Below are positions 1 to 64,000 of a DNA stretch of 64,000 nt, piece by piece (position 1 is the stretch's first letter; every line of letters starts with the position of its first letter). Source of the stretch: Gammaproteobacteria bacterium Ga0074134 (GTDB lineage: Bacteria; Pseudomonadota; Gammaproteobacteria; Ga0077554; Ga007554); contig LNEJ01000059.1 of NCBI GenBank assembly GCA_001464965.1, positions 5 through 64,004 of the forward strand. The letters run 5' to 3'. Under the pieces are notes generated by a model that saw only the letters and a program-made list of their open reading frames with translations, had not been told where the DNA came from and made no database searches. The position numbers were made by a program, and so were the translations under genes.

Positions 1-2
1 CC

Positions 3-725
3 TGGAGCGACACCAATGCCTTCGCTACCTATATCGACGGCGGCATCGCCTTCAACAATACCGGCACCTACAACAAGCAGGGCAACACCGTCACGACGCT
101 GCTTGGCGCTTTCAACAACAGCGCGACCGGCATCGTCAACGTCAATGCCGGTACGCTCAACATCGCCAGCAACTTCGCCAACGCGGGTGTGATCGCCGTG
201 GATACTGGCGCCACCTTCCAGGTGAGCGGTACGACCTTCGGCAACACGGCGACCGGGGTGATCCACGGTAACGGCACCGTCGATGCACCAACATCCGGCC
301 TGAGCAACAGTGGCAACATCACGCCGGGCAACTTAATCGGCCATCTCACCATTGCTGGCGACCTGCAACAAACTTCGACGGGCGATCTGAGTTTCGATCT
401 GGCCAGCTTGAGCAGCTTCGATCTGCTGACAGTCATGGGCAACGTAAGTTTGGGCGGCACGATCTCGGTTTTGAACGCGGGTTACTCGCCGATCATCGGC
501 GACAGCTTCAAGGTGATGACCTTTAACGACCGGGCGGGAACGACGTTCAGCAGCCTCAGCGTCAACGGTTTTGGTGCGGGAGTGGACTTCAATGTGGTCT
601 ACAATCCCCAGGACGTGACCTTGCAGGTGACTGCGGTGCCGGAGGCGGAAACCTGGATGATGATGCTGGCGGGGCTGGGATTGGTGGGTTTCATGGTGCG
701 GCGGCGTAATACGCTGGCGGCCTAA
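3..725 (+). CDS. PEP-CTERM sorting-domain surface protein with Gly/Asn/Thr-rich beta-helix (autotransporter passenger-like) repeats; 5' end truncated by the window
   Basis: The frame is open from base 3 (WSDTNAFATYIDGGIAFNNTGTYNKQG...). It ends VPEAETWMMMLAGLGLVGFMVRRR, i.e. PEP-CTERM motif variant, TM helix, basic tail. Confidence 0.85.
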   Translation, partial: WSDTNAFATYIDGGIAFNNTGTYNKQGNTVTTLLGAFNNSATGIVNVNAGTLNIASNFANAGVIAVDTGATFQVSGTTFGNTATGVIHGNGTVDAPTSGLSNSGNITPGNLIGHLTIAGDLQQTSTGDLSFDLASLSSFDLLTVMGNVSLGGTISVLNAGYSPIIGDSFKVMTFNDRAGTTFSSLSVNGFGAGVDFNVVYNPQDVTLQVTAVPEAETWMMMLAGLGLVGFMVRRRNTLAA

Positions 726-763
726 GGAAAACGCCTGAAGATCGTTTATGGGAGCGCACTGGA

Positions 764-1378
764 TCAAGACCCCGCCAGCAACTCCTCCACCGCCGCAACA
801 GCCACGCGCCTTATTGGACGGCCGTCGGTTGGGCTGCGTGGCGCCTGGCGGATGCCGTCCACGGGGAATACCACCAGCTCAATCGCCACATCCTGCGCCA
901 CAAAACGGTAGGAGGGGTAGCTGGCCGGGCTGCCATCCATCAAGGTGATGTGCTTGTCCGCCAGCTCATGAGGGATATGTTTGTGTGCCAAAAATAATCC
1001 TACTTCCTCGGGGACGTCCGTGAATACATGCAGATTGACGGTGCTATGCCCGGTGGCGGTGCCGTTCAATACCGGGCCGACGAGGCGGGGATTGAATTGC
1101 TCCACAAAGCGCATCGCCTGCACAGCGGTCTGGCGCAGTTGCTTGAGTTTGGCGGGTTGCGTATCGGACCTGAAAAGCCGGAGGTACTCTTCCAGTGCCT
1201 GTTCGATCTCGTCATTGCGCGGCAGGTTGCGCGTGTCGGCGGCACCGAGGCGGGCAGCCGCTTTGCGCTTGGCCGCGCCATAGTCATCAACACCCTCTTC
1301 GGCCATGATGCGCGCGGCCTCCATGGCGAGGCGCTGGCGCATGCGCTTATCGGTAGCGCTACCGGCGCGAGAAGTCAT
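764..1378 (-). CDS. Conserved hypothetical protein, degenerate nucleotidyltransferase-like
   Basis: 204 aa. The segment PRLVGPVLNG...STVNLHVF resembles the NTase GS...DxD region. Its start overlaps the mrcA stop (TGATG). Confidence 0.7.
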   Translation of the reverse strand: MTSRAGSATDKRMRQRLAMEAARIMAEEGVDDYGAAKRKAAARLGAADTRNLPRNDEIEQALEEYLRLFRSDTQPAKLKQLRQTAVQAMRFVEQFNPRLVGPVLNGTATGHSTVNLHVFTDVPEEVGLFLAHKHIPHELADKHITLMDGSPASYPSYRFVAQDVAIELVVFPVDGIRQAPRSPTDGRPIRRVAVAAVEELLAGS

Positions 1379-3735
1379 CAGAACAATTGCTCAGGAGCTG
1401 CCGCGCCACCTTCAACACCGCCATCAAGTACCGCGGGTTGCGCTTCACCCTCGGCGGGCACGGCATTTTCAGGGAAAGTCTCCAAAATCGCGCTCGGATC
1501 ATTCGCACCGGCACGCAGGCCGGTAGTGGGATTGATACGCACCGTCACCAGGCCTGGGGGCTGTTCGAGAGAGCGTTCCGGCACGCCGTTAAGCGCCGCC
1601 GCCATGAAGCTCATCCACATCGGCAAGGCAGCAGAACCGCCTGTTTCTTGCGCGCCCATCGGCGTGGGGGTGTCGAAGCCCAGCCAGCTTACCGCTACCA
1701 TGCCGGGATTATATCCGGCGAACCATGTATCACGCTGTTCGTTGGTGGTGCCGGTTTTTCCCGCCAGGTCTTGACGGCCAAGCTGCATCGCGCGCTTGGC
1801 CGTGCCGCGGCGGATTACGTCTTGCATCATAGAGGTCATGAGATAGACATTCTGCTCTGAAATAACGCGCGGCGCGTCCGTGCAGGCGGGGCACACCCTG
1901 GCGGGCTTGGCCTGCATCAGCACAGCGCCTTTCATGTCCTCGATGCGCTCGATGTAGTATGGTTGCACCCGATAGCCGCCATTGGCAAATACGGTATAGG
2001 CGCGGGCCAGGTCGAGCGGCGTGACACTCATGCTGCCCAGCGCCAGCGACAGATTGCGCGGCCAGTTCTGGGTCTGAAAGCCGAAGCGGGAAACATGGTT
2101 GAGCGCGGTTTCAAGGCCCATCGCCTGCAGCAGGCGTATAGAGACCAGGTTGCGCGAGAACACCAGCGCCTCGCGCAAACGCATGGGGCCGAGAAACTCT
2201 TCGTTATAGTTTTGCGGGCGCCAGGTATTGGGATCATTGGCATCTCCAAACATTAGCGGGGCGTCATTGATCAGGCTGGCAGGGGTATAGCCATGCTCCA
2301 GCGCTGCGGAGTAGAGGAATGGTTTAAAGCTGGAGCCGGGCTGACGGATGGCTTGCGTGACGCGGTTGAATTTGCTCCGCGCGAAATCAAAACCACCCGC
2401 CAGGGAGACTATCGCGCCATCATCCGGCTTGATCGCAACCATCGCCCCTTCGACCTTGGGGAGCTGTGCCAAGCGCCATTGACCGCCCTGCACGGGCTGC
2501 AGACGCACCACATCCCCTGCACGGAACATAGCTGCGCTGCCGGGCGCAGCAGCGACAGGCCGGGGCGAAGCACGATAGCCCTGCGCCCAGGCCAAACCAG
2601 CCCAAGGTATCTGAACCTTCCTGCCGTCGGCCAGCGCGACCGAAATAACTTGCGGCTGCACCCCGATCACCACGCCGGGCAGCAGCCCACCCGCTGTTGA
2701 TAGACCCTCTAGTGCCTTGCGCCATTCCTGCGCTCCTGCGGATGCAGGCAGATTGACGTGACGCTCCGGACCACGGTAACCATGTCGCCCATCATAGGCC
2801 AGCACGGCGCCGCGCAACGCTGCGGTGGCAGCGCGCTGGAGGCGGGAATCGAGGGTGGTATAGACCTTCATGCCGGAGGTGTATGCCGCCTCGCCATAGC
2901 GTTCAACTACTGCGGCACGCGCCATTTCGGCGATATCCGGCGCCTCAACCTCGGGGGCCAGCGCATGTAAAGATGCCCGGTCCGGTTCGGCGAGAGACGC
3001 TTGAAATACGTCATCGCCAATGTGCCCCAACTCGTGCAAACGCCGCAGCACGTAGTTCCTGCGCTCCAATGCGCGGGCCGGGGCAACAATAGGGTTGAAT
3101 CGGGAAGGCGCTTTGGGCAAACCGGCGATCATCGCCATCTGCGCCACACTGAGATGCTTGAGATCCGTGCCGTAATAGACCTGCGCTGCAGCGCCAATGC
3201 CATAGGCGCGGTTACCCAGGTAGATCTTGTTCAGATAAAGCTCAAGAATTTCTTCCTTGGTTAACTCGCGGTCAATCTTCATCGCCAGCATTATTTCGCT
3301 GATTTTGCGCGAATAGGTCTTTTCCGAGCTGAGGAAGAAGTTGCGCGCCACCTGCATGGTGATGGTGCTGCCGCCCTGCCCCTTTTCGCCGGTAGTGAGC
3401 AGATACCACGAGGCGCGCAGCAGTCCCTGATAATCGATGCCGTGGTGCTGGAAATAGCGGTCATCCTCCGCCGCCAGCACGGCCTTGACCATAAGATCAG
3501 GCACCTCGGCGAATTTCAGAGGGACACGCTTCATCTCGCCAAACTCGCCGATCAATTTACCGTCATGGGTATACACCCGCAACGGCACTTGCAGGCGCAC
3601 ATCCTTGAGATGCTCGGTGGAAGGGAGCTTGGGGGCAAGATAGGAGTAGATCCCTCCGGCAGCCAGACCGCTCACGGCAAACAGGCCCAACAGCACCAGT
3701 AACACTATGCGCAGTTTTTTCAAGAAATCGTTCAT
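1378..3735 (-). CDS. mrcA: Penicillin-binding protein 1A
   Basis: Transglycosylase motifs EDDRYFQH and GGSTITMQVARN. Transpeptidase motifs SSFK, SRN and KTG. Divergent from pilM. An alternative TTG start lies at 3744. Confidence 0.95.
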   Translation of the reverse strand: MNDFLKKLRIVLLVLLGLFAVSGLAAGGIYSYLAPKLPSTEHLKDVRLQVPLRVYTHDGKLIGEFGEMKRVPLKFAEVPDLMVKAVLAAEDDRYFQHHGIDYQGLLRASWYLLTTGEKGQGGSTITMQVARNFFLSSEKTYSRKISEIMLAMKIDRELTKEEILELYLNKIYLGNRAYGIGAAAQVYYGTDLKHLSVAQMAMIAGLPKAPSRFNPIVAPARALERRNYVLRRLHELGHIGDDVFQASLAEPDRASLHALAPEVEAPDIAEMARAAVVERYGEAAYTSGMKVYTTLDSRLQRAATAALRGAVLAYDGRHGYRGPERHVNLPASAGAQEWRKALEGLSTAGGLLPGVVIGVQPQVISVALADGRKVQIPWAGLAWAQGYRASPRPVAAAPGSAAMFRAGDVVRLQPVQGGQWRLAQLPKVEGAMVAIKPDDGAIVSLAGGFDFARSKFNRVTQAIRQPGSSFKPFLYSAALEHGYTPASLINDAPLMFGDANDPNTWRPQNYNEEFLGPMRLREALVFSRNLVSIRLLQAMGLETALNHVSRFGFQTQNWPRNLSLALGSMSVTPLDLARAYTVFANGGYRVQPYYIERIEDMKGAVLMQAKPARVCPACTDAPRVISEQNVYLMTSMMQDVIRRGTAKRAMQLGRQDLAGKTGTTNEQRDTWFAGYNPGMVAVSWLGFDTPTPMGAQETGGSAALPMWMSFMAAALNGVPERSLEQPPGLVTVRINPTTGLRAGANDPSAILETFPENAVPAEGEAQPAVLDGGVEGGAAAPEQLF

Positions 3736-3833
3736 TGCACTCAAGGAAGGGAAATCGGGTGCCGATAAGGCATGTAAGAGGATGAGGCCTAATTATAAAG
3801 CCTTTAACGGTGATAGACCAACACCTCTTGTAA

Positions 3834-5553
<1,720 letters not shown>

Positions 5554-5557
<4 letters not shown>

Positions 5558-6171
5558 AAATCTCCGACTTGAATCAATTGGACTTCGGCAATGTGGGCAA
5601 GTGGCCCATGCCAACCAAGGTAGCGGCAATAGCGATTGTATGCATCATCGTACTTGCCGCCGGTTTCTGGTTTGACACGCAGGAGCAGATCAAGGTACTG
5701 GGACAAGCCGAGGAAAAAGAAAAAGAATTAAAAGGCATTTTCGAGCAAAAACAAAACAAGGCCGCCAATCTTGATGTTTACCGGAAGCAGTTGGTAGGCA
5801 TCAAAAAATCTTTCGGCACCATGCTGCGCCAGTTGCCCGGAAAAACTGAGGTGGAAGGACTGATAGACGATGTCTCGCAGAAAGGAATCAGTAGCGGCCT
5901 GCAGTTTGATCTTTTCAAACCGGAGCAGGAATCCCCTATTGAGTTCTATGCGGAATTGCCGATAAAAATCAGGGTGGCGGGAAACTACAATGAATTTGGC
6001 GACTTTGTGAGCGGGGTCGCCGCCCTGCCTCGCATCGTCACGCTGCACGACATATCCATAACTTCCGTGTCAGGCAACAAAGATGGCAAGGACAAAAAAG
6101 ATCTGAAGGGCTCATTGGTTATGGAGGCGACCGCAAAGACCTATCGCTACCTCGAGGAGGAATCGAAGTGA
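5554..6171 (+). CDS. pilO: Type IV pilus assembly protein PilO
   Basis: TM helix plus coiled coil; motifs LRQLP, FYAELPI and AKTYRY. Confidence 0.95.
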
Positions 6172-6698
6172 GCTACGCAAGGCTGCGCAACCGCACGGCT
6201 GCATTAACGGTGATCGTCTTTTTACTGGCGGCATGCAGCACCGATCATGTTGAGGATTTGCGCCAATATGTTGCGCAGGTCAAGGCCAAGCACAAAGGCC
6301 CCATAGAGGCGCTGCCCAAAATCGAGCCATTCGTCCCTTATGCGTACCAGGCTAACGACCGACGCGATCCCTTTGGCCCAGCATCGGCAAAAATTATCCA
6401 GGGAGCCTCCAGCGCTCCCGTCATCCAGCTTGATAGCGCGCGCCGCAAAGAGCCACTCGAAGGCTTTCCTCTAGACGCGCTGAAAATGACTGGGACACTG
6501 GAACGTGGCGGCGAAAGATGGGCGATCATCAAGGCTTCCGACGGGAATGTTTATTGGGCAAAGCGCGGCAACTATATTGGCCAGAGTAATGGAAAAATCA
6601 CTCAGATTACCGATACAAAAACCGAGCTTATTGAAGTAGTGCCTGACGGGATGGGGGGTTGGCAGGAGAATCCAACATCTCTGGTAATGGCCGAATAA
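6168..6698 (+). CDS. pilP: Type IV pilus lipoprotein PilP
   Basis: Lipobox LAAC; motifs RDPF and EPLEGFPLDALKMTGTL. Confidence 0.93.
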   Translation: MSYARLRNRTAALTVIVFLLAACSTDHVEDLRQYVAQVKAKHKGPIEALPKIEPFVPYAYQANDRRDPFGPASAKIIQGASSAPVIQLDSARRKEPLEGFPLDALKMTGTLERGGERWAIIKASDGNVYWAKRGNYIGQSNGKITQITDTKTELIEVVPDGMGGWQENPTSLVMAE

Positions 6699-6720
6699 CC
6701 CCCCACAGGGAGTAACAAAA

Positions 6721-8913
6721 ATGATTCAGGAATCAAAAATGGTTAATATCCTTAAAACAGCCAGTGGCGTACCGGGACGCACCAGGGTGCCTATCCTCGC
6801 TGCCGGGATAAGTATCTTCATGGGTCTTTTTTTGATCCATGGCGCCGCCACCGCGGCCGGCCCGCGTCCGGCACCGTCCACCTCGATGGATGCAGTGAGC
6901 TTTTCATCGCTGTCAGGAAGTCAGGTGCAGATCAAGTTCGCGCTTTCCTCTCCCGTCGCGCAACCGCTCAGTTTTAGCACGGACAATCCGGCGCGTATCG
7001 CGTTTGATTTTCCTGACACCGCCAACAAGGTTAACCCAAAGAATCAGCCCATCGGACTGGGCATGGTCAAAAGCATCAACACCGTTGAAGCCAACGGACG
7101 TACCCGTGCGGTACTTAACCTCGTCAAGATGGTGCATTATGAAACTCGTACCGAAGGCAGCAACTTCTACGTTACGTTGAAAGAAGACAGCGCGAGTCCG
7201 GTAACGGCAAACTCCAAACAGGGCGCCACTGGAACGGCCTCTTCAGCGCCGGCTCATGACATAAGCAAGATTGATTTCCAGCGCGGCCCCAAAGGCGAAG
7301 GCCGCGTAATAGCGAGCCTGTCTGACCCCGCCACGGTAGTGGACGTGCGCAGGGAGGGTGGAAAAATCATCGTCGATTTTTCAAATACACAGTTACCAAG
7401 AAACCTTGAACAACGCCTTGATGTGACAGATTTCGCCACGCCTGTGCAAAATATCGAAACCTCGGCGCAAGGCAAAAACGTGCGCATGGTTATCTCCGCA
7501 GCAGGAAATTATGATCACATTGCATATCAGGCTGACACTCGATTCACCCTAGAGGTAAAAGCCATCTCCAAGGAAGATCAAAATCTCAGGGAAAAGCAAC
7601 AACCCACCTACAAAGGTGAAAGACTCTCGCTCAACTTCCAGAATATTGAGGTGCGCGCAGTACTGCAAATTATCGCCGACTTTACGAAGCTGAATATGGT
7701 CACCAGTGATACTGTAACCGGCAATCTGACATTGCGGCTGCAAAACGTACCGTGGGACCAGGCATTGGATATCGTACTCAAAAGTAAAGGCTTGGCAATG
7801 CGCCAAACGGGCAATGTGATTCTCGTGGCGCCCAACGAGGAAGTTGCGACGCGTGAAAAACAGGAGCTGGAATCCAAGAAACAGATTGAGGAACTGGAAC
7901 CCCTGCGCTCCGAGCTGATACAGGTCAATTACGCCAAGGCGGCAGACCTTGCCAATCTTTTGAAATCGAAAGAAAACTCACTTCTCACCAAGGATCGTGG
8001 CAGTGTTACCATCGACGAACGCACCAATACCCTGCTGGTACAGGATGTCGCCGACAAGCTGGTGGAAATCCGCAGGCTTCTTATCAAGCTGGATGTGCCG
8101 ATACGCCAGGTGCTGATCGAGGCACGGGTTGTCATCGCCAATGACACTTTTAGCAAGGATCTGGGTGTGCGTTTCGGGGCCAGTGCAGTGAAGGCCAACG
8201 GCAATGACGGTATCATTACCACGTCGGGAAGCGCTGTCGGCACAGACACCGTTGTGTCGCGCGCCCTGGGAAATCTGCAGTCGAGCGGCCAGCCTTTTCC
8301 TGTGGGCCTGCCATCTCTGCCAAACAGGTTAAATGTAAATTTCCCGGTAGTTAATCCCTCGGCAGGCAGACTGGCGCTCGCCATCCTGGGGTCCGATTAC
8401 CTGCTTGATCTGGAATTATCCGCCATGCAAGCCGAGGGACGCGGCGAGGTCGTCTCCAGCCCGCGCGTCATTACCGCTGACCGCAAAGAGGCAACCATCA
8501 AGCAGGGCACCCAAATCGCCTACATCCGCCCGGGCGGCATAGGTGGCACAGCAACCGTGGAATTCAAGGACGCGCTGCTTAGCCTCAAGGTGAAACCGCA
8601 AATCACCCCGGATGAGCACATCATTATGGATCTTCTGGTCACCAAAGACACGGTGGGGCAAATACTCAATGGCGTGCCCAGCATCGACAAAAAGGAAGTC
8701 AGCACCCAGGTGCTGATTGCCAATGGCGAAACCGTGGTGCTGGGCGGGGTTTACGAGACGGTGCGCAGCAAGAAAGTCACCGGCATTCCCTTCCTCAGCG
8801 AGTTGCCCGGCATTGGCAGGTTGTTCAGAAATACCGGCAACGTGGACGACAAGGTCGAGCTACTGATTTTTGTAACACCAAAGGTTGTGAATGATGCTGT
8901 CAGCCTGCGTTGA
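6721..8913 (+). CDS. pilQ: Type IV pilus secretin PilQ
   Basis: AMIN-like domains, SLNFQNIEVR, and secretin signature IPFLSELPGIGRLFR. Confidence 0.95.
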   Translation: MIQESKMVNILKTASGVPGRTRVPILAAGISIFMGLFLIHGAATAAGPRPAPSTSMDAVSFSSLSGSQVQIKFALSSPVAQPLSFSTDNPARIAFDFPDTANKVNPKNQPIGLGMVKSINTVEANGRTRAVLNLVKMVHYETRTEGSNFYVTLKEDSASPVTANSKQGATGTASSAPAHDISKIDFQRGPKGEGRVIASLSDPATVVDVRREGGKIIVDFSNTQLPRNLEQRLDVTDFATPVQNIETSAQGKNVRMVISAAGNYDHIAYQADTRFTLEVKAISKEDQNLREKQQPTYKGERLSLNFQNIEVRAVLQIIADFTKLNMVTSDTVTGNLTLRLQNVPWDQALDIVLKSKGLAMRQTGNVILVAPNEEVATREKQELESKKQIEELEPLRSELIQVNYAKAADLANLLKSKENSLLTKDRGSVTIDERTNTLLVQDVADKLVEIRRLLIKLDVPIRQVLIEARVVIANDTFSKDLGVRFGASAVKANGNDGIITTSGSAVGTDTVVSRALGNLQSSGQPFPVGLPSLPNRLNVNFPVVNPSAGRLALAILGSDYLLDLELSAMQAEGRGEVVSSPRVITADRKEATIKQGTQIAYIRPGGIGGTATVEFKDALLSLKVKPQITPDEHIIMDLLVTKDTVGQILNGVPSIDKKEVSTQVLIANGETVVLGGVYETVRSKKVTGIPFLSELPGIGRLFRNTGNVDDKVELLIFVTPKVVNDAVSLR

Positions 8914-8968
8914 GCATCGACCGACGCCATGATTGCGTAAAAACCGCTTTTTATCGCTACCAAGTATT

Positions 8969-9000
8969 ACTGAAAAAGCCCAGAGATGGGCTTTTTCAGT
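8969..9000. terminator. Bidirectional intrinsic terminator between pilQ and arsC
   Basis: ACTGAAAAAGCCC-AGAGAT-GGGCTTTTTCAGT: perfect inverted repeat with A/T tracts on both sides, between convergent genes. Confidence 0.85.
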
Positions 9001-9063
9001 TTATGCCCTTACCGCCGCCGGAAAATCGGGGCCGTACGGATTGCTGGCTCCCCTGAATCAAGG

Positions 9064-9417
9064 TTAAAGAATTTCCAACACGGCTTCCGGCGGACGTCCC
9101 GCCGCTGCCTTGCCATTAAACACCACGATGGGCCGCTCAATCAGTATGGGATGCGCAATCATGGCGGTGATCAGATCATCACGTGTCAGCCCTGGATCAT
9201 CCAGCCCCGCTTCCTTGTATGCCGCCTCCTGCCTTCGCATCAATTCGCGCGGTGCCATGCCAAGGAAGGAGAGAATCTTTTTCAGCCCAGCCTTGCTGGG
9301 TGGGTTTTTCAGGTATTCGATGACGAACGGCTCAATGCCTTTGTCCCGCAAAAGCTGGAGCGTTTGCCGTGATTTGCTACAATGCGGATTATGGTAGATG
9401 GTGACATCGGCGCGCAT
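9064..9417 (-). CDS. arsC: Arsenate reductase (glutaredoxin), ArsC/YfgD family
   Basis: Motifs YHNPHCSKSR and LIERPIV. The real start is MRADVTIY; the upstream part of the listed ORF is the antisense of apaG. Confidence 0.85.
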   Translation of the reverse strand: MRADVTIYHNPHCSKSRQTLQLLRDKGIEPFVIEYLKNPPSKAGLKKILSFLGMAPRELMRRQEAAYKEAGLDDPGLTRDDLITAMIAHPILIERPIVVFNGKAAAGRPPEAVLEIL

Positions 9418-9483
9418 GGTGGTTATCCCAGAATGTTGAGTGCTGCATTTTATTTTATCAGGCGCGCCGCCCTTGGATGAGAT

Positions 9484-9867
9484 ATGTTTATGAACAGTGA
9501 CTACAACGTGCAGGTGCAGGCGGAATCGTTTTACATCGAGGATCAGTCTATCCCGGAGCGGGACCAGTATGTGTTTGCCTACCGCATCACCATCCGCAAT
9601 ACCGGGGAGGTGGCGGCCAAGCTCATGACCCGTCACTGGGTTATCACCGATGCCAATGGCAAGGTGCAGGAGGTGCGCGGCGAAGGGGTGGTCGGCGAGC
9701 AGCCGCATCTTAAACCGGGCGATGAATTCCAGTACACCAGCGGCGCGATTATCGAAACCCCGGTCGGCACGATGGAGGGTAGCTATCAGATGGTCGCCGA
9801 TGACGGCGGGCATTTCGACGCGGAAATCTCTCCATTCATGCTCGCCGCACCGCGCGTGCTGCACTGA
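9484..9867 (+). CDS. apaG: ApaG (Co2+/Mg2+ efflux-associated) protein
   Basis: Motifs RHWVITD, GEGVVGEQP and YTSG. Confidence 0.93.
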   Translation: MFMNSDYNVQVQAESFYIEDQSIPERDQYVFAYRITIRNTGEVAAKLMTRHWVITDANGKVQEVRGEGVVGEQPHLKPGDEFQYTSGAIIETPVGTMEGSYQMVADDGGHFDAEISPFMLAAPRVLH

Positions 9868-9942
9868 AAGCTCCGGATTAAATGGACGAGGTCGCTGATT
9901 TCATGATAAAAACCTTATCTCCTGCCGCGGATTGAGACGACC

Positions 9943-10245
9943 ATGCACAACTTCCCCTGCCCGCGTTGCGAGGCAAACAGCATAACCCTCAAAGACAAGT
10001 TCCGCGCGGGGTTGTGGGTACCCATCTTTTGCAGCAATTGCGGCGCGAAATTGACACCCGTGCCTATTCTGCTGGGACTGCTGCACGCCATCTATGTCTG
10101 GAATGTTTTGTGGATGTATGCCACCTTCAAGTTCGACCTCACCGTGTGGTGGTACCCCATCGTAATGGTGGAGTGGGGTGTGCTTGAGCTGTTAAGCATC
10201 TGGTACATGCCGCTCGCCGTGCTGCGATCCGACCCTCGCCAGTAA
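9943..10245 (+). CDS. Small membrane protein with CxxC-x20-CxxC zinc-ribbon-like N-terminus
   Basis: CPRC, exactly 20 residues, CSNC, then two hydrophobic segments. Confidence 0.7.
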   Translation: MHNFPCPRCEANSITLKDKFRAGLWVPIFCSNCGAKLTPVPILLGLLHAIYVWNVLWMYATFKFDLTVWWYPIVMVEWGVLELLSIWYMPLAVLRSDPRQ

Positions 10246-10255
10246 GCCCGTCCCC

Positions 10256-11170
10256 ATGGCGCGGATACTCGGTGTCGGCATCGCCACCCTGGACATCATC
10301 AATACCGTGGATGGCTTTCCCGCGGAAGATAGTGAGGTGCGGGCCTTAGCTCAACGTATATGCCGTGGCGGCAACGCCACCAATACCCTGGCAGTGTTGA
10401 GCCAGTTGGGGCACGCATGTGCCTGGGGCGGCGTGCTGGCGGATGAACCCGATGCCAGGCGCATCCTTGATGATCTTGCCCGCCACCGCATCGATACGAG
10501 CGCTTGCCGCCAGGAGGCGCAGGGCAAGGTGCCTGCCTCGTACATTGTGCTGAACCGGCGCAACGGTTCGCGCACCATTATTCATTACCGTGACCTCCCC
10601 GAATACAGCTTTGCTGACTTCAGCCGCATCGATCTGTCCGGCTTTGGCTGGTTGCACTTCGAAGGCCGCGCGGTTGACGAGACACGGCGCATGCTGGAAC
10701 GGGCCCGCGCCGAAGCGCCGCACACTCCGTGTTCGGTCGAGATCGAAAAACAACGCGACGCTATCGAGAACCTGTTTCCCCTCGCCGATGTGCTGTTGTT
10801 CTCGCGCAACTATGCCCGGTCATGCGGCATCGAAGATGCTGGCGCTTTTTTGCGCCACGCACGCCTCCTGGCACCCCATGCCGACCTGGTGTGCGCCTGG
10901 GGTGATAAGGGAGCATATGGCCTGACGCAGGATGGAACGGCGCACCACAGCCTTGCCTTTCCACCCGCTACGGTGGTTGACACCCTGGGTGCGGGCGACA
11001 CCTTCAATGCGGGCATCATTCATGCCCGTTTGAACGGTTATACCTGGGAACACGCCTTACGATTCGCCTGTGAGCTTGCGGGAAAGAAGTGCGGGCGGGT
11101 GGGGTTTGATATCCACGCACCAACCACCCTCACCCCAACCCTCTCCCGCCTTGCGGGAGAGGGGGTGTAA
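10256..11170 (+). CDS. PfkB-family kinase, ketohexokinase-like
   Basis: Motifs RGGNATN, WLHFEGR, SVEIEK and VVDTLGAGDTFNA. Confidence 0.88.
   Translation: MARILGVGIATLDIINTVDGFPAEDSEVRALAQRICRGGNATNTLAVLSQLGHACAWGGVLADEPDARRILDDLARHRIDTSACRQEAQGKVPASYIVLNRRNGSRTIIHYRDLPEYSFADFSRIDLSGFGWLHFEGRAVDETRRMLERARAEAPHTPCSVEIEKQRDAIENLFPLADVLLFSRNYARSCGIEDAGAFLRHARLLAPHADLVCAWGDKGAYGLTQDGTAHHSLAFPPATVVDTLGAGDTFNAGIIHARLNGYTWEHALRFACELAGKKCGRVGFDIHAPTTLTPTLSRLAGEGV
11125..11165. repeat. REP-like palindrome, copy 1 (inside the kinase 3' end)
   Basis: CACCCTCACCCCAACCCTCTCCCGCCTTGCGGGAGAGGGGG; 39 of 41 bases identical to 18071-18111. Confidence 0.85.
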
Positions 11171-11187
11171 AACAGACTTGCTTCCTG

Positions 11188-12579
11188 TTACTTCTGCGCA
11201 GCCGGGCGGCCGACGACTACTGTGATCATCCTGTCAGGCTGTATGCGCCGCTTGAAGGCATCCTGGATTTGCGGCAGGGTGACGGCATCCACCTTGGCGA
11301 TAAAGGTGTCCAGGTAGTTCAGCGGTATGTTGTAAAAGCCGATCATGCCGATGTAGTCGACGATCTTTTTGTTGGTGTCGATGCGCAGCGGAAAGCCGCC
11401 GGTGATGTTTTTCTTTGAGGCTTCGAGCTCCTTGGCGGTGGGGCCTTTTTCAACAAAGGTACGCAGCGTGTCGCGCATTACCTTGAGCGCCTCATCGGCC
11501 TGATTGGATCGGGTTTGCAGGCCCATGGTGAACGGCCCCCGGTCGCGCATCGGCATGAAGTAGCTGTAAACGCTATATGACAAGCCGCGCTTTTCGCGGA
11601 TTTCCTCGCTCAGGCGCGACACCAGCCCGCTGCCGCCCAGGGTGTGGTTGCCCACGTACAGCGCGAAATAGTCGGGGTCGTTGCGGCTCATGCCTGGCTG
11701 GCCGGAGAGGATATGGGTTTGCGCTGAAGGGTATTCGATGGTGACGGTTTGGGATGCCGCCAAATCGTTCACCTTGGGCAAAGCGGGCGCAGGCTCGCCT
11801 TCCGGAAGCTTGCCTACCAGGGTGTCGGCCAGTGCTTGCGCCTGGGCACGGTCCAGCGCACCGACGATGGCCACCACGGCATTGCGCGCCACATAGTAGC
11901 GGCTGTGGTGGCTGACGGCGTCATCGCGGGTGAGCGCATTGAGTGATTCCTCGGTGCCTAGCGGTGGCGCGCCATAGGGGTGGTCGCCATACATGGCCTT
12001 GTCGAATGCCTTGTCGGCAATGGCCTCCGGCGATTGCTGCTGCTGGCGCAGGCCGATCAACATGCGCTTGCGCACACGCTCGAATGCGTCCTGCGGAAAG
12101 GTGGGCTGACGCAGAATCAGCGCCAGGGTGTCGAGGGCCGGTTGCAGCACCTCCGGTTTGCTCAGGCTACGCAGACTGACCGTGGCCGTGTCCAGCTCGG
12201 CGGCGGTGGCGAATCGCGCGCCCAGATCGCCGAAGCGCTCCGCAATCTGGTCAGCGTTCAGGTCGCCAGCACCATCGTTAAGCAGGCCGTTGGTAAGTTT
12301 CGCCAGGCCGCCCTTGCCGCCATCGCGCGCACCACCCGCGTCGAACATGACGCGCACATCGACTATCGGCAGCTCTGGCGCGGGCACGAAATAGATGCGC
12401 GCGCCGTTGGCGGTCTGCCATTGCTGGATCGCGGGGGCGGCGCTGGCAAAGGTTGCGGGCAACAGGCTGAATACTGCGACAACCGCAAACACAGCGATTT
12501 TTCTTGCGTTGTTAAGCATGGGGTGTGGCTTCCTGGGCTGGGAGGTCGTGGAATTGGTCATATTGAGATTAACGGCCAT
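11188..12579 (-). CDS. M16 family peptidase, non-catalytic subunit
   Basis: Motifs SRLSEEIREKRGLSYSVYS and GLAKLT; no HxxEH. A GGAGG RBS precedes the ATG at 12579. Confidence 0.88.
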   Translation of the reverse strand: MAVNLNMTNSTTSQPRKPHPMLNNARKIAVFAVVAVFSLLPATFASAAPAIQQWQTANGARIYFVPAPELPIVDVRVMFDAGGARDGGKGGLAKLTNGLLNDGAGDLNADQIAERFGDLGARFATAAELDTATVSLRSLSKPEVLQPALDTLALILRQPTFPQDAFERVRKRMLIGLRQQQQSPEAIADKAFDKAMYGDHPYGAPPLGTEESLNALTRDDAVSHHSRYYVARNAVVAIVGALDRAQAQALADTLVGKLPEGEPAPALPKVNDLAASQTVTIEYPSAQTHILSGQPGMSRNDPDYFALYVGNHTLGGSGLVSRLSEEIREKRGLSYSVYSYFMPMRDRGPFTMGLQTRSNQADEALKVMRDTLRTFVEKGPTAKELEASKKNITGGFPLRIDTNKKIVDYIGMIGFYNIPLNYLDTFIAKVDAVTLPQIQDAFKRRIQPDRMITVVVGRPAAQK

Positions 12580-13951
12580 GGCGGCCTCCTCCGGCGGGCA
12601 TCGCACCGTGCGCTGGCTTGTCGCTCATCGGCTGCGGATCGAGCACCGCCACGGTAAGGCCGTCGTCCACAAGATATTTGCGCGCCACCTGCTGGATCTG
12701 TTCAGGGGTGATGGCGCTGAGCTTGTCGACATACTCATCGAGCAGCTTGGGATCCAGCCCCACTGTGACCAGCGTGCCGATCTGCATGGCCTGGTAAAAC
12801 GGCGAATCCAGTTCGTAGACCTTGCTGGCGATAACCTGAGCCTTGATGCGGGCAAGCTCCTGCGCGCTCACCGGCTCGTCCTGGAGGCGCTTGATCTGAT
12901 CACGGATCGCCTGTTCCAGGTCCGCCACGCTGCGATCCTGGGAGGGCGTGCCGGCGAAGTTGAAGACATCCGCGCCGCGGTTATACATGTTATAGCCTGC
13001 GCCCGCTTCGGCGGCGATCTGTGATCCGCGCACCAACTCTTTGGCAAAACGCGCACTGTCGCCACCATCCAGCACGCCGGCCAGCATCTCCAGCGCGTAG
13101 GGCTCCCAGCTTTCCTTGGCGGTCTTGATGACCGGTACCTTGTAGCCCATCAGAAGATAAGGCAGCTCCGCTGGGGCCTTGACGGTGACGCGGCGCACCC
13201 CCTTTTGTTCTATTTCCTGGCGCGGCTTGGCGGGGGTTATCTTGCTGGGTTTGAGTGGTCCGAAATACTGCTTGGCCAGCTTGAACACGTCATCGGCATT
13301 CACATCGCCCACCACCACGACCGTGGCGTTATTCGGGGCATACCATTTCTGGTACCACTCACGCAGGTCCTCGGCACGGAGGTTTTCCAGGTCATCCATC
13401 CAGCCAATAATGGGGTGACGATAGGGGCTGTTGACGAAGGCGGCGGCGGTGAACTGCTCCTGGGTCAGGGCCTGTGGCTCATCGTCGGTGCGCAAACGGC
13501 GCTCCTCCATCACCACCTTGATCTCTTTGGCGAATTCCTCTGGTTGCAACAGCAGATTGCGCATGCGATCCGCCTCCAGCTCGAAACTCACTTTGAGGCG
13601 GCTTTTCTCCATTTGCTGGAAATAGGCGGTGTAGTCCTGGCCGGTAAAGGCGTTCTCACGCCCGCCGTTGGCGGCGATGATGCGCGAAAATTCCCCGGCA
13701 GGGCGTTTGGGAGTACCCTTGAACATCATGTGCTCCAGCACATGGGAGACGCCGGTGATGCCATCGTGCTCGTAGCTGCTGCCTACCTTGTACCAGACTT
13801 GCGACACCATCACCGGGGCGCGATGATCCTCTTTGACAATCACGCGCAAACCATTGTCCAGCGTGGTTTCGCGCAAAGCGTTCTGCGCCTGCGCGGATGA
13901 CATGAAAGACAGGCTGAAAAAAGCTGTGAATAGCAGAAAGCGTATCGGCAT
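12569..13951 (-). CDS. M16 family zinc peptidase, catalytic subunit
   Basis: Inverzincin motif HVLEH and NAFT; signal peptide from MPIRFLL. Confidence 0.9.
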   Translation of the reverse strand: MPIRFLLFTAFFSLSFMSSAQAQNALRETTLDNGLRVIVKEDHRAPVMVSQVWYKVGSSYEHDGITGVSHVLEHMMFKGTPKRPAGEFSRIIAANGGRENAFTGQDYTAYFQQMEKSRLKVSFELEADRMRNLLLQPEEFAKEIKVVMEERRLRTDDEPQALTQEQFTAAAFVNSPYRHPIIGWMDDLENLRAEDLREWYQKWYAPNNATVVVVGDVNADDVFKLAKQYFGPLKPSKITPAKPRQEIEQKGVRRVTVKAPAELPYLLMGYKVPVIKTAKESWEPYALEMLAGVLDGGDSARFAKELVRGSQIAAEAGAGYNMYNRGADVFNFAGTPSQDRSVADLEQAIRDQIKRLQDEPVSAQELARIKAQVIASKVYELDSPFYQAMQIGTLVTVGLDPKLLDEYVDKLSAITPEQIQQVARKYLVDDGLTVAVLDPQPMSDKPAHGAMPAGGGRHGR

Positions 13952-14070
13952 ATAGATGTAGTCCTTGTTGTTGTCTTGAAGCCAGACTGAAATCGGGGCA
14001 TGAATGATGTTAGAATGCCCTGCATCATCACGCCTGATCTCAGACACTGAGCTTATTGACCGAGAATAGC

Positions 14071-15102
14071 ATGTTTGGTTTCCTGAAAAAAAAGGGCGAC
14101 GATAAAATTCCGCCCGATTCAATCGCAGCCCCGGACGCTGAAGCGCCTGTCGAGCAGCCCGCTGGACTCTTCAATCGCCTGAAAAACCGCCTGACGCGCA
14201 CCCGCCAGGGCCTGACCGAGGGTTTGGCCAGTCTGGTGCTGGGCAAAAAACAGATCGACGCGGAGGTGCTGGAAGACCTCGAAACCCGGTTATTGAGCGC
14301 CGATGCCGGCGTGGATGCCACGCGCAAGATCATTGGTGATCTGACGGCACGGGTGGCGCGCAAACAGCTCGCCGATGCCGACGCCCTGTTTGCAGCACTG
14401 CGCGAGGATATGCTGGCAATTCTGCAACCGTGCGACAAGCCCCTGGTGATTCCCGCAGGCCGCAAAACGCCATTTGTGCTGCTCATGGTGGGGATTAACG
14501 GTGCGGGCAAGACCACCACCATCGGCAAGCTCGCCAAGCGCTTTCAGAACCAGGGACACTCCGTAATGCTCGCCGCGGGCGACACCTTCCGCGCCGCGGC
14601 GGTGGAACAGTTGCAGGTATGGGGCGAGCGCAATGGTATCCCGGTGATCGCCCAGAAACAGGGGGCCGATCCGGCCTCGGTGGCCTATGACGCCCTCCAG
14701 GCCGCCACGGCGCGCGGCGTGGACGTGCTGATCGCCGACACGGCGGGCCGGCTGCACACCCAGACCAACCTCATGGAAGAACTGAAAAAGATCAAGCGCG
14801 TCATCGCCAAACTCGACCCCGGCGCCCCACATGAGGTGATGCTGGTGGTTGACGCCGGCATTGGTCAGAACGCGCTCAATCAGGCCCAGCAGTTCGGCCA
14901 GGCAGTGGGCCTGACCGGCATCACCCTCACCAAGCTGGACGGTACCGCCAAGGGCGGCACCATCTTCGCCATCGCGCAAAAAACGGGTCTGCCCATCCGC
15001 TTTATCGGCGTCGGCGAAGGCATCGACGATCTGCGCGAATTCGATGCCGCGGAGTTTGTTGATGCATTGCTGGGAGGGGAACAGCAAGAGGCAAGTAAAT
15101 AA
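14071..15102 (+). CDS. ftsY: Signal recognition particle receptor FtsY (short form)
   Basis: Motifs GINGAGKTTT, DTFRAAA, DTAGR and TKLDGTAKGG. Confidence 0.96.
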   Translation: MFGFLKKKGDDKIPPDSIAAPDAEAPVEQPAGLFNRLKNRLTRTRQGLTEGLASLVLGKKQIDAEVLEDLETRLLSADAGVDATRKIIGDLTARVARKQLADADALFAALREDMLAILQPCDKPLVIPAGRKTPFVLLMVGINGAGKTTTIGKLAKRFQNQGHSVMLAAGDTFRAAAVEQLQVWGERNGIPVIAQKQGADPASVAYDALQAATARGVDVLIADTAGRLHTQTNLMEELKKIKRVIAKLDPGAPHEVMLVVDAGIGQNALNQAQQFGQAVGLTGITLTKLDGTAKGGTIFAIAQKTGLPIRFIGVGEGIDDLREFDAAEFVDALLGGEQQEASK

Positions 15103-15165
15103 GCAGGAATTTGCATGAGCACCCCCTGTTCTATATTCTTCTTTTTACTCACCACTTTTGAAAAC

Positions 15166-15819
15166 ATGATCCAGTTTACCAACGTCACCAAACGCTATCC
15201 CGGCGGCCATCAGGCCCTGAGCAATGTCAGTTTCGAGCTGAAATCTGGAGAAATGGCCTTTCTCACCGGCCACTCCGGCGCCGGTAAAAGCACCCTGCTC
15301 AAGCTGATCACCTGTATCGAGCGGCCCACTGCTGGGCAGGTGATGGTCAATGGCAAGAATCTCGGCAAGCTGGGCCGCCGCCATGTCCCTGCGGTGCGGC
15401 GCCAGATCGGCATGATCTTCCAGGATCACAAACTCATCAATGAGCGCACCGTATTCGACAACGTAGCCCTGCCGCTGGTGATCGCCGGCCTGCACAACCA
15501 TCAGGAAATTGCCCGCCGCGTGCGTGCTGCGCTCGACAAGGTGGGGCTGCTGGGCAAGGAAAAACAGTATCCGGTGACGCTCTCCAGCGGCGAGCAGCAG
15601 CGCGTCGGCATCGCCCGCGCTGTCGTCAACAAACCGGCGCTGTTGCTGGCCGACGAACCCACTGGAAACCTTGACCCCGATCTGGCGGCGGAGGTGATGG
15701 GATTGTTCGGGCAATTCAACCAGGTCGGCGTCACGGTGCTGATCGTCAGCCATAACATCGACCTCATCAGCCGCTTCCGGTCACGCATACTGCACCTGGA
15801 AAATGGCGGGCTGGTGTAG
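15166..15819 (+). CDS. ftsE: Cell division ATP-binding protein FtsE
   Basis: GHSGAGKS Walker A, LSSGEQQRV and LADEPTGNLD; ftsYEX synteny. Confidence 0.95.
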   Translation: MIQFTNVTKRYPGGHQALSNVSFELKSGEMAFLTGHSGAGKSTLLKLITCIERPTAGQVMVNGKNLGKLGRRHVPAVRRQIGMIFQDHKLINERTVFDNVALPLVIAGLHNHQEIARRVRAALDKVGLLGKEKQYPVTLSSGEQQRVGIARAVVNKPALLLADEPTGNLDPDLAAEVMGLFGQFNQVGVTVLIVSHNIDLISRFRSRILHLENGGLV

Positions 15820-15874
15820 GGTGCGTCCCACGCACCACCGCAAAACGGTAACAGATGCACATAGCGCACCCTAT
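15816..15874. repeat. GTAG-class REP doublet between ftsE and ftsX
   Basis: GTAGGGTGCGTCCCACGCACC, then an inverted degenerate copy GATGCACATAGCGCACCCTAT. Confidence 0.65.
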
Positions 15875-15909
15875 CCCCTAAACTTCCGAGTAAGCCACAT
15901 AACACATTG

Positions 15910-16830
15910 ATGCGCATAAAAAACTACTTTCTCAACCACCTTTACGCCTTCTTTTACAGTCTGGGCCAGATGAGCCGCGCGCCGCTGTCCAGTGTCATGA
16001 CCATGGTGGTGATTGGCATCACCCTGGCCTTGCCCGCCGGGCTGTATGCCGTGCTGAAAAATGCCCAGCAGCTCAGTGCGGGCTGGGATGATGTGGCGCA
16101 AATCTCGGTGTTTCTCAAAAAGGACGTGGACAGCCAGGCTTTGGCTGGTCTGGCAAAGCGTTTGCATGACCGGCCGGATATCGCCAAGATTACGACCGTT
16201 CCGGCGGCCCAGGCGTTGGAGGAATTCAGAAAACTTTCCGGTTTCGACGACGCCTTGCGTGCCTTGGATGAAAATCCCCTACCTTCTGTATTGATAATTC
16301 AGCCGGCAGTGGGATATGCTGACCCAGCGGCCGTCGAACATTTGCAGGCGTCGCTACGAAAACTGCCGGAAGCCGATTTTGTCCAATTGGATATCCAGTG
16401 GGTACAACGCCTGCACGCAGTGCTTGAAATCGCCAAACGCGGCGTGGAGATCCTCGCCGTGTTGCTGGGGCTGGCGGTGCTGCTGATTGTGGGGAACACC
16501 ATCCGCCTGGGCGTCCAGAGCAACCGTGACGAAATCGCGATCACCAAACTGATCGGCGCCACTGATGGCTTCGTCCGCCGCCCCTTTTTATATGCCGGAG
16601 TCTGGTACGGGCTGCTGGGCGGTATCATCGCCTGGGGGCTGGTCAGTCTCGCGCTGTTGCTGCTGGATGAGCCGGTGAGGAAAGTGTCGGCCCTGTATGA
16701 CAGCGCCTTCGCCCTGGGTATGCTGGATGCCTGGACCATTCTGTTGCTGCTATGCTCTGGCACGCTGCTCGGCCTGCTTGGGTCGTGGCTGGCGGTGGGC
16801 AAGCATTTGCGGGCGGTTGAACCCGATTGA
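15910..16830 (+). CDS. ftsX: Cell division permease FtsX
   Basis: Motifs ENPLP, GNTIRL and LIGATDGFVRRPFLY. Confidence 0.95.
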   Translation: MRIKNYFLNHLYAFFYSLGQMSRAPLSSVMTMVVIGITLALPAGLYAVLKNAQQLSAGWDDVAQISVFLKKDVDSQALAGLAKRLHDRPDIAKITTVPAAQALEEFRKLSGFDDALRALDENPLPSVLIIQPAVGYADPAAVEHLQASLRKLPEADFVQLDIQWVQRLHAVLEIAKRGVEILAVLLGLAVLLIVGNTIRLGVQSNRDEIAITKLIGATDGFVRRPFLYAGVWYGLLGGIIAWGLVSLALLLLDEPVRKVSALYDSAFALGMLDAWTILLLLCSGTLLGLLGSWLAVGKHLRAVEPD

Positions 16831-16841
16831 CGGAGTGCATG

Positions 16842-16867
16842 GAACTTTTTCCGCGTTAGCACTCTAA
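16842..16867 (+). promoter_or_regulatory. Putative sigmaE (RpoE) promoter of rpoH
   Basis: GAACTT-N15-TCTAA, versus consensus GAACTT-N16-TCTRA; the spacer is one base short. Confidence 0.5.
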
Positions 16868-16882
16868 TGGTAGGAGTGCTAA
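16856..16882. promoter_or_regulatory. CIRCE element (HrcA operator) upstream of rpoH
   Basis: Perfect TTAGCACTC-taatggtag-GAGTGCTAA. Confidence 0.92.
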
Positions 16883-16985
16883 TATTGGCACCTATTTAGG
16901 GATTTCTTGAGATAGATCAAATCATGGGACCGGAAAAACTGCTATATACATACCATAATTCTAAAATGGAGAGGGGGGTACAGCA

Positions 16986-17843
16986 ATGAGCAAAACCATG
17001 CAGCTGGATTTAGTGTTGCCGCCAGTAGGCAGCATCGAGGCTTACACCCAAGCGGTGGCGCGTATACCTGTATTGACTGCGGAAGCCGAGCGCGAACTCG
17101 CGCTGCGCCTGCGCAATGAGAATGATCTGGATGCCGCCCGGCATCTGGTGATGTCGCACCTGCGCTTTGTGGTGCACGTCGCGCGCGGTTACAGTGGCTA
17201 TGGCCTGGCGCAGGCGGACCTCATCCAGGAAGGCAACATCGGCCTGATGAAGGCGGTCAAACATTTTGACCCCACCATGAATGTGCGCCTGGTGTCGTTC
17301 GCCGTACACTGGGTGCGCGCCGAAATGCACGAATTCATCCTGCGCAACTGGCGCATCGTGCGGGTGGCGACCACCAAGGCGCAGCGCAAGCTGTTCTTCA
17401 ATCTGCGCAGCTCCAAGAAGCACCTCGGCTGGTTCAGCCGCGAGGAGGTCGATGCGCTCGCCAAGGATTTGAACGTAAGCCCGGAAGTAGTGCGCGAAAT
17501 GGAAATGCGCATGAACGGCTACGATGCCTCCTTCGATCCCTATACCGAGGATGAAGATGCCGAATCCCCCAACATAGCCCCTGCGGCCTATCTGGCGGAC
17601 GCGCAGGCTGACCCTTCGCTGATGCTAGAGAACAGCGATTGGGAGTCTCGCGGAACGGAGCGTTTGCACAACGCCCTCACCGCACTGGATAAACGCAGCC
17701 AGGATATCCTTCAGCGCCGCTGGCTGGCCGATGACAAAGCCACGCTGCATGACCTGGCCGACAAATACCAGGTCTCGGCTGAGCGCATCCGCCAACTGGA
17801 AAAGAGCGCAATGAAAAAGCTCAAGCAGGCGCTGGAGGCTTAA
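16986..17843 (+). CDS. rpoH: RNA polymerase sigma-32 factor
   Basis: RpoH box QRKLFFNLR and [14 protein letters not shown]. Confidence 0.97.
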
Positions 17844-18068
17844 GAGCCTGTCTGTGAATAAATCATCCCTGCGACGGAGGCCGGTTTTGCGCAGGGCAAG
17901 GAAGGCTGAGCGTAGTGTGCTTGTTGCACATGAGCGAAGCGTGACACCGCACTGCGCAAAACCGGCCCCGTCCCTCCGGGTTGCGCTCCAAAACATGCCA
18001 GGCGGCGTTGCTCGTCGTTCATTTGGAATCACCAAACTTCTCTCGATTTATTCACAGACAGGCTCTTA
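17841..18068. mobile_element. MITE-like palindromic element with 24-bp perfect terminal inverted repeats at the rpoH stop
   Basis: TAAGAGCCTGTCTGTGAATAAATC (17841-17864) and its reverse complement (18045-18068); internal hairpins; no credible coding capacity. Confidence 0.85.
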
Positions 18069-18070
18069 TC

Positions 18071-18111
18071 CACCCTCTCCCCAGCCCTCTCCCGCCTTGC
18101 GGGAGAGGGGG
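18071..18111. repeat. REP-like palindrome, copy 2
   Basis: Near-identical to 11125-11165. Confidence 0.85.
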
Positions 18112-18174
18112 CATATACACACCTGTGAATGGGAATCAGCATGACGACGTAGTTTTGCCGTCATGTTCTGTGCT

Positions 18175-18477
18175 TCACTCCAACCGTCCTGCCTCCAGCA
18201 CCGGCACCATCCAGTAGTGCAGGCCGCTACCGGCAAAGCCATGCTTAAGTCCTTCGATGACTTCTCGCGCCTCCTCCATGGGGAGGTGGCATCGGAACAT
18301 CAGCCTGCGGCTGTGGCCCGCCACCTGTTCGGCTATGCTGAGGGGTTGATGCCCAGTGCCGTGACCGTTGACCTCCAGGCTCGTGAAACCGCCCACACCC
18401 TCACAGGTAAGCAGCCAGTCCACCAGTGCGTCCTCGATGGCCGGGGTGGCGATAATCTCAAGCAGGCATTCATTCAT
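18175..18477 (-). CDS. DUF3240-like small protein downstream of the czcA-like gene
   Basis: Motifs LVDWLL, GFTS, SIAEQVAG and HYWMVPV; typical position after heavy-metal RND genes. Confidence 0.75.
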   Translation of the reverse strand: MNECLLEIIATPAIEDALVDWLLTCEGVGGFTSLEVNGHGTGHQPLSIAEQVAGHSRRLMFRCHLPMEEAREVIEGLKHGFAGSGLHYWMVPVLEAGRLE

Positions 18478-18501
18478 GTTGTTGTCCTCAATCAATCAGG
18501 T

Positions 18502-21500
18502 TCAGCGTGACTCTCCGAAACGGCGGTACAAGATCGGCAGCAGCACCAGCGTTAGCAGGGTGGATGTGATCAGCCCGCCAATCACTACAATCGCCAGCGG
18601 GCGCTGGATTTCCGAGCCGGGGCCGGTGGCGAATAGCAGCGGCGCGAGCCCGAAGGCGGTGGTCGAGGCGGTCATCATTACTGGCCGCAGGCGCCGCTTG
18701 GCGCCTTCCACCACCACCTGCGCGAGCGCCATGCCCCGGGCGCGCAACTGGTTGAAGTGGCTCACCAGCACCACGCCGTTGAGCACGGCGATGCCGAGCA
18801 GGGCGATAAAGCCCACCGAGGCGGGCACCGAGAGGTATTCGCCCGACAGCCACAGGGCGAACACGCCGCCGATCATGGCGAACGGGATGTTGGACAGCAC
18901 CAGTATCGACTGGCGCACCGAACCAAACGTGGAAAACAGCAGCAGGAAAATCAGGCCTATTGCAACCGGCACAACAATGGAAAGGCGCGCGGCGGCGCGT
19001 TGCTGATTTTCGAATTGACCGCCCCATTCCAGATGGTAACCGTTGGGCAATGGTACCCGTTGCGCGACCACGCGCCGCGCCTCCTCGACGAAACCTACCA
19101 GGTCACGACCCTGCACGTTGGCGATCACTACGACCATGCGTGCGGCGCGCTGGCGGTCCACCTTAACTGGCCCTTCCACGCGCGTGAGTTTTGCCACGCT
19201 GGCAAGTGGTACATTGTGGCCATCGGGCAGGGTGATGAGCAGGTTGGCGAACGTGGCGGGCGAACCCATGCCCGTGCGCAGAATCAGTGGGGTGCGGCGC
19301 ATACCTTCGTGGATAGTGCCTACCCGGTTGCCTTCAAGCTGGGCGCGCAAGGTGTTTTCCAGTTCATCAACGGAAAGGCCGAGGCGACCCGCCGCCAGAC
19401 GGTCTATGTCGATTTTGAGAAACTGCATGCCTGCATTGCGGGTAGTGTAGACATCCTGGCTGCCTTTGATGGAACGTACCGCAGTGGCGATTTCCTCGGC
19501 CTTTTTGTTGAGGGTATCGATGTCGGTGCCGAACAGCTTAATGGCCAGGTCGCCGCGCACGCCGATGATCATCTCCGAGACGCGCATCTCGATAGGCTGC
19601 GTGAAGTTGTAGACCAGGCCGGGAATGCCGTCCATCACTTTACGCAGCTCCTCGATCAGCGTCTCCTTGCTTTTCATGCGCCACTGCTCGCGCGGCTTGA
19701 GCACGAGAAAGGTATCCGTCTGATTGAGGCCCATCGGGTCGAGACCAATTTCATCTGAGCCTACCCGTGCGACGATGCTGGTCACCTCCGGCACACGCTT
19801 CATGATCTCCTGCTGGATCTTGAGATCGAGGGCCGCGGATTGCTCAAGCGTGATCGACGGCAGCTTTTCCACGCCAATGATGATGTCCCCTTCATCCATG
19901 GTGGGCATGAAGGTTTTGCCGATCTGCGTATAGGCCGCGGCCGTAAGTGCCAATGCGACAAGCGCTATGGCGACGACGGTGCGCGTATGCCTCAGCGACC
20001 AGTTGAGCAGCGGTGTGTACAGACGGGTGAGGATACGCACCAGCCAGGGGTCACCGTGCCCTGTAATCTTGAGCAGGAATGAGGCGATCACCGGGATCAC
20101 CGTCAAGGACAGCAGCAGCGAAGCGCTCAGGGCAAACACAATGGTGAGCGCCACCGGGCTGAACAGTTTGCCCTCCAGCCCTTGCAAGGTGAGCAACGGC
20201 AGAAACACGGTGATGATGATCAGGATGCCGGCGGTAACCGGCACCGCGACCTCGCGCACCGAGCGGTAGATCACGTGCAGGCGCGGCAGGCGCGCGGCCT
20301 GTTCGTGGGCAAGATGTGCGACGCTGTTTTCCACGACCACCACCGCGGCATCAACCAGCATGCCGATGGCAATCGCCAGACCGCCCAGGCTCATCAGGTT
20401 GGCGGACATGCCAAACAGGCTCATCAAAATAAACGTGACCAGCGCGGCCAGGGGCAGCACAAGCGCCACCGTCACGGCGGCGCGCAGGTTGCCGAGGAAC
20501 AGCACCAGCAGAACCAGCACCAGCGCGATGGCCTCAAGCAGCGCTTCCGCCACGGTAGTGACGGCGCGTTCCACCAGGTGGCCGCGATCATAAAAGACCT
20601 GGAGGCTGACGCCTGGCGGCAGGCTGGGCTTGATCTCGTCGAGCTTGGCACGCACACCTGCCACCACCTGCCGGGCGTTGGCGCCGCGCAGCCCCAGCAC
20701 CAGTCCCTGCACCGCCTCGCCCTGGCCGTTGCGCGTCACCGCGCCATAGCGCGTCAGCGCGCCGATGCGCACCTCGGCGATATCCGCAACGCGCACCGGC
20801 ACACCATGGTCGTTTTTGACCACGATGGCGCGCGCGTCGTCGAGGTTTCTGATGCGGCCCTCGGCACGCACCAGCAGCGCCTCCTCGCCATCATTCACGC
20901 GCCCCGCGCCGTCATTGCGGTTATTCATCTCCAGTGCCTGTTGCAGCATTTGCAGGGTGACGCCGCGCGCGGTCATGCGCACATTGTCCGGCGCCACCTC
21001 GAAGGCGCGCGCCAGCCCACCCAGCACGTTCACATCAGCCACGCCCGGCACGGTACGCAGCGCCGGACGTATCACCCAGTCGAGCAGGCTGCGCCGCTCC
21101 ATCAGTGTCAGGCCACCGCCCTCGATGGTGAACATGAACATTTCACCCAGCGGCGTGGTCAACGGCGCTATGCCGCCGCCGATACCGGGCGGCAGATCGC
21201 CACGCACGGCGTTGAGACGCTCGGTGACCTGCTGGCGCGCCCAATAAATGTCCGTGCCGTCAACGAAGTCCACGGTGACATCGGTGAGCGCGTATTTGGT
21301 CACCGAGCGCAGCATGGTCTGGTTGGGGATGCCCAGCATCTCCACCTCGATGGGCGCGGTGATACGCGCCTCCACTTCCTCGGGCGTCATGCCGGGGGCT
21401 TTGATGATAATCTTGACCTGAGTGGACGACACATCCGGGAAGGCGTCGATGGGCAGGTTTTTGAAGGCCAGCGTCCCGCCTCCCGCCAGTAGAGCGACCA

Positions 21501-21555
21501 CCAGCATCATCAGCAGACGCTGGGTGAGCGCGAATTGGATCAGGCGTGACAGCAT
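18502..21555 (-). CDS. czcA: CusA/CzcA-family heavy-metal RND permease
   Basis: Motifs LPIDAFPDVS, NLMSLGGLAIAIGMLVDAAVVVVEN and RLRPVMMTA. The metal specificity is unknown. Confidence 0.9.
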   Translation of the reverse strand: MLSRLIQFALTQRLLMMLVVALLAGGGTLAFKNLPIDAFPDVSSTQVKIIIKAPGMTPEEVEARITAPIEVEMLGIPNQTMLRSVTKYALTDVTVDFVDGTDIYWARQQVTERLNAVRGDLPPGIGGGIAPLTTPLGEMFMFTIEGGGLTLMERRSLLDWVIRPALRTVPGVADVNVLGGLARAFEVAPDNVRMTARGVTLQMLQQALEMNNRNDGAGRVNDGEEALLVRAEGRIRNLDDARAIVVKNDHGVPVRVADIAEVRIGALTRYGAVTRNGQGEAVQGLVLGLRGANARQVVAGVRAKLDEIKPSLPPGVSLQVFYDRGHLVERAVTTVAEALLEAIALVLVLLVLFLGNLRAAVTVALVLPLAALVTFILMSLFGMSANLMSLGGLAIAIGMLVDAAVVVVENSVAHLAHEQAARLPRLHVIYRSVREVAVPVTAGILIIITVFLPLLTLQGLEGKLFSPVALTIVFALSASLLLSLTVIPVIASFLLKITGHGDPWLVRILTRLYTPLLNWSLRHTRTVVAIALVALALTAAAYTQIGKTFMPTMDEGDIIIGVEKLPSITLEQSAALDLKIQQEIMKRVPEVTSIVARVGSDEIGLDPMGLNQTDTFLVLKPREQWRMKSKETLIEELRKVMDGIPGLVYNFTQPIEMRVSEMIIGVRGDLAIKLFGTDIDTLNKKAEEIATAVRSIKGSQDVYTTRNAGMQFLKIDIDRLAAGRLGLSVDELENTLRAQLEGNRVGTIHEGMRRTPLILRTGMGSPATFANLLITLPDGHNVPLASVAKLTRVEGPVKVDRQRAARMVVVIANVQGRDLVGFVEEARRVVAQRVPLPNGYHLEWGGQFENQQRAAARLSIVVPVAIGLIFLLLFSTFGSVRQSILVLSNIPFAMIGGVFALWLSGEYLSVPASVGFIALLGIAVLNGVVLVSHFNQLRARGMALAQVVVEGAKRRLRPVMMTASTTAFGLAPLLFATGPGSEIQRPLAIVVIGGLITSTLLTLVLLPILYRRFGESR

Positions 21556-22667
21556 CACTCGTGCCCTCCGCCGCCTAATCCCGTCCACGCGCCTTTCACC
21601 GCCGCCACGCCGCGCACCGCGACGCGCTCATCGCCACGCAGCTCGCCCGCAATCACGCTATGGCCATTCTGTTCGCTGACGATCTGTACGGGCTGGGCGC
21701 GGAAGCCCTGTGCGGTCTGCACGAAAATCACACTCTGCTTCGCGCCGCGCGCCACGGCTGCGACAGGCACACTATAACGCGGCCCAGCGGCGGGGGCTGA
21801 CAACTGCGCCTCGATGAACTGACCCGGCCGCAGTCTATCAGTGCCGCGCGTGATCTCGGCGCGCAGCAGCACGGTCTGGTTTTCGGGATCCACGTCACGC
21901 CCGATCATGATCAGGCGGCCCGATGCCGCTGCGGCGGGTACCTCTACCCTCTGTCCAACGTTCAGTCCGTTTACCCGCTCCTGCGGTACGCGCAGTTCCA
22001 GCCACAGCGCATCCAGCCGTGCCATGCGGTAGAGCGGTTCGAGGCGGTCTACACGCTGACCTGCTACCACTTTTTGCTCCAGCACGATCCCGGCGATGGG
22101 CGCTGTTATTGTGAGCGTACCGCTCAATGCGCGTGTCTGCTCCAGCCTGCGCAACGCGGCTTCATCCATCCCTGCCAGACGCAAGGTTTGACGATGCTCA
22201 TTGAGTGCCGACGCCAATTCCTCGTGGCGGCTCCTGGTGGTCAGATAGCGGCGCTCGGCGATGATGCCGTCCTTGAACAACTGCTCGTCGCGCGCCAGCT
22301 CGGATTGCGCCAGCCGCACTTGGGTCAGCGCCTGGAGATAGCTGCCTTGTTCAGTGACAAGCTCCGTGCTGCGGAGGGTGGCAAGCGCTTGCCCCTTGCT
22401 TACCTTGTCACCCACAGCGGCCAGCAGCGCCTCCACCAGTCCGCTTTGGGAAGCGCTGACCACGCGCTCCTGTGCTGGCGGAATCACCACACGCGCCGGG
22501 AAACGGCTGCTCAACACCATCGGTGCCGGTTCCATCTGCGCAACCACGATGCCCAGCGTCTTGAGTTGGACGGGCGTGAAACGGATGTCGTCAGCGGCTC
22601 GCGCCGCAGGAAAGACCACGGTAATGGCGAGCAGGCAGGCCAGATGACGGGCAGTTATTTTTCTCAT
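21555..22667 (-). CDS. czcB: RND periplasmic adaptor (CzcB-like membrane fusion protein)
   Basis: Signal peptide, ITAPIAG and LRPGQF; TGATG coupling to czcA. Confidence 0.87.
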   Translation of the reverse strand: MRKITARHLACLLAITVVFPAARAADDIRFTPVQLKTLGIVVAQMEPAPMVLSSRFPARVVIPPAQERVVSASQSGLVEALLAAVGDKVSKGQALATLRSTELVTEQGSYLQALTQVRLAQSELARDEQLFKDGIIAERRYLTTRSRHEELASALNEHRQTLRLAGMDEAALRRLEQTRALSGTLTITAPIAGIVLEQKVVAGQRVDRLEPLYRMARLDALWLELRVPQERVNGLNVGQRVEVPAAAASGRLIMIGRDVDPENQTVLLRAEITRGTDRLRPGQFIEAQLSAPAAGPRYSVPVAAVARGAKQSVIFVQTAQGFRAQPVQIVSEQNGHSVIAGELRGDERVAVRGVAAVKGAWTGLGGGGHE

Positions 22668-23935
22668 GGTATTTCTCCAGCGGCTTGGTTATAGCGCGCG
22701 ATATTTCTTTGTAATTGCAGTCCAAGCTGCTGTTCGGCGCGTTCTGCGGCAAACGCCAGGGTCTGTACACGCAGCAGGGTCACCAGATCAATCTCTCCGA
22801 TGGCGAAGGCCTTTTTCATCAGGCGCAGGTTTTCCTGCGCTAGGCGATTTTGCTCAACGGCCAGATCAAACTCGGCGCGCGCCAGCGCCAGTCTGTGCTC
22901 CGCTTCATCCAAAGCCAGATCCAGTTCGCGTTTGAGCGCATCGCGCGTACTCTGCGCCTCGGCCTGGGCCACCACCGACGCGGCCAGCCGGGGACCAGCA
23001 TGTGCCGTGCTGTGCAGGGGCAGGGTCAGGGCGATGCCGACGCTATCGTTAATCTCGCTGCGGCGCGTTGACTTCTCATGGCGGGCACCCAGAGTAAGCA
23101 CGGGATTGCCGCGCCGCTCCTGCCTGGCCAGTTGAGTCTCGGCGGCGGCCTGCGCCACGCGGCTTTGACCGTCGGCAAGCAGGGGGTGATCGTCAGTGAC
23201 GGCGATTTGCGTTGACGGGGCCTCGTTACGCACCGCCGGCAGTGCTTCAATGCCTGTCAACATTTCATAACGGTGCAGTGCGTGCTTGAGTTCGGTATGG
23301 GCACGCAGGTATTGCGCCTGGCGGCGCAGTGTTTCGTCCTGCGCCAGCAGCAGATCGACCCTGGCCAGTTCGCCTGCCGTCATGCGCTTGCGCACATCCT
23401 GCTCCAGGGCCTGTGCAGCACGCCATTGCTGCTCCGCCAGCACCAGATCGTTTTCCATCAGGGCCACATCCCACAGACGCTCGCGTACCTGCCCGGCCAC
23501 CTCCAGCCGCAGGGCGTGCTCCAATGCCTTCAGCCCCATACCCGCTTGATCGGCGGCCGCTCTTCTCGCCTGTTTCTGTCCGAGCAGCCACAGCGGCATC
23601 TGAACGCCGCCCTCCCATTCGGTCAGCCCATCACGGCTGCCGATCTGATCGCTCTGGTGGCGCAGCACCAGCGCCGTGGGACCTGCCAGCGGGTTGCCCG
23701 CCTGGCGGCGCAGTGCATCCACCTGCTCCCCACGCGGCGCGATTACCTGCTGGCGCGGATAACGCTCAAAGGCTTGCAGAGTCACGTCATGCAATGTCAG
23801 GCTCGGGTCTACCGGCACACGGATGGCATCTTCGGCAGGAGGCGCCGCCAGGGCATGGCCCGTCAGGCAGATCCAAAGCGCCATACCCCAGATATGGAAA
23901 GACGGCGCCGCACCCCGCAAGGGCATCAGTCGCAT
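22664..23935 (-). CDS. czcC: TolC-family outer membrane efflux protein (CzcC-like)
   Basis: Signal peptide, helical repeats GELARVDLL and GEIDLVTLL; operon position. Confidence 0.85.
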   Translation of the reverse strand: MRLMPLRGAAPSFHIWGMALWICLTGHALAAPPAEDAIRVPVDPSLTLHDVTLQAFERYPRQQVIAPRGEQVDALRRQAGNPLAGPTALVLRHQSDQIGSRDGLTEWEGGVQMPLWLLGQKQARRAAADQAGMGLKALEHALRLEVAGQVRERLWDVALMENDLVLAEQQWRAAQALEQDVRKRMTAGELARVDLLLAQDETLRRQAQYLRAHTELKHALHRYEMLTGIEALPAVRNEAPSTQIAVTDDHPLLADGQSRVAQAAAETQLARQERRGNPVLTLGARHEKSTRRSEINDSVGIALTLPLHSTAHAGPRLAASVVAQAEAQSTRDALKRELDLALDEAEHRLALARAEFDLAVEQNRLAQENLRLMKKAFAIGEIDLVTLLRVQTLAFAAERAEQQLGLQLQRNIARYNQAAGEIP

Positions 23936-24026
23936 AAAATCTCCGCATTAATGAAATGAATTACCGCCACCGTAAGGAACGGCAGCACACCATCAGCAGG
24001 ATATCCTGCCAGAGGTTAAAGCAGGC

Positions 24027-24058
24027 TTAAACCTAAAAACCGAAGTTTTTAGGTTTAA
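24027..24058 (-). promoter_or_regulatory. Perfect 14-bp stem with C(UUCG)G tetraloop overlapping the leader ORF stop; candidate attenuator
   Basis: Minus strand TTAAACCTAAAAAC-TTCG-GTTTTTAGGTTTAA. Confidence 0.7.
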
Positions 24059-24488
24059 TGAACGGGGGAGCGCGCGGCGCGCAAGGGGAGGTGTGAGGGC
24101 AGGGCTGGCATGACGGGACACTATTCAGCGCAAGGTGTTGCAACACCATCGGGGCCGGAAACACCGGGATGGAGGGAGGGGCACCCGCGGGCGGGCTCTT
24201 CTTGGCCTTGAAAGGCGGAACCTCAGCCAGACCGCCTTCGATGCCGATGGGCATTCCAACGGCGGCAGGCACTGTGTCAATGGCTGAGGCATCATCCGCG
24301 CCGGCGCTGGCGCCATAATCAACGCCACCCTTTTTCAGATGGACAGGCAGCACATGGATATGCACCCCCATCACGGCGGCCGGACCAGCGCCGTCATCAC
24401 CGCCCACATGCGCATGGACCAACGGGGCCATCACCTGGAGTACCACGATCCAAAAAATCAGAAACAAATCGCTACAGCGTTTCAACAT
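24033..24488 (-). CDS. DUF2946/CzcI-like leader protein with His motifs, CxxC and a near-C-terminal RAPP
   Basis: Hydrophobic N-terminus ending APLVHAH, GVHIH, a Pro-rich linker, CQPC, then PRAPP. Co-oriented and about 100 bp upstream of czcC. Confidence 0.75.
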   Translation of the reverse strand: MLKRCSDLFLIFWIVVLQVMAPLVHAHVGGDDGAGPAAVMGVHIHVLPVHLKKGGVDYGASAGADDASAIDTVPAAVGMPIGIEGGLAEVPPFKAKKSPPAGAPPSIPVFPAPMVLQHLALNSVPSCQPCPHTSPCAPRAPPFIKPKNFGF

Positions 24489-24913
24489 TGAATGCCTATC
24501 GCCTGGATGCCTCGGAACACAACGGATGCTTCATACTGTAACATAGCCGCCGGATTTCAACCCAAATAATCCATTAGCCGAATTGGGTCATTCTGTGTAG
24601 GATGGTCAACCGCGATTCCTAAATAGTTTCTACGCCACGGAAGCGGCGCTGGGCTTTGCCATGCTGGCCCACAACCATTTCGACAGGCCGCGATGCGCGC
24701 CAAGATTCAACCGGCGCTGGAAACATTATACCAACAGGTGTTAGCGACCGGTGCATTCTGGCATCGTAACCCGAAACAGAGCCAATTGTTGCTCGCCGTC
24801 TCGCGACGACGAAGGGCGTGGTTCGACGGGTTATGGGCAAACGCCGGTTATCCCCATTGAGACGAAAATCGGCTAATGGATTATTTGGGTTAAATATAAC
24901 GGTCGGGAGTAAT

Positions 24914-25516
24914 ATGAATAAAAATAAAATCATTTCATCTATCACGTTGTTGGCGGCCGGAGTGCTGGGCGTAACCGGGTCTGAAGCGAAGGAGTATCGT
25001 TGTAATCTGGTGAGTGGCAGTGTGATTTTGGTGCCTGATGCCGGGTGTGATATCAAAAAAGCTTACCCAGGTTTTGCCTACGTTGGGTTGCCGGGCACCT
25101 GTTTCTCAGCGAGTATGACGATGGGGAAACAGAAGTTTTCCGGTGTTGCGGGGTTGACAACTGAGGCGGTGACTCATCCCTTGGAAGGTTCGCAATCGCA
25201 GCGTGGCACTCCGGCAATGCTGAAGGAGGAGAGCCTTCCTGCGGTTACGAATGAGTTTGGTTTTGTTGAGTCGCGGCGGCTTTTTACTGGAAGAACTGCG
25301 TTATCCCTTGCTGGCGGGAAAGTCTATACGGCTGATGCCGGTGTTGCTGCAGGGGCTTCTTCCACTGAGCAAATGTTGATCACAGGTGGTAGTGGTGTCT
25401 ATGAGGGTGCAACGGGCACTATCTATGCGAGCGGTGATCTTGTTGGGAAAGGAGGCGAGTATTTTGGTAAAATCTGTACGCCTGTTTCGCCATCAGCCCG
25501 AAGGGGCGATGGTTGA
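24914..25516 (+). CDS. Secreted hypothetical protein, possible allene-oxide-cyclase/dirigent-like barrel
   Basis: Signal peptide MNKNK...SEA; four Cys; C-terminal LITGGSGVYEGATGTI; T-rich codon use. Confidence 0.65.
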   Translation: MNKNKIISSITLLAAGVLGVTGSEAKEYRCNLVSGSVILVPDAGCDIKKAYPGFAYVGLPGTCFSASMTMGKQKFSGVAGLTTEAVTHPLEGSQSQRGTPAMLKEESLPAVTNEFGFVESRRLFTGRTALSLAGGKVYTADAGVAAGASSTEQMLITGGSGVYEGATGTIYASGDLVGKGGEYFGKICTPVSPSARRGDG

Positions 25517-25530
25517 AGTCTGACTGACAA

Positions 25531-25559
25531 TGAAAAGGCCGCTGTTTGCGGCCTTTTCA
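25531..25559 (+). terminator. Intrinsic terminator
   Basis: TGAAAAGGCCGC-TGTTT-GCGGCCTTTTCA. Confidence 0.85.
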
Positions 25560-25770
25560 CATTTTCGGCATGGTATGCGATTTAAAGCCCATGAGAAACC
25601 GAATTAATGTCATTTTGTGCGGCTAAAATGTGGTTTTAACTGTGCTTCCAATAGATGTAAATGTAAACCATGGTTTTTATTTTGCAAGTCTGGGCATCAA
25701 GCGTCCTGCGAGTTTCTCCAGGACGGCATTTTGGCATTTTTAACTCCTTTTCATTCCGTCGGTTATCGCT

Positions 25771-27138
25771 ATGAGTCTTAACGTCATTATTCTCGCGGCA
25801 GGTGCGGGGACGCGGATGCGTTCCAAATTGCCCAAGGTGTTGCATGAAGTGGGTGGCAAGCCCATGCTGGAGCATGTGGTGGATGCCGCACGGCAACTCG
25901 ATGCGCGGCGTATCCAGGTAGTGTACGGCCATGGCGGCGAGGCGGTGCGCTCAGCGCTTGCCCATCTGGAGGTGGTCTGGGTGGAACAGGGCGAACAGCT
26001 CGGTACCGGCCACGCGGTAGCTCAGACGCTGCCTCATATGGGGGCGGGCGATACGGTGCTGGTGCTGTATGGCGATGTGCCGTTGATCAGCGCCGGGACG
26101 CTGCAGCAGGTGGTCGCTGTCGCGCAACAGGATAGTCTGGGCCTGTTGACGGTGCGGCTGGATGATCCGCGTGGCTACGGCAGGATTGTGCGTGATGGTC
26201 AGGGTAGCGTGGTGCGCATTGTCGAGGAGAAGGACGCCAGCGCAGAAGAGCGCGCCATTGCCGAGATCAATACAGGGATGCTGGCAGTTTCGGGCGAGAG
26301 GCTCCAGAAATGGCTGGCGGTTCTCGACAACAACAACGCCCAGGGTGAATATTACCTCACCGATATCATCGCCATGGCGGTGCGCGATGGCGTGAAGGTC
26401 AGTACCGTTGCGCCACTCTGGGTGGCCGAGGTCATGGGGGTCAACAACCGGATGCAACTGGCGGAGGTGGAGCGCCATTACCAGCGTGCCCAGGCTGAAC
26501 GCTTGATGCTTGCTGGCATCACTTTGCGTGATCCGGCGCGCTTTGATGTGCGCGGTGAGCTGAGCGCGGGCAGTGATGTGACGATTGATGTGAATGTGGT
26601 GATAGAAGGCAAGGTGGTGCTGGGCAACGGCGTGCGGATCGGGCCGAATGTGATGCTGCGCAATGCCACCATCGGGGATGATGTGGAGATTCTGGCGCAG
26701 TGCGTGATCGAGGACGCCGTGATTGGCGCACACTGTCGCATTGGGCCGTTTGCCCGCATCCGCCCTGAGACGCGCCTGGCCTCCGATGTGCATATCGGCA
26801 ATTTTGTCGAGATCAAAAAGTCGGAGATCGGCCAGGGCTCCAAGATCAATCATCTGAGCTATGTGGGCGATGCCACAGTGGGTGGCAACGTGAATATCGG
26901 CGCGGGCACGATTACCTGTAATTACGATGGCGCGAACAAACATCGCACCATCATCGGCAATGATGTGTTTGTCGGCTCCAGTACCCAGCTTGTTGCGCCA
27001 GTGACGGTGGGTGACGGTGCGACGATAGGCGCAGGCTCCACCATCACCCGCGATGCCCCACCGGGTGAGTTGACGCTGAGCCGTGCGCCGCAACAAACAC
27101 GCCTTGGGTGGAAACGCCCCGTAAAAAAGAAAAAATAG
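25771..27138 (+). CDS. glmU: Bifunctional UDP-GlcNAc pyrophosphorylase / glucosamine-1-phosphate acetyltransferase
   Basis: LAAGAGTRM, hexapeptide repeats and NYDGANKH. Confidence 0.97.
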   Translation: MSLNVIILAAGAGTRMRSKLPKVLHEVGGKPMLEHVVDAARQLDARRIQVVYGHGGEAVRSALAHLEVVWVEQGEQLGTGHAVAQTLPHMGAGDTVLVLYGDVPLISAGTLQQVVAVAQQDSLGLLTVRLDDPRGYGRIVRDGQGSVVRIVEEKDASAEERAIAEINTGMLAVSGERLQKWLAVLDNNNAQGEYYLTDIIAMAVRDGVKVSTVAPLWVAEVMGVNNRMQLAEVERHYQRAQAERLMLAGITLRDPARFDVRGELSAGSDVTIDVNVVIEGKVVLGNGVRIGPNVMLRNATIGDDVEILAQCVIEDAVIGAHCRIGPFARIRPETRLASDVHIGNFVEIKKSEIGQGSKINHLSYVGDATVGGNVNIGAGTITCNYDGANKHRTIIGNDVFVGSSTQLVAPVTVGDGATIGAGSTITRDAPPGELTLSRAPQQTRLGWKRPVKKKK

Positions 27139-27149
27139 GAGATTAGATC

Positions 27150-28976
27150 ATGTGTGGCATTATCGGCGCGGTTGCGCAGCGTAACGTTGTTCCCATCCTG
27201 ATTGAGGGCCTGAGCCGCCTGGAATACCGCGGCTATGATTCGGCGGGTGTGGCGGTGCTTAACGGCGGCATCAAGCGCGTCCGCGCAGTGGGCCGCGTTG
27301 CCGGCATGCAAGCCAAGGCGGCGGAGGAAGGCCTGCACGGCTTGGTAGGTATCGGACATACCCGCTGGGCGACTCACGGCGGTGTCACTGAGTACAACGC
27401 CCATCCGCACATCTCCCGCGGCGAGATTGCGGTGGTGCATAACGGCATCATCGAAAATCACGACGAGCGTCGCGCGCATCTCCAGTCCTTGGGTTATGTC
27501 TTTGAGTCGCAGACCGATACCGAGGTAATCGCGCACCTCATTCATCACCATTATGCGCAATGCGGCGATTTGTTTGCCGCCACGCAGCATGCCGTGGCTG
27601 AGCTGGTCGGTGCTTTTGCGATTGGCGCGATGGCCCTCAAGTCGCCGGAAATCATCACATGCGCGCGCGTGGGCTGCCCGCTGCTGATAGGGTTGGGCGA
27701 AGGCGAGAACTTTATTGCATCCGATGTCTCCGCCGTGCTCTCAAGCACGCGCCGCGTGATTTACCTTGAGGAAGGTGATGTCGCCGAATTGGGGCGCGAT
27801 CATGTGACCATCGTTGACCGGTCGGGTGCGCGGGTCGAGCGCGCGGTGCATGTCAGCGATGTCTCGCTCGCCTCGATGGAGCTGGGGCCTTACAGCCATT
27901 TCATGCAGAAGGAGATCCATGAGCAGCCGCGCGCGCTCACCGACACCATCGAGCCCGTCATAGGCGAAGGTTTCAATCCCTTGTTGTTCGGCGCCCAAGC
28001 CGAGGCGATTTTCAAGGACATCAACAGCATCCTGATTCTTGCGGCGGGCACCAGCTACTATGCGGGACTCACCGCCAAGTATTGGATCGAAGCCATTGCC
28101 AAGCTACCGGTGGCGGTGGAAATCGCCAGCGAATATCGTTACCGCGAGTCGGTGCCGAACCCGAAGCAGCTCATTATCACCATCTCCCAGTCCGGTGAAA
28201 CACTGGATACGATGGAGGCCTTGAAGCATGCCAAGGCTTTGGGGCAGAACAAGACACTGGCCATCTGTAACGTGCCGGAAAGTGCCATCCCGCGTGCCTC
28301 CAGCCTGGTGTTTTACACGCGCGCCGGTGCGGAGATCGGCGTGGCGTCCACCAAGGCCTTTACCACGCAGCTCGCCGCATTGTTTGCGCTGGCGGTCACG
28401 CTTGCCAATACCCGTGGTCTGCTGACGCCGGAGAAGGATGCGGAATATCGCGACTCGTTGCGCCACCTGCCCGGCAGTGTGCAGCATGCGTTGAACCTGG
28501 AGCCTCAGGTTGCCGAGTGGGCCAAGGCGTTTGCGCACAAGCATCATGCGCTTTTCCTTGGGCGTGGCATCCATTATCCCATCGGCCTGGAAGGCGCGTT
28601 AAAGCTCAAGGAAATCTCCTATATCCACGCCGAGGCCTATCCCGCAGGTGAGCTGAAACACGGCCCACTGGCGCTGGTGGATAGCGACATGCCGGTGGTT
28701 GTCATTGCCCCCAACGACGCGCTGCTCGAAAAGGTGAAATCCAATATGCAGGAAGTCCGCGCGCGTGGCGGCGAACTTTTTGTCTTCGCCGATCTGGACA
28801 GCCATTTTGCGGAAAGCGAAGGCGTTCACGTCATCCGCACGCCACGCCACGTCGGCATGCTCTCGCCTATCGTCCATGCCATCCCGGTACAAATGCTCGC
28901 CTATCATGCCGCTTTACAGAAAGGCACCGATGTCGACAAGCCGCGCAATCTGGCAAAGTCGGTGACGGTGGAGTAG
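27150..28976 (+). CDS. glmS: Glutamine--fructose-6-phosphate transaminase
   Basis: [15 protein letters not shown] and the C-terminal [11 protein letters not shown]. Confidence 0.98.
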
Positions 28977-29132
28977 CGATTGGCTCATGGGATTCTTGGC
29001 ATGGAAGCCATGGAATATGTTACGGCTTTTTATAGCAGAGCCTCTGCTTCCGACCCGCTGTAGCCAGCCGGTTTAGTAAATAGAGGTCGTTCGACGTGCG
29101 CCAATGCAAAGCGGTGCGCTGCTCTACGTTAT

Positions 29133-29546
29133 TTATTTGCCACAAGGCAAATAACGCCCGCGTGATTCTCCATCCGCCCGTCCAATAATGCCAAGATGGG
29201 TGACATTGAATCCTTCTGGGTACTTCAGGCCGTAACCCAACAATCTATCCGCGCCGATGTGGACGAACCAAATAAGCGCCAAGGCCATAAACAAGGTGTT
29301 GCCCGTTGTGGCAGCAACAACAGCTAATGCGCTAGGCAACAACTTTGAATGCGTGACGTTATATGCCCTTGCTCCAACCTTGGCATTAACGAGATACCCA
29401 AGAAGCGCCAAATCCGGAAGAAATACGGTTGACCAAAACAGTGGCCAGCTAAACGACTGCTGCCAATAGACAACGAGAGCCAAGAGAAAAACAGCAAAGC
29501 CTTCGAGCTTTAGCAGGATGTTCGGTTTCTCGAATACCGGAAGCAT
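29133..29546 (-). CDS. DUF4260-family membrane protein
   Basis: Motifs LLKLEG, PDLALLGY, YNVTH, HIGADRLLGYGLKY and THLG. Confidence 0.85.
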   Translation of the reverse strand: MLPVFEKPNILLKLEGFAVFLLALVVYWQQSFSWPLFWSTVFLPDLALLGYLVNAKVGARAYNVTHSKLLPSALAVVAATTGNTLFMALALIWFVHIGADRLLGYGLKYPEGFNVTHLGIIGRADGESRGRYLPCGK

Positions 29547-29656
29547 GAATTAGGTCCTCTTTTAAACGTATAACATTGATTATTGTATAATTATTGTGGA
29601 TTCAACTATAGAGAAAAATGCCAAATCTGATTTTGTTTACAGCCGCAACGTGTGAG

Positions 29657-30508
29657 TTAGACGCCACTTGCGACCTTGGCCTGCATGAGTGCATCCATCT
29701 CGCGCAGTCGCACGGCCTTGATGACAAGGCCAAGGTTGTTGGGAATAGTGGAAACTGCAACCGCGCGTTGCTGCGTTGGGACGTTGACGATCCGAACTTC
29801 ACCGGTCGCTGTGTGTTGGGGGCCTGCATAGAGAAGCCCCAAGAGCTTCACCCTGGTGCCGCCCATCATCATATTTCCCTTGCGGTCAGTCCACCCCGAA
29901 GCGTTGTAAAGGAAAACAGGCGAGCCGCTTGAGCCCGGGAAACACGCGGCGTCAATGAGAAATTCCTTGCGACCTTCGTAGTCAATGTTCGGGTGAGTGG
30001 CGGTGATTCCCCTGCGAAGAATCGGCATGTTGTTGGTTTTATCCCAGATCCCATTTGGATAGCCAATCATGAGAATGTCTTCAAGTGCCGAGAGATCTTC
30101 CAATTCGGCGTCGGTAGGGAGGGTCGATTCGTCGAGCGTGATGAAGAAGAAAGTCTTGCCCGCAGCGGCGGCTTCCGCAATTAGCGGTGCGATCGGCATG
30201 ATACACAGATCGACTTGTGGGTCGGGATGTGGAATCCAACGATCTTCGAAGCGATCGAGCTCCAGCGTGATGTGCTGTCCGATCATTGGCCCGCCGTCCG
30301 GTGCTCGCAGGGTCAGACTGAACTGACCTTTCACTGCGCCCTCGATCACGTGCTTGTTGGTAACAATGGCTGGCACGTTTTGAGTGGGACTTTTTACAAA
30401 GGCGAAAAAGAACCCCGAACCGGTTGAGGACGTACCGTCGGCGAGTTGGCAGACCATGCGAACGGTGCTGTGAGTGAGTTGCTCAGATGGGAGCAGATTC
30501 AACGGCAT
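29657..30508 (-). CDS. Standalone trypsin-like serine protease with no signal peptide
   Basis: TGSGFF, TNKHV (His), DLCI (Asp), IGYP and PGSSGSPV (Ser). Confidence 0.87.
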   Translation of the reverse strand: MPLNLLPSEQLTHSTVRMVCQLADGTSSTGSGFFFAFVKSPTQNVPAIVTNKHVIEGAVKGQFSLTLRAPDGGPMIGQHITLELDRFEDRWIPHPDPQVDLCIMPIAPLIAEAAAAGKTFFFITLDESTLPTDAELEDLSALEDILMIGYPNGIWDKTNNMPILRRGITATHPNIDYEGRKEFLIDAACFPGSSGSPVFLYNASGWTDRKGNMMMGGTRVKLLGLLYAGPQHTATGEVRIVNVPTQQRAVAVSTIPNNLGLVIKAVRLREMDALMQAKVASGV

Positions 30509-30861
30509 TTCGAACCCCTAGTCACGAGCCATGGCATCTACAGTAATAGCAGGGGGCCAGCACCCGGACATTCTTTAATAACACGGACGCCCATAATGCC
30601 ACCGTAATTGGTTGATGAGCAATGGAATCGGTGCCCCTGCATCAGTATATTAACACCAATAGTGCTGACAGTACCGGCATGCCGCCGCGGCTATGTGTAC
30701 GCCCCCGCCTACTCGATCTGGTCTCCATCGCTTGTCCGAGGTCAGAGCCTCTCTGAGCCAGTCTGTCGACGACGATTTTAAAGTGATATACAACAGGCCT
30801 TGGCTTCACATCCCGTGAAATAAGTATACTTAAACGATGGTCGGCTTCAGCGTTTTCATGG

Positions 30862-31233
30862 CTATTTCACCAGGATGCAGCCCCAGACCACCAGTACATT
30901 GATCAGGGCAATCAATACCGAGGCACTGCCGATATCCTTGGCGCGCTTGGCAAGGCGGTGGTTTTCCAGTGAGATACGGTCAACGGCCGCCTCGACGGCG
31001 GAGTTGAGCAATTCCACGATGAGCACCAGCAATACGCTGGCAATCATGATGGCTCGTTCGGTGCCCGTCACCGGCAGGAACCAGGTTAAGGGTATCAGGC
31101 CTGCGGCAAGCAGCGCCTCCTGGCGGAAGGCGTCTTCACAAACATAAGCGGCTTTCAGTCCGGCGAGCGAGTAATGCAGTGCGTTCCACATCCGTCGCAG
31201 GCCGGTTTTACCCTTGTACGGGCTTTCTTGCAT
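30862..31233 (-). CDS. dgkA: Diacylglycerol kinase
   Basis: Motifs AFRQE, ELLNSAVEAAVD and AKDIGSA. Confidence 0.93.
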   Translation of the reverse strand: MQESPYKGKTGLRRMWNALHYSLAGLKAAYVCEDAFRQEALLAAGLIPLTWFLPVTGTERAIMIASVLLVLIVELLNSAVEAAVDRISLENHRLAKRAKDIGSASVLIALINVLVVWGCILVK

Positions 31234-31237
31234 CACA

Positions 31238-32398
31238 TCATCCTTGCTTGGCAGCAGCAATGACCCGTTGATATAGCCCGGCCATCCGGCCCGCCAGCGC
31301 GGTATCTGACCATTGAGCGGCATACTCGCGCGCCTCTTGCGACATTCGCATGCGTCGCGGCGGATCGCTCAACAGGCTTGTCATGGCATCGGCAAAGGCG
31401 TCAGGATCATCCTCGGGAACGCAGGCGCCGCGGGCCGGGGACAGGATGTCGACGGTGCCCATAACGGCCAGAGCCACTACCGGCAACCCCATCGCCATGG
31501 CCTCAAGCAATACCAGTCCCTGGGTTTCAGTTCGTGAAGCGAAGACAAACACATCGGCGGCGGCGTAGCAGTCCAGAAGTTCGCGGGCACGGTCAAGATA
31601 TCCTACAAACATAACGTTATGCACCAACCCCTGTTCCTCGACCCTCTGTTTCAGCGAGTTCAGCGCCGGCCCTTCGCCAGCCACCAGCAGCAGAAAATCC
31701 GGCATCTCGCGTCTCGCCCGGGCGGCAACATCTATCAGAAAAGCGATATTCTTTTCATGAGCCACCCTTCCAACATACAGTGCCAGCGGGCGCTCGCTGG
31801 CAATGCCGTGATCAGCGCGAAACCGCTCGCGCTCACCGTGGCGAAAATTCGCCAAGGGTATACCCGTGGGCAATATCTCCATCGGTGTCGTTACCCCATA
31901 GTTTGCGAGACGGTCATGTATGGCGCGGGACGGCACGATTACCGAATCCAGCGCATTACACTGGGCGCGTGAAAAGCGCCGCGCCATGCCGCGCGTCCAT
32001 GAGGCGGGAAGAAAAGGTGCGTAGTACTGAAGGTAATCCTCGAACAAGGTATGGTAGGTGGCAATGACCGGTATCTTGAGGCGGCGCGCGACGGAATGGC
32101 CGGTGTAGTGGGCAACAAAGGGGGTTTGGATATGGATCAGGTCGCAACCTTGCTGGACGGCCTCAGCAACCGATGCTTGCATCAGGCGCCAGTTGACCAG
32201 CCTATCCTCCGGGTCGCGAGGCACGGTGCGTGATGGCACTCTGACAACCCAATCGCTATTGCAGGGAATGCCATAGTCAGGGGCGATCACCCTGACTTCG
32301 ACACCACAAGTGGCCAGTGCATAATGATAGGTCTGAATCGCGGTTGATACCCCGTTTATCCGGGGAAAATAGACATCAGACACCATCAATACACGCAT
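31238..32398 (-). CDS. GT4 glycosyltransferase, probable diacylglycerol glycosyltransferase (Agt-like)
   Basis: Motifs SDVYFPRINGV, YVGRVAHEKN and SRTETQGLVLLEAMA; adjacent to the plcP-like gene. Confidence 0.85.
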   Translation of the reverse strand: MRVLMVSDVYFPRINGVSTAIQTYHYALATCGVEVRVIAPDYGIPCNSDWVVRVPSRTVPRDPEDRLVNWRLMQASVAEAVQQGCDLIHIQTPFVAHYTGHSVARRLKIPVIATYHTLFEDYLQYYAPFLPASWTRGMARRFSRAQCNALDSVIVPSRAIHDRLANYGVTTPMEILPTGIPLANFRHGERERFRADHGIASERPLALYVGRVAHEKNIAFLIDVAARARREMPDFLLLVAGEGPALNSLKQRVEEQGLVHNVMFVGYLDRARELLDCYAAADVFVFASRTETQGLVLLEAMAMGLPVVALAVMGTVDILSPARGACVPEDDPDAFADAMTSLLSDPPRRMRMSQEAREYAAQWSDTALAGRMAGLYQRVIAAAKQG

Positions 32399-33168
32399 TC
32401 ATTTTCCTTCTGCAGTTCTTTCTTTCTATTGGATTGAGGCCCCCAGTGAACAAGTTCCAACCGGCCGTCAAAATGCTCAACAATGGCGGTACAGCTGTCG
32501 ACCCAGTCACCGCAATTAACATACACCAGGCCATCAACGTCACGAATCGAGGCGCTGTGGATATGGCCGCAAATAATGCCGTGCAGCCCTTTCTGGCGGG
32601 CATAGTGGATTGCCGCCTCCTCGAACTCGAAAATAAATTGCAGCGCTTTTTTTACGCGACCCTTGGCGTAACCCGCCAGCGACCAGTATCCGGGAATGCC
32701 AAGAAAACGCCGCCACCAGGAAATCCATGAATTGATACGGACCAGCTCGTTGTAGGCCATATCACCCAGCACAGCGACCCAGCGATGATGCTTTGTGACC
32801 TGATCGAATTCATCCCCGTGCATGAGAATAAATTGACGGCCATCAGCCAACTCATGCACGTATTCCGAAACCACCTCGATGTCGCCAAAAACGACACCAA
32901 CATATTCACGAAGTGCCTCATCGTGATTGCCGGGAATAAATCGCACGCACTCGCCATGGCGGCCACGGCGCAGGACTTTTTGGATAACGGTATTTTGTGC
33001 TCTGCTCCAGTGGATACTGCGATTCATGGCCCAGAAATCCAGAATATCGCCAATCAGAAACAGGTTTTCGGCGCTATGTTCACGCAAAAAATCAACCAAT
33101 TGCTCAGCCTGACATGAACGTGTACCCAAGTGGAGATCAGAAATGAAAATGGAGCGAACGCTTTGCAT
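32386..33168 (-). CDS. plcP: Metallophosphoesterase of the PlcP phospholipase C / LpxH-like group
   Basis: Motifs SDLHLG, GDILD, GNHD, HGD, CGHIH and NCGDWVDSCTA; linked to a GT4 gene and a Pho box. Confidence 0.75.
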   Translation of the reverse strand: MQSVRSIFISDLHLGTRSCQAEQLVDFLREHSAENLFLIGDILDFWAMNRSIHWSRAQNTVIQKVLRRGRHGECVRFIPGNHDEALREYVGVVFGDIEVVSEYVHELADGRQFILMHGDEFDQVTKHHRWVAVLGDMAYNELVRINSWISWWRRFLGIPGYWSLAGYAKGRVKKALQFIFEFEEAAIHYARQKGLHGIICGHIHSASIRDVDGLVYVNCGDWVDSCTAIVEHFDGRLELVHWGPQSNRKKELQKENECVY

Positions 33169-33174
33169 CCGAAC

Positions 33175-33208
33175 ATAGTAAAGATGTTTTGTTGCAGATA
33201 GATGAATG
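33175..33208 (-). promoter_or_regulatory. Putative Pho box and -10 element of the plcP operon
   Basis: Minus strand CATTCAT-CTAT-CTGCAAC, then 10 nt, TACTAT, 6 nt, ATG. Confidence 0.65.
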
Positions 33209-33351
33209 CTGGAAAATAAGGCAAATGAAATGGATTCTGAGAAGCGCCTCGATCAGCAGGCCGATCAGGCGCTTGGTTCAGGTTTGCATAGGTCAGCTCG
33301 CACAGGTGGCGGGCACATTGTCACCTTTAGTTAGCCCCCTTCCTGCATACA

Positions 33352-34437
33352 TTATCGGATTCTGAATATGCTCAACACCAGTGTCGTCATCCCCAGCAGC
33401 GCCATCATACCGTACTCGAAGGGGTGGTCGGTGATGCCGCCGCCTTTCAGAAAGAGATCGCGGATCACGACCAGATAATAGCGCAACGGATCGAGCCAGG
33501 TGAGGAGCTGCACTCCTTCCGGCATATTGTGGATCGGGAAGGCGAAGCCGGACAGGATCATCATGGGCATGACAAAGAAGGTGGCGGTCAGCATGGCCTG
33601 CTGCTGGGTGGCGGCGTAGCTGGATACCAGCAGGCCGAGCCCCTGGGTACTGGCGAGCAGAAGTAGGCTGGCCGCGATCAGGGCGATGAACTCGCCGTAA
33701 AATGGCACATCGAACCACAGCACGGCGATAGCCGCGATCAGTATCGCATCGAACAGGCCGACGCATGCCACGGGGATAATTTTGCCGATTAGAAATTCAA
33801 TGCGTCCCAGCGGTGTCACCATCAGCCGTTCCAGGGTGCCGCGCTCACGCTCGCGGACCACGGTCATGGCGGTGAGCATCATGGTGCTGATGAAAATCAC
33901 GTTGGCCATGATGCCCGGGATGAAGTACCAGCGGTCTTCGAGATTGGGGTTGAACCAGGACCGTTCTTCCACCGTCACCGGCGGCACGATTCCGGCCTGT
34001 GTCTGAGCGTGTTGGCTGATGATGCGGCTCATCTCGCCGGTGATCAGTTGCGCGCTGTTGGGGTCGGAACCGTCGGACAGCAGTTGTACTGTGCGCTTTG
34101 CGGTAAACTTTGACGGGATTTGCAGAATAACGCGCACTTCGTTGCGATCCATGGCCGCGCTGGCGTCGCGCATGGTGGGAAAATGATGCAGCGTGTAATG
34201 TCCGGTGGCGGTTATTGCGGATAGCAGCTCGCGCGCCTGCTGGCTGTCGTCGAAACTGACCACCGCGACGTCGGCGTGCCGCACATCGAAAGTGGCGGCA
34301 TAGCCGAATACCACAAGCTGGAGCAGTGGCGGAACGATCAGCGAAAAGCGCATGCGTGGGTCGCGGAATAACTGAAGGAACTCCTTGGTCAACAAGGCGC
34401 GCAGGCGTAGCAGGACGGCGGTCAGTGCGGAGATCAT
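33352..34437 (-). CDS. ABC-2 exporter permease (YbhR-like)
   Basis: Motifs KEFLQLFRD, WFNPNL and RERERGTLE. Confidence 0.9.
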   Translation of the reverse strand: MISALTAVLLRLRALLTKEFLQLFRDPRMRFSLIVPPLLQLVVFGYAATFDVRHADVAVVSFDDSQQARELLSAITATGHYTLHHFPTMRDASAAMDRNEVRVILQIPSKFTAKRTVQLLSDGSDPNSAQLITGEMSRIISQHAQTQAGIVPPVTVEERSWFNPNLEDRWYFIPGIMANVIFISTMMLTAMTVVRERERGTLERLMVTPLGRIEFLIGKIIPVACVGLFDAILIAAIAVLWFDVPFYGEFIALIAASLLLLASTQGLGLLVSSYAATQQQAMLTATFFVMPMMILSGFAFPIHNMPEGVQLLTWLDPLRYYLVVIRDLFLKGGGITDHPFEYGMMALLGMTTLVLSIFRIR

Positions 34438-35540
34438 GGCGGCAACTCCAGTTTCCGCGCCTGTCGTATGAGAAGAACGGCAAACACCGCCAATATCAAA
34501 AGCAGCGCCACCACCTCACCCCATAGTGCGAGGGGCGAGATGCCCTTGAGAAAGATCGCCTTGGAGAGAGTTACATAATGACGTGCCGGAACGATCAGCG
34601 TCACGTATTGCAGGATCACGGGCATATTGGCGATGGCATAGATAACGCCGGACAGCAGGAAGGCGGGCAGGAACGTGCTCACCTGGGCGAGCTGGGTGGC
34701 AAGCATCTGGTTGCCGGCAAAGACCGAGATCAGGGCGCCTTGCGTCATGACGACAAGCAGGAACAACGCGGAGACCAGCGCGAGTTCCAGCATCGAGCCG
34801 CGCAACGGTATATCGAAGATGAGCAGCGACGCGGCAATGGCGAGGAGAACGTCGGCCATGCCGATGAAGAAATAGGGGGTCAGCTTGCCGAGCAGGAATT
34901 CGTTGCGTGTTAGCGGCGTGGTGCGCAGCATCACCAGATTGCCTGACTCCATCTCGCGCGCGATGGTAAGCGAGGTCAGCAATGACCCCACCACGGACAT
35001 GACCATGACGATCACGCCGGGGACGATGGCGTAGCGGCTTTCATTGGCTTCATTGAACCAGGTGCGGGTTTCAACGACGATGGGCGCGCTGCGGCTCTTG
35101 AGCGACAGGGCATATTCGTTGACCAGCGACATTGCATAGTTGCGCATCAGGCGCGCGGTATTGGCATCCATGCCGTCGAGAATGAGCTGCACTCGCGCCT
35201 GCCCCTGGGCCAGCGCGCGCGCATAGCCGTGCGGAATCACCACGGCGGCCCACACCTCGTCATTCTGAATCGCGGCCCGCAGGGCATGACGATCTTCGAA
35301 ATGTCGCACCACCTGAAAGGCATGGCTGCCTTCGAAACGTGCGGCGAGTTCGTTGGAGGCGGTATCGTGCGATTCCTGCAGGATGCCAATCGGCGCCTCC
35401 ATAATGTCCAGGCGGATGGCATAGCCATAGAGGAACAGCATCATCGTCGGCAGAAAGAACATCAGCCCTAGGCTGCGCGGATCACGCAGCAAATGCCACC
35501 ATTCCTTGCGGGCCATGGCACGGACGTTTTGCAGTCTCAT
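34434..35540 (-). CDS. ABC-2 exporter permease (YbhS-like)
   Basis: Motifs KEWWHLLRDPRS, IAREMESG and PAFLLSG. Confidence 0.9.
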   Translation of the reverse strand: MRLQNVRAMARKEWWHLLRDPRSLGLMFFLPTMMLFLYGYAIRLDIMEAPIGILQESHDTASNELAARFEGSHAFQVVRHFEDRHALRAAIQNDEVWAAVVIPHGYARALAQGQARVQLILDGMDANTARLMRNYAMSLVNEYALSLKSRSAPIVVETRTWFNEANESRYAIVPGVIVMVMSVVGSLLTSLTIAREMESGNLVMLRTTPLTRNEFLLGKLTPYFFIGMADVLLAIAASLLIFDIPLRGSMLELALVSALFLLVVMTQGALISVFAGNQMLATQLAQVSTFLPAFLLSGVIYAIANMPVILQYVTLIVPARHYVTLSKAIFLKGISPLALWGEVVALLLILAVFAVLLIRQARKLELPP

Positions 35541-36490
35541 GCGGCCTCCCGTCCTTCCAGCACGGCGACAAACACGTCTTCGAGCTCCGGTGGTGCGGGC
35601 TTGATCGCGCCCACTATAACACCGTGGCGTTCCGCTTCGGTGCGGATTTTTTTGATAACCTGATCTGCCGAGGCGCCAGACTGCAATCTCAGACGCAGAC
35701 GTTCAGCATGCGGTATAACCTCGCGCACCTCGTCCCACTGCGCGAGCAGGCGCGCACAATCTGGACAGGCCGGAGTATAAACCTCGATGATCGGCGTGGG
35801 CAGTGGACGTGCGAGCAGCTCCTCCGGCGTTCCTTCGGTGACGATGCGGCCGGCATGCATCAGGGCAAGGCGGTCGCAGAACAGTGCCTCGTCCATGTAG
35901 TGGGTCGTCACCAGAACGCCGATACCGCCCTCGGCAAGTTCATAGACCAGCTCCCAGAGCTGCTGGCGGGCGAACGGATCTATCCCTGAGGTGGGTTCGT
36001 CGAGGAACAGCACGTCGGGCTCGTGCAGCAATGCGGCCGCTACCGACAGACGCCGCTGATAGCCGAGCGGCAAGCGTGCCGCCCGCGTGTCCTTGTCGCT
36101 GCTCAGGTTCAGTCGCTCAAGCGCCCAGTCCAGCCGTGTCTTGGCGCGCGTTCCGTGCAGGCCGTAGAGACCCGCCTGTAGCGTAAGATTTTCCATGATG
36201 GTGAGATCGCCATAAAGGGCGAAGCGCTGGGTGACATAGCCGATATGCGACCGTGCGCGGCGGGCATGGCGCACCATGTCGATGCTGCCCACGTGTACTT
36301 GGCCGCTGGTCGGTGGGAGTGTTCCGCAGAGCATGCGGATAGCGGTGGTCTTGCCGGCGCCATTGGCGCCGAGCAAGCCGAATACCTCGCCGCGGCGTAC
36401 CACGAGATCGATTTCCCTTACCGCCGCGAACCTGCCGAAGTAGCGTGTGAGTCCGCGAGCTTCGATGACCGGATCGTGTTGTTCAGTCAT
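35537..36490 (-). CDS. ABC transporter ATP-binding protein
   Basis: GANGAGKTT, LPLGYQRR and LDEPTSG; start MTEQ overlaps the upstream stop. Confidence 0.9.
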   Translation of the reverse strand: MTEQHDPVIEARGLTRYFGRFAAVREIDLVVRRGEVFGLLGANGAGKTTAIRMLCGTLPPTSGQVHVGSIDMVRHARRARSHIGYVTQRFALYGDLTIMENLTLQAGLYGLHGTRAKTRLDWALERLNLSSDKDTRAARLPLGYQRRLSVAAALLHEPDVLFLDEPTSGIDPFARQQLWELVYELAEGGIGVLVTTHYMDEALFCDRLALMHAGRIVTEGTPEELLARPLPTPIIEVYTPACPDCARLLAQWDEVREVIPHAERLRLRLQSGASADQVIKKIRTEAERHGVIVGAIKPAPPELEDVFVAVLEGREAA

Positions 36491-37419
36491 GTGCGGGGGC
36501 TCCCCGCAGCGGCCAGCGCCAGATCGCGCAGGGTGATATCCTGCAATGTCGGGGTGAGCGTTTCGAGGCGCAGACCGGGCGCTAATGCGGCGAGGCTGTC
36601 CTTGAATGCCTGCGGGGTTTGTCCTTTTACGAGCCATACCCGGAGTTGCCGGCCCACCGGGAATATCAGTTCCACCACGGGCAGATTTCGTAGTGCCTGG
36701 CGGTAAGCGCGAGCATCGGGGCCTGACACACCCACCAACAGGGTATCTTCACGGCTCATCAATTCACTTGGTGTACCCTGACGGATCATCCGCCCGCTTT
36801 CCAAAATGCCGACACGGTTGCAGCGTTCGGCTTCGTCCATATTGGCGGTGGCATACAGAATCGCTACACCTTCGGCCCGCACGCCATCGAGCAACTGCCA
36901 GAAGGCTCGCCGCGACACGGGGTCCACCCCCGTGGTGGGCTCATCGAGAAACATCGCCCGCGGCTTGCTGACCAGGGCGCAGGCCAGCGCTAATTTCTGC
37001 ATCATGCCACCCGAGAGCTGGCCTGCGCGGCGTCCTTCGAATCCCTTCAGGCCGGTACGGGCGAGCAGATCACGGATGAGAGAAGTTGACGTATCGCGGT
37101 CGAGGCCGTGCAGGTCGGCGAAGAATTCGAGATTTTCCTGCACCGAGAGATCCTGATATTGCCCAAACCCTTGCGGCATATAGGCGATCTGATCGCGTAA
37201 CGAGGGACTGGTCGGCGCCAATCCCAATACGCCGAGACGACCCGCAGCGGGGGGCAATTGGCCGATCATGAGACGCAACAACGTACTCTTGCCGGCGCCG
37301 TCGGCGCCAACGATGCCGAAGACCTCACCCGCCTTCACCTCAAGATCTATGCCGTCGAGCACTACTTTATTGCCGTAGGCGAAGCGCAATCCCTCGGCAT
37401 GGATAAGCGGCTCACTCAT
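36487..37419 (-). CDS. ABC transporter ATP-binding protein
   Basis: GADGAGKST, LSGGM and LDEPTTGVDP. Confidence 0.9.
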   Translation of the reverse strand: MSEPLIHAEGLRFAYGNKVVLDGIDLEVKAGEVFGIVGADGAGKSTLLRLMIGQLPPAAGRLGVLGLAPTSPSLRDQIAYMPQGFGQYQDLSVQENLEFFADLHGLDRDTSTSLIRDLLARTGLKGFEGRRAGQLSGGMMQKLALACALVSKPRAMFLDEPTTGVDPVSRRAFWQLLDGVRAEGVAILYATANMDEAERCNRVGILESGRMIRQGTPSELMSREDTLLVGVSGPDARAYRQALRNLPVVELIFPVGRQLRVWLVKGQTPQAFKDSLAALAPGLRLETLTPTLQDITLRDLALAAAGSPRT

Positions 37420-38491
37420 GGCCGGTGGTTTTGAGTTTCACATCGGCAGGCATGCCGATCTTGAGTTGCCCTTGAGCGTTGTCCACTTCCACCTTGACGC
37501 GATAGACGAGATCGACACGCAGCGCGCGGGTCTCCACCGTCTTGGGGGTGAACTCGGCGGCGGGCGAGATAAAGCTCAGCCGGCCTGAGAACACCTTGTC
37601 CGGCAGTCCATCGACGCGGACTTCGGCCGGCTGTCCTAGTTTGACGCGCGGCAGATCGGTCTCGCTTAGGTAGGCCCGTACCCAGGGCCGGTCGAGTTCG
37701 GCCACTCGAAATATGGGCTGCCCGGCCGCCACGACTTGGCCAGCCTCGGCTAGGCGCACGCTGATCACGCCAGTCACCTGGCTGACAAGCTTCACATAAC
37801 CCAACTGCTGCTCGGCGGTTTTCATCGTGGCTTGGGCGGCGGTCTGCTCGGCGGCCGCGCGTTCGATATCTTCTTTGCGGGGGCCTTCGCGCAGCAGTGA
37901 CAGCTGCTGCCTGGCGGTTTCCACTTTGGCTGCGGCGACCGCAGCCTGGGCCTTGACCGTGTCAAACTGCTCCTGGGTCGCAAAGTGCTTGGTGACCAGA
38001 TTACTGATGCGCGCGGCCTCCAAGTTGGCGAGATGCAGACTGGCTTCGGTTTCTGCCAGCGCCGCCTCGGCTGCACGGATGTCCTGCTTGCGCGATCCCG
38101 CTTTCAGTACCGCCAACGCCTTATGCGCCGAGGCCGCCTGGGCGTGGGCACGCTCAAGCGCCAGATCATAATCACGCGCATCGAGTTCGGCGACGACTTG
38201 CTGTGCCTGAACCTTCTGGCCCTCATCGGTATTGAGCTGCTTGATGCGTCCGCCCGCCTGGAACGACAAATCCACTTCGCGCGCGTCCACCGTGCCGGAG
38301 AGGGTGATGGTGGATGTGTCGGACTCGCTGTTCCAGGGCCAGTTGCACCCGCCAAGTGCAAAGGCGGCAGCCAGCGTGAAAACGCGCATGGCCTTTGCGG
38401 CTATCGTGTGAATCCGCCGCCGTCCAATCGCATTTGTCTGTTCGAGACGTGTCCAGCTCATTGTGTAGTGAAACAACGTTGAAGTGAGCAT
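37412..38491 (-). CDS. HlyD-family periplasmic adaptor (YbhG-like)
   Basis: Motif FISPAAEFTPKTVET and a coiled coil; AAGGAGG RBS. Confidence 0.9.
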   Translation of the reverse strand: MLTSTLFHYTMSWTRLEQTNAIGRRRIHTIAAKAMRVFTLAAAFALGGCNWPWNSESDTSTITLSGTVDAREVDLSFQAGGRIKQLNTDEGQKVQAQQVVAELDARDYDLALERAHAQAASAHKALAVLKAGSRKQDIRAAEAALAETEASLHLANLEAARISNLVTKHFATQEQFDTVKAQAAVAAAKVETARQQLSLLREGPRKEDIERAAAEQTAAQATMKTAEQQLGYVKLVSQVTGVISVRLAEAGQVVAAGQPIFRVAELDRPWVRAYLSETDLPRVKLGQPAEVRVDGLPDKVFSGRLSFISPAAEFTPKTVETRALRVDLVYRVKVEVDNAQGQLKIGMPADVKLKTTGHE

Positions 38492-38537
38492 GTGACGACC
38501 CCTCCTTGATCGTGGCTATTTTTATTCCTACTGTGTC

Positions 38538-38667
38538 ATAAGCTGCCGAGGTGCGCATCGCAGCGTTAGATTTCGGCTCGGAACGCAGTCGGGAAGCGGC
38601 AGGCTACGTGCAAACTCCGCGTCCTCACCGAAATCCGCTTTGTGTTGTATCCCCTGATCGGCTTATG
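38538..38667. repeat. Degenerate palindromic element of the same family as 58919-59083
   Basis: Imperfect ends CATAAGC/GCTTATG; internal stem GATTTCGG/CCGAAATC; shares GCGGAG and TAACGC cores on the minus strand. Confidence 0.6.
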
Positions 38668-38678
38668 GCCTGGCAGGA

Positions 38679-39458
38679 TTAGGCGACGCGTTTCAAAACC
38701 TTGCGCTGAAAATCATCTTGCGCGTCAAGAGATGCCACCATTTCCCCGCCAACATTAGATAATCGGGCCAAATCTCCTCGGGGAATCACGCTCTGGTCAG
38801 CGAAGATCAGCAGGCAATCAAACTCGGCTTTTTCTCGCAACAGGTGCTCCAAAATGATCGTGGCCAAGCGCGCCTTATCCCTGCCGGGAATGCCGAAAAC
38901 AAACAAGGGGGCATACTTTCCGTCAATACGGAAATCAATGGGATAATCTCTCGCATTGGGCATTGCCTCGTACACGTAATTTTCCGTGACTTTTTCGGTC
39001 GGCACGATGTGCAGGAGGGACTCCCGGAGATCCTCATAAAATGTGGATTCTGTCCTCAGCCGGTTCAGGAAGGTGAGATCATGAATTTTAGTCACCGCTT
39101 GTCCGAATCTGAAAAGAGCGATCCCGATGCTTTCCATTGACGTATCCGTGTAAAAGGCGCCATTTTCCTCTCTTATATCCATCTCGTTGAGAATTTGTTC
39201 AAAAATCTTGCCTCGCGTACCTTCACGGAACTTGTCAATATCGTTTTCATAGCTGAGGTGCATCATAGTGTGACCATAATCACTAATACGAAAACCACCA
39301 CTCGGCAATTGCCTGAGGTAGATCGAATAAGTATCGCCATCACTGAACGAGAAGGGGGTTTCAACAAAAATCAGATCGTCCCCCTTCTCGTAAAGACGTA
39401 CCTCGGCACAGAGTGCATTGCAGAGTAACTGTTTAATCTCTTCGGTGGGCATGGTCAT
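38679..39458 (-). CDS. DUF1828/DUF1829-like protein
   Basis: TPFSFSDGD...IYL...ISDYGHT N-terminus and YPIDFRI in the C-terminal half; ATGA overlap with the upstream gene. Confidence 0.75.
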   Translation of the reverse strand: MTMPTEEIKQLLCNALCAEVRLYEKGDDLIFVETPFSFSDGDTYSIYLRQLPSGGFRISDYGHTMMHLSYENDIDKFREGTRGKIFEQILNEMDIREENGAFYTDTSMESIGIALFRFGQAVTKIHDLTFLNRLRTESTFYEDLRESLLHIVPTEKVTENYVYEAMPNARDYPIDFRIDGKYAPLFVFGIPGRDKARLATIILEHLLREKAEFDCLLIFADQSVIPRGDLARLSNVGGEMVASLDAQDDFQRKVLKRVA

Positions 39459-39937
39459 TTGAATAAGTCCGGGTGATCTGGTTCTGTAATAATCCCTTTG
39501 ATTGCGCAATCGCTAACAAGGCAAGCCAATGCGCCTTTAACGCTGTTATAACGTCTTGACGCATCCTCCGCATACCCTTCGATCTTTTTTCCGGCGCGGA
39601 TGTATCGCTCTGTAGCTTTATGGATGTGGCATACAAATCCAAGCTTTTGTTTCTCAATATGGTTTGGATGAGAATGGCTGCTGCCGTTATATCGTGCCAG
39701 TGTTATGGTTTCGCCGCTCGGTGCAAGCCAGCTCAATCCGCAAGAGAAATCATCTTCCAGGTTGCGGTTTTGTCGTACATATAGAACAAAATGATGGGTG
39801 CTATCCACGCTTTCAACGGTAAAGTTTCGTTCGTTATGCCCCGGCTTTTCGCGCCACTTGCTATTAGGGTTAGTAACCCGTTTCGGCATTAATAGCAGTT
39901 CCCCGATTTTTTCGTCAGTCAAACTCTCGGCGCTCAT
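39455..39937 (-). CDS. Hypothetical protein with RYNG-x2-HxH...HIH motif (possibly DUF6978-like)
   Basis: Motifs LARYNGSSHSHPN and CHIHKATE; coupled to the DUF1828-like gene; AT-richer than its flanks. Confidence 0.7.
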   Translation of the reverse strand: MSAESLTDEKIGELLLMPKRVTNPNSKWREKPGHNERNFTVESVDSTHHFVLYVRQNRNLEDDFSCGLSWLAPSGETITLARYNGSSHSHPNHIEKQKLGFVCHIHKATERYIRAGKKIEGYAEDASRRYNSVKGALACLVSDCAIKGIITEPDHPDLFK

Positions 39938-40011
39938 TGGTCTACTCTCGTCATCTGCAAGCTGGCGCAAACATTCCATTGAGCGCCCCGAATAGTCTCT
40001 TAACGTGACCG

Positions 40012-41253
40012 CTAACGGTAGTGCTCAGGATAATCCTGTCGCGCCACCCCCGATTCCACGGCAGCGCGCGCCACGGCGGCCGGTATGCGGTCAATCAAAC
40101 GCAGGTCGAACGGTTTGGGGATGATGTAATCGGGGCCGAATTCCAGGTGGTCCAGCTTGTAGGCGTCGAGCACATCGCGGGGTACCGGTTCGTGGGCCAG
40201 CGCCTGCAAGGCGTGCACGGCGGCGATTTGCATGGCCTGGTTGATGCGTGTGGCGCGTACGTCCAGGGCGCCGCGGAAGATGAAGGGAAAGCCCAGTACA
40301 TTGTTGACCTGATTGGGGTAATCGCTGCGCCCGGTGGCCATGATCAGGTCGCTGCGCACCGCGTGAGCCACGGCAGGACGGATTTCGGGATCGGGGTTGG
40401 ACAAGGCGAAGACGATAGGGCGAGGCGCCATGACTTCCAGCATCTCAGGGGTCACCAAGTCAGGGCCGGACACGCCGATCAGTACGTCCGCGTCCTGCAT
40501 GGCGTCGGCCAGGGTGCGCTTATCGGTGTCGATGGCGAACTCGCGCTTGTAGGTGTTAAGGTCGGTGCGGCCGCTGTGTATCACACCCTGGCGGTCGGTG
40601 AGGAAAATATTGTGCTTTTTCGCGCCCAGCGCCACCAGCAGGCGCATCGAGGCGATGCCCGCGGCGCCCGCGCCCAGGCATACGATACGCGCCTCGCCGA
40701 TGGATTTGCCTTGCAGTTCCAGGGCGTTGAGCAGGCCGGCGGCGACGATGATGGCGGTGCCATGCTGGTCGTCGTGAAACACAGGAATATCAAGGCGTTC
40801 GATGAGTGCCTCTTCTACTTCGAAGCAGTGTGGTGCGGCGATATCTTCCAGATTGATGCCGCCAAAGGTCGGCGCGATGTGCGCCACGGTGTCGATGAAG
40901 GCCTGCGTGGAACCGGCGGCGACTTCGATATCAAACACGTCGATGTCGGCGAACTTCTTGAACAGTACCGCCTTGCCTTCCATCACCGGCTTGCCCGCCA
41001 GCGCCCCCACATCGCCCAGGCCCAGCACCGCCGTGCCATCGGTAATCACAGCCACCAGGTTGCCCTTTGCCGTATAGCGGTAGGCGGCTTCGGGATCTTT
41101 GGCGATTTCGCGCACCGGCTCGGCCACGCCAGGCGTATAGGCCAGGGCCAGCTCGCGCTGGGTGTCGCAAGGCTTGGTGACGGTGATGCCGAGCTTGCCC
41201 GGCTTGGGATGTTCGTGATAGTCGAGGGCGGCTTGCTTGATGTCTTGAGTCAT
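40012..41253 (-). CDS. NAD(P)-dependent malic enzyme, short form without a PTA domain
   Basis: Motifs [28 protein letters not shown] and [12 protein letters not shown]. Confidence 0.93.
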
Positions 41254-41275
41254 GGTTAAGGTCCGGTCTGGGTTG

Positions 41276-41848
41276 TTAGTGTGCGCGCCAGAAGGCATAA
41301 ACCGCCGCTACGCTGTCTGGCAACATATCGCAAAGGTCCGTCATTTCCTCGGGGCTTAGGGGTGCGATAGGATCTTCCTCGCTCGAAAAGTCTGGCGGCT
41401 CGCCCGCCAGTGCGATGATGGGAAACAGCATATTGCCCAGGTCGCCCTCAAGGTGTTCCATCCACTGTTCTCCACGCAGGCTCATGCCCATCATAAAGCC
41501 ACGGCACCAACCCTCGGCGACGGAGTCCGCGTCCTCACTGTCCTCGCTCTGCGGTAGCAGCGGTTGATACTCTTTCCCCACTTGGAGGGTGGCGGCGATA
41601 CTGTTGTGCATGCGCATCAGCAAGCCCATGATGTCTTCCGCCTGCCGCGCATCGGCGAAATCCGGATCTCCAGCGAAAACCAAAGGCATCCATTCGCTGG
41701 GCACGATCACCTCCGGCCCGCATATTATGGCAGTCATCAGGCCGTGGATTTCGTCCGGATAGAGGCTTTCCTCGCCGCTGGCGTCCGAAGACAAAAAGTC
41801 GTCGAGGCGTGTGAGTTCCTCGTCAGTAAGTGGTGAGTTCACATTCAT
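41276..41848 (-). CDS. UPF0149/YecA-family protein without SEC-C tail
   Basis: Motifs [15 protein letters not shown] and WCRGFM. Confidence 0.85.
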
Positions 41849-42006
41849 GTTTTGGTCCTTTTTGCCTGTGGGATGCCGTGGTACGCAGTGCCCTGCCGAT
41901 AGCCTGCGCGGTGAATAAAACGTGCCGTTGTTTTTCAGGATACAAGCTTACATCAAAAAGCCTGTGTACCCCAATGGGCTTTCTCCGTGCCAGAGCCTTT
42001 TTCGGG

Positions 42007-42906
42007 TTAAGAAGCCTGCTTCATTAGTGTGTGGTACGTCGCCAAGCGGCGCACGGAAATTTTTCCTGCGGCTACCGCCTGAAGTACGCTGCAACCAGGC
42101 TCATGGATATGTTTGCAATCGTTGAATTTACACTGGCCAAGAAACGGGCGGAATTCAATGAAGGCATGATCGAGTTGCGTAGCATCAACATGGTGCAGGC
42201 CGAACTCTTGCAGGCCGGGTGAATCGATCAAATGGCTGCTTGCATCCAGGTGGTAAAGTTCGGCGTGGGTGGTGGTGTGACGCCCGGAGTCCAGCGTTGC
42301 CGAAAGATCGCCAGTACGTGCCCGCGCGCCAGGCAGCAGTGCATTGATAATGCTGGATTTGCCCATGCCGGATTGCCCCACCAGCACGCTGGTATGGCCG
42401 GTCAGCATAGGGCGCAAGGGGCTTATGTTTTGTTTTGCGCACAAGGTCAGCAGCGGATAACCCAAGTCACGATAAAGTTGCAGTATGCCCAAAGCATGTT
42501 GCGTTTCATTCACCATGTCGCTTTTATTGAGCACGATGAGCGCCTTGATGCCCGCCACTTCGGCGGCCACCAGATAACGGTTAAGTAAATCTTCGTGAAA
42601 GCCCGGCACCGCCGCGACCACAATAATGATTTGCGTGACATTGGCGGCAATGATTTTTTCGCGGAACTGATCGGAGCGATGCAGCAGCGAGGTGCGCGGC
42701 TCAACGGATTCGATGACACCATGATTCGATCCGGTGAGCTTGATCTGCACGCGGTCACCACACGCCACGCCGGTTTTTTTGCCGCGCGTCACGCACGCAA
42801 TGATTCTGCCGTCCGCCAATTCTACGACCAGTTGCCGGCCAAAACTGGCGGTGACTTGGCCTGGCAATAGCGAGGTCAATGCGCGTATGAAAGGTGTCCT
42901 GGACAT
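42007..42906 (-). CDS. rsgA: Ribosome small subunit-dependent GTPase A
   Basis: NKSD, GQSGMGKSS, GRHTTT, DSPG and the zinc site CKFNDCKH..EPGC. Confidence 0.95.
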   Translation of the reverse strand: MSRTPFIRALTSLLPGQVTASFGRQLVVELADGRIIACVTRGKKTGVACGDRVQIKLTGSNHGVIESVEPRTSLLHRSDQFREKIIAANVTQIIIVVAAVPGFHEDLLNRYLVAAEVAGIKALIVLNKSDMVNETQHALGILQLYRDLGYPLLTLCAKQNISPLRPMLTGHTSVLVGQSGMGKSSIINALLPGARARTGDLSATLDSGRHTTTHAELYHLDASSHLIDSPGLQEFGLHHVDATQLDHAFIEFRPFLGQCKFNDCKHIHEPGCSVLQAVAAGKISVRRLATYHTLMKQAS

Positions 42907-43092
42907 AGGGGGTTGATCACTGCAATTTTTCACATTTGTGGAGGTGCCCGATAGCACGCTTGTACCAATACGACTGCGTTGGTACCAATACCGGCATTGT
43001 AGAGGTAACAGTGGACAGCGTCATCTATCGAGTTGCCGGGGGCGCGGCTATGGCATAATTGGCAGTATTCAACTCCAAGCGGAATTTCTCTC

Positions 43093-44130
43093 GTGAACCA
43101 GATTACCCTTACCCGTCCCGATGACTGGCACTTGCACCTGCGCGATGGCACGGTGCTGGCTACCACCGTTGCGCATACGGCACGCTGCTTTGCTCGCGCC
43201 ATCATCATGCCCAATCTCAAGCCGCCGGTCACTACGACGGAGGCGGCGCTGGCCTACCGGGCGCGCATCCTCGCGGCGTTGCCGGAGGGTGCGGGTTTTG
43301 ATCCGCTGATGACATTGTACCTCACCGACAATACTCCATCGCAGGAGATCGCACGCGCCAAACTCAGCGGCCATGTGGCGGCGGTGAAGCTCTACCCGGC
43401 GGGGGCGACGACGCATTCCGATGCGGGCGTGACAAAGTTGGAAAAGACGTATCCCGCGCTGGAGGCGATGCAGGAGCATGGATTGCCGCTGCTAATCCAT
43501 GGCGAGGTTACCGATGGCGATATCGACATCTTCGACCGCGAGCGGGTGTTTATCGAGCGCCACCTGATCCCGCTTGCAGCGCGTTTCCCTGCTCTGCGCA
43601 TCGTGCTGGAACACATCACCACCAAAGAGGCTGCCGATTATGTGGCAGCGGCAGCGGATAACGTCGCCGCTACCATCACAGTCCATCATTTGCTGCTCAA
43701 TCGCAACGCCATGCTGGCGGGCGGCATCCGCCCCCATTACTACTGCCTGCCAGTGCTCAAGCGCGAGATGCATCGCCAGGCGCTAGTGGCGGCGGCGGTA
43801 AGTGGCAGCCCGAAGTTTTTCCTCGGCACCGACAGTGCGCCGCACGCCAGGCACACCAAGGAGGCTGCCTGCGGCTGCGCGGGCATTTACACCGCTCATG
43901 CCGCGATTGAGCTTTATGCCGAGGCCTTTGAGCTGGCGGGTGCCTTGGACAAGCTGGAAGCCTTCGCCAGTTTCCACGGCCCGGATTTTTACCGTCTGCC
44001 GCGCAATAGCGGACGCATCACTCTGCGGCGGCGCGAGTGGCGCGTGCCGGCGTCATTCGACCTGGGCGAGGATACGTTGATCCCCTTCCGTGCCGGTGAA
44101 GCTGTCGCCTGGAGCGTTGCCGATGAATAA
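43093..44130 (+). CDS. pyrC: Dihydroorotase (type II)
   Basis: [19 protein letters not shown] and LGTDSAPH; GTG start. Confidence 0.96.
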
Positions 44131-44782
44131 TTCTGTGAGCACTCCAGCCAAGTCTCCCATGGCCTCCCGCTTTCGCGGTTTTCTGCCGGTGGTGGTGGAC
44201 GTGGAGACGGCGGGATTCAACGCACAGACTGATGCGCTGCTGGAAATCGCCGCAGTCACGCTACGCATGGATGAGGCGGGCGCCATAGGCCCGCACGAGA
44301 CACATGCCTGCCATGTGGAACCGTTTGCGGGCGCGAACCTTGAGCCATCGGCGCTGGCCTTCAACGGCATTGATCCCTATCACCCGTTCCGGTTCGCAAA
44401 GCCCGAGGCCGAGGCCCTGCACGTCATTTTTAATGCGGTGCGCAAGGCGCTCAAGGACAGCGGTTGCACCCGCGCCATCCTGGTAGGGCATAATCCCTTC
44501 TTTGATCTCGGCTTCCTCAATGCCGCGGTGACGCGCACCAAAATCAAGCGCAATCCCTTTCATCCTTTCAGCACGTTCGATACCGCCACCCTGGGTGGCC
44601 TGGCCTACGGCCAAACCGTGCTGGCGCGCGCGGCGCACGCGGCAGGGCTGGAGTGGGACAGCCGCGAGGCGCACTCGGCCATTTACGACGCCAAAAAAAC
44701 CGCCGAACTCTTCTGTGCGGTAGTCAACCGCTGGGGAATCCTGCAACGATCAAGCGCTTTGAAAGTGATGGACACGGGTTGA
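44123..44782 (+). CDS. rnt: Ribonuclease T
   Basis: [25 protein letters not shown] and HSAIYD; pyrC-rnt synteny. Confidence 0.96.
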
Positions 44783-44873
44783 AATCCCGCGTAATCTTAG
44801 GGGTTTACAGCGTGTTGGTGTTTTGCGGGATTGTTGTTACTGAGGACTGCTGACCCGCCAGCACACAAACCCC

Positions 44874-45827
44874 ATGATGAGTAGAGATGATTTATCGATA
44901 ATCGTGGTGGATGACATGCCTCTTGCGTGCGAGGCGGTCTGTCTGCTGCTTGAAGATATCGGCTATCTGGATGTGCGTAGCGCACACAGCGCCAGGCACG
45001 CCTTGGCGTTGTTGATGGAGCGCCCAGCGGATGTGGTGCTCACCGACTGGAATATGCCTGAGATGGATGGGCTGGAGCTCACGCGCCGTATTCGCCAGGT
45101 GGATGAGGATGCCAATCACTACACTTCGATAATCATGGCTACAGCTACCGAAGATCTGGAAGGCATGTTGCTGGCCTTTCAGCATGGCATCGACGATTAC
45201 ATGACCAAGCCCCTGCGCAAACAGGAGCTGGCTGCCCGCCTCCATGCCGCGGGGCGTATTGCCGACCTGCAGAACCGGTTGATCGATACCGCCCAACGCC
45301 TCGATGCTCTCAACAAACAATTGCAGGAGCTGGCGACGACTGATCCACTTACCGGTATTGGTAACCGCCGCTACCTGCAAACCCATCTGGATGCCATGCT
45401 CGCGGAAACCATGGCGCGTGGCGGCGCCACCTGCCTTGCTCTGATCGACCTCGACCATTTTAAAGCAATCAATGATACCCATGGGCATGGTGTGGGTGAT
45501 GAGGTGTTGGTGGCGTTCACCAAATGTTTGCATGGCGTGGCACGGCCGACCGATATAGTGGCGCGGATGGGCGGGGAGGAGTTTGCTGTGGTCATGCACT
45601 ACCCGAAGATGAGCAGATGCAACACTGAAGCGTTTGAACGCATTTTGCACGATATAAGCCAACGCCCTATCAAAACCACAGCGGGCGATATTTCTCTGAC
45701 CGCTTCGGCTGGGGTATGTTGCTACGTTAGTGGTGAAGCATTGCCGACACCCGAGGCATTGATAAGCCGTGCCGATATCAAGCTGTATCAGGCCAAGGCG
45801 CAGGGGAGGAATCGAGTCGTGTTCTGA
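44874..45827 (+). CDS. Response regulator / diguanylate cyclase (REC-GGDEF)
   Basis: Receiver motifs VVDD and TDWNMPEMDG; RPTD I-site and GGEEF. Confidence 0.92.
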   Translation: MMSRDDLSIIVVDDMPLACEAVCLLLEDIGYLDVRSAHSARHALALLMERPADVVLTDWNMPEMDGLELTRRIRQVDEDANHYTSIIMATATEDLEGMLLAFQHGIDDYMTKPLRKQELAARLHAAGRIADLQNRLIDTAQRLDALNKQLQELATTDPLTGIGNRRYLQTHLDAMLAETMARGGATCLALIDLDHFKAINDTHGHGVGDEVLVAFTKCLHGVARPTDIVARMGGEEFAVVMHYPKMSRCNTEAFERILHDISQRPIKTTAGDISLTASAGVCCYVSGEALPTPEALISRADIKLYQAKAQGRNRVVF

Positions 45828-45919
45828 CGCATTGCCACCATTGTTCCCTTCACCGGGATTTACGGTGGAATGTCCCCCTGATTTTCTCCAGTCCCGCCAC
45901 GCTTTCTTGAATTATTGCC

Positions 45920-48106
45920 ATGAAAAAATCCGATTTTTTTGCCACCGCCCCCAAAGGCATGGAACCACTGCTGGCCGGCGAACTGCGCGCGCTGGGTATC
46001 TCCAGCGTAGCCGAGACCCGTGCCGGTGTAGCGTTTGAGGCATCGCTGGAGCAGGCCTACAGGGTGTGTCTGTGGTCGCGCATTGCCAACCGGGTTTTGT
46101 TGCCGCTGGCGGTCTTTCCCGCGCCCACGCCCGAGGCGCTCTATTCAGGCGTGCGCTCGATCCGCTGGAATGAGCATTTGTCCGCGGAGGGTACACTGGC
46201 GGTGGATTTCAGCGCATTGCAGTCACAGATTACCCACACCCATTTTGGCGCGCTAAAGGTGAAAGACGCCATTGTCGATCAATTTCGCGAGGCGACGGGG
46301 ATACGCCCGTCCGTGGCACGGGAGCGGCCCGATGTGCGTATCAACGTCTATCTGCGCCGCGACGAGGCCACTGTCAGCCTCGACCTGGCGGGCGAAAGCC
46401 TGCACCGGCGCGGTTATCGTCAGGAGGGTGTGGAGGCGCCGCTCAAGGAGAATCTCGCCGCGGCGATTCTGCTGCGTGCCGGCTGGCCGGAAATCGCGCG
46501 CATGGGTGGTGCGTTGCTCGATCCGATGTGCGGCTCCGGCACGCTTCCTATCGAGGCCGCCATGATCGCCGCCGATATCGCCCCCGGCTTGCTGCGGCCG
46601 TATTACGGATTTTTGCGCTGGAAGGGGCATGATGCCGGGGTCTGGGCCAGCCTGGTTGCAGAAGCGCAGGCGCGCCGGGAGCAGGGGATGAAACACCTGC
46701 CGCCGATATCCGGCTACGACGCCGATCCGGGCGCGGTGAGGATTGCGCTAGTCAATGTGGAGCATGCAGGCTTGCAAGGCCGCGTGCATATCGAACGCCG
46801 TGAGCTTGCCAGCATGGATGCGCCACGCTCACATCAGCCCGGCCTGGTGGTTGTCAACCCGCCTTACGGCGAGCGTTTGGGACAGATAGACGAGCTGCGG
46901 CATCTGTACAAGGCATTGGGCGACAAGCTCAAGGCGCACTTCGAGGGCTGGAAAGCCGTAGTGCTCACTGGTAATCCCGATCTGGGTAAGCACATGGGGC
47001 TGCGGGCGCGGCGCATTCACACACTCTATAATGGCGCCATTGAGTGCAAGCTGCTGAGCTTTGACGTCATCCCCGAATGGTACATGGGTCACCACGCCAG
47101 GAGCGTTGAAGCTGCCGCCACCGGCGCGCCTGTTGCATCTTCCCCTGAACCACACTCTGAGCCGCTCAATACAGGCGCGGAAATGTTCGCCAACCGCCTG
47201 CGCAAGAACCTGAAAAACATCGGGCGCTGGGCGCAGCGCGAGGGCGTGCATTGCTTCCGCCTGTACGATGCCGATCTGCCGGAATATGCGCTGGCGGTGG
47301 ATATCTACGAGAAATGGGTGCATGTGCAGGAATACGAAGCCCCCAAAACAGTGGATCCGGCGAAGGCCGCATCACGCCTAAGTGTAGCCCTGGCGGCAAT
47401 GCCGGAAGCGCTCGGCGTCCCCGCGGCAAACATTTTTCTCAAGGTGCGCCGCCAGCAGAAGGGCAAGTCGCAATATGTGAAACAGGATGCGGCAGGCAAT
47501 TTTTATGAGGTGCGCGAGGGCAACTGTAAGTTCTTGGTGAACTTCACGGACTACCTCGACACCGGCCTGTTCCTCGATCACCGCCCGACACGCGCCCTGA
47601 TACAGTCGCTGGCGAAGGGGAAGCGCTTTCTCAATCTGTTCGGCTACACCGGCGCCGCGACGGTGCATGCTGCCGTGGGCGGCGCGGCCGCCACTGTCAC
47701 GGTTGATATGTCCAACACCTATCTTGCCTGGGCGCGGCGCAATCTTGCGCTTAACGGATTCAGTGATCGCAGGCACGAATTCATCCAGGCGGACTGTCTG
47801 GAATGGATGGAAAACGAGAAGCAGCGCTACGGCCTCATCTTTCTCGACCCGCCCACCTTTTCAAACTCCAAGCGCATGGATGGCACGCTGGATGTTCAGC
47901 GGGATCATGTGATGTTGATCAAGGCCGCCGTCCGGCTGCTCGAGCGCGACGGCGTGCTGCTGTTTTCCAATAACAATCAGCGCTTCAAGATGGATCGTGA
48001 GGCGCTCCCCGGCCTGCGGATCGAAGACATCTCACGCACCACCCTGCCCAAGGATTTTGAGCGCAACCCGCGCATTCATAACTGCTGGAAGATTACGCAG
48101 GGATGA
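45920..48106 (+). CDS. rlmL: Bifunctional 23S rRNA methyltransferase RlmKL
   Basis: THUMP domain, DPMCGSGT, NPPYGER, DTGLFLDHR and DPPTFSNSK. Confidence 0.95.
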   Translation: MKKSDFFATAPKGMEPLLAGELRALGISSVAETRAGVAFEASLEQAYRVCLWSRIANRVLLPLAVFPAPTPEALYSGVRSIRWNEHLSAEGTLAVDFSALQSQITHTHFGALKVKDAIVDQFREATGIRPSVARERPDVRINVYLRRDEATVSLDLAGESLHRRGYRQEGVEAPLKENLAAAILLRAGWPEIARMGGALLDPMCGSGTLPIEAAMIAADIAPGLLRPYYGFLRWKGHDAGVWASLVAEAQARREQGMKHLPPISGYDADPGAVRIALVNVEHAGLQGRVHIERRELASMDAPRSHQPGLVVVNPPYGERLGQIDELRHLYKALGDKLKAHFEGWKAVVLTGNPDLGKHMGLRARRIHTLYNGAIECKLLSFDVIPEWYMGHHARSVEAAATGAPVASSPEPHSEPLNTGAEMFANRLRKNLKNIGRWAQREGVHCFRLYDADLPEYALAVDIYEKWVHVQEYEAPKTVDPAKAASRLSVALAAMPEALGVPAANIFLKVRRQQKGKSQYVKQDAAGNFYEVREGNCKFLVNFTDYLDTGLFLDHRPTRALIQSLAKGKRFLNLFGYTGAATVHAAVGGAAATVTVDMSNTYLAWARRNLALNGFSDRRHEFIQADCLEWMENEKQRYGLIFLDPPTFSNSKRMDGTLDVQRDHVMLIKAAVRLLERDGVLLFSNNNQRFKMDREALPGLRIEDISRTTLPKDFERNPRIHNCWKITQG

Positions 48107-48260
48107 TGTATGTACGGCCAGGCTCTTGATGGATAGGCTCTTACATAGTGCCGGATCATGTAAACGGGGATACAATAGCGCTATTATCGAGGCATCCTTG
48201 TGAATCAGGATGCCCTCAATGGGTTCATGCTGTACGATTTTTGTTTATCCAGGATCATTA

Positions 48261-48614
48261 ATGCAATCTGAAGAATTGAAGCAACTCGCGGTTGCCGCGC
48301 TCGAAGATATCAAGGCGGTCGATATCAAGGTGTTCGATGTGCGTGGCATCACCGGCATTACGGACTTTATGGTGATTGCCAGCGGCACGTCCAGCCGGCA
48401 TGTCAAATCGATAGCCGATAATGTGAGCGTGGAGGCCAAAAAGGCCGGGGTGCGGCCGTTGGGCGTGGAAGGAGAGCGTGAAGGCGAATGGGTGCTGGTT
48501 GATCTGGCGGATGTGGTGGTGCATGTCATGCTGCCGCAGGCGCGTGACTTTTACCAGTTGGAGAAGCTGTGGGACGCCGGGGCACGTAAACAGGATTCCA
48601 TGGCGGGCGGCTAA
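48261..48614 (+). CDS. rsfS: Ribosome silencing factor
   Basis: ALEDIKA, WVLVD and [10 protein letters not shown]. Confidence 0.95.
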
Positions 48615-48665
48615 GACTGCTATGACTGGGCAGGGGAACTACGCCTGCCCAGTTGCTATTGGGAG

Positions 48666-49367
48666 TTAACCTTGGCTGTTCGCGTCTTTGAGCAGCTGAT
48701 CGTTTGGGGATATGTGCAGCTCGACGCGGCGGTTTTGCGCGCGGCCGTCGGCGGTATCATTGGAGGCTATCGGATTGTCCGGGCCGAATCCCATCACCGT
48801 CATGCGGCTGGCTTTTACGCCCTGTTCGCTCAGGTAGGCGCGCACGGCATTTGCACGGCGCTCTGAAAGTTGCTGGTTATAGCTCATTGTGCCGACATTA
48901 TCGGTGTAACCCGCTACCGTGATTTCGGTTTTATCATATTTTTTCAAAATATCAGCCATTTTTTGCAGACTGGCCTTCGATTCGGGCCTAAGGGTCGACT
49001 GGTTAAAGTCGAAAAGAATCTTGTCTTTCATGGTAGCCACGATACCGTCATCGACACGTTTTACTTCGGCAACTTGCGCCAGTTCCTGTGCCTGCTTGTC
49101 CATATAATTGCCGATAATGCCGCCGGTCGCCGCGCCAAGCGCACCGCCGATCAGCGCGCCTTTGCCGGCGTTGGCCTTCTTGCTGCCGATCAGGCCGCCA
49201 ACGATAGCGCCACCCAGGCCACCGATCAGCGCGCCTTTTTGGGTGCGCGACATCGGTTCAGAGCCGGAGGAGGTTTGCGAGCCTGGCGTTGTCGCGCATC
49301 CGGCCTGCCCAAGGACAAGGACGGTAATGATGGCCAAGGCAATGCCTGTTTTCCATTGGCGGGTCAT
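48666..49367 (-). CDS. OmpA-family lipoprotein with glycine zipper (YiaD-like)
   Basis: Lipobox-like QAGC; GALIGG repeats; GYTD, LSERRA and NRRVE. Confidence 0.9.
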   Translation of the reverse strand: MTRQWKTGIALAIITVLVLGQAGCATTPGSQTSSGSEPMSRTQKGALIGGLGGAIVGGLIGSKKANAGKGALIGGALGAATGGIIGNYMDKQAQELAQVAEVKRVDDGIVATMKDKILFDFNQSTLRPESKASLQKMADILKKYDKTEITVAGYTDNVGTMSYNQQLSERRANAVRAYLSEQGVKASRMTVMGFGPDNPIASNDTADGRAQNRRVELHISPNDQLLKDANSQG

Positions 49368-49489
49368 GGGTTGTATCTCCAATTCAGATTAGGGTATTAA
49401 GAAATTAATTAATGTATAAACTAATTATATCACGCAAAGCCGCTGGAGCAGCGCTTCATGGCGCAGCGGTTATCTTCCGGATAACTTGA

Positions 49490-49960
49490 ATGCAGATTTA
49501 CTTGATTGCGGTAGGCGACCGTATGCCGCGGTGGGTGCAAGACGGGTACCGGGAATACGCCAAGCGCCTGCCGCCGGAGTGCGGACTGCATCTGATTGAA
49601 ATCGCGCCCGGCAGGCGTGGCAAGGGTGTTGATGTGGAACGGACCGTGCATGATGAGGGTGAGCGTATGCTGGCAGCGATACCCCGTGGTTGCCGGGTGT
49701 TTGCGCTCGACGTGCCGGGACGGCAATGGAGCACGGAGGATCTGTCGCAGAAGTTGGCAGGCTGGATGCAGGGCGGCTGCGATGTCGCGCTGCTGGTCGG
49801 CGGCCCCGAGGGCCTGTCAGCCGCGTGCCGGCAGCGTGCCGAGGGGTTGTGGTCGCTATCACTGCTGACATTGCCGCATCCCGTGGTGCGCATCGTGCTC
49901 GCCGAGCAGCTGTACCGGGCATGGAGTATTTTAAAAAATCATCCTTATCACCGAAAATAG
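49490..49960 (+). CDS. rlmH: 23S rRNA pseudouridine-1915 methyltransferase
   Basis: VGGPEGL, TLPH, EQLYRA and HPYHR. Confidence 0.96.
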   Translation: MQIYLIAVGDRMPRWVQDGYREYAKRLPPECGLHLIEIAPGRRGKGVDVERTVHDEGERMLAAIPRGCRVFALDVPGRQWSTEDLSQKLAGWMQGGCDVALLVGGPEGLSAACRQRAEGLWSLSLLTLPHPVVRIVLAEQLYRAWSILKNHPYHRK

Positions 49961-50042
49961 TTTTTGATTTTGCGTAGCCAATTTAATGACGACACGTCAA
50001 AAATGTGACGTGTTATTGCAGAGATTCTTATGGAAGAATGCA

Positions 50043-50624
50043 ATGATGTGGAAATTGTTGACAAATAAGTGTGGTTATTTGGCGCGCGCCGCAGGCCTGT
50101 TGTTGTGTGTCTTATCCGGCGTCGCGAATGCGGAGGAAACTCAGCCATGGATTATGGTGGATAGCCGCCAGCAAACGCTGACTGTCTTTGCGGGGCAGGA
50201 CAAGGTGCTGAAGCATTTCTCTTATGTGGCGCTAGGGCGGGGTGGCGTGGCTGGTGACCGTCACCGGGGTGATCGCACGACTCCCCTGGGTACATTTCAT
50301 GTGGCATGGATAAATCCGAAAAGCCGCTTCGGCATATTTTTCGGTCTTGATTTTCCTTCTCTGGAAAATGCGGATCGCGCCTATCGCGATAATCTTATCG
50401 ATCGAGAAACCTACCTCAATATTCTCGATGCCGTTATCGAGCGCCGTGTTCCTCCGCAGGATACGCCGCTGGGTGGACAGATCGGTATTCATGGCCTGGG
50501 CGGCAGAGATCCGCGCATGCACCGCAGCGTCAATTGGACCGATGGCTGTATTGCGCTGACCGATGCCCAGATCAGGTTGCTTGCGCGTTTGGTGCGGATC
50601 GGCACCAAGGTATTGATCATCTAA
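50043..50624 (+). CDS. L,D-transpeptidase (YkuD) family protein
   Basis: Signal peptide; GDRTTPLG; IGIHG...WTDGCIAL catalytic His and Cys. Confidence 0.88.
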   Translation: MMWKLLTNKCGYLARAAGLLLCVLSGVANAEETQPWIMVDSRQQTLTVFAGQDKVLKHFSYVALGRGGVAGDRHRGDRTTPLGTFHVAWINPKSRFGIFFGLDFPSLENADRAYRDNLIDRETYLNILDAVIERRVPPQDTPLGGQIGIHGLGGRDPRMHRSVNWTDGCIALTDAQIRLLARLVRIGTKVLII

Positions 50625-50817
50625 CCTGATCCCCACCTGAAAAATTCATCCTCGTCACACCTCCTTCCCAACCGGCAGGCGCCTCGTGGCGTCGCCAAAT
50701 CCAGACGCGGTTTTTGTGCGCCCTATCTGGCAAAGTCCGAGCGAGTGGATTACCCTATGAAAGGTGCCCCTAAAGGGGGGTCACCTAAATAGTGTGCAAA
50801 TAAGAATGTAAGGAGAC

Positions 50818-51186
50818 ATGAATATGAATAAACAACTACTGAAGTTATCTCCCATTGTGTTGTCCCTTGGTTTGGCGGCCTGTGCAACGGGTGGGGATGT
50901 GGATAAAATCCGTGCGATGGCGGAGCAGGCACAAGAAACCGCGAGCGCCGCCCAGGCCAAAGCGGATCAGGCGTTAAGCAAAACGGCTACGGCGCAATCC
51001 ACCGCGGACCAAGCGTTAAGCAAGGCGACTAGCGCCGCTTCGGCCGCGGATCAGGCAATGAGCAAGGCCAACGCCGCTCAATCCACTGCGGATCAGGCCA
51101 TGAGCAAGGCCGATGAAGCCAGCCGGAAAGCTGATCAAAGCAATGAAAAGCTTGATCGGATGTTTAGAAAATCAATGGAAAAATAA
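50818..51186 (+). CDS. Lpp/OprI-like alanine-zipper lipoprotein, elongated, ending in Lys
   Basis: Lipobox LAAC; five ADQ-centred 14-aa repeats; C-terminus NEKLDRMFRKSMEK; strong AAGGAG RBS. Confidence 0.88.
   Translation: MNMNKQLLKLSPIVLSLGLAACATGGDVDKIRAMAEQAQETASAAQAKADQALSKTATAQSTADQALSKATSAASAADQAMSKANAAQSTADQAMSKADEASRKADQSNEKLDRMFRKSMEK
50950..51150 (+). repeat. 42-bp coding tandem repeats in the Lpp-like gene
   Basis: GC(G/T)GA(T/C)CA units start at 50962, 51004, 51046, 51088 and 51130. Confidence 0.85.
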
Positions 51187-51210
51187 GCGGCGTTTTTTTA
51201 AGCTGCGAGA

Positions 51211-51243
51211 GAAGCCCCGCATGCCTTGCGCTACGGGGCTTTC
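51211..51243. terminator. Probable terminator between the Lpp-like gene and the convergent L,D-transpeptidase
   Basis: GAAGCCCCG...CGGGGCTTTC stem. Confidence 0.6.
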
Positions 51244-51314
51244 AACTATATGTAGATGTGATTCCAAGGGGGGCACCCCCCTGCAACCTGAAAAAATTCC
51301 CGATGCGTGCCGCG

Positions 51315-52649
51315 TCAGTTGACTTGACGCGTGATTTCCGGTGGTTTGATAAATGTATCAATCCCCAGGCGGGTTTGTATAAGCTTTTGGTGGGACTGCG
51401 CTTCGTTCTTGTTGGCAAAAGGGCCGGCCAGGACGCGATATCCTCCTGGCATGGCAACATGCAGTGCCGGAATGGGTGGTCCCAGGTGGCGCAGCATTGC
51501 GGTTAAGCGATGCACCTTGTCCATGTTTTTGAAGTTGCCGGCCTGCACATACCATTGCTTGGCATCGAACACCGCTACTTCGGCTGGAGGCGATGGCGCA
51601 TCAATATTTTCTGCGTTGGCGCTATGTGCGGGCACTGTGCTGGCGGGCGGCGGTGCTTTCTGGGGCTCGTTGACCACAGGGAGATCCGTCATGATCTCTT
51701 CCAGTGCAGGGCTGCCAGCTGAGATGGGTAGAGGGTACCCTCCCCCGCGCCTGGTGATGCGAATGACATTTCGCCAGTTAATGTCGCGGCGCTTCTCACC
51801 CGAGGCGCCAATAATGACATTGACGACGGGTGTCAGATTGCCATCCAGTACTTTGGCGTCTTCTTCCAGCGGCTTGTGTGTTTCCAGATACAATGTGCCA
51901 TCCCGCCAGCCGGCAAGGTACGGTTGATTCGATATCTGGACGGACACGCCGACAGGGATCTGGTCGAACAGCCTGGCGATATCCTCGGGGTAAAGATGAA
52001 TGCACCCATGGCTGACGCGCATGCCTATGCCGGAAGGTTTGTTGGTGCCATGGATGAGGTAGCCGGGCAGGCCAAGCCGGAAGGCGAATTGTCCCAACGG
52101 ATTGTCGGGGCCGGCGGGTACCACCGGCGGTAACGGTTCGCCCTTTTTGGCGTGCTCTTCCTGAATTGAGACGGGAACAGTCCAGACGGGATCTTTCTGT
52201 TTTGAAACTATGCGGGTGGTGCCCACAGGGGTGGACCAGCCCTCCTTGCCGATGCCTATCGGGTGCGTGATGACCACGGCGGACTCTCCCGGCTTGGGCG
52301 CGGGATAATAAAACATGCGCATCGTGGCGATGTTCAGGACGATACCTTGCCGTGGCGCGTTGGGAAGGATGAATTGGGTTGGCAGCAATACCGGCGTCCC
52401 GGCGCCGGGCAGCCAGGGATCCACGGTAGGGTTGGCATCGGTGATTTCGTTATAGCCCAGATTGTAGCGCCGCGCGATGTCCAGCAGGGTGTCTTCCTGG
52501 CGGGCCATTACCACGCGCAGGTCGCCGACAACATCGGTGCCGGGCGGGGGTAAGGGAAACGTGTCCGCGAGAGCCGGTGAGCCGAGGAATGTCAGCATGC
52601 CGGCCAGGAAATATTTGTGCAAAGCCGCGTTTGCTTGAAATGTCATCAT
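51315..52649 (-). CDS. ErfK/YbiS-type L,D-transpeptidase with LysM-like N-terminus and C-terminal SPOR domain
   Basis: DTLLDIARRY..G, ANPTVDPWLP, IHGTNKPSGIGMRVSHGCI; SPOR-like WYVQAGNF...YRVLAGPF. Confidence 0.9.
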   Translation of the reverse strand: MMTFQANAALHKYFLAGMLTFLGSPALADTFPLPPPGTDVVGDLRVVMARQEDTLLDIARRYNLGYNEITDANPTVDPWLPGAGTPVLLPTQFILPNAPRQGIVLNIATMRMFYYPAPKPGESAVVITHPIGIGKEGWSTPVGTTRIVSKQKDPVWTVPVSIQEEHAKKGEPLPPVVPAGPDNPLGQFAFRLGLPGYLIHGTNKPSGIGMRVSHGCIHLYPEDIARLFDQIPVGVSVQISNQPYLAGWRDGTLYLETHKPLEEDAKVLDGNLTPVVNVIIGASGEKRRDINWRNVIRITRRGGGYPLPISAGSPALEEIMTDLPVVNEPQKAPPPASTVPAHSANAENIDAPSPPAEVAVFDAKQWYVQAGNFKNMDKVHRLTAMLRHLGPPIPALHVAMPGGYRVLAGPFANKNEAQSHQKLIQTRLGIDTFIKPPEITRQVN

Positions 52650-52816
52650 GATTTAACAGCCTCCTTGCGCGAGTGATGGTTGCATGGCGAAGCGGGCATC
52701 CGTGCCCGTCCTTCAATCCAGGAATGGGCGCTGCCTCTATATTGCAACAAAGAAATACTATTTTCCAGCATTTCACCGTGTTTTGTGGCATGCTTTGAGT
52801 GAAAAACGTGCTGTGC

Positions 52817-52832
52817 TGGCATCTTAACTGCT
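52817..52832 (+). promoter_or_regulatory. Possible sigma54 -24/-12 promoter upstream of maf
   Basis: TGGCAT-CTTAA-CTGCT with exact GG-N10-GC spacing. Confidence 0.35.
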
Positions 52833-52854
52833 TAGAATCCGAAATTTTTTTCCA

Positions 52855-53445
52855 ATGCAAGGTTTTCATATTTATCTGGCTTCATCATCACCCCGGCGGC
52901 GCACGTTGCTCGAGCAGATCGGTATACGCTACCGTACTCTGGCCGTGGATGTCGATGAAGGTGTGCATTTGTATGAAACGCCTGAAATGTATGTGCTGCG
53001 CCTGGCTCTGGAAAAGGCGCGCGCCGGTTGGCGGTCGCTGGACCCGCAGACGCGCCGGCCAGTGCTAGGCGCGGATACGGCCGTCGTGATTGACGGCGAG
53101 GTGCTGGGCAAGCCGCATGACCGCGAACATGCGCTGGCGATGCTGGCGCGGATCTCTGGACGCGGCCATCAGGTTTTGACCGCTGTGGCGCTGGTGGATG
53201 ATGAACGGGAGGCGGCGCGCCTGAGTGTCAGCACGGTTACTTTCCGCGCTATCGCGGCGGCGGAACGCGAGGCTTATTGGGACAGTGGCGAGCCGTTTGA
53301 TAAGGCGGGAGGCTACGCCATCCAGGGCCGCGCGGCGGTTTTTATCTCGCGCCTGGAAGGGAGTTTCTCCGGCGTGATGGGGCTGCCGCTGTATGAAACT
53401 GCCGAGCTGTTGGGTGAGTTTGGGGTCGATGTTTTTGGATATTGA
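52855..53445 (+). CDS. maf: Maf/YhdE nucleoside triphosphate pyrophosphatase
   Basis: [23 protein letters not shown] and VMGLP. Confidence 0.95.
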
Positions 53446-53523
53446 CGGGCTCTGTATTTTTGCCGCATAAGCGCGAATTATCTGTGGTCTCGGTGCGAAT
53501 AAAAAATTTTTCAGGACAAATGC

Positions 53524-54996
53524 GTGAGTGAGGAAATACTGATCAATGTCACGCCACGTGAAACACGCGTGGCGACTGTCGAAAACGGCGTTCTGCAGGA
53601 GGTGTGCATCGAGCGCACCGGGCGCCGCGGTCTGGTGGGCAATATTTACAAGGGCAAGGTCAGCCGGGTCTTGCCGGGGATGCAGGCGGCTTTTGTCGAG
53701 GTTGGCCTGGAGCGGGCCGCATTCCTGCACGCATCGGATATATCGGCGTCGCCTATGCCCGGTGAGGAAAAGCCTGCCGAGAGCAAAAAAACAGAGGTGA
53801 TCACCGATCTGCTCAGAGAGGGGCAGGAGGTGCTGGTGCAGGTGGTGAAAGACCCGCTGGGCAGCAAAGGGGCGCGCCTGACTACGCATATCTCCATTCC
53901 GTCGCGCTATCTGGTGTTGATGCCGGGGATCCGTACTGTTGGAGTATCGCAACGCATCGAGAATGAGCAGGAAAGGCAGCGTCTCAAGGAGGTTGCTGCG
54001 TCTTTTTTGTCCGGTGTGGATGAGGGTTTTATCGTGCGTACCGCGGCGGAAGGGGCTACGGAGGAGGCCTTGCGCGCGGACATGGAATTTCTGTGTCGTT
54101 TGTGGGAGTCGATCCGCGAGCGTATTCCTTCACTGCCCCCGGGCGCGGTGGTGCACGAAGATCTGCCCCTGGGTTTGCGCATTCTGCGTGACCTGGTGGC
54201 CAGTGCGGTGGAAAAGGTGCGCATCGATTCACGCGAGACCCATCGCCGTGCAGTCGAGTTCGCCGAGAATTTTATTCCTGACCTGGTGCCGCGCATAGAA
54301 TACTACCCCGGCGAGCGCCCGATTTTTGATCTGTATTCCGTGGAGGATGAAATCCAGAAGGCGCTGGAGTCCAAGGTTCAACTCAAGTCGGGTGGTTATC
54401 TGGTCATTGATCAGACCGAGGCGATGACCACTATTGATGTGAACACCGGCTCGTTCGTCGGGCATCGCAATCTGGAAGAGACCATCTTCAAGACCAATCT
54501 TGAGGCGGCGCAGTCGATCGCGCGCCAACTGCGTTTGCGCAATTTGGGCGGCATCATCATCATCGATTTTATCGACATGACCGAAGAGGATCACAAGCGC
54601 CAGGTGTTGCGTGCCCTTGAGAAAAGCCTGGAGCGCGATCATGCCAAATGCTATATCAGTGGCGTTTCGGCACTGGGGCTGGTTGAGATGACGCGCAAAC
54701 GCACCCGCGAGAGTCTGGCCCACGTAATGTGCGCGCCATGCCCTGCCTGCAGCGGGCGCGGAATACTGAAGACGCCGGAAACCGTATGTTATGAAATTTT
54801 CCGTGAAATTTTGCGCGCTGTGCGCCAGTTCGATGCAAAGCAGCTCTTGGTGCTGGCGCCACAGGTCGTGGTGGATATGTTGCTGGAGGAGGAGTCGGCT
54901 ACCGTTGCCGAACTGGAGGCATTCATCGGCAAGCCGATAAAGTTCCAGGTAGAGTCACTTTATGCCCAAGAGCAGTTCGATGTCGTACCCATGTAA
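53524..54996 (+). CDS. rng: Ribonuclease G
   Basis: GNIYKG, TTIDVNTG and LRNLGGIIIIDFIDM. Confidence 0.96.
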   Translation: MSEEILINVTPRETRVATVENGVLQEVCIERTGRRGLVGNIYKGKVSRVLPGMQAAFVEVGLERAAFLHASDISASPMPGEEKPAESKKTEVITDLLREGQEVLVQVVKDPLGSKGARLTTHISIPSRYLVLMPGIRTVGVSQRIENEQERQRLKEVAASFLSGVDEGFIVRTAAEGATEEALRADMEFLCRLWESIRERIPSLPPGAVVHEDLPLGLRILRDLVASAVEKVRIDSRETHRRAVEFAENFIPDLVPRIEYYPGERPIFDLYSVEDEIQKALESKVQLKSGGYLVIDQTEAMTTIDVNTGSFVGHRNLEETIFKTNLEAAQSIARQLRLRNLGGIIIIDFIDMTEEDHKRQVLRALEKSLERDHAKCYISGVSALGLVEMTRKRTRESLAHVMCAPCPACSGRGILKTPETVCYEIFREILRAVRQFDAKQLLVLAPQVVVDMLLEEESATVAELEAFIGKPIKFQVESLYAQEQFDVVPM

Positions 54997-55043
54997 ATAG
55001 GGCGCATCCGCGTACCCACTAACGTCCACTGTCAAATATTTTT

Positions 55044-58000
55044 GTGAAGCCGCTTCAAAGGATAGTCCGTTATTGCCGCTCGCTGGCGTGGCCGCTGTTT
55101 GCCGCCACGGTGGTGTTGCTGGCGGTGGTGTTCACCCTGGCGCGCCTGTGGTTGCCGGAGGCGGGGCAATACCGCGAGGATATTCAGCGCTGGGTGTCTG
55201 AGTATACTGGGTTGCCGGTCACCGTGGGCGCTATTCATATGCAATGGCAAGGGTTGCGTCCACGTCTTGCGCTAAGGGATATCTGCCTGCTGGAAAAACA
55301 GGGCCCGCGTCCCGTAATGTGTTTTAAGGAGGCGCAGCTTTCCATTGATCTGGCCGCGTCCGTGTGGCAAGGCAGACCCGAACCCAGCGATTTAACCGTG
55401 GCGGGTGCCAATCTCTCCGTGCTGCGGCAGTTGGACGGTAGTTTTACTATCGCTGGCCTGGAAGGCATGCCGCCCGACCCTCATCTTCAGGAGATGTTGC
55501 AGCAATGGTTGCTGAGCCAGACCTATCTGATTGTCAAAAACAGCCAGTTGCACTGGCGCGATATGAGCACCGGCCGGGAGCGGCATTTCACCAGCGTCAA
55601 CCTGGATCTGCGCAATGATGGACAACGGCACCGGTTGTCAGGTGCCATCGTCCTGCCGGCTAGCCTTGGCAACAAGATTACCTTTGCGCTTGATCTGACG
55701 GGCAACGTGTTTGAGGCGAATGCCTGGTCAGGCACGGGGTACGTGGATGGCTCGACGGTGAATCTTGGGCAGTGGCTTGATGGGCGCGAGGTAATGGGCC
55801 TCACCGCAGGTGATGGCATTGCCGATGTCAAGTTGTGGGCCGAATGGAGGCATGCCCGCCTGCAACGGCTGACAGGCGAAGCGGGCGCCCGTGATTTACG
55901 CTTGATGGCAGGTCAGCGGCCAGAGGGCAGTGCCACCCTGTCTCTGGCGCCTGTCGATATCGCCACGCTCTCCGGGCGCTTTGCCTGGCAGCGTCAGATA
56001 CGCCAGGGATGGAAGCTTGATGTAGATCGCTTTGTGCTTGCGCGCAACGGCAGCACCCTATTGCCCGCCACTTCTTTTAAGGTCGCCATGACGCGAGACG
56101 GGCAGGCGTCCATGCTGGAAGCGGGCGTTGGCCGGTTGCGGTTGCAGGACGCAACGGCGTTGCTGACGTTAAGCGATATGCTCGACACTTCCAGCCGCAA
56201 TGCCTTGGCAGCATTACAGCCCGGCGCCGATCTGCGTGATGCCTATATCCGTTTCCGGTCTGGCGAGGGAGTGGAACCTTCCTATGCCGCCCACGCCCAG
56301 TTTCAAAATCTCGTTATGCGGCGCTGGAAAAAAATCCCCGCCATTGCGGGCGCCGGCCTGAGTGGCGTGCTGCGCATGAATGATCAATCCGGTGTGATTG
56401 CGCTGGCAGGGGCCGGCTTGAAACCCGCAGCGACCATTGTTGATTTCGGCACGCTGTTTCGTGGCCCCTTGTCGGTCGATAGCCCGGCGGGCCATGTCGC
56501 CTGGCGTCACCAGGGGGACGTATGGCGCGTGCAGGCCAGCGATTTGGTGTTGCGCAACGCGGACTTGAGGGGGCATATCAATGGCGTGGTGGATATCCCG
56601 GAAAATGGGTCGCCCTTTCTCAATATTGTGGCCAATTTTGAAAACGGCAATGTGGAGCACACGTCGCGTTACCTGCCCGTCGATGTCATGCCGGTTGATG
56701 TCGTGCAGTGGCTGGATAGGTCCATAGTCAGCGGGCGAGTCACGTCGGGGGGGATGGTGCTGCATGGTCGTGTCAGTGACTTTCCTTACCTTCACGGCAC
56801 AGGCCGCTTTGAGGTGCGCTTTAATGTCATCGACGGCATTCTTGATTATGCCCCCGGCTGGCCGCGTCTGGAAGAGATCGAAACCGAGGTTGTTTTCAGC
56901 GGCCACAGCATGGAAATCAACGCCGTTGGCGGTAAGGCTTTCGCTTCAGTGATCCATCAAACCCGCGTTGCAATTAGTGACATGGAAGCAACACCGGCCA
57001 TTCTTGCCATTCATGGCAAGGCGCAGGGGCCAACGGGTGATGCGCTGCGCTTTGTCATGGAAAGCCCGCTCCACGAAACCCTTGGCAAGTATCTCGACAA
57101 AGCCCGCGCCGGTGGGCACAGCACGCTTGACCTCGATGTGCGCATGCCACTGTCATCGCAGTATTCAAATCAAATCAAGGGCGTGGTGAGCTTCGATAAC
57201 AGCACCCTGGTTTTCGCCGATGGCGATCTTGAGCTGGCGCACGTGAACGGCGTGCTGGGCTTTACCGAGTCCAGCCTGACAGCGCGCGGCGTCCATGCCC
57301 GGCTGCTGGGCATGGACGCCGTCATCGACGTGGATACGCCATCTTCATCGCAGGAGGGAGTGCTCCGTTTTGGCGCGCGCGGCAAAGCTACGACTAACGA
57401 TCTTGTGCGGCAATTTAAATCCCCGCTTTTGAAGCACCTCGAAGGCGGCGCGGATTGGCTGGCCACGTTGCGTATTCGCGAGAGCCAGGATAAAACAATG
57501 AGCGCGGGATTGCGCGTTGAGTCTGATCTGAAAGGCATGGCGGTAACACTCCCTGATCCGCTGGACAAAACCGCGGCACAGCGGCGCGCGCTGGTGGTTG
57601 AAACCGCTTTTCCGCGGACGCAGGGCACACCATTTACTGTGCAGTATGGCGACAACCTGAGAAGCATTTTTACGATTGCCGCCAATAATGACCTGGAGCG
57701 TGGCGAGCTGCGTTTTGGCGGTGGCGAGGCGGTGCTTCCCGAGCGGAAAGGTCTGCGCATCGCGGGGGAGATGCCGCGCATCTCCGCGACAGAATGGATG
57801 TCCTTTCTGAAGCCGGCCAAAGACAGTGCCGCTGCGGCGCCAACTCACGATTTAAGCAGCATTGATCTGCGTGCCGGTGAGCTGGAAATTTTCGGTCAGC
57901 GCTTCAGCAGTATCGACTTGCGGGCCGAGAATACGCCACAGGCTTGGACCGCCAATGTTGATAGCGCCAGACTGGCGGGCAGCTTGCGGTTTCCTCATGC

Positions 58001-58913
58001 GCCGTCCTCCCCTGTTGTGGCGGATCTGGAACGTCTTGCCCTGGAAAAAATACCGGAAGGAACAGAAGGCGCAGGCGGGGGTGACATTGAGGCCGATCCG
58101 CGCCAGGTTCCGCCCTTGCGCCTGCAAGCCAAGAATTTTTCTTACGCAGGCAACAATTTTGGCGCTCTCACCGTAGCGACATCCCAGCGTCCCGGCGGGC
58201 TGCATCTGGACAGCCTTGCCATGGTGTCCGGCACCTTGCGCATTACCTCGTCGGGTGATTGGACGATCGACAAGGGTCAGCAGGCGTCATCCTTTACTAT
58301 CGCCATGGAGAGTGACGATCTTGAGCAGGCTTTCGCCCTGTTTGGTCATGCGGGCGCCATCGAGAACGGCAAAGGCCGCAGCGATATCGTGGCGCGTTGG
58401 GCCGGAGCGCCCGGTGCGTTTGCATACGAGCGGCTCAATGGCAGCCTGCGCTTGAGTTTCAAAAAAGGACGGGTGCTTGGTATCGAGCCCGGCGCGGGGC
58501 GGGTGTTCGGCCTGCTGGGGACGCTCAACTTCAATGACCTGTTCTCCAAAGGCTTCACGTTCGACCGCGTCGAAGGGGATTTTTCCATCAAGAATGGCAA
58601 TGCCTACACCGACAATCTTGCCATGGAGGGACCGGTGGCCAAGGTTGCCATTCAAGGCCGGGTGGGTTTGGCGGCCAAGGATTACGATCAGCGCGTCACC
58701 GTCACGCCACGCTCATCCACCACACTACCCCTGGCGGGCGCCTTGGCGGGGGGGCTGCCTCTCGGCGCGGCGGTGTTGTTGTTTCAAAAACTTTTACAGC
58801 CCGGCCTTGACCGCCTTACCCGCTACCAATACACAGTGAAAGGCTCGTGGGATAATCCCGTCATTGATGTGCCAGCCGGCGAAAAAAAGACGAATACGGC
58901 GCCGGGAAAGTAA
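55044..58913 (+). CDS. yhdP: YhdP AsmA-like periplasmic lipid-transport bridge protein
   Basis: 1289 aa; N-terminal TM helix; C-terminal GAGRVFGLL and YTVKGSWDNP; follows rng. Confidence 0.9.
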   Translation: MKPLQRIVRYCRSLAWPLFAATVVLLAVVFTLARLWLPEAGQYREDIQRWVSEYTGLPVTVGAIHMQWQGLRPRLALRDICLLEKQGPRPVMCFKEAQLSIDLAASVWQGRPEPSDLTVAGANLSVLRQLDGSFTIAGLEGMPPDPHLQEMLQQWLLSQTYLIVKNSQLHWRDMSTGRERHFTSVNLDLRNDGQRHRLSGAIVLPASLGNKITFALDLTGNVFEANAWSGTGYVDGSTVNLGQWLDGREVMGLTAGDGIADVKLWAEWRHARLQRLTGEAGARDLRLMAGQRPEGSATLSLAPVDIATLSGRFAWQRQIRQGWKLDVDRFVLARNGSTLLPATSFKVAMTRDGQASMLEAGVGRLRLQDATALLTLSDMLDTSSRNALAALQPGADLRDAYIRFRSGEGVEPSYAAHAQFQNLVMRRWKKIPAIAGAGLSGVLRMNDQSGVIALAGAGLKPAATIVDFGTLFRGPLSVDSPAGHVAWRHQGDVWRVQASDLVLRNADLRGHINGVVDIPENGSPFLNIVANFENGNVEHTSRYLPVDVMPVDVVQWLDRSIVSGRVTSGGMVLHGRVSDFPYLHGTGRFEVRFNVIDGILDYAPGWPRLEEIETEVVFSGHSMEINAVGGKAFASVIHQTRVAISDMEATPAILAIHGKAQGPTGDALRFVMESPLHETLGKYLDKARAGGHSTLDLDVRMPLSSQYSNQIKGVVSFDNSTLVFADGDLELAHVNGVLGFTESSLTARGVHARLLGMDAVIDVDTPSSSQEGVLRFGARGKATTNDLVRQFKSPLLKHLEGGADWLATLRIRESQDKTMSAGLRVESDLKGMAVTLPDPLDKTAAQRRALVVETAFPRTQGTPFTVQYGDNLRSIFTIAANNDLERGELRFGGGEAVLPERKGLRIAGEMPRISATEWMSFLKPAKDSAAAAPTHDLSSIDLRAGELEIFGQRFSSIDLRAENTPQAWTANVDSARLAGSLRFPHAPSSPVVADLERLALEKIPEGTEGAGGGDIEADPRQVPPLRLQAKNFSYAGNNFGALTVATSQRPGGLHLDSLAMVSGTLRITSSGDWTIDKGQQASSFTIAMESDDLEQAFALFGHAGAIENGKGRSDIVARWAGAPGAFAYERLNGSLRLSFKKGRVLGIEPGAGRVFGLLGTLNFNDLFSKGFTFDRVEGDFSIKNGNAYTDNLAMEGPVAKVAIQGRVGLAAKDYDQRVTVTPRSSTTLPLAGALAGGLPLGAAVLLFQKLLQPGLDRLTRYQYTVKGSWDNPVIDVPAGEKKTNTAPGK

Positions 58914-58918
58914 TAATC

Positions 58919-59083
58919 TTAGAACCTGTTCACGATCTCGATCAAGGGAAGAGCGCAGCGAAGGGTTCCCAGTGCAAGGCAAAATCGAGCGAAAAAGCGG
59001 AGCATACACGAAGTATGTGAGCATTTTGAGTTCGATTTTAACGCCGCAATGTGCCCTTCAGCGAGATCGTGAACAGGTTCTTA
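58919..59083. mobile_element. MITE with 19-bp terminal inverted repeats and TTA target-site duplication
   Basis: TTA-GAACCTGTTCACGATCTCG ... CGAGATCGTGAACAGGTTC-TTA; the right TTA is the psd stop codon. Confidence 0.85.
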
Positions 59084-59977
59084 GCGGCCTGCCGGGTCAA
59101 ACGTCCCCATCAGCTGCCCCATGTTGACCGGGGCATCCGGCTGGAGGGTCGCAGCGAGGTCGACGCAATCCGCGCCGAACAGCACGATCACCGTCGAGCC
59201 CATATTAAAGCGACCCATTTCCGCGCCGTGCTCCAGCGTGATGGGCGAATCGCGGTAGTCCCAGGTCTGCGGGGTGGTGCTGGGATGAGGATTGACCAGG
59301 CCCGACCAGACGGTTTCGATACCCGCGACGAACAGCGCGCCGACCAGGATCAGCGCCATCGGTCCGGCAGGGGTATCAAAAATCGTGACCAGCCGCTCGT
59401 TGCGCGCGAACAGGCCGGGCACATAGCGTGTGGTGCGCGGGTTGACGCTGAACAGGCGGCCGGGGATATACGCCATTTCCTGCAGGTGTCCGGTCAACGG
59501 CATGTGGATGCGGTGGTAGTCCTTGGGGGAGAGGTAGAGCGTGGCATAGCGCCCGCCGGCGAACAGGGCTGCCCGCTCCGGGGAGCCGCCCAGCAGGGTC
59601 TCCAGGCTGTAATCGTGTCCTTTGGCCTGGAAGATTCGTCCGTCCACGATATCACCGGCCTGACTCACCGCGCCATCCACCGGGCAGGCGATTTCGCTTG
59701 GGCCGTGTGCTATTGGGCGTGCCCCAGGTTTCAGGGCGCGAGTGAAAAACGTGTTGAAGTCCGGGTAGGCAAGCGGGTCGGGCTCCAGGGCGATGCCCAT
59801 GTCCACCTGGTAACGCTTGATAAACCACCGGATCTGCCATTTTTTCCAGGCGGGCCAGCGCGCGCGCGTCAGGATATACATAAGCTGCGTCAGCCAATGG
59901 TGCGGCAGCGGGTACTGGGTGATCAGGGTTTTCAGCTGGTCAGAGAGTGAAGAGGACGTAATCGGCGAATCAGCCAT
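59081..59977 (-). CDS. psd: Phosphatidylserine decarboxylase proenzyme
   Basis: FNTFFTRALK, YLSPKDYHRIH, NER and the cleavage motif RFNMGST. Confidence 0.95.
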   Translation of the reverse strand: MADSPITSSSLSDQLKTLITQYPLPHHWLTQLMYILTRARWPAWKKWQIRWFIKRYQVDMGIALEPDPLAYPDFNTFFTRALKPGARPIAHGPSEIACPVDGAVSQAGDIVDGRIFQAKGHDYSLETLLGGSPERAALFAGGRYATLYLSPKDYHRIHMPLTGHLQEMAYIPGRLFSVNPRTTRYVPGLFARNERLVTIFDTPAGPMALILVGALFVAGIETVWSGLVNPHPSTTPQTWDYRDSPITLEHGAEMGRFNMGSTVIVLFGADCVDLAATLQPDAPVNMGQLMGTFDPAGR

Positions 59978-60086
59978 GCGGATAATGAGTCCCTGTTTTA
60001 TAGTCAAGCGCCTAACTGTACCAAATATGACCGGTTTTGGGCAGCATTGCGTGGTAATTAATCAAGGCGGTTGCTAGAATTTGAAT

Positions 60087-60581
60087 ATGGATGAGGAACT
60101 TAACACATTGTCCGCGCAGGTTGGCGATGCCTTGCGGCGCCATGGCTTCATGCTCGCCACCGCCGAGTCCTGCACGGGTGGCTGGGTGGCGCAGACCGTG
60201 ACGGCGGTGGCGGGTAGTTCGCGGTGGTTTGAGCGCGGTTTTGTCACCTACACCAATATCGCCAAGCAGGAGATGCTGGGAGTGCGTGCCGCCACCCTGG
60301 CCGAATTTGGCGCGGTCAGTGAGCAGACGGTGCGCGAGATGGCCCAAGGTGCGCTCAACAATAGCCATGCCCAGATCAGTCTTGCCATCAGCGGTATCGC
60401 CGGGCCGGGCGGGGCCAGCCTCGACAAGCCGGTGGGAATGGTGTGTTTTGCATGGGCGGGGATTGACAGGCCCGTGCGCAGCCGCACTGAACACTTTATG
60501 GGCAACCGCGAGGTGGTGCGGCGTCAGGCGGTGTTGACCGCTTTGCGTGGCGTGCTGACGGCCATTGATGAAAAGCCCTGA
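60087..60581 (+). CDS. pncC: CinA C-terminal domain / NMN amidohydrolase
   Basis: AESCTGG, GAVSE and SGIAGPGG. Confidence 0.92.
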   Translation: MDEELNTLSAQVGDALRRHGFMLATAESCTGGWVAQTVTAVAGSSRWFERGFVTYTNIAKQEMLGVRAATLAEFGAVSEQTVREMAQGALNNSHAQISLAISGIAGPGGASLDKPVGMVCFAWAGIDRPVRSRTEHFMGNREVVRRQAVLTALRGVLTAIDEKP

Positions 60582-61167
60582 ACAACAATTACAGAACACC
60601 CCGGTGGAGCAAGCCAAGGAGGACGGGACTCAGCGGCTGTTTTTCGCGCTATGGCCGGACGATGCCCTGCGCCGGCGGTTGGCCGGGCTTGCGGAGGATA
60701 TCGGTTCGCGCGTAACAGGCCGGGTTGTGGCGGCGGACAACCTGCATATCACGCTGGTCTTTCTTGGTGCCCTGAACGGCGTGCGCAGGCAATGTGCGGA
60801 AGAGGTGGCGGCAGCCATCCGGAGTGAGCGGTTTACGTTGACGCTGGACCGGCTGGGGTATTGGTCCACGCCTCGCATCCTGTGGGCCGGTTCGATGCAG
60901 GTGCCGGAGGCATTGCAATCGCTGGCGGGTGCGTTGCAGGCCGGCTTGGCGAGCTGCGGCATCCCCCTCGAAACCCGGCCCTACCAGCCCCATTTGACGC
61001 TCATGCGCAAGGTGAACCGCCGGCCGACCGCAGCCGTCATCGACCCCATAAGCTGGAATGTCGAGCGGTTTTGCCTGGTGGAATCTGTCTCCGGGAGCAG
61101 GGGTGTGAGTTACCGCGTGCTGGCGTCCTGGCGATTGGAATTATTGTCTGCAACTCTTTTTCCATAG
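60568..61167 (+). CDS. thpR: RNA 2',3'-cyclic phosphodiesterase (2H family)
   Basis: RLFFAL, HITLVFLG and PHLTL. Confidence 0.92.
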   Translation: MKSPEQQLQNTPVEQAKEDGTQRLFFALWPDDALRRRLAGLAEDIGSRVTGRVVAADNLHITLVFLGALNGVRRQCAEEVAAAIRSERFTLTLDRLGYWSTPRILWAGSMQVPEALQSLAGALQAGLASCGIPLETRPYQPHLTLMRKVNRRPTAAVIDPISWNVERFCLVESVSGSRGVSYRVLASWRLELLSATLFP

Positions 61168-61255
61168 TTTTGTCGAACCGCGCAGCACCGATGGAATGTG
61201 AATATTCCTGGCATACCGGCGGTTTTTGACAATGTGTCACAAAGGTAGATAGATA

Positions 61256-62635
61256 ATGAAAGCAAGATTCAGGTCTGTTACGGCGAGTGTTCTGCTGGTG
61301 GCGGCCGGTATGTTATCCGCATCGGTCATGGCGGCGCTGCCGTTGGCGGACAGCCAGGGCGTGGCTATGCCGACGCTTGCGCCCATGATCGAGAAAGCGG
61401 CGCCCGCGGTAGTGAATATTTCCACGCGCGGGCGCGTCCGCGTGGAAGACAATCCGCTGTTCCAGGACCCTTTCTTCCGCCGTTTCTTCGGCGCGCCCGA
61501 CATGCCGCGTGAGCGGCTTACCCAGAGTCTGGGTTCAGGTGTGGTGGTGGATGCGGCCAAAGGTTATGTGCTGACCAATAACCATGTCGTCGACAAGGCG
61601 GATGAGATTACTGTCACCTTGCGCGACGGGCGCAGCCTCAGCGCCAAGCTGATCGGTGCGGATCCCGAGGCGGATGTGGCGGTGATCCAGATTCCCGCAC
61701 AGAATCTTAGCGCGCTGCCGCTGGCCGATTCGACCAGGCTGCGGGTGGGTGATTTTGTGGTCGCCATCGGCAACCCGTTCGGCTTGGGCCAGACAGTAAC
61801 CTCTGGCATTGTCAGCGCATTGGGGCGCACCGGCCTAGGGATCGAAGGCTATGAGAATTTCATCCAGACCGACGCCTCCATCAACCCCGGCAACTCCGGT
61901 GGCGCGCTGGTCAACCTGCGCGGTGAACTGGTGGGCGTCAATACCGCCATTCTTGCGCCCGGTGGCGGCAATGTTGGCATTGGCTTCGCCATCCCCAGCA
62001 ACATGGCGCACGACATTATGCGGCAACTGGTGACTTACGGTGAGGTAAAGCGTGGCCAGTTGGGTGTTGTGATGCAGGATCTGACACCGGATCTGGCCAA
62101 GGCATTCAATATTAAAGGGCAGTCGGGCGCGGTAGTGGCCAAGGTTTTGAAGGGATCGCCCGCGGATAAAGCGGGCTTGGCCGCAGGCGATGTCGTTACC
62201 ACCGTGAATGGCAATCCGGTGCGCGGCGCGGCCGATCTGCGCAATGTTGTCGGCCTGCTGCGCGTGGGCGAAAAAGTGGCGCTGGGAGTGCTGCGCGACG
62301 GCAATCCGCACACCATTAACGTGCTTATAGCCCAGGCCTCGCAGGCCAAGGTGGATATGGGGCGGGTTCAGCCGCGCCTGGCGGGCGCGACATTGGGCAT
62401 GATTGAAGAGGGTTCCCCGCTGTATGGACGCATCGAGGGTATGGTGGTGCTGGATGTTGAGTCCGGCAGCCGGGCATGGGATGCCGGATTGCGCAAGGAT
62501 GACATCATCCAGTCAATCAACCGCCTGCCGGTGCGCACCGTCGATGAACTCAAGCGCGCTGTCAAAGCCAGCGAGCGGCGTTTGCTGCTCGCTGTGCGTC
62601 GCGGCAGGAGCGGGATGTTTCTTGTTATTCAGTGA
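61256..62635 (+). CDS. degQ: DegP/DegQ-family periplasmic serine protease with two PDZ domains
   Basis: Signal peptide, TNNHV, TDASINPGNSGG and two PDZ domains. Confidence 0.92.
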   Translation: MKARFRSVTASVLLVAAGMLSASVMAALPLADSQGVAMPTLAPMIEKAAPAVVNISTRGRVRVEDNPLFQDPFFRRFFGAPDMPRERLTQSLGSGVVVDAAKGYVLTNNHVVDKADEITVTLRDGRSLSAKLIGADPEADVAVIQIPAQNLSALPLADSTRLRVGDFVVAIGNPFGLGQTVTSGIVSALGRTGLGIEGYENFIQTDASINPGNSGGALVNLRGELVGVNTAILAPGGGNVGIGFAIPSNMAHDIMRQLVTYGEVKRGQLGVVMQDLTPDLAKAFNIKGQSGAVVAKVLKGSPADKAGLAAGDVVTTVNGNPVRGAADLRNVVGLLRVGEKVALGVLRDGNPHTINVLIAQASQAKVDMGRVQPRLAGATLGMIEEGSPLYGRIEGMVVLDVESGSRAWDAGLRKDDIIQSINRLPVRTVDELKRAVKASERRLLLAVRRGRSGMFLVIQ

Positions 62636-62687
62636 GGTTAGGCGGCGCGCGGGGCCTGAAGCTCGCTATTCCTGCTGTGTCACAAAG

Positions 62688-62778
62688 CGCTGAAGGGCGC
62701 ATTGTGGCGTTAAAATCGGACTCAAAATGCGGGGCCGGGAAACGGCAGACTCCGTGTAAACTCCGCTTTTTCGCCGAT
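62688..62778 (-). repeat. Partial inverted copy of the 58919-59083 element
   Basis: CGCTGAAGGGCGCATTGTGGCGTTAAAATCGGACTCAAAATGC closely matches the reverse complement of about 59021-59063, and CTCCGCTTTTTCGC matches that of 58989-59002. Confidence 0.75.
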
Positions 62779-63015
62779 GGACGCTCAAATCATGTGCCAA
62801 ATCCATTTTTTGGATCTGTTTATGAAAGTAAAACAAGAAGATAAAATATCTTGTATACTAGATTGCGCCGACGCATGCAATTAAAACGCGCCGTGCAAGC
62901 AGGTATGGTTCTGTTGTTTCAGATAAATCGTTGCTTTTATAATAATAAAGTATACATTTTTTTGTAATCCGTGGGCCGGAGGGTCCAGGATCCCTCCGCT
63001 GGCGTCATAAAATAA

Positions 63016-64000
63016 ATGAAAAAAACGCTTTACGATATTTTTGAGGTGAGTCCAGACGCCAATCCCGAGGCTATCAGAAACGCTTACAAAAGCCTGGCAC
63101 AACGTCACCACCCCGATAAAAATCAGGGCGACCCACACGCTGAAGAGGTTCTCAAGGCGATCAACTTCGCCTACGGTGTCCTTTCCGATCCCATGAAGCG
63201 TCTGGCCTATGATGCCAGTCTGGCCTCCGTGGGGGGCGTACAAAATCCTGCCATACCTCCCGGTGAGACCCGTTCACAGAGCGCAGACAATAAGGCCGAT
63301 CTCCGGCGTCAGGGCGCCACTGGGGGAGATGTTTCGGACTCCGAAGCGGCTGCGCCTGAAGTGGATCATGCGGCACATGCGCTAGCCCAGCCAAAGAACC
63401 GCGTGGCAGTAATATTGCTCCTGGCGCTGCTGCTGGCCGGTGGTGTTGTGGTGTTGTTGCTGCCGGGCGGAAATGGCCAGGATGAAGTTTCCTCACATAC
63501 TGCCACAAAGCCCGAGCATAAACTTGATGTTGCGCCGGGTGATCAGGTGGTGCAAGCGCCCCCTCCCTTGGCGAAAATGAGCCCCGCACCAGACCGGCAG
63601 GCGCCTGAAATCAAGCACGGCGATAGCGAGGGGCGCGCCAGTGCCGAGGTTCCCCAGCAGGATGCTGACGCCGCTCCCGGCAAGCCGCATGCCGCCGCGC
63701 CGCCCGTCAAGGCTGAGGTGGTTGCCCCAGCGCCCATTGGCAAGCAGAACAACGTTGCAGCCCAGAGCGCTAAAGTTCAAGCGCTTCCCCAGCCGCCCCT
63801 TGATGCGCGGGCCAATGTTGAAGCGTCAAATGCCAGACCTAAAGGCGCCGAGCATCCTCCGCAGCAGCTTGCCGGGCAGCCGGTCAAGGTGAACAAAGGT
63901 GGGGAGAAGCCCGCCAGCGAACAGGGTAAAGAGGCAGCTATCGATAGACAAGGTGATGAAAAGCAGAAAAGTATCCCTCCTGAGCAGTTTTCCCTGCAAG
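63016..64000 (+). CDS. Membrane-anchored J-domain (DnaJ class C) protein, 3' truncated by the window
   Basis: Manually translated: MKKTLYDIFEV...AYKSLAQRHHPDKN...LSDPMKRLAYD, TM VAVILLLALLLAGGVVVLLL, then a Pro/Ala-rich region open to the window end. Not in the ORF track. Confidence 0.88.
   Translation, partial: MKKTLYDIFEVSPDANPEAIRNAYKSLAQRHHPDKNQGDPHAEEVLKAINFAYGVLSDPMKRLAYDASLASVGGVQNPAIPPGETRSQSADNKADLRRQGATGGDVSDSEAAAPEVDHAAHALAQPKNRVAVILLLALLLAGGVVVLLLPGGNGQDEVSSHTATKPEHKLDVAPGDQVVQAPPPLAKMSPAPDRQAPEIKHGDSEGRASAEVPQQDADAAPGKPHAAAPPVKAEVVAPAPIGKQNNVAAQSAKVQALPQPPLDARANVEASNARPKGAEHPPQQLAGQPVKVNKGGEKPASEQGKEAAIDRQGDEKQKSIPPEQFSLQ

Follow-up and report, generated by a model that had tools for sequence, protein, structure and literature searches.

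The window, by which we mean the whole 64,000-nt stretch of contig LNEJ01000059.1 analyzed here (Gammaproteobacteria bacterium Ga0074134), carries on its minus strand an operon for a tripartite heavy-metal efflux (HME) pump of the RND type. The operon encodes an outer-membrane factor similar to CzcC/CusC (22664..23935; PF02321), a periplasmic adaptor similar to CzcB/CusB (21555..22667; PF16576), an RND permease of the CusA/CzcA family (18502..21588) and, as its last gene, a DUF3240 (P-II-like) protein (18175..18495). The permease scores 1062.8 bits against TIGR00914, above the curated cut-off of 701.45, and is thus a member of the heavy-metal efflux RND group; ZneA (684.8 bits) is the closest to it, followed by CusA (618.6 bits). 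At the positions that we take to be the methionine triad of E. coli CusA the permease has G, Q and E (a hand count on the 3k07 alignment, of moderate reliability); by this hand mapping the triad of a CusA-type Cu(I)/Ag(I) pump is absent from the window permease. The genes flanking the operon are rpoH, a 232-aa ORF, glmU and glmS, with no dedicated metal regulator among them, in agreement with a preliminary description of the locus in which no adjacent regulator gene had been seen.

The translation start of the outer-membrane factor (23933..23944, with ATG at 23933-23935 and the Shine-Dalgarno sequence GGAG at 23941-23944) is preceded on the same strand by an ORF (24033-24488) for a leader protein of 151 aa that has no match in Pfam or NCBIfam. 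The leader begins with Lys-Arg and a 17-residue hydrophobic stretch, and has VHA before a possible cleavage site. AlphaFold2, supplied with a 50-sequence alignment, predicts one helix, over residues 2-23 (codons at 24420..24485; pLDDT 82-91), and a disordered remainder, as would be expected of a sensor peptide and not of a folded protein. The predicted helix is probably a signal peptide or an N-in anchor; the N terminus described earlier as export-signal-like fits either role. Further along lie HAH (H25, A26 and H27; 24408..24416) within a conserved APLVHAHVGG block, a second histidine motif, HIH (residues 43-45, with H43 and H45; 24354..24362), CQPC (residues 127-130; 24099..24110) and RAPP, the presumed arrest site (residues 139-142; codons CGC GCT CCC CCG at 24063..24074), which is followed by nine codons and the stop codon TAG (24033-24035). 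All sequence features listed in the preliminary description were recovered on the minus strand where it had placed them.

Conservation of the leader family and its genomic position

With a profile built from 10 sequences, 58 family members are detected at E ≤ 1, of which 40 reach E ≤ 1e-3; no Pfam domain is recorded for any of the 58. Single-sequence searches gave just five clusters, or three representatives among 1.84 billion; the view that the family is tiny was rejected, since its apparent small size reflects the sensitivity limit of such searches. A protein atlas search with the leader returned unnamed clusters only, and a scan of metagenome contigs for the leader pattern gave 30 pattern matches, none of them confirmed.

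Family members have in common the N-terminal hydrophobic helix, an invariant APLVHAHVGG, a further His motif (HxH or HxP) and RAPP near the stop codon. In the 50-sequence alignment full invariance is limited to P22, H25, A26, H27, P141 and P142; H43 and R139 are nearly invariant there, and R139 shows no substitution in the 10-sequence alignment. All 58 proteins have H[AG]H, and the second histidine motif, 6-25 residues past it, is HxH in 41 and HxP in 14. The C-terminal motif is RAPP in 49 proteins, QAPP in six, RPPP in one and RSPP in one, so that the conservation of RAPP in homologues, on which the preliminary description had made its proposal depend, was indeed observed. The xxPP motif stands 1-6 residues from the C-terminal end in 55 of the 58 proteins; in the window leader the distance is nine residues because of a 27-nt insertion (see below). 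This insertion also accounts for the length of 151 aa, as compared with 143-147 aa for P0002, P0003, P0005 and the G003 ORF counted from its Met, which are four of the six congener sequences; the entry for a further congener leader, P0004, has 158 aa and an upstream start. The CQPC motif, earlier taken as part of the sensor, has to be given up in that role: CxxC occurs in one of the 58 proteins, the window leader itself, to which CQPC is private. Congeners have FQPC, FRPC or FQPS at this site, and 11 of the 58 members have no Cys at all.

RAPP-like strings occur in many spurious frames of these loci, as they would if the ORF were a chance open frame in G+C-rich DNA. This explanation is refuted by the conservation pattern and retains virtually no credibility: at identities of 25-40%, different genera and orders still share the frame, the length, the start region and the end motif, and codon positions 1 and 2 are better conserved (0.885 and 0.896) than position 3 (0.798). 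The alignments support a real conserved leader, with conserved parts confined to the N-terminal helix with its His motifs and the C-terminal RAPP, and on the same grounds RAPP in the leader is not a chance match.

We examined 23 family loci, from methanotrophs, methylotrophs and related MAGs. In 17 of them an OEP-MFP-RND operon of the CusA/CzcA family follows the leader gene immediately, on the same strand and with homologues of all three pump genes; the other six comprise three Nitrotoga loci with adaptor and permease, one locus with an outer-membrane factor followed by the contig end, and two on contigs that end too early. A DUF3240 gene is found 3′ of the pump in 11 of the 23 loci. The intergenic distance between leader and pump, 97 nt in the window, ranges from 52 to 200 nt in the 21 loci measured and is longer in Nitrotoga.

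A role in metal sensing is assumed for small exported proteins such as CzcI, encoded before czcCBA. Likened to the leader by description only, CzcI of Cupriavidus metallidurans is also small and exported, and its gene immediately precedes an operon of the czcCBA type; the His motifs of the leader could bind metal in a mature protein. The leader might therefore serve the pump as a mature periplasmic accessory, either a chaperone for metal or a protein regulator resembling CzcI, its RAPP having no role in translation. We consider this unlikely, as conservation is found at the two ends only, while the 90 residues in between show free variation in sequence and length across the family and are predicted to be disordered. 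Moreover, the invariant motif, placed near the stop codon, is known for ribosome arrest (in CruR, ApdA and ApdP), and proteomes are depleted of it, as it is counter-selected in ordinary proteins (PMC12992588). As described in PMC9973294, CzcI is without a C-terminal Pro motif.

The UUCG hairpin and the intergenic region

A 14-bp stem-loop with a perfect stem and the loop TTCG is located at 24027..24058 (minus strand). It starts at the fifth base past the last Pro codon, and its 3′ arm contains the stop codon. Its 24-nt core had matches in none of 100 shuffles of the window. The geometry is exactly that given in the preliminary description, which had taken the hairpin for a control element; the latter part of the claim fares badly, since the hairpin is an insertion in the window lineage made of MITE ends. 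The insertion, 27 nt long, moved the stop codon and lengthened the tail after RAPP from two residues to nine. The hairpin is absent from four congeners, from G006 and G007 and from the other family loci compared at leader 3′ ends and intergenic stretches, and its core has zero exact matches among the genome contigs searched; the suggested survey of homologous operons for a conserved RAPP-to-hairpin spacing thus finds the hairpin in the window lineage alone.

The origin of the insertion can be read from the rest of the genome. Allowing one mismatch at most, the genome contains 27 occurrences of the 14-nt arm, as compared with two of the reversed control. Three full copies of an element of 220-251 bp have the arm at both ends, and 13 genome sites match at least 140 nt of the element at 79-100% identity (∼13 copies). 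As in MITEs, the hairpin arms are the terminal inverted repeats of a multi-copy, non-coding element of this size; unlike the full copies, the hairpin has lost, or never had, the ∼200-bp interior, and the two 14-nt ends remain, joined by TTCG. On this sequence evidence the hairpin is a mobile-element remnant or miniature that landed at the original stop codon and is outside the putative sensor device. As a window-lineage insertion built from MITE terminal repeats, it cannot be a conserved switch.

The hairpin could still be a working attenuator in the window genome, with a RAPP-stalled ribosome covering the 5′ arm and so switching the operon. Given the starting point of the stem, a ribosome holding Pro141 in its P site would extend over ∼5 nt of this arm. 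The insertion allele was found without differences in contigs of four runs from three studies (2015-2024), and so it is tolerated. In addition to the absence from related loci and the derivation from MITE ends, what makes this reading improbable is that the stem, with 3 of 14 pairs G-C, is followed by AGCCUGCUUUAACC and no U run, as opposed to an intrinsic terminator, and was not flagged in the terminator scan; the ribosome-binding site (RBS) of the pump gene is ∼85 nt beyond the hairpin and does not pair with it in predicted folds. A strain variant seen in run X6 is represented by a contig that ends at 24015, short of the hairpin site.

The intergenic region is itself conserved. The mean pairwise identity among five congeners is 0.837 in this region versus 0.625 in the non-coding sequence upstream of the leader and 0.80-0.82 at third codon positions. 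The second palindrome noted in the preliminary description, GCAGGATATCCTGC at 23996-24009 before the czcC RBS, is present; it extends to GGCAGGATATCCTGC at 23996..24010 (minus strand), with a 16-bp form GGCAGGATATCCTGCC. The palindrome is perfect or near-perfect and kept in all five congeners, and is found with G-U pairs in one other genus. Between the palindrome and the pump gene, at 23962..23987 (minus strand), lies a G+C-rich hairpin with an A/T-rich stretch behind it. The terminator scan picks it out as terminator-like, and congeners have a version 7 nt longer.

Conservation of the palindrome in the five congeners would be consistent with GGCAGGATATCCTGCC being an operator for a regulator encoded elsewhere, the leader being incidental to transcriptional control; that a structure-based switch could not be demonstrated in RNA tests (see below) points the same way. 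The changes that the palindrome has undergone speak against an operator, as they keep RNA pairs and not DNA symmetry: in G001 one position has a G-U pair, and in G007 (locus L037) six RNA pairs are kept, two of them G-U, whereas as DNA five of eight half-site positions match. Other lineages with the leader-pump arrangement do not show the palindrome, and no sigma-70-like promoter was found on the minus strand between 23500 and 25000. Taken with these observations, control by such an operator seems to us a poor prospect.

No consistent RNA switch emerged from three computational tests. The unpaired probability of the pump RBS is ∼0.2-0.7 with the RNA free, with a ribosome at RAPP or with a ribosome at the stop codon, with no consistent direction across 21 loci. 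Complementarity between the RAPP footprint and the RBS ranks first in only one of the 21 loci (Methylophilus L032, whose duplex is rank 1 of 113) and mid-field in most. RNAalifold yields one compensatory pair among 41, in an alignment of five close relatives that is too shallow for covariation; a helix closing the RAPP codons onto the SD/AUG has one compensatory pair. Folding z-scores of the intergenic region are ≤ −1.7 in 10 of 21 loci, which are not independent.

A three-way alternative pairing of the post-stop segment, the palindrome halves and the SD was considered and dropped, because by eye the SD partner is missing in G002 and G003. The first paired base after the stop codon has a small offset in most loci; in minimum-energy folds of short random RNAs the ends also tend to pair, so this offset was given no weight. 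Over its last 120 nt the leader is rich in C (28-48%) and poor in G (13-24%) in all 21 loci. A Rho (rut) site was considered for this reason; C-richness is confined to this 3′ part of the leader and does not extend to the intergenic region itself, and it may simply follow from a Pro/Ala-rich sequence.

A candidate nascent-peptide sensor and its known counterparts

The reading that we favor, with some reserve, is that the leader is an exported nascent-peptide sensor acting in cis on the OEP-MFP-RND-DUF3240 operon behind it. In this scheme the N-terminal helix would bring the nascent chain to the Sec translocon. HAH and HIH, ∼95-115 residues ahead of RAPP, would already be in the periplasm once the ribosome reaches RAPP, where it would pause with Pro141 in the P site and Pro142 in the A site, a register presumed by analogy with the toeprinting of CruR reported in PMC12992588. 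According to the same paper, RAPP by itself does not guarantee arrest and the preceding residues matter. A metal ion on the His motifs would alter the pulling force on the chain and thereby the length of the pause, which in turn could set pump expression through the conserved structured intergenic RNA or through access of Rho to the C-rich 3′ part of the leader. With 27 nt inserted between RAPP and the conserved intergenic elements, such a switch may be altered, weakened or even dead in the window lineage.

By analogy, the anatomy of the leader is that of the CutF/CruR-type arrest sensors, and its sequence suggests that it is probably a stalling sensor of this already described kind. CutF and CruR work as arrest sensors (PMC9973294; PMC9426467; bioRxiv 10.1101/2025.02.05.636593). 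CutF, from the Rhodobacter capsulatus cutFOG operon (PMC9973294; bioRxiv 10.1101/2025.02.05.636593), resembles the leader in its described make-up: small size, an export signal at the N terminus and metal ligands in the part that is exported (both putative in the leader), and Pro-Pro no more than 15 residues from the C terminus. It is likewise encoded by the first gene of a metal-detoxification operon; the logic to be expected is also the same, with metal switching the operon on. The window leader, with PP nine residues from the end and a 97-nt intergenic region, agrees on these points with the rule set for CutF-like proteins as given in PMC9973294. The ligands of the leader family differ in being His only (HAH, HxH), with no conserved Cys, and the His-only clusters 14 and 17 among CutF-like proteins precede HupE/UreJ genes and not RND pumps, as listed in PMC9973294. 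The stem-loop of CutF, which hides the RBS and is opened by a stalled ribosome, could not be shown for the leader family in 21 loci. The link to an RND operon, put forward earlier as not known to have been shown, is already in print as bioinformatics: the commonest downstream neighbor of CutF-like proteins is given as the OEP of RND systems (Ozturk et al. 2023, PMC9973294).

The comparison with CruR (Bp2923 of Bordetella pertussis; Roy et al. 2022, PMC9426467) shows RAPP a few residues before the stop codon in both, the C-terminal motif of the family being positioned as in CruR, together with an export-type N terminus, the first place in a metal-related operon, a long intergenic region and a C-rich stretch that might serve Rho. 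Unlike CruR, the leader family has no PF11162 match, no conserved CXXC and no 45-residue spacing from CXXC to RAPP. CruR precedes a TonB-dependent importer and the leader family precedes exporters; the response to metal should therefore be opposite in sign to that of CruR.

Membership of the leader in DUF2946 (PF11162), the family to which it had been likened, was rejected. The leader has no match at E ≤ 0.1, one of 50 family members matches (E = 0.67), and hhalign of the family against seven local DUF2946-like proteins gives a probability of 1.15%, with a shallow alignment on the DUF2946 side. CruR/DUF2946 proteins have ∼45 residues between CXXC and RAPP (PMC9426467); in the window leader the gap from CQPC to RAPP is eight residues, and residues 90-93, at the expected CXXC site, are VPPF. 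The whole-genome PF11162 search, which did not find the leader, found another locus, C52. It lies on another contig of the same genome, with a borderline match (23.4 bits, cut-off 23.7), CxxC and a 45-residue spacing; the gene downstream of it has no Pfam match.

The arrest peptides ApdA and ApdP, with RAPP/RGPP (Fujiwara et al. 2025, PMC12992588), share with the leader the core motif near the C terminus and an N-terminal localization signal, which is putative in the leader; they differ in that they are described as monitoring Sec/YidC. The downstream classes given in the same paper are TonB receptors, YcnI, PCu(A)C, PepSY and DsbA/thioredoxin, and its main text lacks ‘RND’; a term count for ‘efflux’ gave zero.

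A broader reading, which we offer only as tentative and think rather doubtful as a whole, takes the APLVHAHVGG...RAPP peptides as independent, convergent exported arrest-peptide sensors without detectable homology to DUF2946. Their His site (possibly an N-terminal His after cleavage at VHA) would signal to a ZneA-like pump the presence of some periplasmic cation that is not Cu(I), in oxidizers of methane, methanol and nitrogen. The mobile-element remnant, inserted with the arrest site on one side of it and the conserved intergenic RNA on the other, would be a natural experiment.

Control of heavy-metal RND pumps is usually ascribed to two-component systems or sigma/anti-sigma pairs. The operon in the window has no adjacent regulator and instead has a conserved leader of the stalling type. 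If our favored reading is true, the CutF/CruR class would gain a His-based member, and its range would widen beyond copper oxidases and importers to take in tripartite exporters. Bench tests would be feasible in cultured carriers, Methylomonas among them. A ready-made comparison is provided by the insertion allele and the uninterrupted alleles of congeners, and it could show whether the distance that matters is the one from the arrest site to the intergenic RNA or the one from the stop codon to the intergenic RNA.

The leader and the pump operon

The leader is a 151-codon ORF on the minus strand (24033-24488), co-oriented with the four genes of the pump operon. These genes, all on the minus strand, encode an outer-membrane factor (22664-23935; PF02321), a periplasmic adaptor (21555-22667; PF16576), an RND permease (18502-21588; PF00873) and, last in the operon, a DUF3240 protein (18175-18495) with a weak P-II-like match. 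The leader peptide carries HAH at residues 25-27, HIH at 43-45, CQPC at 127-130 and RAPP at 139-142, the last followed by nine codons and a TAG stop. The stop codon lies inside a perfect 14-bp stem with a TTCG loop (24027-24058, minus strand), and a palindrome, GCAGGATATCCTGC (23996-24009, minus strand), is situated between the leader and the outer-membrane factor gene. All these elements are present as reported in the preliminary description, which proposed that they form a metal-sensing attenuator of a czcCBA-like pump. The flanking genes are rpoH, an unassigned 232-aa ORF, glmU and glmS; therefore, no dedicated regulator is adjacent, as had been stated. Upstream of the leader and divergent from it, the 232-aa ORF (24818-25516) matches nothing in Pfam or NCBIfam.

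The label 'czcCBA-like' is a fair one. The permease scores 1062.8 bits against the CusA/CzcA family model TIGR00914 (cut-off 701), and the nearest solved structures are those of ZneA (684.8 bits) and CusA (618.6 bits). Its transmembrane helix 4 is CusA-like, not ZneA-like; by hand count on the alignment, G, Q and E occupy the three positions of the CusA methionine triad.

The genomic context of the leader family is constant. At 17 of the 23 loci surveyed the leader is followed immediately, on the same strand, by homologues of the outer-membrane factor, adaptor and permease; these loci are from Methylomonas, Methylobacter, other Methylococcaceae, Methylotenera, Methylophilus and MAGs belonging to the window's family. 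Three Nitrotoga loci, with a QAPP variant of the motif, have the adaptor and permease, the outer-membrane factor being undetected with the query used. At one locus, where the pattern missed the leader, the outer-membrane factor is followed by the contig end, and at the remaining two the contig stops at the leader or just past it. A DUF3240 gene follows the permease at 11 of the 23 loci; in some Methylomonas loci a second, more divergent DUF3240 copy is found further along.

A leader family without detectable kinship to DUF2946

Single-sequence searches found few relatives of the leader (five clusters in one, three representatives in another). Two Methylophilus loci came from a pattern scan, after which a 10-sequence profile raised the count to 58 proteins at E ≤ 1, of which 40 reach E ≤ 1e-3; no Pfam domain is on record for any of them. 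Within the window's own family 7 of 12 genomes carry the leader; across the class, an even sample of 400 genomes has nine with a member of this protein family, five of them among the 396 lying outside the window's family. In a 50-sequence alignment P22, H25, A26, H27, P141 and P142 are invariant, and Q18, V24, V28, G29, H43, R139 and A140 nearly so. The leader belongs to a real protein family.

RAPP is conserved among the homologues, being the C-terminal motif of 49 of the 58 proteins; it is QAPP in six, RPPP in one and RSPP in one, and the one remaining protein has RSPP distant from the C-terminus. HAH, scored as H[AG]H, is universal (58/58) and stands 92-120 residues ahead of the C-terminal motif; a second histidine motif occurs 6-25 residues beyond it, as HxH in 41 proteins and HxP in 14. 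After PP, 55 of the 58 have 1-6 residues; the window's protein has nine and one other member has 11. The CxxC fared differently: regarded earlier as part of the sensor design, it is found only in the window's own protein (1/58), and 11 members are free of cysteine. AlphaFold2, run on the leader alignment, predicts a single helix (residues 2-23) and no structure beyond it (mean pLDDT 62, pTM 0.24).

Kinship with DUF2946 leaders such as CruR, with which the leader had been compared, finds no support in profile searches. The window leader has no Pfam match at E ≤ 0.1, only 1 of 50 family members matches PF11162 (E = 0.67), and a profile-profile comparison of the family with seven local DUF2946-like proteins gives a probability of 1.15%; membership in DUF2946 was thus rejected. 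A PF11162 search of the whole genome did not retrieve the window leader, retrieving instead a different gene on contig 52. Moreover, the CXXC-to-RAPP spacing is 45 residues in the CruR/DUF2946 family according to Roy et al. 2022 (PMC9426467), versus eight residues between CQPC and RAPP in the window leader. The leader therefore resembles CruR and CutF in design, without demonstrable descent.

The same genome has a second RAPP leader (C52:5568-5759; L014:1402-1707) scoring 23.4 bits with PF11162 (cut-off 23.7). Its CxxC is exactly 45 residues ahead of RAPP, the spacing given for DUF2946 by Roy et al. 2022 (PMC9426467), and five residues follow RAPP. This second leader is conserved across both congeners and sister genera, and the gene downstream of it has no Pfam match.

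Origin of the UUCG hairpin

The UUCG hairpin, proposed as an element of the switch, is not conserved in relatives. Alignment with four congeners reveals a 27-nt insertion in the window alone, likewise missing from two other genera (G006 and G007). The congener ORFs stop two codons past RAPP (RAPPFI, RAPPLI, RAPPSI); in the window the insertion took the place of that stop codon, so that the tail grew from two to nine residues. Another family member, protein P0008, also has a long tail, 11 residues past RAPP with two terminal cysteines, and therefore the window is not the sole lineage with an altered RAPP-to-stop distance.

The 24-nt hairpin core occurs once in its own genome and has no exact match in the genome_contigs collection. 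One 14-nt arm, however, occurs 27 times at ≤1 mismatch versus twice for the reversed control; the sites correspond to the two ends of a non-coding 220-251-bp MITE-like element. Full copies lie at C16:20053-20300, C48:58729-58979 and C79:19743-19962 (L055, L058, L061) of the same genome; their terminal inverted repeats start TT(A/T)AACCTAAAAACGGCAGTTG, and 13 places in the 2.9-Mb genome match at least 140 nt of the element at 79-100% identity. Since the arm sites are the ends of this repeated element, the hairpin is very probably a MITE remnant, two terminal inverted repeats joined by TTCG.

The insertion allele is real, being covered without difference by contigs of four runs in three studies, although some of the runs may themselves have supplied the assembly (run X9 is not marked as one that did). 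In run X6 a 343-nt contig shows a second strain variant over 23684-24015 (the outer-membrane factor start and intergenic region), with 34 differences and 11 gap letters; the contig stops just short of the insertion site. The finding had seemed special because of two features, the CxxC and the UUCG hairpin, and both are private to this lineage.

Possible coupling of the leader to the pump

Mean pairwise identity of the intergenic region among five congeners is 0.837, compared with 0.625 for non-coding DNA upstream of the leader and 0.80-0.82 for third codon positions; it is therefore under some constraint. Besides the palindrome and the ribosome-binding site, the region contains a G+C-rich hairpin with an A/T-rich stretch behind it, which a scan flagged as terminator-like. 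The G+C-rich hairpin (23962-23987) has a 7-nt deletion relative to all four congeners, the second private change of the window's intergenic region. Substitutions in the palindrome preserve RNA pairs (a G-U in relative G001; six pairs, two of them G-U, in G007), which favours an RNA hairpin rather than a DNA operator.

An RNA switch could not be demonstrated by prediction at up to 21 loci. Accessibility of the ribosome-binding site did not change consistently across free RNA, ribosome at RAPP and ribosome at stop (21 loci), and complementarity between the RAPP footprint and the ribosome-binding site was unexceptional at these loci, save for a single one from Methylophilus, where it ranks 1 of 113. 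For the closing helix proposed by RNAalifold, between RAPP codons and SD/AUG, 1 of 41 pairs is compensatory; folding z-scores are ≤ −1.7 at 10 of 21 loci. Over its final 120 nt the leader is rich in C and poor in G at all 21 of 21 loci, a composition that would suit Rho loading as in CruR but may simply reflect the Pro/Ala-rich peptide.

The published background is as follows. According to Roy et al. 2022 (PMC9426467), the DUF2946 protein CruR, which has CXXC and RAPP, governs a TonB-dependent transporter by way of Rho-dependent termination; the text consulted mentions no RND pumps as partners of CruR. Stalling of CutF in the tunnel opens a stem-loop that covers the cutO ribosome-binding site (Ozturk et al. 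2025, bioRxiv 10.1101/2025.02.05.636593). In vitro CruR arrests with RAPP codons three and four in the P and A sites; genes behind RAPP/RGPP small ORFs encode TonB receptors, YcnI, PCu(A)C, PepSY and DsbA-type proteins, the term 'RND' being absent from the main text (Fujiwara et al. 2025, PMC12992588). Among 5,334 CutF-like proteins in 29 clusters, the gene found most often downstream encodes the OEP of RND efflux systems, with other pump parts next; the two His-only clusters lie upstream of HupE/UreJ genes, and the Pro motif is missing from CzcI (Ozturk et al. 2023, PMC9973294). Thus the link of such leaders to RND operons is in print as a bioinformatic neighbourhood (PMC9973294). A literature search for a bench test of a stalling-type leader before an RND pump found none.

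At the level of mechanism class, it is reasonably probable that the candidate leader acts in cis on the pump operon as an exported, His-based arrest sensor. In a Methylotenera MAG (L048:7349-7412) the 60-nt leader-pump spacer has a G+C-rich hairpin and then six U, which looks like an intrinsic terminator and hence like transcription attenuation; thus different lineages may use different couplings.
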